A stretch of 28,956 nucleotides of DNA. Source: Fonticula alba ATCC 38817 (Eukaryota; Protista; Nucleariida). Where the stretch lies: assembly GCA_000388065.2 (NCBI GenBank), contig KB932205.1. The stretch is one strand, 5' to 3'. Made by a program: the position numbers and the translations under genes. Below the pieces are notes generated by a model, which saw only the letters and a list, made by a program, of their open reading frames with translations, was not told the DNA's origin and did no database searches. This document shows, piece after piece, positions 1-28,956 of the stretch; the first letter of the stretch is position 1, and each line of letters starts with the position of its first letter.

Positions 1-42
1 CCCCCCCCCCGGCAAACAAACACCCCTCCTCGACCCATCCAG

Positions 43-614
43 CCTTCTGCGAGTCCATCAGCCTGCCGCACCCGCGGTCGATGTTCTTCCCCTCCACCGA
101 CTCGGGATCCCTCTCGCGTGGATCCTGTGCCCCGGGTCTCACTGGTCAGCCGGAGCTCTTCTGCAACGAGAGCGGTCAATGGGACTGGAGCAAGCTCAAG
201 GGGTCTTGTGAGTTCCGTACGTGCCTCCTCCTCCCCCCCCCCTCTTTTCCCGCCACACCGCTGTTGTCACTGTGTGTTCTTTTTTCTATGTTGCACCTTC
301 AACTGACATGCCTCCTCACCCCCCCCCCCTCCCCGCCCATGGTAGTGACTGGCGAGGGTGAGTTTATCAAGAATGTCAAACTCACCTCCATGGGTGGCTC
401 CTCGCTGGCTCTCTCGTGGAATGTGCCCGAGTCGCACGATCCCTCGTCCCCGACGCCGAACCTCTTCCTGGTGCAAATCTCCTCGGTGGAGGATCGAACC
501 TTCACCGATGCTCGGATCACCTGTGCGCCAGTGCCTTTGTGCCGCTTTCCCCGGACTTGTGGCCATCTGTTCGCTGACACCATGCCGACCTCTGCCCCCC
601 TGCCCCTCTCTCTC

Positions 615-659
<45 letters not shown>

Positions 660-3559
660 TTCTCTCCTTCTCTCTCTCTCCCTCCACTTGCCTCTCTGCT
701 CCTTGCAGATGAGCACAGCGCTGTCCTCACGGATCTATCACCACTCAGCCCGTATCGGATCCGGATCCTGCCCGCGCCATTGACCCTCTCGGCCAAGATG
801 CTCGCCGAGCCCGAGGAACAGCTGTACATGCCGTCCAATGCCGTGGAGCAGGCGGCTCAGTACTACGTCCGGACGGCGGCCGAGCCGCTGAACCGCTTCC
901 AGCCCGGCAGTCAGGTGCTGGATCTGCTCGCGCCGCGCCTGGGCATGGCCAAGTCCGGGCGGCTGGGTCTTCCAGCGCGTGAGATTGCTGGTCGTGCCGG
1001 CAAGGACAGCAAGGATGTCATGCTGGGCCCCAGCTGTGACGATGCGCCGCTCATCGATGGCGACCTGACCGGCATCTCGATTCTTCTGCGCCTCGGGTCT
1101 TCGCCCACCCCGCAGGCCAGCTTCGTGCGGGTGGTCATCCGTCAACAGTCGGCTCCTCAGCTGCCATACTCCTTCCCGGCCATCGCCCCGCCGGCGGACC
1201 ATGCGCCCGGCCCCGTCCAGACCGCTGCGACGCGCATCACTGCCCCCCGGGCCGAGGCTCTGGAGTCGGTCTTGCCCGATGGCCAGGCGGCCATCCTGTC
1301 CACCGACCGAGTGACCGCTGATGGGGAGCTCCTGCTGGACTTCGATCCGGCTGCGGCCGACGGCTTCGCCGAGTACATGATCATCACGGAGAGCAGTGCG
1401 TGCCTCGGGCGAGCCTCCCCCCTCCCCCCCNNNNNNNNNNNNNNNNNNNNNNNNNNNNNNNNNNNNNNNNNNNNNNNNNNNNNNNNNNNNNNNNNNNNNN
1501 NNNNNNNNNNNNNNNNNNNNNNNNNNNNNNNNNNNNNNNNNNNNNNNNNNNNNNNNNNNNNNNNNNNNNNNNNNNNNNNNNNNNNNNNNNNNNNNNNNNN
1601 NNNNNNNNNNNNNNNNNNNNNNNNNNNNNNNNNNNNNNNNNCCCCCCCCCCCGCCTCCCTGGTCCATCCTGTAGCCGAGTCTCTGCGCGTGTGTAACCTG
1701 TCACCGGGCTCGGTGTACGAAATCCGCGCCTTCTCCGGCATCAGCATGAGCCACTCGCCGTCGCCAGCGGACGAGTTCCTCCGGTCAACCGGCGACCCGG
1801 CCGGTCTTACGGTCAGCGGCCGGACCACCTCGGCCAAGCAAGACAACATCCTCTGGGAGACCGTCGGCCGGGTGGCCTTCATTGCCACGCAGTCGTGTCC
1901 CTCCGGGTGGTACACGGCCATCGACAAGAATGACCCGAATCGCGGGTACTGCGGCTCCTGCAGCTACATGTGCGCCGAGTGCGTCGGCCCGACGGTGGAC
2001 GATTGCACGGCCTGTGCCGCGGGCCTGGTCCTTGTCCGGCCTTCCTCCGGCTCCGGCGAGGGTAGCTCCTCGGGCCCCGGCAATGGCGGTGACCCCGGCC
2101 GGGGGACTTGCATCACCCCGGTGGCGCTGGCCACCTTCTTCCAGCAGCTGAACATCTTCGCCGTGGCGGTGGCCGTGTTGCTGTGGCTGCTGGCCGTGGT
2201 CATGGGGCTGGTGGCATACTCCAAGATGGCGCATGTGCCCATGTCCCTGGTGGCCGTGTGCCTGGCCCTGGCGGACTTTGCGCTGGGCATCTTCTTTGTG
2301 CTCTTGGGCCATGCGCGGTCCTGGCCCACCGGCATCCGGCCAGACAATTTGTCCAGCCCGAGCAGCGGCCCGGACGATGGGCTCGGCAGCGACGACATGC
2401 AGGGGAACTTCCTGTCGGAGGAAACCTCCCTGGTGTCGGCGCCGCACTCGCTGGCCATGGGGCTGCTGCTGGGGCTGTCGCTCTTCGGCGGTGCCTTCTT
2501 CGGTCTGATTCAAGTGCGCAAGGTGACCAACTTGGATTCCAAGTGGGCGCGGCAGAACCACGCCGCCGCGGCGGCCGTGGCCCTGCTCACCGGCATGAGT
2601 CCGTATGCCATTTTGGTGCTCGGCTGCCGGCTCTTCGGGCTGGATCTGCTGTCGGCCAAGTTGACCCCGGCCATTCGCCGGGGGACTGCCATTGGGGCAT
2701 TGATTGTCCTGGGAGCCGGGACCTGGCTGCGGGCCGGCGTTTGCGTGGACTACCTCTTCCGGGTGGCCCTGCGCTCGCGCGTCGTCCGCCAGGGGGATGT
2801 GTCGCTGCTGTCCAAGACCCTGGACGAGCCGGCCGCCGTGCCGGTCCTGCTGCTGGTGTCGGCTGGCATGCTGACGGCCGTGGTCCTGTGGCAGAGCCTG
2901 GTGTTGATCTGGTCGCGGGGCATCATCGAGCAGGATCTCCCACCGGGTGGCTCCGGCGGGGCCTATACCCAGATGGGGACTCTCCGTAAGGAGCACAGTC
3001 TGGAGGAGGAGGCGGCCGCCGCGGCCCTCACCACCTGTTCGGAGGTGAGCCAGTCGTATGGCGCCCCGGGTGACTGCTTGGCAGCTCCCGCGACAGCGGC
3101 CAGCAGCCGGGCCCCGTCGCCGCAGCCAGCCTCTCCCGGGCCCTCTTCCCCTCCGCCAGTGGCCGCTGGCTGGCAGTTTGCCCCTCCCCGCGCAGTGTGT
3201 CCTTCGATATGTCGGCCGAGTCGGCGCCCGCGGAGTGTCTAACCCCCGGGTCGCCGCCACCGGCTCCGCCGCCTCGTGTCCGGCCTCAAGGCCCGGCCAT
3301 CACCATCAATGACGAGATGGTCGACCCGGCCACTGGCAGGCCCACCGGCCAGCCGCATGTCACCCTCTCCCGGTCGGCGTCCGATCAGTCGGACAACATC
3401 CCCCAAGCTCAAGCCGGACATCTGCTGCACAGCCCGCGGGCCGGGTCTTCGCGCGCCTCCTCCATCACTTCCCCCTTGCGCCATGGATCGTGGCTGGTAC
3501 CGCCATCCCTGCCGGGTGATGGTACTGGCGCTGTGTCGACGGACGAATTCGATGCCTAG
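43..3559 (+). CDS. 5'-partial multidomain membrane protein: sushi/CCP-like module, at least 2 FN3-like modules, a furin-like Cys repeat, ~6 TM helices and a Pro/Ser-rich cytoplasmic tail
   Basis: Exons inferred: 43-216 (acceptor catccag at 42), 346-522, 709-1395, 1675-~3045, then a frame change into the 3197-3559 frame (ends STDEFDA*). Introns: 217-345 (GTACGT..TAG, ctgac branch), 523-708 (GTGCGC..CAG, CT tract), 1396-1674 (contains the gap). Motifs: C...GSCAPGLTGQPELFCNESGQWDW..C (sushi-like); LTDLSPLSPYRIRI and VCNLSPGSVYEIRAF (FN3-like); CPSGWY..CGSCSYMCAECVGPTVDDCTAC (furin-like); six hydrophobic segments at ~2150-2915. The 3' junction is unresolved. Confidence 0.75.
606..680 (+). repeat. 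(CT)n microsatellite in intron 523-708
   Basis: Interrupted CT dinucleotide run read directly from the sequence. Confidence 0.95.
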
Positions 3560-3778
3560 TCAGGCATATTCCTCACACACACACCCTCCTTCCCTGCCCT
3601 GCTGGCTGTCGTCTCGAACAAGACCAGGCGTGCGAGTCCCTTCTTCTGCCTTCTCCTCTACCCTGCCACTTCTTGGCGCCCCCCCCCCCCCCTTTCAGGG
3701 CCAATCAACTGCTTCACATCTATGCCCGTCCTTGTGTCGTGGGGGCACGCCCATGTCGTCCCCCCCCCCTCCCCTTCC

Positions 3779-3784
3779 AATAAA
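3779..3784 (+). terminator. Candidate polyadenylation signal AATAAA for the membrane-protein gene
   Basis: AATAAA ~220 nt after the TAG at 3559; the hexamer is rare in this GC-rich sequence. Confidence 0.5.
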
Positions 3785-3817
3785 TGGATTTGTTCTTTGT
3801 TCACCAGAGCCCTCTCT

Positions 3818-3818
<1 letters not shown>

Positions 3819-3856
<38 letters not shown>
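3819..3856 (+). repeat. (CA)19 microsatellite
   Basis: Direct read; lies between two convergent genes. Confidence 0.95.
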
Positions 3857-3861
<5 letters not shown>

Positions 3862-4156
3862 ATAAGCCTGCACGCTGGCAGACGAGAGGGAGGGTGGATA
3901 TGGGAATTGATGTCTATTGAGTCCTCCTCGCCTCGGTGGAGGGGAAGAATGGATATGAAGGGGGAGGGGAGCGGAGAAGAGGGCCGGGGTAAAATTACAC
4001 AAGGGGAAAGGCGGGAAAGGGGGACTCCGCGCCGAGGGGAGAGGGGGCCGCGACCGACTGGGGCGCAGGCAAGAGAAAAGGAAGAAGAAAGGGGAGGGCA
4101 GGCGAATCAAGGCGCCGGGAACACCCACAGAAGGGCGCACGCAAAGCCGCACATTC

Positions 4157-4192
4157 GCCCGCCCGCCCGCCCGTCCGTCCGTCCGTCCGTCC
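4157..4192 (+). repeat. Compound tetranucleotide repeat (GCCC)4(GTCC)5
   Basis: Direct read. Confidence 0.9.
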
Positions 4193-4250
4193 GCATTACC
4201 CAAGCTCCATGAGGCAAGAGTAACGGGACGTAGGTGGATGGATCGGGGCG

Positions 4251-4289
4251 AGCAGCAGCAGCAGCAGCAGCAACAGCAACAGCAGCAAC
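4251..4289 (-). repeat. Interrupted (CTG/TTG)13 trinucleotide repeat just downstream of the SAS10 stop
   Basis: The plus strand reads (AGC)7 AAC AGC AAC AGC AGC AAC. Confidence 0.9.
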
Positions 4290-4344
4290 ATGTGGCACAG
4301 AGAAAGCACACCCCTGGGGTGAAAGGAATACACGCAAGGGCAGA

Positions 4345-6166
4345 TCAATCGCTGTCGCTGTCATCGAACTGGACAAAGTCCGACTTACGCAGGGCGCCTC
4401 CGCGCCGAGTCGAGCCCCTCGGCGCAGCCTCGCCGTCGTCATCCTCATCGCCGGTCTCCTCGTCGCCGTCGCTGTCCAGGTCATCGTCCAGATCGTCGGC
4501 CGTCAGCAGGGCATCCTCATCCTCGTCGCCAGCGCCATCGGAAGCCGAGTCGGCATCCTCCTCGTCGCTGCTGGAGCCGAGCTCCTCGTCGTCGACATCC
4601 GGCGCGGCCAGCTCGGTGTTGGTGGCCGCCGCGTAGATGGCCTTCACCTGCGCGGCGTACTTCACCTCCAGCGCCTCGAGCTTCTCCAGACGCTGACGCA
4701 GCTGCAGCAGGCGCTCAACCACCGGGTGCTCCTGAATGCGCACATAGCTGGCATCCATCGACGAGCGGAGGTGGAAGTAAAAGCCAAGGTTCATCAGGTA
4801 GGAGAGGAGAATCTCTGTGGTCGTGGGGGACGGGAGGGGAGAAGCGAACAGAAGGAACGGTTAGACACCGAGCACGCCAGACCGGATGGCCCTTCACACC
4901 GGACGACCGAATGGCCTCCTCCGGTCGGGCCGACGTCAGGACAATAGCAGGAGCCCCAAGCACGCACGATACTTCACCTGAATGATGCTGGGAGTGGAGG
5001 GGCCGTCCGTAGACTGGGCCATGGCATCGACCGCGGGCTTCAGCACACTAATGGCCTCCTCATGGAAGTCCCGGAACTCGGAAATCAGCCCGGCCAGCTC
5101 CGGCGCGTGGCGGTGCACCAGGGCCCGGAGCTGATCCGGAGTCACGTCCACCGGGTCGACCTCAAGCGTGTCANNNNNNNNNNNNNNNNNNNNNNNNNNN
5201 NNNNNNNNNNNNNNNNNNNNNNNNNNNNNNNNNNNNNNNNNNNNNNNNNNNNNNNNNNNNNNNNNNNNNNNNNNNNNNNNNNNNNNNNNNNNNNNNNNNN
5301 NNNNNNNNNNNNNNNNNNNNNNNNNNNNNNNNNNNNNNNNNNNNNNNNNNNNNNNNNNNNNNNNNNNNNNNNNNNNNNNNNNNNNNNNNNNNNNNNNNNN
5401 NNNNNNNNNNNNNNNNNNNNNNNNNNNNNNNNNNNNNNNNNNNNNNNNNNNNNNNNNNNNNNNNNNNNNNNNNNNNNNGGGGGCGAGGGTCAGTCGCGAG
5501 TCAGGACCCAACCCCAAACGCGTGTATACTCATGTGCGTATGCATATACGCATGTGTGTATGTGCGGGGAGGAGGGGCGGGCGGATGAAGAGGAAAGCTG
5601 GCGCAGGACGTACCGGCATCAAAATCGTCCTCCTTCTTGGAGGCGGGCTTGCGAGTCTCACTCTCATCGTAGCCGTAGAAGTCCTTGCGAGACTTACCCC
5701 AAGCACGCGCAGAGAGGGCCTCCTCGTCGGAGTCCGAGTTGTCCGAAGGATCAAAGGGATCGTCATCAGCCTCGGCGGGGGCAGACTCTGGAGGGGCAGC
5801 GGGGCAAAGAGGTGCGAGGCGTCAGCGAGCGAGCGAGCAAGGGAGAGAGAGAGGGGGGGGGCGCGCGCCGAGGCGCAGCAATGTCGATAAAGAAGACGCA
5901 CTCTTTGCCTTTTTGGCAGCCTTCTTCCCCTTGGCCGGGGCGGCCACCGGCAGGTCGGCATCGGAGTCGGCATCGCTGCTCGGCAGGTCAAGGTCGAAGA
6001 CCGGCTCATCCAGGATGGCCAGATCCTCGTCCTGAGCTGTGGACAGGGGCGTGTTAGCATGGACAAATGGCAGGAACTGCATGGGAGGTGCGTACAGGCG
6101 CGCACACGTGCACGTACACATATCGAAGTGGCGCTTGTTTGCGCGGTTCTTCTTGGCGGAGAGCAT
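4345..6166 (-). CDS. SAS10: SSU processome protein Sas10/Utp3, apparently lacking the C-terminal Sas10 domain
   Basis: Exons: 6166-6118, 6036-5902, 5787-5614, [gap 5174-5478], 5173-4968, 4814-4345. All visible junctions are GT..AG and phase-compatible. Motifs: AWGKSRKDFYGYD (Utp3 N-terminal WG..K..YY-type motif); APELAGLISEF and KYQILLSYLMNLGFYFHLR..IQEHPVVERLLQLRQRLEKL (Sas10/Utp3/C1D domain); acidic tracts. ATG context is ccaccATG. Confidence 0.85.
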
Positions 6167-6411
6167 GGTGGCGTAGGGCAGAAAGGGAGAGGATGAAAGG
6201 GGGTGGGGGACCGGTGATTCCCGGAACGGCGACGAAAGCGACAGGGAGCGAGAGGACGGGAGGGGGAAGGGAGAGCGGCGTGGACTGCGAAAAGAAGGCG
6301 GGGAGAGGCAGGAGGAGAGGGGAGGGAGCTGGTATCGCGCGCAGATGGTCCCGCGCCGATGTGCATGGTGCCCGAAAGAGGTACTCAGGCGGGTGCGATC
6401 GCTGGCCCTGG

Positions 6412-6447
6412 TACGCGCAAAAAAAAAAAAAAAGAAAAAAGGCGCGG
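6412..6447. promoter_or_regulatory. Poly(dA:dT) tract flanked by CGCG motifs upstream of SAS10 (candidate nucleosome-depleted promoter element)
   Basis: TACGCGC-A15-G-A6-GGCGCGG ~250 nt upstream of the SAS10 ATG; the longest A tract in the window. Confidence 0.45.
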
Positions 6448-7031
6448 AAGATCTTCTCCCCTACTCTCCCCACGGCCGCGCCGCCGACTCTTTCCCGGCC
6501 GTGTGCGTGCATGTGCGTGTGCGTGTGCACTCTGCACGGCTGACCACCTCTGCCACCCGTCCGGGCCTCCCTCTCTATGCAGCAGGGCCGCTCCCCAACG
6601 CGGCCCGCGCGGAGGGGACCAGGCCGCCCCCTCCAGCCAGCGCGCCCGGGCCCGGTCGCTTGGGCCCCGCCAGCATGGGTGGCCTCAGTGGTCCACGCAC
6701 AGGGGACGGCGGCGGCCATGCGAAGAACGCACGTGATGAGCACATCCGGCGGGAGCTGTGCTCAAAGGGGCGATGCGGTGGGAGGTGATCCGCCGGCCAA
6801 TCGGACCCGGCTTCGGGGCAGGGGGGCGGGGCGCAGAGATACAGAGACACCAGGGAGGGAGTAGTGTATATTGTCCAAGGACGGGGAGAGACTGTGAAGC
6901 GAGAGACGTCCAGGCCAGGGAGCAGGGCAGCATGGTGGAGACGAAGGGCGGAAGGAAGGGGCGGGCGGACGGGCGGACGAAATGAGGAGGGAGGCAAGGG
7001 GTCCGGCAGGGACAACACCGCGGAGGCCTCT

Positions 7032-8120
7032 CTACGCGCTGTTCTCGGCACAGATCTGGCGGAGGCGGAGCAGGAGAGGAAGGCAGGGGGGAGGGGGAGG
7101 GCGAGCGTGCGAGGTCAGTACCGGGAGGGGGTGGGGCGAAGGGGGGAGAGCAGTGGCGGCGATGGTCTTGGTGTTGGCGACAGCAGGAGCAAGCGCAGTG
7201 CCGGGCAGGTACCTTGTCGGCGGCCTCGAGCGAAGCGATCAGGGTGTCCAGCTCCTGGGGGCCCAGCTCCAGAAGGGCCCCCTGCTCGGCGGAGTTCGGA
7301 GACACGAGGTTCAGGCTGAGGCGCACAAGGGAGGCGTGGTGGATCTTGTCGACCGCCGGGAAGACCACGGCCTGCAGTCGGAGGATGGGGGGGTTCATGT
7401 CGGTGTCAGGGCCGGGGAGCCAAATGCACGGGGGAGAGAAGGCGCCGGGGAGAGGAGACATGCAACTAGAGGAGCAGGCGACGGGCGCGCCCGAGGGATT
7501 GAGGAAGACGCACGCGATGCTCCCAGTCGAAGTCACGGAGCTGCAGGCTTCCGGTCACGGTGGCCGGAGTCACCAGGGCCGCGGAGGTTGGGACATACTC
7601 CTGCCGGCGCGAGCAGATAGACCGGGCCAGGAGCTTGAGCGAGTCATTCGAAAGAATGCCCGGGCCGCTGTAGAAGGCAACAGCCAGGCCGAGGAACTGG
7701 GCCGAGGGAGAGGAAGGTCGTGCGGAGTGGGGGGGGGGGGGGGNNNNNNNNNNATGGCTGGCAGGGCAGCAGCAGGAGCGCGCACGTCCGCATCGGAGGA
7801 GGCCGCAGGGATGGTGTTGAGGCAGAGGCGCATGGTGTCCACAAGGCAATCGATCAGCTGGAAAACCTGGCCCACGGAGTACTCCTGCGAGAGCAGGTGC
7901 ATCGGGGAGGGCATCGCGTGGCCGAGGACAACATGGTCCAGGAGAGCGTGCACGAACTGGGGTCATTCGGGGACGGAGAGGGAGGAGGAGTGAGCGGACC
8001 ACCTGGGAGACGCGATCAAGACGGACAAACAACCACACGCACCTGCTCGATGTTTTCGGCTTGGGTCTCGACCAGGAGATTCAGCAGGGCATGCTGCTCC
8101 CAGACCTTCGGTGAGACCAT
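7032..8120 (-). CDS. COMMD8: COMM-domain protein 8 (CCC/Commander subunit), ~204 aa
   Basis: Exons: 8120-8043, 7956-7786, 7696-7514, 7371-7213, 7055-7032, all phase 0, 615 nt in total. LQLRDFDWEHR...LLELGPQELDTLIASLEAADK matches the COMMD8 C-terminus as recalled (LQDFDW...MSREELQNLIQSLEAANK). FVHALLDHVV resembles the N-terminal LLHKIIDGIC. Confidence 0.8.
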
Positions 8121-8798
8121 CCCCTGATCGGGGATGGAAAGAGACCCTGGCTGCTCGGACATGAAAGGTAGTAGAGGGGGGAGGGGGAGAAAGAGAGGAG
8201 GAGGAGGAGGAGGGGGGAGGGGGGGGGGAGGTGGTGGTGGGTGGAGCTGCCCTGACGGCTGGCACCGATGTGGAAGAGGGGCCCCCGAACAAGGGCTCGG
8301 CGGGGGGAGGGGGGGCCAATCGGCTTCGCCTCATCCGTGTGCCAGTCGGGGGGGGGGCGCTGATGCTCGACAAAGGATGCCGGTTCTGTGGCCTGTGGAC
8401 CGGAGGGGGCGGGGCGGGGATGGGCCGGCGGGAGATGAAAACAACCGGAGCGGCCGCCTCACTGCTCCTCGGGCATGTGATGCTCTTGCACGCCTGTAAA
8501 GCCGGACATCGCGTGACCACCTCGACTTGCCCGAGACTGCGGAATGCCCGCCCGGCACTTTTTTTGATCCCCGGGTTGTCGCCGCCGCCGCTGCGTCTGG
8601 GGGCGGGGCGAAAGGAAAAAGACCACCCCTCCGGGGAGAGACCGCGGCCGCCCGGCCCCCAGGGGCCGACCGACGCGCATGACGATGTCTTCCCCAGGCG
8701 CCGGAGAAAGGGGGCCAGAAGCCGGCCCAGGCATGCGGCCGTGCACTGTTGCCCTCACTGAGGGGCGAAACAGAGCGCGAGTGAGAGGCAAGAGGGCA

Positions 8799-8828
8799 GG
8801 GGGGGGGGGGGGGGGGGGGGGGGGGGGG
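8799..8828 (+). repeat. Poly-G homopolymer (at least 30 nt) running into an assembly gap
   Basis: Direct read. Confidence 0.9.
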
Positions 8829-9334
8829 NNNNNNNNNNNNNNNNNNNNNNNNNNNNNNNNNNNNNNNNNNNNNNNNNNNNNNNNNNNNNNNNNNNNNNNN
8901 NNNNNNNNNNNNNNNNNNNNNNNNNNNNNNNNNNNNNNNNNNNNNNNNNNNNNNNNNNNNNNNNNNNNNNNNNNNNNNNNNNNNNNNNNNNNNNNNNNNN
9001 NNNNNNNNNNNNNNNNNNNNNNNNNNNNNNNNNNNNNNNNNNNNNNNNNNNNNNNNNNNNNNNNNNNNNNNNNNNNNNNNNNNNNNNNNNNNNNNNNNNN
9101 NNNNNNNNNNNNNNNNNNNNNNNNNNNNNNNNNNNNNNNNNNNNNNNNNNNNNNNNNNNNNNNNNNNNNNNNNNNNNNNNNNNNNNNNNNNNNNNNNNNN
9201 NNNNNNNNNNNNNNNNNNNNNNNNNNNNNNNNNNNNNNNNNNNNNNNNNNNNNNNNNNNNNNNNNNNNNNNNNNNNNNNNNNNNNNNNNNNNNNNNNNNN
9301 NNNNNNNNNNNNNTCTGGCCCGTCCTCCCAACAG

Positions 9335-9601
9335 CACTCCCAATTCGAGGCGATGTCCAACCAGATCATCGGCAAGAGTACGTCCGCGCGGCTGTCCCTC
9401 CTTCCTCTTCTTTTCTTCTTGCTCCTCCCCAAGCTCCCCCGCCATCCCCTGGTGTTGTCGAGCTCGCTGGCCTCTGACACTCCGCCACCAGTCGACGGCA
9501 TGAACGACCGCCTGAACGAGCTGGAGAAGTCCCTCCAGACCCTGATGGAGCAGGCCGACGCTGCTGCCGCCGCGCAGGGCACCAACAACGGTGACAACTA
9601 A
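9335..9601 (+). CDS. HSBP1: Heat shock factor-binding protein 1 (coiled-coil microprotein, WASH assembly factor); 5' exon(s) probably in gap 8829-9313
   Basis: Exons 9335-9377 and 9492-9601; intron 9378-9491 (GTACGT..CAG, ctgac branch). The spliced product SQFEAMSNQIIGKIDGMNDRLNELEKSLQTLMEQA matches HSBP1 as recalled ([34 protein letters not shown]). Confidence 0.88.
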   Translation, partial: HSQFEAMSNQIIGKSTSARLSLLPLLFFLLLPKLPRHPLVLSSSLASDTPPPVDGMNDRLNELEKSLQTLMEQADAAAAAQGTNNGDN

Positions 9602-9696
9602 GTACCCACCTCCGCTCGCTTGGTCGCCGGCCAGGGAGGTAACCCCTCACTTTGCTGTCCCCTTGCCCGGCGTTTCATCTTTCCCCCTCACATACA

Positions 9697-9710
9697 CGCG
9701 CGCGCGCGCG
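9697..9710. repeat. (CG)7 alternating repeat
   Basis: Direct read; lies between the convergent HSBP1 and DRAP1 stops. Confidence 0.9.
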
Positions 9711-9740
9711 CTGTTTCTCCGTCCGTCATTGCTGTGCCCC

Positions 9741-9746
9741 AATAAA
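9741..9746 (+). terminator. Candidate polyadenylation signal AATAAA for HSBP1
   Basis: AATAAA 140 nt after the HSBP1 TAA. Confidence 0.5.
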
Positions 9747-9812
9747 TACCCGAAAATGTGAGCCACCACCGAGGCACTTCCGTGATGGCAGGGGGGGGCT
9801 TTCATTTTTGCT

Positions 9813-11647
9813 CTAGAAGTCATCGTAATCCTCTTCGTCCAGGTTGACCAACGACGAAGTGGCACTGGCTGCTTGGCTGAGGAGGAGGCCGGCCGGGTTG
9901 GGCGCCAGCAGGGGCACCGGCGTCAGGCCCACCGGCCCGGAGGGCGGCGCAGGGGCCGGGGTGACAGCAACCGGCGCCAGGGCAGGCACCGGCACCAGCT
10001 GTATCGAGACCGGGGTGGCGGCGGTTGCCGCCACTGGCGCCGTCGCCGCCGGGGCCGGCGACGAGTCAGCACCCGTGGCCAGGACGGCATTCGATTCGGA
10101 GGCGGAGGATGCCGCCTGCGAGGACGCCGCTCCAGTGCGTTGGCGTTTCCGCGGCGAGGAGACCATCGCCGCCGGCGCCACCACTGCAGGCTGTGAGGAG
10201 GGAGAAGCGCTGGGCTTCGTGGGTGAAGGAGTGGGAGGCGCCGCCGCAAGGGCCGCGGCATTGCGCGCGGCCACACGCATCGACACACGCCGGCCCCCGG
10301 ACACTCCGCTGTCGGCCATCAGGCTGCCTTGCGATTGCGAGGGCGAAATGCCGGGCGACACCCCGGCCGAGGCGGCCGGCGAGGGCGAGGGCGAGGGCGA
10401 GGGACAAACCACCGGCAGGACGGTCGGCGGCTCCTTCGAGGCAGCAGTACCAGGGCCCGAGGCCGGCGTGAGCACAGGGGCTGGGACGGGCGTCGGCACG
10501 GGGGTTGACCCTGGCGTCGAGCCGGCTGGCCCGGCAGCGCGCGCAGGCCCCCGGCTCAAGGCCGCGGTCAGTGGCGACCGGCCAAAGGACAGCAGAGGAT
10601 TCGCCTGGGGGGGCGGTGGGCTACTAGGTACGGCGGAGGGGCCGGCAGCGGCGACACGGCCACCGGCCGCCGACCGCCGCCCACGGGCCTTCGCGGCAGC
10701 CGGCTCCGAGCTGGCAATCGGAGACGAGGGAAGGACCGGCGAACTGGACACCGCCGCCAGGGGAGCGCCCTCATCGCCATCGGGTCCCCCAGTCGCCAGG
10801 CCGGAATCGGATCCCCCACCATCGGTCGTCGGGGTGCTGCCACAGGCACCGCCATAGCTGGTGTCCAGGAAACGCCCGGACAGGGTGCCACTGGTCTCGG
10901 CCTCCAGCAGGGCATTTAGCTGGTCCATGGTGAGCAGTTCGCCGGCCGGGGGGTCTGCGTCGGGGATCGCCTCGACTGTGCTCTTGAGAAAATCGAATTC
11001 GGTCCGGGAGAGGACGGCCCGTTTACTGGATGGAGAAACCCCAGCAGGAGGGGAGGCATGGCATGGCATGGCATGGCATGGCATGGCATGGCATGGCATG
11101 GCATGGGGGGAGCGGGGTGAGGGGCGAGGAGAGGGAAGGTCAGTCGCTGGGGGACACCGGGCCGACAGGGGAGCACAGACCACTGGCCGGGGAGGGGGAG
11201 AACGCACAAATGGACGGTCTGGATGCGCTTGGCGCCGGATTGGCGCGCATCGCCAAGGGCACCGCGCAACAGTTCCCGCATGAGGACCTCAAGTGCCTTG
11301 GCTGGGGCGGAGGAGTGGCGGAGGAGAGGGTAAGCAAAGAGTCTGGTGGCCAAGAGCCTGGGAGGAAACGCATTCCAAAGGACAGGGAGTGGAGGGCGGG
11401 AAATGGGGAAGGAGGGCGGGGGGTGAATGGTGATCGGCTGCGCACAGACAAGCATCGGAGCCGCAAGGGACACCTTGCCAACTTCATCGTCCTGCTGCAT
11501 GATCCGCTTGATGCGGTTCTGGAGAAGGGCCGGGGAACAGGGTCGAGCAAATGCCGGGTCAGTGGCGGAACGGGCAGGAAAAGGCGACAAAGGAACACCC
11601 TGACAGAGGCATACCACCGGGAAGGCGCTTTTAAAGCGTCGCCTCAT
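9813..11647 (-). CDS. DRAP1: Negative cofactor 2 alpha subunit (DRAP1/Bur6): histone fold plus long low-complexity tail, ~470 aa
   Basis: Exons: 11647-11615, 11518-11446, 11301-11208, 11025-9813 (1413 nt). The spliced N-terminus [69 protein letters not shown] matches the NC2-alpha H2A-like fold ([32 protein letters not shown]...FDFLKDLV). Confidence 0.92.
11056..11105 (+). repeat. (GCATG)10 pentanucleotide repeat in DRAP1 intron 3
   Basis: Ten perfect units inside intron 11207-11026. Confidence 0.95.
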
Positions 11648-11957
11648 TGTGCCCTGTGAACAACCGGATGAACGAGCGCTGACTGGACAACAGACGGCGG
11701 GGAGAAGAAAGCGAGGGGGAGAGGGAGAGAGGGAGAGAAAGAGACAGGGAGGGAGAAAGGCAATGCCTCAGGGTGCCACTAAACAGACTGGCCCTCCGCG
11801 GGAACAAACCCAGGCAACGGAGACGAGAGACAGAAGCAGGCGGGGGAAGGGAGGAGAAAAGCAAGAGGAGCAGGGGTCGGGGGAGGGGCAGGGGCGGGGG
11901 AGAGGCAGGGCCAGAGGCAGGTTGCCCGACGAGGCGAGAGTTCGACCAGCGCAGAGG

Positions 11958-11965
11958 CTTTTATA
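11958..11965 (-). promoter_or_regulatory. Candidate TATA box (TATAAAAG) for DRAP1
   Basis: The minus strand reads cgcTATAAAAGcc. It is followed by a pyrimidine-rich stretch (~11930-11650) resembling a 5'UTR and leading to the ATG at 11647. Confidence 0.5.
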
Positions 11966-12086
11966 GCGCCAACGAGACGCCGCCTCTTTAGATGTGGCTA
12001 GATGCCGGGACGGGGCGCCGGGGTGAATACACTCCCGGCGCCTCTCTCATCGGAAGGGGGGCAAACGTTTGTCCCCTCCTCCGCCT

Positions 12087-12135
12087 CCCCCCCCCCCCCC
12101 CACACACACACACACACACACACCACCACCACCAC
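12087..12135 (+). repeat. Compound poly-C/(CA)11/(CAC)n repeat in the DRAP1-RRP36 intergenic region
   Basis: Direct read. Confidence 0.9.
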
Positions 12136-12538
12136 GCCTCGCCAGGAAACACACAGCACCCAGGAACCAACTCCGCCACAGGCCCCCGGGAGGACGAGCC
12201 AGGGGCGCGACCGGTAATTGTCCGGCGAGTGCCGATGGACTGTGTCACAGCTGCCCATCCATTGCGTTGGGATCTGGACATCCCCCCTCCGACGCCATGC
12301 GCCCGGCAGGCTGGTCGAGGGAGAAGATCCGACGGCGTGGCCCGGGGCCCGGACGGGCGGATGTGCGGACCCTTTGTGAGATCGCACCGCGCGAACCCCC
12401 CCCGCGAGACGGGTGGCGCATTCTTGCTTCCTTGCTGGCCCTCCCCCCCCCCCCATCTGTCTCCTGTTTACCCCTCCCCTCCCCCCCTGTCTTTTTGCCT
12501 TTCTCCCTCTCCCCCTCTTCCCACCTACATTTACACAC

Positions 12539-14280
12539 ATGCCTCCTCGGCACATTGCGAAGAAGCCCCGGACGGAGGGCCCCGGGTCGACCGGCCAGCA
12601 GCCGGAGGACGAGCGCCTCCTCCGTCGGATGATGGCCTTCGACCAGGGGTCCAACTCCGAGCTGTCTTCCTCGGATGACGATGACAACGCCCCCGAGGAG
12701 CGTGCTCCTGGCCCGGACAGCCGCCATGGCCATCTGGACACCTCGAGCGAGTACGACTCTGACGACTCTGACGACGACAGCGAGTCGGAATACGAGTCCG
12801 GCGATGAGTTCGATGTGGCCGCCGCCTCCATTGACGAGAAGATTGTGCGTATCAGACGGAATCATGGCAGCTGTGGCTGCCTTCTCCGTTCGGCCGCTCG
12901 GCCCCCGTCTAATCTCTGACGGATCTTTGTCCTCCCCCCCCCCTCCCGCTTGGGATCAACCAGGCCTCGCTCCAGCGGGATCTCTCGGACATCCCCCTGT
13001 CGGAGCTGATGGAGCTGCGTCGGACGGCAGGTGCGAAGGCCGTTTCGCGGCTGCGCATCGCCTCCCAAGGCGGCGAGGCGTCCCTTTCGCGTGGGCAGGC
13101 CGACTCCGACGTTCCGGCCGGCAAGCGCAAGAAGAGCCAGTGCGTTACGCTGTCCCTATGGGAGGATTTCACCTGTGCTGTGCTGTGCCGTGTTTTGCTG
13201 TACCGTGTTGTGCTGTGCTGTGCTGTGCAGCCGACGGGTAGGGAACCATTCGCACTAACGCCATGCTGATGCCCTCCCCCATTAGACCCCAGGTCCAGTC
13301 TTCTCGTGTGCGGGTCAGCGTGCTGCGACAGGTGGTCGAGTCACAGCGCCCGGTACGTCCCCCTGNNNNNNNNNNNNNNNNNNNNNNNNNNNNNNNNNNN
13401 NNNNNNNNNNNNNNNNNNNNNNNNNNNNNNNNNNNNNNNNNCCCCCCGCCGCCGCCGCCGTGCCTTGCCACCGATGCTGACGCCCAATTGCCCGCCTCCG
13501 GGCTCACAGAAGGCGCGCGATCCGCGCTTCGAGCGCACTGCCGGCAAGTACAACGAGGATCTCTTCAAGAAGGCGTACGGCTTCATCACGGATCAGCGCC
13601 AGCAGGAGATCGACAAGCTGCGCGCCAGCATCAACCGCGAGAAGAATGAGGGCCGTCGCGAGGGTCTGAAGATGTCCCTGCAGAGGCTCGTGCGTTGCCC
13701 CATCCCCGGGTCCGGTGGCCACCTTGCGATGTTGCCTCTTCCTCTGACCACCCCCTGGCATTCGTGGGCCACCCCCCGCCGAGATAGACCCAAATCCAGA
13801 AACGCATCAAGGACGACGACAAGAAGCAGGCTGTCCGGTCGGAGCGTCTTTCCAAGGAGCGCGAGCTGGTCCGCCAGGGCAAGAAGCCCTACTTCCTCAA
13901 GAAGAGTGCGTGGCATGTCTCGCTGGATGGGGCTTCCTTTCTGTGGCTTTTTCTCCCCCTTCCTCTTCATTTTGCCTTGCTGTCGTTGGCGTTGGTGTTG
14001 TTCGGACTTCCGCCACCACCTGGTCACTGTCGAGGGTCTCCCCCTGCCTCTGTGCCTGTGCTTACATCGCCATTCACCTTTGTGTCGGCCGCACTCCCGG
14101 CGGGGTCCAGGCGACGAGCGCAAGATCGCCACCGCCGCGCGCTTCAAGGCCCTTTCGGAGTCCGGCGGCGCGGGCGCCGTCCAGAAGGTCCTCGAGCGCC
14201 GTCGCCAGAAGCAGGCCGCCAAGGACCGGCGCTTCCTGCCACACGTTCGTCGGAGCGCCGCCCAGCAGGACGACGACTGA
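12539..14280 (+). CDS. RRP36: rRNA biogenesis protein Rrp36 (DUF947), ~338 aa
   Basis: Exons: 12539-12844, 12964-13139, 13286-13352, 13510-13689, 13788-13905, 14111-14280 (1017 nt, phases compatible). Motifs: PQVQSSRVRVSVLRQVV, ARDPRFERTAGKYNEDLFKKAYGFI, ERELVRQGKKPYFLKKS, VLERRRQKQAAKDRRFLP. Confidence 0.92.
13174..13228 (+). repeat. Interrupted (TGTGC)n pentanucleotide repeat in RRP36 intron 2
   Basis: Two blocks, 13174-13188 and 13209-13228. Confidence 0.8.
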
Positions 14281-14486
14281 GAGCGGCGTCTGGCGCTGGG
14301 GACTGCACCTGGTCTGCCTACCGAGCATCGATTCCACCACTAGACACACGAAAGAGAAAGCGGCAGCCGAAAGGCGGGGAGTGCGACAGATAGGAGGGGG
14401 AGAGAGAGAGAGAGGAGGGAGGGAGAGGCCAGACAGAGGGAAGATGCACGTCGAGCAGTGGGGCCCTTGTGACACGGGGGATCTAT

Positions 14487-14492
14487 TTTATT
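14487..14492 (-). terminator. AATAAA overlapping the JMJD5 stop codon
   Basis: The minus strand reads CAA TGA ATAAAA; the last A of TGA is the first A of AATAAA. Confidence 0.4.
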
Positions 14493-16528
14493 CATTGGCC
14501 AAGGAAGGCATGCAGGTCGAACCAATTGTTGACTCCGGCCCCGGAGGTGAGCGACCGCGCCGCGTGCCACCACCCGCGGGGGATGAAAAGCGATCGCCCA
14601 GGGGCAAGGAGGACATCCACATACCGGGCCTGCTGGTGCTCGGCGGCGATCGGCCCCAGGGGGTCTGGTGGTGACCCGGGATCCGGTGGCCCGGCCGCCT
14701 GTCGCCGGCCAAGCTCCAACAGGGGCACGGCAGATGTGTTGTGCAGGGCCCCGCTCGTCGGGGCAGCCATGTGTGGCCCTTCGGTCGGTGGCCAAATCCG
14801 GAACACCTTGAACCCGTGGACTTGGGTGTAGATGTTATCCCGGGGGTCGGTGTGCGGGGGGGAGTATGTCCCGGGGGGGCCGATCCAGACGTTGGTCTCC
14901 ACCGGGGGCGGATCCGGCCAGCCGGACTCGCCATCGGCTGACAACATCCCGGCCAGGTGAAGCAGCTCATCGGGTGCCAGGAAACACAGGTCCGGGATGC
15001 AAATGTCCCCGCGCACCTCCGGGAAGTGATGGAAGAGATCGAACTGTGCCAGGTAGGCCGGGGTCGGGTTGTCGGGCGACCCGGCCGCCCGATGTCGGGC
15101 CGTCTGTTGGCCAATGTGTCCGGCCAAGTCCCCGAGGAAGACCACGCGCGGCTGCCAATTGGCGTCGGAACAGCCGGCCTCGGGACTCGGGCAGTAGGAA
15201 GCCCCCAATTCCACCGGAGCCGACCGGTGCCGGCCGCCAAGTCGAGCCACCAGCCGCTGGGGCCCGGCCCAGCGTCGCACAGCCGGCCACCCATCCGCCA
15301 GGCCACCCAGCAGTACGGCTCGCGGGGGGTGATCGACCGTCGCGCACGCGGCTCGCAGGAAGCCACCCGCATCGGCCGGGCTGTCGAAAGCCAACTCCGG
15401 CACGGAGGCCGGGCCCGGGGCCGGCTCGCCCGGAGGAGCCCAGGGTGCCAGCGAGTGTTGGCCGGTCGTGCAGAAGCTTCCCAGCAGCCGCAAATCCAGG
15501 GCCGCGGGGAAGTGCGGGAATTCGGCCATTCGCGCCAGCAGGCGCGGCACCGGACTGCCATCCATGTCGGGAGTTCCGCCGGCAGCAGTGGCCGCGGGGG
15601 GGGTGGTGGCGGTGTTGGTGATGCTGGTGGTCGGGCAGGCGGCCGCCGATTGCAGTAGAGCCTCAAAATCCGCAGCCAACCGGGCAAAGTGTGCCGCCGG
15701 CTCGGCTTCAGCCCAACAGTCATTGTCGGCCGAAGGAGCCGCCACAGGGGCCGGGCCGCGCATCATCGACGCCTCGGCCAGGCTGAAGCCCGAGGTCAGA
15801 TCCACCTGGGGCGCTTGGGGCTCGGGCTGACGGATGCGCGATGCCAGGATGCGTGCCAGTTGCGAGGCCAGAGCATTCAGGGGCATGGTGCTCATGCCTG
15901 CAGGTTGCCCGGGCCCCGGGGCCGGGACGTCCCATGGCGCGCCAAAGACCAGCCCCCGGTCAATGAGGACCACGGCCGCGAGCAACAGGGCCTGCTCCAC
16001 CGGCTCCGGGATTACATGCTGCAGGGCCGCCGACGCGAGGACCCCGGCGTGCAGAAGACACGCCGTCAGCAGGGCCTGGCGCAGGAAAACCGGGACCACC
16101 CGCCAAGGAAGCAGGTGGATCAGTGCCAGTAGATCCGCCTGCAGGAGGGCCAAATGCCTGTGGAAGGCGGCCAAGCCGGGGCCGCCAGCTTCCAGGGTGA
16201 CACCCTCCAGTGCCAGGGCCTCGGCCGGGACGTCGGTCGAAAAGCAACTAGGCGGCCGAAGATCGCCGACCAGACCCGGCCGCGCGCCGGCCAGCCGCGC
16301 GGGGAGCTGGCCCCCTGCCGAGGGAGCCTCGCCATCAATCAGCCCCAGCGCCAGGGGGAAGAGCTGGGCCAGGTGGCGCTCGAGAGCGGCCACCGTGGCG
16401 GGCCAGGTCCAGCCAGAGGGCAGACCGGCCTGCGCCGTCGCCTCGGCCGGCCCTGCTGCCGGCAGATCGCCAAGAAACCGGAAGAAGAGCGTTGCGATCA
16501 GCTCCAGCAGCGGGTCCTCTGGCTGCAT
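14492..16528 (-). CDS. JMJD5: JmjC-domain 2-oxoglutarate oxygenase, JMJD5/KDM8 family, 678 aa as visible (the 5' end may extend toward gap 16566-16831)
   Basis: Uninterrupted ORF. The JmjC core YLAQFDLF..IPD..WIGPPGTYSPPHTDPRDNIYTQVHGFKVFRIW..LAPGRSLFIPRGWWHAARSL..NNWF has an intact HxD..H triad and the 2OG-binding S, N and K. The N-terminal PWRVVPVFLRQALLTACLL..LIDRGLVFGAP resembles the JMJD5 N-terminal helical region. Confidence 0.85.
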   Translation of the reverse strand: MQPEDPLLELIATLFFRFLGDLPAAGPAEATAQAGLPSGWTWPATVAALERHLAQLFPLALGLIDGEAPSAGGQLPARLAGARPGLVGDLRPPSCFSTDVPAEALALEGVTLEAGGPGLAAFHRHLALLQADLLALIHLLPWRVVPVFLRQALLTACLLHAGVLASAALQHVIPEPVEQALLLAAVVLIDRGLVFGAPWDVPAPGPGQPAGMSTMPLNALASQLARILASRIRQPEPQAPQVDLTSGFSLAEASMMRGPAPVAAPSADNDCWAEAEPAAHFARLAADFEALLQSAAACPTTSITNTATTPPAATAAGGTPDMDGSPVPRLLARMAEFPHFPAALDLRLLGSFCTTGQHSLAPWAPPGEPAPGPASVPELAFDSPADAGGFLRAACATVDHPPRAVLLGGLADGWPAVRRWAGPQRLVARLGGRHRSAPVELGASYCPSPEAGCSDANWQPRVVFLGDLAGHIGQQTARHRAAGSPDNPTPAYLAQFDLFHHFPEVRGDICIPDLCFLAPDELLHLAGMLSADGESGWPDPPPVETNVWIGPPGTYSPPHTDPRDNIYTQVHGFKVFRIWPPTEGPHMAAPTSGALHNTSAVPLLELGRRQAAGPPDPGSPPDPLGPIAAEHQQARYVDVLLAPGRSLFIPRGWWHAARSLTSGAGVNNWFDLHAFLGQ

Positions 16529-17290
16529 GGGGGCTTTACGAGGGCGACGCCGGGGGGGGCGGGGGNNNNNNNNNNNNNNNNNNNNNNNNNNNNNNNNNNN
16601 NNNNNNNNNNNNNNNNNNNNNNNNNNNNNNNNNNNNNNNNNNNNNNNNNNNNNNNNNNNNNNNNNNNNNNNNNNNNNNNNNNNNNNNNNNNNNNNNNNNN
16701 NNNNNNNNNNNNNNNNNNNNNNNNNNNNNNNNNNNNNNNNNNNNNNNNNNNNNNNNNNNNNNNNNNNNNNNNNNNNNNNNNNNNNNNNNNNNNNNNNNNN
16801 NNNNNNNNNNNNNNNNNNNNNNNNNNNNNNNGGGCGACGCAGAGGGAAGGCGGAAGAGGAGGCGGAGCAGCGAGGGAGGAAAGGGAGGAAAAGAGCCAGG
16901 GAAGAAGCTCCGGGGAGGGAGGTCGCGCGCCTGTGAGGCGTGCCGGGAAACGGGGCGGGACGGGATGTGGGGGGCGCGGGGGGGGGGGAATGACGAGTGC
17001 AGTGTTCAACCGGGGGGGAGCAGCCAGGCGGCGGCGCGTGTGGGCGCTTTTTGGGCAGGCCGCCGCGGGCGGTACATTCCTGGTGCGGTGCTCCTGGTGA
17101 AAATGGAAGCGCCATGTGATCTCCCAATGATATGATAGCCCGGCTGCTATCGTTGTCATCCCCGGCGCCGTCTGGGATTGTGGGGGAGGCTCCATGGGTG
17201 GGGCTGGGTGGCCAACCCAACAGGCCGGCCAGGGTGCTGGCGGCCTGGGTCTGTGTGAATTCCTGTGCGAGTAAGGCCCTGCTGCCACAA

Positions 17291-17324
17291 CTCCCCCTCT
17301 TCCCACCTACATTTACACACATGC
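17291..17324 (+). repeat. Exact 34-nt copy of 12509-12542 (RRP36 5'UTR plus ATG) at a contig end
   Basis: CTCCCCCTCTTCCCACCTACATTTACACACATGC occurs at both sites; identity stops at the N gap, and the upstream flanks differ. Confidence 0.85.
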
Positions 17325-19408
17325 NNNNNNNNNNNNNNNNNNNNNNNNNNNNNNNNNNNNNNNNNNNNNNNNNNNNNNNNNNNNNNNNNNNNNNNNNNNN
17401 NNNNNNNNNNNNNNNNNNNNNNNNNNNNNNNNNNNNNNNNNNNNNNNNNNNNNNNNNNNNNNNNNNNNNNNNNNNNNNNNNNNNNNNNNNNNNNNNNNNN
17501 NNNNNNNNNNNNNNNNNNNNNNNNNNNNNNNNNNNNNNNNNNNNNNNNNNNNNNNNNNNNNNNNNNNNNNNNNNNNNNNNNNNNNNNNNNNNNNNNNNNN
17601 NNNNNNNNNNNNNNNNNNNNNNNNNNNNNNNNNNNNNNNNNNNNNNNNNNNNNNNNNNNNNNNNNNNNNNNNNNNNNNNNNNNNNNNNNNNNNNNNNNNN
17701 NNNNNNNNNNNNNNNNNNNNNNNNNNNCCCCCCGCCTATGCGGCCCCTGCGGGGTGCTCACCCCCAAAGAGGCTGCTTTGTCCGGTATGAGGGGGGATTT
17801 TGTACCGGCCGTCAGGCGCGTGGCGCTTTGTGGCCCCCTCAGCAGGGGTCGAGGCCGTGGCAGAGCGTGGCAGAGACACTCGCACTGTCCCGCCCTCCTC
17901 GTTCCTCCTCCTCCTCCTCCTCGCCCGCCAGACCCCCTCCCCCGAAGCGAGACAGCAGGGGGTACCCAGGACCGCTACCGAGAGACTGGCCCCGGGCGTC
18001 GGGCCTTGGACAGCGGCCGAGGTCAGAGGATGTGGCGACGATCCAGCCAGTCTCCCGGACTCCCTGCCCCCCAGGCGGGGACGGGCAGCCTCAACGGCGG
18101 CCGGCCGACATGTGGCAGGAAGAGGGTGCCGGCGAAAGGGGGGGCGAGGGGGGGCGAGGGGGGGCGAACGGGGGGCACAGAAAATACGGATACCTGCTGG
18201 TGCCACGTCGAGCAGGTTCGGACCGATGGCCGCCACGTCCGGACCCCCCGACCGACATCGGCCGCACGGCCATGTGTATCTTCGCGGGCCGAGGGGGGCA
18301 CTGGAGAAGCATGCGCTCCCCCCCCCCCCCCCCCCTACGGGTCCTCTCCTTTGGTGCATTGTGTGGTAAACGTGTCCACGGGCTATTTTCCGCGCATGTG
18401 CAGGGGGGCGGGGGGCGGCATCCGGCGTCGGCCCCCTCTCCCTTACGGCCCCCCTCGGCCGCCCTCGCCGCGATCGTGTAGGACCCCGTACTTTGCCCCG
18501 CCGCGGGCATATACCCCCACTATCAGCCCCCCCCCCCCCCCCAGTGGGACGCCCCGCCCCCGGGCCCCTCTCTCCACTCCCCGTGTTATGATTGTGTCCG
18601 GCACACTTGCCCTCGACCCTGTATATGGGAATGGCGCAGGGAAGAAGGGCCCCCCGTCCAAGCACAGCGTCCGGGGAGGGGGGGGGGGCGGGAGGACCTG
18701 GCACAAGACCGCACTCAGCCATGTGCAGCGGTATGGACATTGAACAGTTCGCGGTTTGAGATTTATATTGCGTTTGAGGACTCGCTCATAGTTTACAAGG
18801 ACAGTTGATCTTCATCAATCGGGGTGTGGCGTGCGAACCGGACACACACGCGGGAGGGGGCGCGATGGAGGCAGGGGGGAGGGGGTTGGGAGGGGGTACA
18901 AATGTGGAGAGCTGGGGAGCGGGGAGCGGTGGGGGGGGGGGGGACCGACCCCGCGCGCAAGAGGGGATTTGGGGGGCGCTCTCGCCTGCATCATAGCCAC
19001 ATGCGCGACGGAGCGCGGCGCATTGCCGGCCCCGGAGCAGCAGGGTCCATACGGGGGGGAGAGGCAGAGAGGGGGGGAGAGAGGGCCGAGGCAGGTGGGT
19101 GCGTGCGTGCGCGCGCATGTCGGCCTTCTCAGGTCATGCACGCAAACGCACACACATACACATGGCGCTTTCGGTCTAGGGCAGAGGGGGGGGGGAGGGG
19201 GGAGGCGCGCGAGATCGGGGCCCGTGGGCCCTGTAGCTCGTAGCCACATTCGTGATTTGAAGATATCGGGGAGGGGCGGGGGGGAGGGGGGGAGGGGGGA
19301 GGAGAAGGGACGGCTGGTGGCTATGCCATGGAGAGCACTTCCCTCCGGCAGCGCCACACAGCGGGCGCGAGCGCGCTTCTCTTCGGCGCGAGGTCGTCAC
19401 GAAGGCCA

Positions 19409-20074
19409 TCAGGCCGTGGCGGCGAAGCTATGGCACACCAGCACCGCAAGGGTGGCAGAAGTGGCGGGTGAGAGGCAACGCGAGGCGGCGACTGTCGTCA
19501 CCATTGTTGCTCCCACTGGCACCACGACCGGCGCCGGCGCAGTCGCCTTGGCGGCCATCATCATCATCTTCATCGTCGTCATCGTCACTGGGGTCGTCGT
19601 CGTGGTCGGCAGGGTGGGGGGGATTGGCTGGAGGCCATCATCGTCGCCTCTGCCCAGCACAATGCCACCTGCCTGCGCCAGGTGGGCCCCTTCTTCTCCG
19701 GGGAGGCAGGGTCCCCTCTGCCAGCATGGACAGGGGCGGCCCAGCTGCCGGCGCGGCCTGTGCCGCCTGAAGGGGAGCACCATGATGCGGCTCAACCAAC
19801 CGACCAATGTCCTGCCGTGGGGGGGGGTGGCCATCGCCGGGGGTGCCCCGTCGCCCTCCCTCCAGCACCACCTACAGGCCGAGGCAGTGTCACTGTGTGC
19901 CCCGCTGCTGTTGGGTGGCGGCCGAGGAGGAGGGGGAGGTGGTGGTGGTGGCGGCGGCGGCGGCAGCGGCGGCGGGCAGGCGGGCGGGCCGCCATCGGTG
20001 CCGGAGGCGGCCGCCAGCGGGCGCCCACCGGCCCCAGGCACTGGCGTCGATGGCGCCAGCGGCTGGCCGCGCAT
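19409..20074 (-). CDS. Candidate 221-aa low-complexity ORF immediately downstream of the cyclin (possible cyclin tail, separate ORF or 3'UTR)
   Basis: The ATG lies 7 nt after the cyclin TAA. Poly-Pro and Thr/Met-rich in this frame; the cyclin frame contains poly-Ala/Thr and an acidic tract but has stops. No recognisable domain. Confidence 0.3.
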   Translation of the reverse strand: MRGQPLAPSTPVPGAGGRPLAAASGTDGGPPACPPPLPPPPPPPPPPPPPRPPPNSSGAHSDTASACRWCWREGDGAPPAMATPPHGRTLVGWLSRIMVLPFRRHRPRRQLGRPCPCWQRGPCLPGEEGAHLAQAGGIVLGRGDDDGLQPIPPTLPTTTTTPVTMTTMKMMMMAAKATAPAPVVVPVGATMVTTVAASRCLSPATSATLAVLVCHSFAATA

Positions 20075-20081
20075 GACCGCA

Positions 20082-21729
20082 TTAGGTCCACGGCTGGAAG
20101 TCCCGCTCCAGGGTGCTGATGTTGATCATGACATTGTACCCCTGAATGGCGCGGATCTGCCCGGCGAGCAGGGGGTTGAAGGGCTCCACCTCCTTCTCGA
20201 CGAAGATGGCCAGCTCCGTGGGCTCGATGACCAGGTCATACCCGACCAGGGCCAGGAAGTCGCGCTCCATGCGGTTGATGTCGCGCGTGGCGAACATCCC
20301 CCGGGTGAGCTTGCTCCAGCCGCGGTTGGTCAGGGTCTGGTCGTTGAGATACTTGGCGGCCAGGATCAGGGCGATGAAGAAGACCCGGTGGGAGGTGTCA
20401 TCACCGGACCGCGCGGTCCGAGGCAGAGCGGCCTATGGGCGCGAGGGGGGGGGGNNNNNNNNNNNNNNNNNNNNNNNNNNNNNNNNNNNNNNNNNNNNNN
20501 NNNNNNNNNNNNNNNNNNNNNNNNNNNNNNNNNNNNNNNNNNNNNNNNNNNNNNNNNNNNNNNNNNNNNNNNNNNNNNNNNNNNNNNNNNNNNNNNNNNN
20601 NNNNNNNNNNNNNNNNNNNNNNNNNNNNNNNNNNNNNNNNNNNNNNNNNNNNNNNNNNNNNNNNNNNNNNNNNNNNNNNNNNNNNNNNNNNNNNNNNNNN
20701 NNNNNNNNNNNNNNNNNNNNNNNNNNNNNNNNNNNNNNNNNNNNNNNNNNNNNNNNNNNNNNNNNNNNNNNNNNNNNNNNNNNNNNNNNNNNNNNNNNNN
20801 NNNNNNNNNNNNNNNNNNNNNNNNGCGCCCCCTTGGTCCCAGGTCGTGGGGGGGGGGGGCGACAGGATGGCACACGGGGCACAGGGCGGTCACAGCAAGG
20901 TCAGAACACGGGGAGAGGAGGGGGCGGGGGACGCTTCTGGGAGGGAGGACCCCAAAAGGCACACGGCATACGCACCGATGACCGAGCGCGGGACATAGCG
21001 CTGGTACGAAGTGATGACCGAGTTGAAGGGCGGGTTGATGGGGACCAAGGACGGGTGCGGGACCAGGACCGTGCCCTGCTCGTCGTCCAAATGCTCGACC
21101 ATGGAGTCGCTGAGGTTGGCGTAATCCTGGCTGTGGGTGTAGACGGCGGGATTGCGCGAGTACGGAGTCCGGCGGAAGATTTCGCCGATCGACGAGGAGA
21201 AAGTCAGCACCGGCACCGGGAGGATGGGCCCGGGGATGTCGAGCTCCATGACCTCGTAGGCTTGCTGACGGGAGAGCATGCCGCCGGAGTTCTGGCACAT
21301 GACCCGGGGGTAGCGGTTGGGGCTGCGGGGCGCGGCGGCCGCCGGGGCCGGGGCCCCGGTGGCTGCGGGCTGCAGGGCGCCCAGCGCATCGGCCGGGGCC
21401 AGTGTGGCGTCGGTGCTCGGCGGGGTGCAGCCATTGACGCTGGCTGGAGCTGCGGCCCCGGCGGGACGGGGGGCGGCCGCCGCGGCCGCCACCGCCGCAC
21501 GGTCGGCGGCCGTATCCAGCGAGGGGGTGACCGAGTCGGTGGCCAGGTCGCCGGCCGGCCGGGCGGCCCCGGTGACCGGGGCCCCGGCAGCCTGCATGTC
21601 AGCCGGGGCGTCGAGCGAAGGCCCGGTGCCGGGAGCGCCGGCTGCCCCGCGCTGGGAGAAGTTCCAGGTCGGCTGGACATTGCGGTCAGGCACAATGGCC
21701 GACGAGGGGGTGAAAGTGAGGATAGACAT
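20082..21729 (-). CDS. Pho85-type cyclin (PCL1/PCL2 family) with a low-complexity N-terminus; part of the cyclin box lies in gap 20455-20824
   Basis: Last exon 20432-20082 (acceptor cccatag) reads AALPRTARSGDDTSHRVFFIALILAAKYLNDQTLTNRGWSKLTRGMFATRDINRMERDFLALVGYDL, matching Pcl-family HRIFLACLILSAKFHND...N..W..YT.GLF...DINLMERQLL.LL.WDL as recalled. First coding exon 21729-~20976 (donor GTGCGT at 20975, tentative). Confidence 0.82.
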
Positions 21730-21782
21730 CGGGGAAATGGTGATCAGGCCGGGCCGGGGGACAGAGGCGCGGGGAACTGGTC

Positions 21783-21900
21783 CTGGAGGAGAGAGAAATG
21801 CGCGAGGGGGGTGTACACGGGGGCTGGTTAGCGCGAGCCGCGAGTCGCTGGGGAGGGGGGGGGCGTTGTGTGGCGATGGGCTAGGGCTTGGGGCGCGCAC
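21783..21900 (-). other. Candidate 5'UTR intron of the cyclin gene
   Basis: GTGCGC donor at 21900, gctaac branch, pyrimidine tract and CAG acceptor at 21783. The upstream exon has an in-frame TGA and no ATG, so the first ATG is 21729. Confidence 0.55.
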
Positions 21901-22728
21901 TGATTCGGGTGAGGGGGGCAAAGAGAGCAGGAAACGGAAGCGGGCGTTTCTCAGCTGGGGGATTCTCAGCTCAGGGGGGAAGTGCTGTCATGAAAAGACG
22001 AGGCAGACGATCGAGACAGGGGAGAGGGGAAGGAGGGGCGAGGCAGGCGGGGGCGAGCGGGCGAGACCGTCGAAGGACACCGGCAGGGAGGCGGAGGAGA
22101 GTGGGAGGGGAGAGACAGAGGGAGACTGTGAGTGGTGGAGGATGTGGTGGGGGAGAGGGAGAAGGGATGTGGGTGCCCTTCACTTGAGTGGGAGAGGGAG
22201 GAGAGGCTCAGGGCGGNNNNNNNNNNNNNNNNNNNNNNNNNNNNNNNNNNNNNNNNNNNNNNNNNNNNNNNNNNNNNNNNNNNNNNNNNNNNNNNNNNNN
22301 NNNNNNNNNNNNNNNNNNNNNNNNNNNNNNNNNNNNNNNNNNNNNNNNNNNNNNNNNNNNNNNNNNNNNNNNNNNNNNNNNNNNNNNNNNNNNNNNNNNN
22401 NNNNNNNNNNNNNNNNNNNNNNNNNNNNNNNNNNNNNNNNNNNNNNNNNNNNNNNNNNNNNNNNNNNNNNNNNNNNNNNNNNNNNNNNNNNNNNNNNNNN
22501 NNNNNNNNNNNNNNNNNNNNNNNNNNNNNNNNNNNNNNNNNNNNNNNNNNNNNNNNNNNNNNNNNNNNNNNNNNNNNNNNNAGCATGTGCAAGTTCCCCC
22601 CCCCCCCCCGGGGGCGAGGGGGGAGTGGGTCTCCCCCAAACAGGCTACACTGAGGGGCGACCGGGCAAGGGGCGCGGCAGGCATAATTCCCGGAAGAGCG
22701 CTGGGCCGGGGCGCACGGCATACACAGA

Positions 22729-22752
22729 CACACACACACACACACACACACA
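22729..22752 (+). repeat. (CA)12 microsatellite
   Basis: Direct read. Confidence 0.9.
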
Positions 22753-23560
22753 CGCCCACGCACTTGGGACTGGGGTACACATTGGAGGGGCCGGCAGCCC
22801 TGCAGGCCACGACGCCGGTCAGGGGCGCGAGCAAGGGGAGGCGGGGGGGCGCGGGCAAATTTGCCGGCACACCAGGCGCTCCCTGTGGGATCGGGTTGTC
22901 GCATAAACAAACAAACATTGATCTGTGCGACAAATGAATCCGGCTGTCGGGTCGCCGGACGCACGCGAGGCCCTTCACCGGCTTGTGCCACCTACCGCAA
23001 GCGTGCACAGACGCACACACAGACGCACATGCCCGACACCCGGGCTGGGCAGGATATGTGGTCGCAGACGCACGACGGGCTAACTGTGGGCTATCAGCCT
23101 CGAGACTGGGAAATATCTCGGGAGATTTCTCGCCCACAGGAGAGCCCGGCGATCGCATCGGCCAACACAGATGAACGGCCCGACAATGCAGGTAACTGGG
23201 AGAAGGGAAGTCAAGAGACTGGGGGGATAAGCTCGCCATCCAATCTGCAAGAGATTGAGAGAACCGCCCGCGACAAGAAAGCGCCCAGGTGATAGATGGG
23301 CGCCCGGTGCTGGGTGCCGGCCCCGGTTGGGGTGGGGCGCCCGCACACGCCGCGAGCCCCACACCGCCCGGGGGGGGGGGGAGGCGGCGGGGGGAAGGAT
23401 GGGGGTGGGGGGGGGGCGGCTCGGCCCGGTCCGGCCGGGGGGGGATGGAGACATCCCGCCGCCGGCCGGATCGCCGAGCCGCAGATTATACGGTGGGACT
23501 GAATTCTAATTGTGGGCTGCGACCGGCCACCCGCGGCGGATCTAATCTCCGATTGGGGCT

Positions 23561-23588
23561 GAATCTCTCCCATTGGTGGGAGAGATTC
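23561..23588. other. Perfect 12-bp inverted repeat with a 4-nt loop
   Basis: GAATCTCTCCCA-TTGG-TGGGAGAGATTC. Confidence 0.8.
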
Positions 23589-24756
23589 CTGGCCGCCACC
23601 ACCCAGTACGCCTTCCATAGTAGATGCGCTCTATGGGTGAGGGTCTTGGGGCCAGAATTTCTCTGGGGCAGGCGGTGGGGGGGGGGGCATTGGCCAAGAG
23701 GAATGTCAGCCCCGCCCCGTCCCGCCCCTGTGTCCCGGGAACTGGGGGGTCGCCAGTATATTGGGGGAGGGGGGGCGGAGAGAGCCAACACATCCGGGGT
23801 GCCGCGCCGCCCAAGTCTTGGGAAGATACATCCCCGATAGAGCGGGCGATATATCAAAGCACAAAGACATGCACGGCGGACAGGATCCGGGGTGGCAGGG
23901 TGACGATCCCGAGCGAGGGCGAATCGCAGCGGGGAAGCCGTCCTCTGAATTGATAGCCCATGCAAGGAGATGGGCATCGGCGAATGCACCGAGTGGAATG
24001 CCCCCCACAGGGCAGAGGGTACTTGCTCTCCTGGGGGTGAGCGGGGGGGGCAAGGAGCCCAGGCCGCGCACACCCAATGGGGCATGCCTCGAAAGAGGGA
24101 GAGGGCAAGAGCCCGAGAAGTGCGTAGCGATTGCGCTGGTTTTCTCGCCGGCCGGTGGCGCAGGCACACATGTGGCACCGGGCCACAACCGTGTGGGCCG
24201 GCTGGGAGAACGGGCAAATTTTGCCACCCGGCGGCCGGCCCAGGTCGGTACATATGTCACGAAGCCTGGTTCCAGTCGCCCAGGGGCTCCGACGGGCCTT
24301 GAATGCACGCCACGCCTTTTCGCTCGGGTGGGAGGCGGGGGAGGAGCGGAAGCCGGCTGGGGGCTGGTTCCCCCGAGAAGGCACACCGGGCACATGTGTG
24401 TGGGGGGGGGGGGCATACAAGAACGGCTGGTGGCGCAACAGGATGCCCCCGGCCAAATGGAGGCGGGGGCGGGACCCCGCACACGCGCGGTCGCTTGCTT
24501 CATTGTCACTATCCCGAGGGGAGGGGAAGGTATGCGGCATAGGGCCCAATTAGGGCCTCGGAGCCGAAAACGTTCACGAAACACTGTGCACTCGCCCGCG
24601 GAGGGCGCGGCGAAGGGGCTCAGGGTGATTTTGGCAGGTATCAAAAGTGCATGACCGCCGCGTCTGCCCCCGGGGGCCAGCGCGCGCATTCGGTCCCCGA
24701 GAGCAGGGCAGAGGCCGTGACGCAAGCGGTCGGTTCCCCCAAGGAGGAAGCATGTG

Positions 24757-24780
24757 CACACACACACACACACACACACA
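24757..24780 (+). repeat. (CA)12 microsatellite
   Basis: Direct read. Confidence 0.9.
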
Positions 24781-25171
24781 CGCTCGCATAGCATGCGCCT
24801 TGCTCCTTGTGCCTCCACCCATGGGCGGGGGGGGGCGGGGGGGGCAGCCCCTCTTGGTGGGCGTCGGAATAGACGCGCGCGCACGGGCAGCCCCACGCCG
24901 TCGGCCAGGGCCGCTGGGCGTCATCGGTCCCTGGGGGGTCAGACGCGAGGGGGTCGCGACGTCCGAGGGAGCAGATCGGGCGAGGCCACATCGCCACACT
25001 TAAAAGGGGGGCAGGGCCAGGTGTCGTGCGTGCGTGTGTGCGCGCCCTCTTCCAGACAGTTCCCATCGGCGAGGCACATGTACTCGGGCGCGCGCGCGCG
25101 CAGGATCAGGGGAGATGGTGGGGGATGAGCGACGGCTCGTCGTCGGCCCCGCGGGCCTTCCCACCGCCATT

Positions 25172-25272
25172 GCACCCCGTGGGATCGTGGGGGATGTGGG
25201 GATGTGCCTGCATAAAGACGAGAGGCACCTATGCATGCACGTCCCCACATCCCCCACGATCCCACGGGCTGC
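25172..25272 (+). ncRNA. Long foldback hairpin (~42-bp stem, 15-nt loop); candidate small-RNA precursor
   Basis: 25176-25202 is the exact reverse complement of 25242-25268 (27 bp). The stem extends inward via a U.G pair, 4 bp, a C/U mismatch and 6 bp, and outward via a C/C mismatch and 3 bp. The inverted repeat is certain; expression is unproven. Confidence 0.4.
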
Positions 25273-26128
25273 GAGGGCATACATGCATTGGTGGGGCCCG
25301 CCCGAGCTGCCGAAGGTGGCGTATGCCGGGGGCGGGGGGGGGGGGGGGGAGTGACCCACCACCGGCCGAGACACAGCCCCTTGCCTGGGGAGGCTGAAGC
25401 ACTTCCGGGCCGGCAGCGTCGCCCGGCAGAAGCACTCGCCAAACCCGGCTGCCGGAAGGGTGCCCCCTCTCCCGGGCGCGCGCGCACGCGGCTTCAAGCG
25501 GCGCCACCGCCTGTTAACTTGGCCTCCATGCCTTTGACCGGGGGGGCAAGACGGGACGAGTGTCGCCTGCACACACCGAGCACGCTCACACGCACACACG
25601 CATCGCTGTCCCGGACCCCTCGCCCCTACATAAGACTGAGAGGAACGAGGCCGGAGGGTTGAGGCAAGATGGGCAGACCCAGATACACGCGGGTGCATGT
25701 AGCGCCCCGTGTGCGGGGGGGAGGGGGGGGGGCGCAATGTCGGTACACCAGGGTACTAACCGCAACCGAATACCAGCCATTGCTATGTTTGAGCAAGGGC
25801 GACTTGGCACTGCCGGCCGTCGAAGAGGGAGGAGAAGGAGGTGGCTCCTCGCGAGTAGCTGGTCGTGAGGGGCAAGTCACGAACAACACTTCCCCAGTCT
25901 CTGACGCTGGGTGCGGCTCGGTGGCACCGGCCCGGCGGTATGCGGCGAAAAACCAACCGCACCTGGGCATCTGGACGACTACCGGTCGCAAGCCACACCG
26001 TCGGGGGCAATGGCGGCGGTGGCGGCGGCATGCGGGTTGTGCCCAGTGTGCAGAGAGACGCGGCCCGGCGGGGGTCATGCGCCCCAAGGAGAGACAAATG
26101 ACGGAGGGGCCGCCATATACCTTCTCCC

Positions 26129-26142
26129 GGGGGGGGGGGGGG

Positions 26143-26180
<38 letters not shown>
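26129..26180 (+). repeat. Poly-G plus (GA)18 microsatellite
   Basis: Direct read. Confidence 0.92.
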
Positions 26181-26183
<3 letters not shown>

Positions 26184-26980
26184 GGATGTCTGATGTTTCC
26201 CGTGTGGTAGACAAAGACATGCAGGTCTTTCCGCGGTGTGTACATGCGGCCCGGGGGCCACATGTCGGAAGGGGAGAAAGACAGAGGGACGAAAGGCTCG
26301 GGGGACCCCGGCAGACGTCGAGAGGGAAGACAATAACAACCCAGCCATACACACTGCAACCATTCCTCTATCCCGGCCCCGCCCCGCGCTGCTTGTGTGT
26401 GTGTGTGTAAAGCAACAAACAGCACACGCCCCGGGCAAATGTGGGTCGGGGGAGATGCACGCGCAAGACAGCGACAACCCTGTGGGCCCTCCCAGGGGGA
26501 GGGGTGGCCGGTCGGTCGGCGTAAACAAATATACAGGGCCTGGGGGGGGGGGGGGGGGGGNNNNNNNNNNNNNNNNNNNNNNNNNNNNNNNNNNNNNNNN
26601 NNNNNNNNNNNNNNNNNNNNNNNNNNNNNNNNNNNNNNNNNNNGGGGGGGGGGGGGGGGGGGGGGGGGACGCAGGAACGGGTGTCACCTGTGGCCCCCAG
26701 TTGAGGGAGATCGGGCCACGGAAGAAGGGGCCGAAGGTGGGACTGGGGCCTGCCGAGAAAAATATTCCCATGCCCTCCAGTCAGGGACGGGTGCGAAAAC
26801 ACGGGGCACATGTCCCCCCGTCCCGCCGCCCCTGCTGCACGCACTTAGACCACAATGTACCATTGACCATCAAAGGAGCGGGGGGGGGGGGGGCATGAAG
26901 GGGACAGGACAGATTGTCATGTCCCCCCCCCCCGGATGACAGGTTGATACCGCGCGCCGCGGGTCTCATAGCCGCCAGGG

Positions 26981-27200
26981 AGCGCGCGCGCACGGCAGAC
27001 ACTGACACGCCGATTGGGAATATAAGATTGGCAGTGTCATGTGACCAGTTGCGCGCGCTTTTTGAAAATGAGAGCCGCACTCGGATCCGCCGCGCGGGGG
27101 AGCGTCGCGCGCGCGGCGGCACTTGCTCTTCCGTTGGCATTTGCGCATAGCGGTTTCTTTGCCACAACGGTTGCCCGAAGTGCCGCGCGCGCCATCTGGG
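26981..27200. promoter_or_regulatory. Motif-dense segment (two CCAAT boxes, M-box-like GTCATGTGAC, CGCG runs, T5/A4 tract); candidate promoter/enhancer or structured exon
   Basis: GATTGG at ~27012 and ~27026, GTCATGTGAC at 27036-27045, GCGCGCTTTTTGAAAA at ~27053-27068; more AT-balanced than its flanks. Confidence 0.3.
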
Positions 27201-28956
27201 GTTCGGCGGAGTGGAAGCAGGCATGGCCGGGGCCGAGATTTGGCAGGCGCGGGGGGGGGGGGCGGNNNNNNNNNNNNNNNNNNNNNNNNNNNNNNNNNNN
27301 NNNNNNNNNNNNNNNNNNNNNNNNNNNNNNNNNNNNNNNNNNNNNNNNNNNNNNNNNNNNNNNNNNNNNNNNNNNNNNNNNNNNNNNNNNNNNNNNNNNN
27401 NNNNNNNNNNNNNNNNNNNNNNNNNNNNNNNNNNNNNNNNNNNNNNNNNNNNNNNNNNNNNNNNNNNNNNNNNNNNNNNNNNNNNNNNNNNNNNNNNNNN
27501 NNNNNNNNNNNNNNNNNNNNNNNNNNNNNNNNNNNNNNNNNNNNNNNNNNNNNNNNNNNNNNNNNNNNNNNNNNNNNNNNNNNNNNNNNNNNNNNNNNNN
27601 NNNNNNNNNNNNNNNNNNNNNNNNNNNNNNNNNNNNNNNNNNNNNNNNNNNNNNNNNNNNNNNNNNNNNNNNNNNNNNNNNNNNNNNNNNNNNNNNNNNN
27701 NNNNNNNNNNNNNNNNNNNNNNNNNNNNNNNNNNNNNNNNNNNNNNNNNNNNNNNNNNNNNNNNNNNNNNNNNNNNNNNNNNNNNNNNNNNNNNNNNNNN
27801 NNNNNNNNNNNNNNNNNNAAGAGGGAATCGGACAGGAGCCAAGGAGGCGATCGAGGGGGAGGAGGGGAGGAGGGGGGGACGAGAGGGAGGGAGGGAGGGA
27901 GGGAGACGCACAGGGTAGCAGCAATGGGGGCACCGGTAGTGCAGTGAGGTGCACTATGTTCGGCCTGGAGAGGGGAGTTTCGAGGGATCTGCGGGAAAGG
28001 GGCGTGGTGGGTGAGTGGCAGGGGCGGGAGGAGGTGAAAGACACGCGCGCGCGCGAGTGGACAGGCAAGTGTCGACTCGGTGGCGGGGAGGAGTGAGTGT
28101 CCATGCGACGGCCGGGAGAGGACGAAGCGGAGGGCAGCGAGGCGGACAGATGGACGGTGGGGGGGGGGTGAAACGGGCAGAGGGCCGACAGGGGGGGGAT
28201 CCCGCCTCCTCGGGACAGGCACGACGACGGACATCCGAATGTGGCTGACCGCCGGGCACCATATGTGCCGGAGGCAACACCACGCGGCGGAGTCGCGCGC
28301 CGTGCCGTGTGCTAGGACCGGGAAGTCGCGGAAAGGGCAGGAGTGGCCGAGGCCCGTCCTACATGCCAGAAAGCAAGGTCGGGAGAGGCAAATGCGAGAG
28401 CTGGAAAATGGCGAGGCTGCGTGTGCCTGGGTGACACGCTGGAGGGCGAGGGGGGGAGGGGGGAGGGGGCGAGGTACAGGTTGAGTAGGCAGGGTACGAA
28501 AAGGAGGTGATGTTACAAAGTTATGGTGGAGCTCGGCGAGGCCCCCCAAAAGCCCCTCACCCCCCGGTGGGCTCCTCTCCCGGACCGAAGGCCTCCCTCC
28601 ATCCTCAGGAGAGCAAGTGGGAACTGGGGGGGGGATAGGGGAGAGAGAGAGAGGGGGGGGAGGGAATAGCCATTGGCACGGCTCCTTGTCCTGGCCAGCC
28701 GTGTGACCAGACCCCTGTGCAATCGGGGCTGCCTGCATGTGCGCCCAGGACCCCGGATTTCCGGGGATCACACATCTGTCCCGGGTGTGATGGCCCCGCA
28801 CCAAATGTCCAGGAAACGCATGGGGCGATAGATTGGGGGGACCCTTGGGTCTGATGCCTGTGCGTTCGCACTCCAAGTGGTCTAGGGAAGGATGCAGGCC
28901 GGATTCGCCCTCGGGGTAGATGCCGGCGCTGCCCAGGGCGGGGGGGGGGGGGGGGG

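Follow-up and report, generated by a model that had tools for sequence, protein, structure and literature searches.

The window, as the whole stretch of 28,956 nucleotides from Fonticula alba analysed here is called, corresponds to C5:1244568-1273523 in a 31.3-Mb assembly of 214 contigs. N-masking affects approximately 11% of the window (11 runs, 3127 nt) and approximately 28% of the 200 kb around it, individual runs being 10-550 nt or longer, and every absence claim for this genome carries this masking as a caveat. The nearest recognisable gene to the inverted repeat considered below is a PHO80-type cyclin gene on the minus strand (20082-21732; translation containing RMERDFLALVGYDL), which is itself N-masked at 20455-20824, with exons at ~20.08-21.45 kb, a probable ATG near 21.73 kb and periodicity at 19.95-21.3 kb. 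Its match to PF08613 (window 20232-20396, 24.8 bits) is a 53-position fragment beside the masked gap. Further upstream in window coordinates, an uninterrupted 678-aa ORF on the minus strand (14492-16528) with a C-terminal Cupin_8/JmjC domain (E 3.9e-25) is apparently an intron-less gene for a JmjC-type hydroxylase or demethylase, and a 464-aa Pro/Ala/Ser-rich low-complexity ORF (9813-11207, minus), with an acidic DEEDYDDF tail and without codon-position GC periodicity, is a putative gene. A tRNA scan of the window found none.

From 21600 to the end of the window at 28956 extends a tract that is G-rich on the plus strand, contains poly-G runs and (CA)n and lacks codon-position GC periodicity; to neither this tract nor the elements of the repeat within it is a strand assigned. 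The codon-position GC spread is at most 0.19 (mostly below 0.10) from 21.6 kb onwards, as compared with 0.25-0.60 for exons elsewhere in the window, and a Pfam search with ten ORFs of 23.3-26.9 kb, two of which span the hairpin, recovered no family. The hairpin is therefore situated in a non-coding stretch of at least 7.3 kb, which agrees with the 'gene desert' that a previous model-made interpretation of the letters and open reading frames (the sequence-only reading) had described, as does its position ~3.5 kb upstream of the likely cyclin ATG. Four poly-G runs of ~16-22 nt on the plus strand (24819-24847, 25326-25354, 25707-25735 and 26126-26154) are spaced by 507, 381 and 419 nt, the hairpin being located between the first two.

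Geometry, stability and uniqueness of the hairpin

The inverted repeat covers 113 nt (25166-25278) and consists, by gap-free alignment, of two 49-nt arms, complementary at 44 of 49 positions, on either side of a 15-nt spacer or loop (25215-25229, AAGACGAGAGGCACC). The left arm (25166-25214) is G-rich, and TRF detects in it, at 25181-25206, an 8-9-nt unit, GGGATGTGG, repeated approximately 2.9 times, in line with the degenerate GTGGG(n)AT units named in the sequence-only reading; the right arm (25230-25278) is C-rich. The five differences between the arms fall at arm positions 4, 6, 10, 38 and 43 and spare a perfect core of 27 nt, in which 25176-25202 pairs with 25242-25268. Given five differences in 49 positions, a clean run of 27 nt has a chance of ~8%, so that the core pattern needs no selection.

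All structural details given by the sequence-only reading for a near-perfect foldback at 25172-25272 were borne out. In 25172-25214/25230-25272, the stem of ~42 bp with a 15-nt loop is reproduced, with two true mismatches (25175, C.C; 25208, C.U) and one U.G pair (25203/25241), and the alternative inner pairing of GTGCCT (25204-09) with AGGCAC (25223-28) is present. A second U.G pair lies next to this stem, at 25171/25273, and both wobbles pair on the plus strand only. Gapped alignment of the 400-nt flanks gave nothing convincing in the way of a larger palindrome past the 49-nt arms, the sole addition being a possible 6-bp CCCACC/GGTGGG pairing beyond an 11-nt bulge.

The hairpin is genuine and lies well outside what chance would produce. 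Folded as RNA, 25160-25285 reaches -95.2 kcal/mol on the plus and -93.9 kcal/mol on the minus strand (z = -12.3 and -11.2, respectively), and none of 200 dinucleotide shuffles equals it on either strand; folded as single-stranded DNA, the same segment reaches -54.5 kcal/mol (z -10.9). The absolute fold energy is not unique, as other 120-nt windows of this ~66% GC genome go down to -83 to -89 kcal/mol. After correction by regression of the fold energy of 120-nt windows on their GC content, the hairpin is the top fold among 10,436 such windows (~164 kb of unmasked sequence), with a residual z of -5.0, the next being -3.2. This second-best fold is an unrelated non-coding hairpin 49 kb upstream (C5:1220813-1220869), with 25-nt arms paired at 24 of 25 positions and a 7-nt loop.

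In the 164 kb sampled, no other inverted repeat has arms of at least 30 nt and a spacer of at most 200 nt. Perfect stems of at least 12 nt with a short spacer number three in the same sample, fewer than in the mirror-repeat control, in a scan that misses stems interrupted near the loop, this hairpin included. As short-spacer inverted repeats show no general excess in the 164 kb, the process that generates them is rare. Taken together, these observations suggest that foldbacks here arise sporadically and independently of one another and do not constitute a sequence family.

The repeat is also unique. The 113-nt hairpin as a query finds one locus in the 31.3-Mb assembly, itself; the 2.7-kb context is single copy in the assembly; and a 24-nt arm probe, with up to three mismatches, matches only the two arms of the hairpin genome-wide, leaving the central 24-mer without a near-complementary target at this tolerance in the rest of the genome. 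In metagenome and viral collections, the core has no exact match, and no homologous locus was found. At gathering scores, Rfam returned nothing over the window. At relaxed thresholds, a dozen unrelated miRNA precursor families matched on both strands, all far below the gathering score, the best being MIR1437 (54.5 bits; gathering score, 168); as evidence for a miRNA such matches were rejected, being sub-threshold, to unrelated families and on both strands, as any long stem gives.

RNase III-like genes and RNAi components

Six-frame family searches of the whole assembly, part of which is masked, yielded zero candidates for Piwi, PAZ, ArgoL1 and ArgoN, and equally no Dicer-dimer or eukaryotic RdRP domain. 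The sensitivity of the Piwi search is illustrated by two control genomes, in which divergent prokaryotic Argonautes were detected, and the recovery of the 53-position cyclin fragment with PF08613 demonstrates that exon-sized pieces are detectable here. In a published survey of Holomycota, which covered the Fonticula alba assembly, neither Drosha nor Pasha was detected (PMC6206976).

RNase III models matched only two loci in the whole assembly. The first is a minus-strand gene at C5:2010850-2011430 (within C5:2009685-2012864), in which a single RNase III-like domain precedes a dsRBD-like exon, with exons at ~1366-1758 and 701-1300 as numbered within the larger interval. Its motifs read NDRLSYLGY, as compared with the signature ERLEFLGD, and RSFHAIAGA, as compared with D-x-x-E-A-x-x-G-A, so that, when aligned with the textbook signature, they retain none of the four catalytic acidic residues. 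The solved relatives of this protein include domains of Drosha and Dicer, the closest small one being the mitoribosomal mL44, and its predicted architecture and apparently dead active site fit mL44. The second, weaker fragment, also on the minus strand (C3:81294-84404, ORF 1093-1674 within it; SDAVKALIGAVFFDQG), covers the C-terminal part only, with the motif SDAVKALIGA, in which the catalytic glutamate is replaced. At E <=0.01 it has no solved relative, and it may represent a further RNase III-fold protein of the mitoribosome. A catalytically intact RNase III of the Rnt1, Dicer or Drosha type was not seen among these two loci. With the masked fraction as a caveat, the genome thus appears, from the six-frame searches, to be without canonical RNAi (Argonaute, Dicer/Drosha, RdRP).

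Origin of the inverted repeat

The two arms differ in their relation to the surrounding DNA. The left arm is in keeping with its surroundings in G-richness and 8-9-nt periodicity, a further degenerate copy of the motif being found 69 nt upstream, at 25114-25127, and the right arm, in which G minus C is -12 per 30 nt, falls into the bottom 1% of 30-mers in 21.6-28.9 kb (mean +3.8). Rare palindromic hexamers are located at three junctions. ATGCAT, of which there are three copies in the 25,829 non-N bases of the window, occurs on the inner edge of the right arm (25231-25236) and again 5 nt past its outer end (25283-25288), forming a 6-nt direct repeat, 52 nt apart, around the right arm. TGCATA, with just two copies in the window, constitutes the inner end of the left arm (25209-25214) and pairs with TATGCA (25230-25235) as the innermost stem. 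The repeat is real, unique, non-coding and compositionally asymmetric, with abrupt arm ends, a short spacer and microhomology at its junctions.

We consider it probable that the feature is a single-copy inverted duplication, a quasi-palindrome, in non-coding DNA and without a function of its own. A template-switch foldback, mentioned as an alternative in the sequence-only reading, is the best-supported explanation, given the single copy, the non-coding setting, the foreign right arm and the rare palindromic hexamers; the event, its direction and its neutrality are what we infer from the arrangement of the letters. The left arm is probably the original template copy and the right arm the derived inverted copy, since a C-rich outlier is the expected look of a reverse-complement copy of the left arm, and equal folding of both strands is likewise expected of a duplication at the DNA level. 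In the course of replication or repair, a nascent strand with the palindromic TATGCA(T) at its end would have folded back onto TGCATA 15 nt upstream, copied ~45 nt of the G-rich 8-9-nt-periodic tract as its reverse complement and rejoined its template at the second ATGCAT microhomology, the hexamers at 25209, 25231 and 25283 thereby serving as putative switch points. The product would be the hairpin-capable repeat, with a few substitutions acquired since, and the ancestral allele would have read ...CACCTATGCAT directly followed by TGGTGGGG..., without the 52-nt block 25237-25288. Alternatively, just the 27-39-nt core might have been copied, onto a pre-existing weak palindrome supplying the outer matches. 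The five arm differences imply that the event is not very recent or that such a shorter core was copied, and the term 'recent inversion' of the sequence-only reading is therefore only partly apt: an inverted duplication fits, its recency less so with arms differing at 5 of 49 positions.

Quasi-palindrome or template-switch mutations of bacteria, yeast and human (Ripley-type strand switching, fold-back priming) share with this repeat the short inverted arms, the short spacer and a scale of tens of nucleotides, as well as an arm that looks copied in reverse complement from the native sequence beside it, palindromic microhomology at the junctions, a single copy and a non-coding location. In contrast, arms of 49 nt lie towards the upper end of the lengths produced by one template-switch event, and the five arm differences would reflect age or a shorter original copy. 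It counts against an inverted duplication that the proposed event is not observed directly and would be known from one sequence, and that the process is rare in the 164 kb sampled; moreover, a 27-bp core that is perfect while the arms diverge by 10% could point to constraint, although chance alone gives this pattern in ~8% of cases.

One alternative is a cis-acting structural element, either a cruciform or protein-binding palindrome upstream of the cyclin gene or a stable stem-loop that would serve an unannotated non-coding transcript as a terminator or as a signal for processing or stability; both could work without RNAi. This reading, which we regard as unlikely, draws on the strongest GC-corrected fold in ~164 kb, on a core that is perfect although both arm ends diverge, on the position 3.5 kb upstream of the sole recognisable gene nearby and on another isolated hairpin in non-coding DNA of this genome. 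However, the lack of similarity to any other locus provides no shared motif for a common binding factor, arms of 49 nt are much longer than known dimeric transcription-factor sites, and neither an Rfam family at threshold nor a difference between the strands, which fold equally well, favours an RNA. A second alternative is a hairpin small-RNA gene (pre-miRNA, milRNA or hpRNA), the transcript of which would be diced to 20-25-nt RNAs guiding an Argonaute. An unbranched hairpin of ~113 nt is stable and of precursor size (~60-150 nt), in the range of plant, fungal and protist precursors, and resembles those of plants, Neurospora, Dictyostelium and ichthyosporeans in its ~110-nt unbranched stem-loop, few mismatches and ~15-nt loop; the sub-threshold precursor matches and the two U.G wobbles functional on the plus strand only can also be cited in favour. 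As a hint of a plus-strand RNA, the wobbles stand as observed, but two transitions would agree on one given strand by chance in 1 of 4 cases. Unlike the known precursors, the hairpin is without a family match, strand preference or detectable target and resides in a genome without detected Argonaute, Dicer, Drosha or RdRP, the only two RNase III-like loci having all four catalytic acidic residues (C5) or the glutamate of the sole motif recovered (C3) replaced; its status as a GC-corrected outlier, as compared with a pre-miRNA, derives mainly from a nearly perfect stem, as in a young duplication. With the RNAi machinery undetectable, a small-RNA gene is highly improbable, and the undescribed small-RNA locus proposed by the sequence-only reading finds no support, failing as it does the refutation by missing RNAi machinery that this reading had set for itself.

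A miniature transposon (MITE or foldback element), its remnant or its excision footprint, would share the inverted-repeat symmetry, reminiscent of terminal inverted repeats, and the intergenic location. As the hairpin, its arm and the 2.7-kb context are each single copy, and metagenome and viral collections are without a match, the repeat is not a MITE or member of a dispersed family, and a derivation of this kind is extremely improbable. In contrast to such elements, it has almost no interior, the 15 nt being too small, and no target-site duplication around the whole, both as already pointed out from the letters: the flanks (CCCACC on the left, ATACAT on the right) share nothing, the ATGCAT direct repeat encloses the right arm only, and the arms are made of local microsatellite-like sequence. 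Some amplification and library protocols are known to generate foldback chimeras. If the repeat had arisen as such an artefact, in the library or in the assembly, it would be a perfect copy, whereas the arms here differ at five positions; together with the unique, non-symmetric flanks on either side, these differences practically rule out a chimeric read, and the spacer of 15 nt is unique and the whole structure far shorter than a read.

Implications of a solitary foldback

The inverted duplication is ordinary in kind, a single-copy quasi-palindrome of known type. As such it matters little: it offers a clean case of a short inverted duplication whose junctions carry palindromic microhomology, of use at most for marking template-switch mutagenesis in the GC-rich genome of a protist. 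That it belongs, with the hairpin 49 kb away as another member, to a class of sequence-unrelated, single-copy, near-perfect intergenic foldbacks of 60-160 nt, maintained for their structure in a transposable element-poor, RNAi-less protist, is a very doubtful proposition; if true, such foldbacks would be punctuation marks of transcription or replication, or precursors of a Dicer-independent structured RNA. The apparent absence of Argonaute, Dicer/Drosha and RdRP argues against a miRNA-precursor reading of any hairpin in this genome, and a discrete transcript product from such hairpins, if there is one, would be made without the canonical machinery and hence be of interest.
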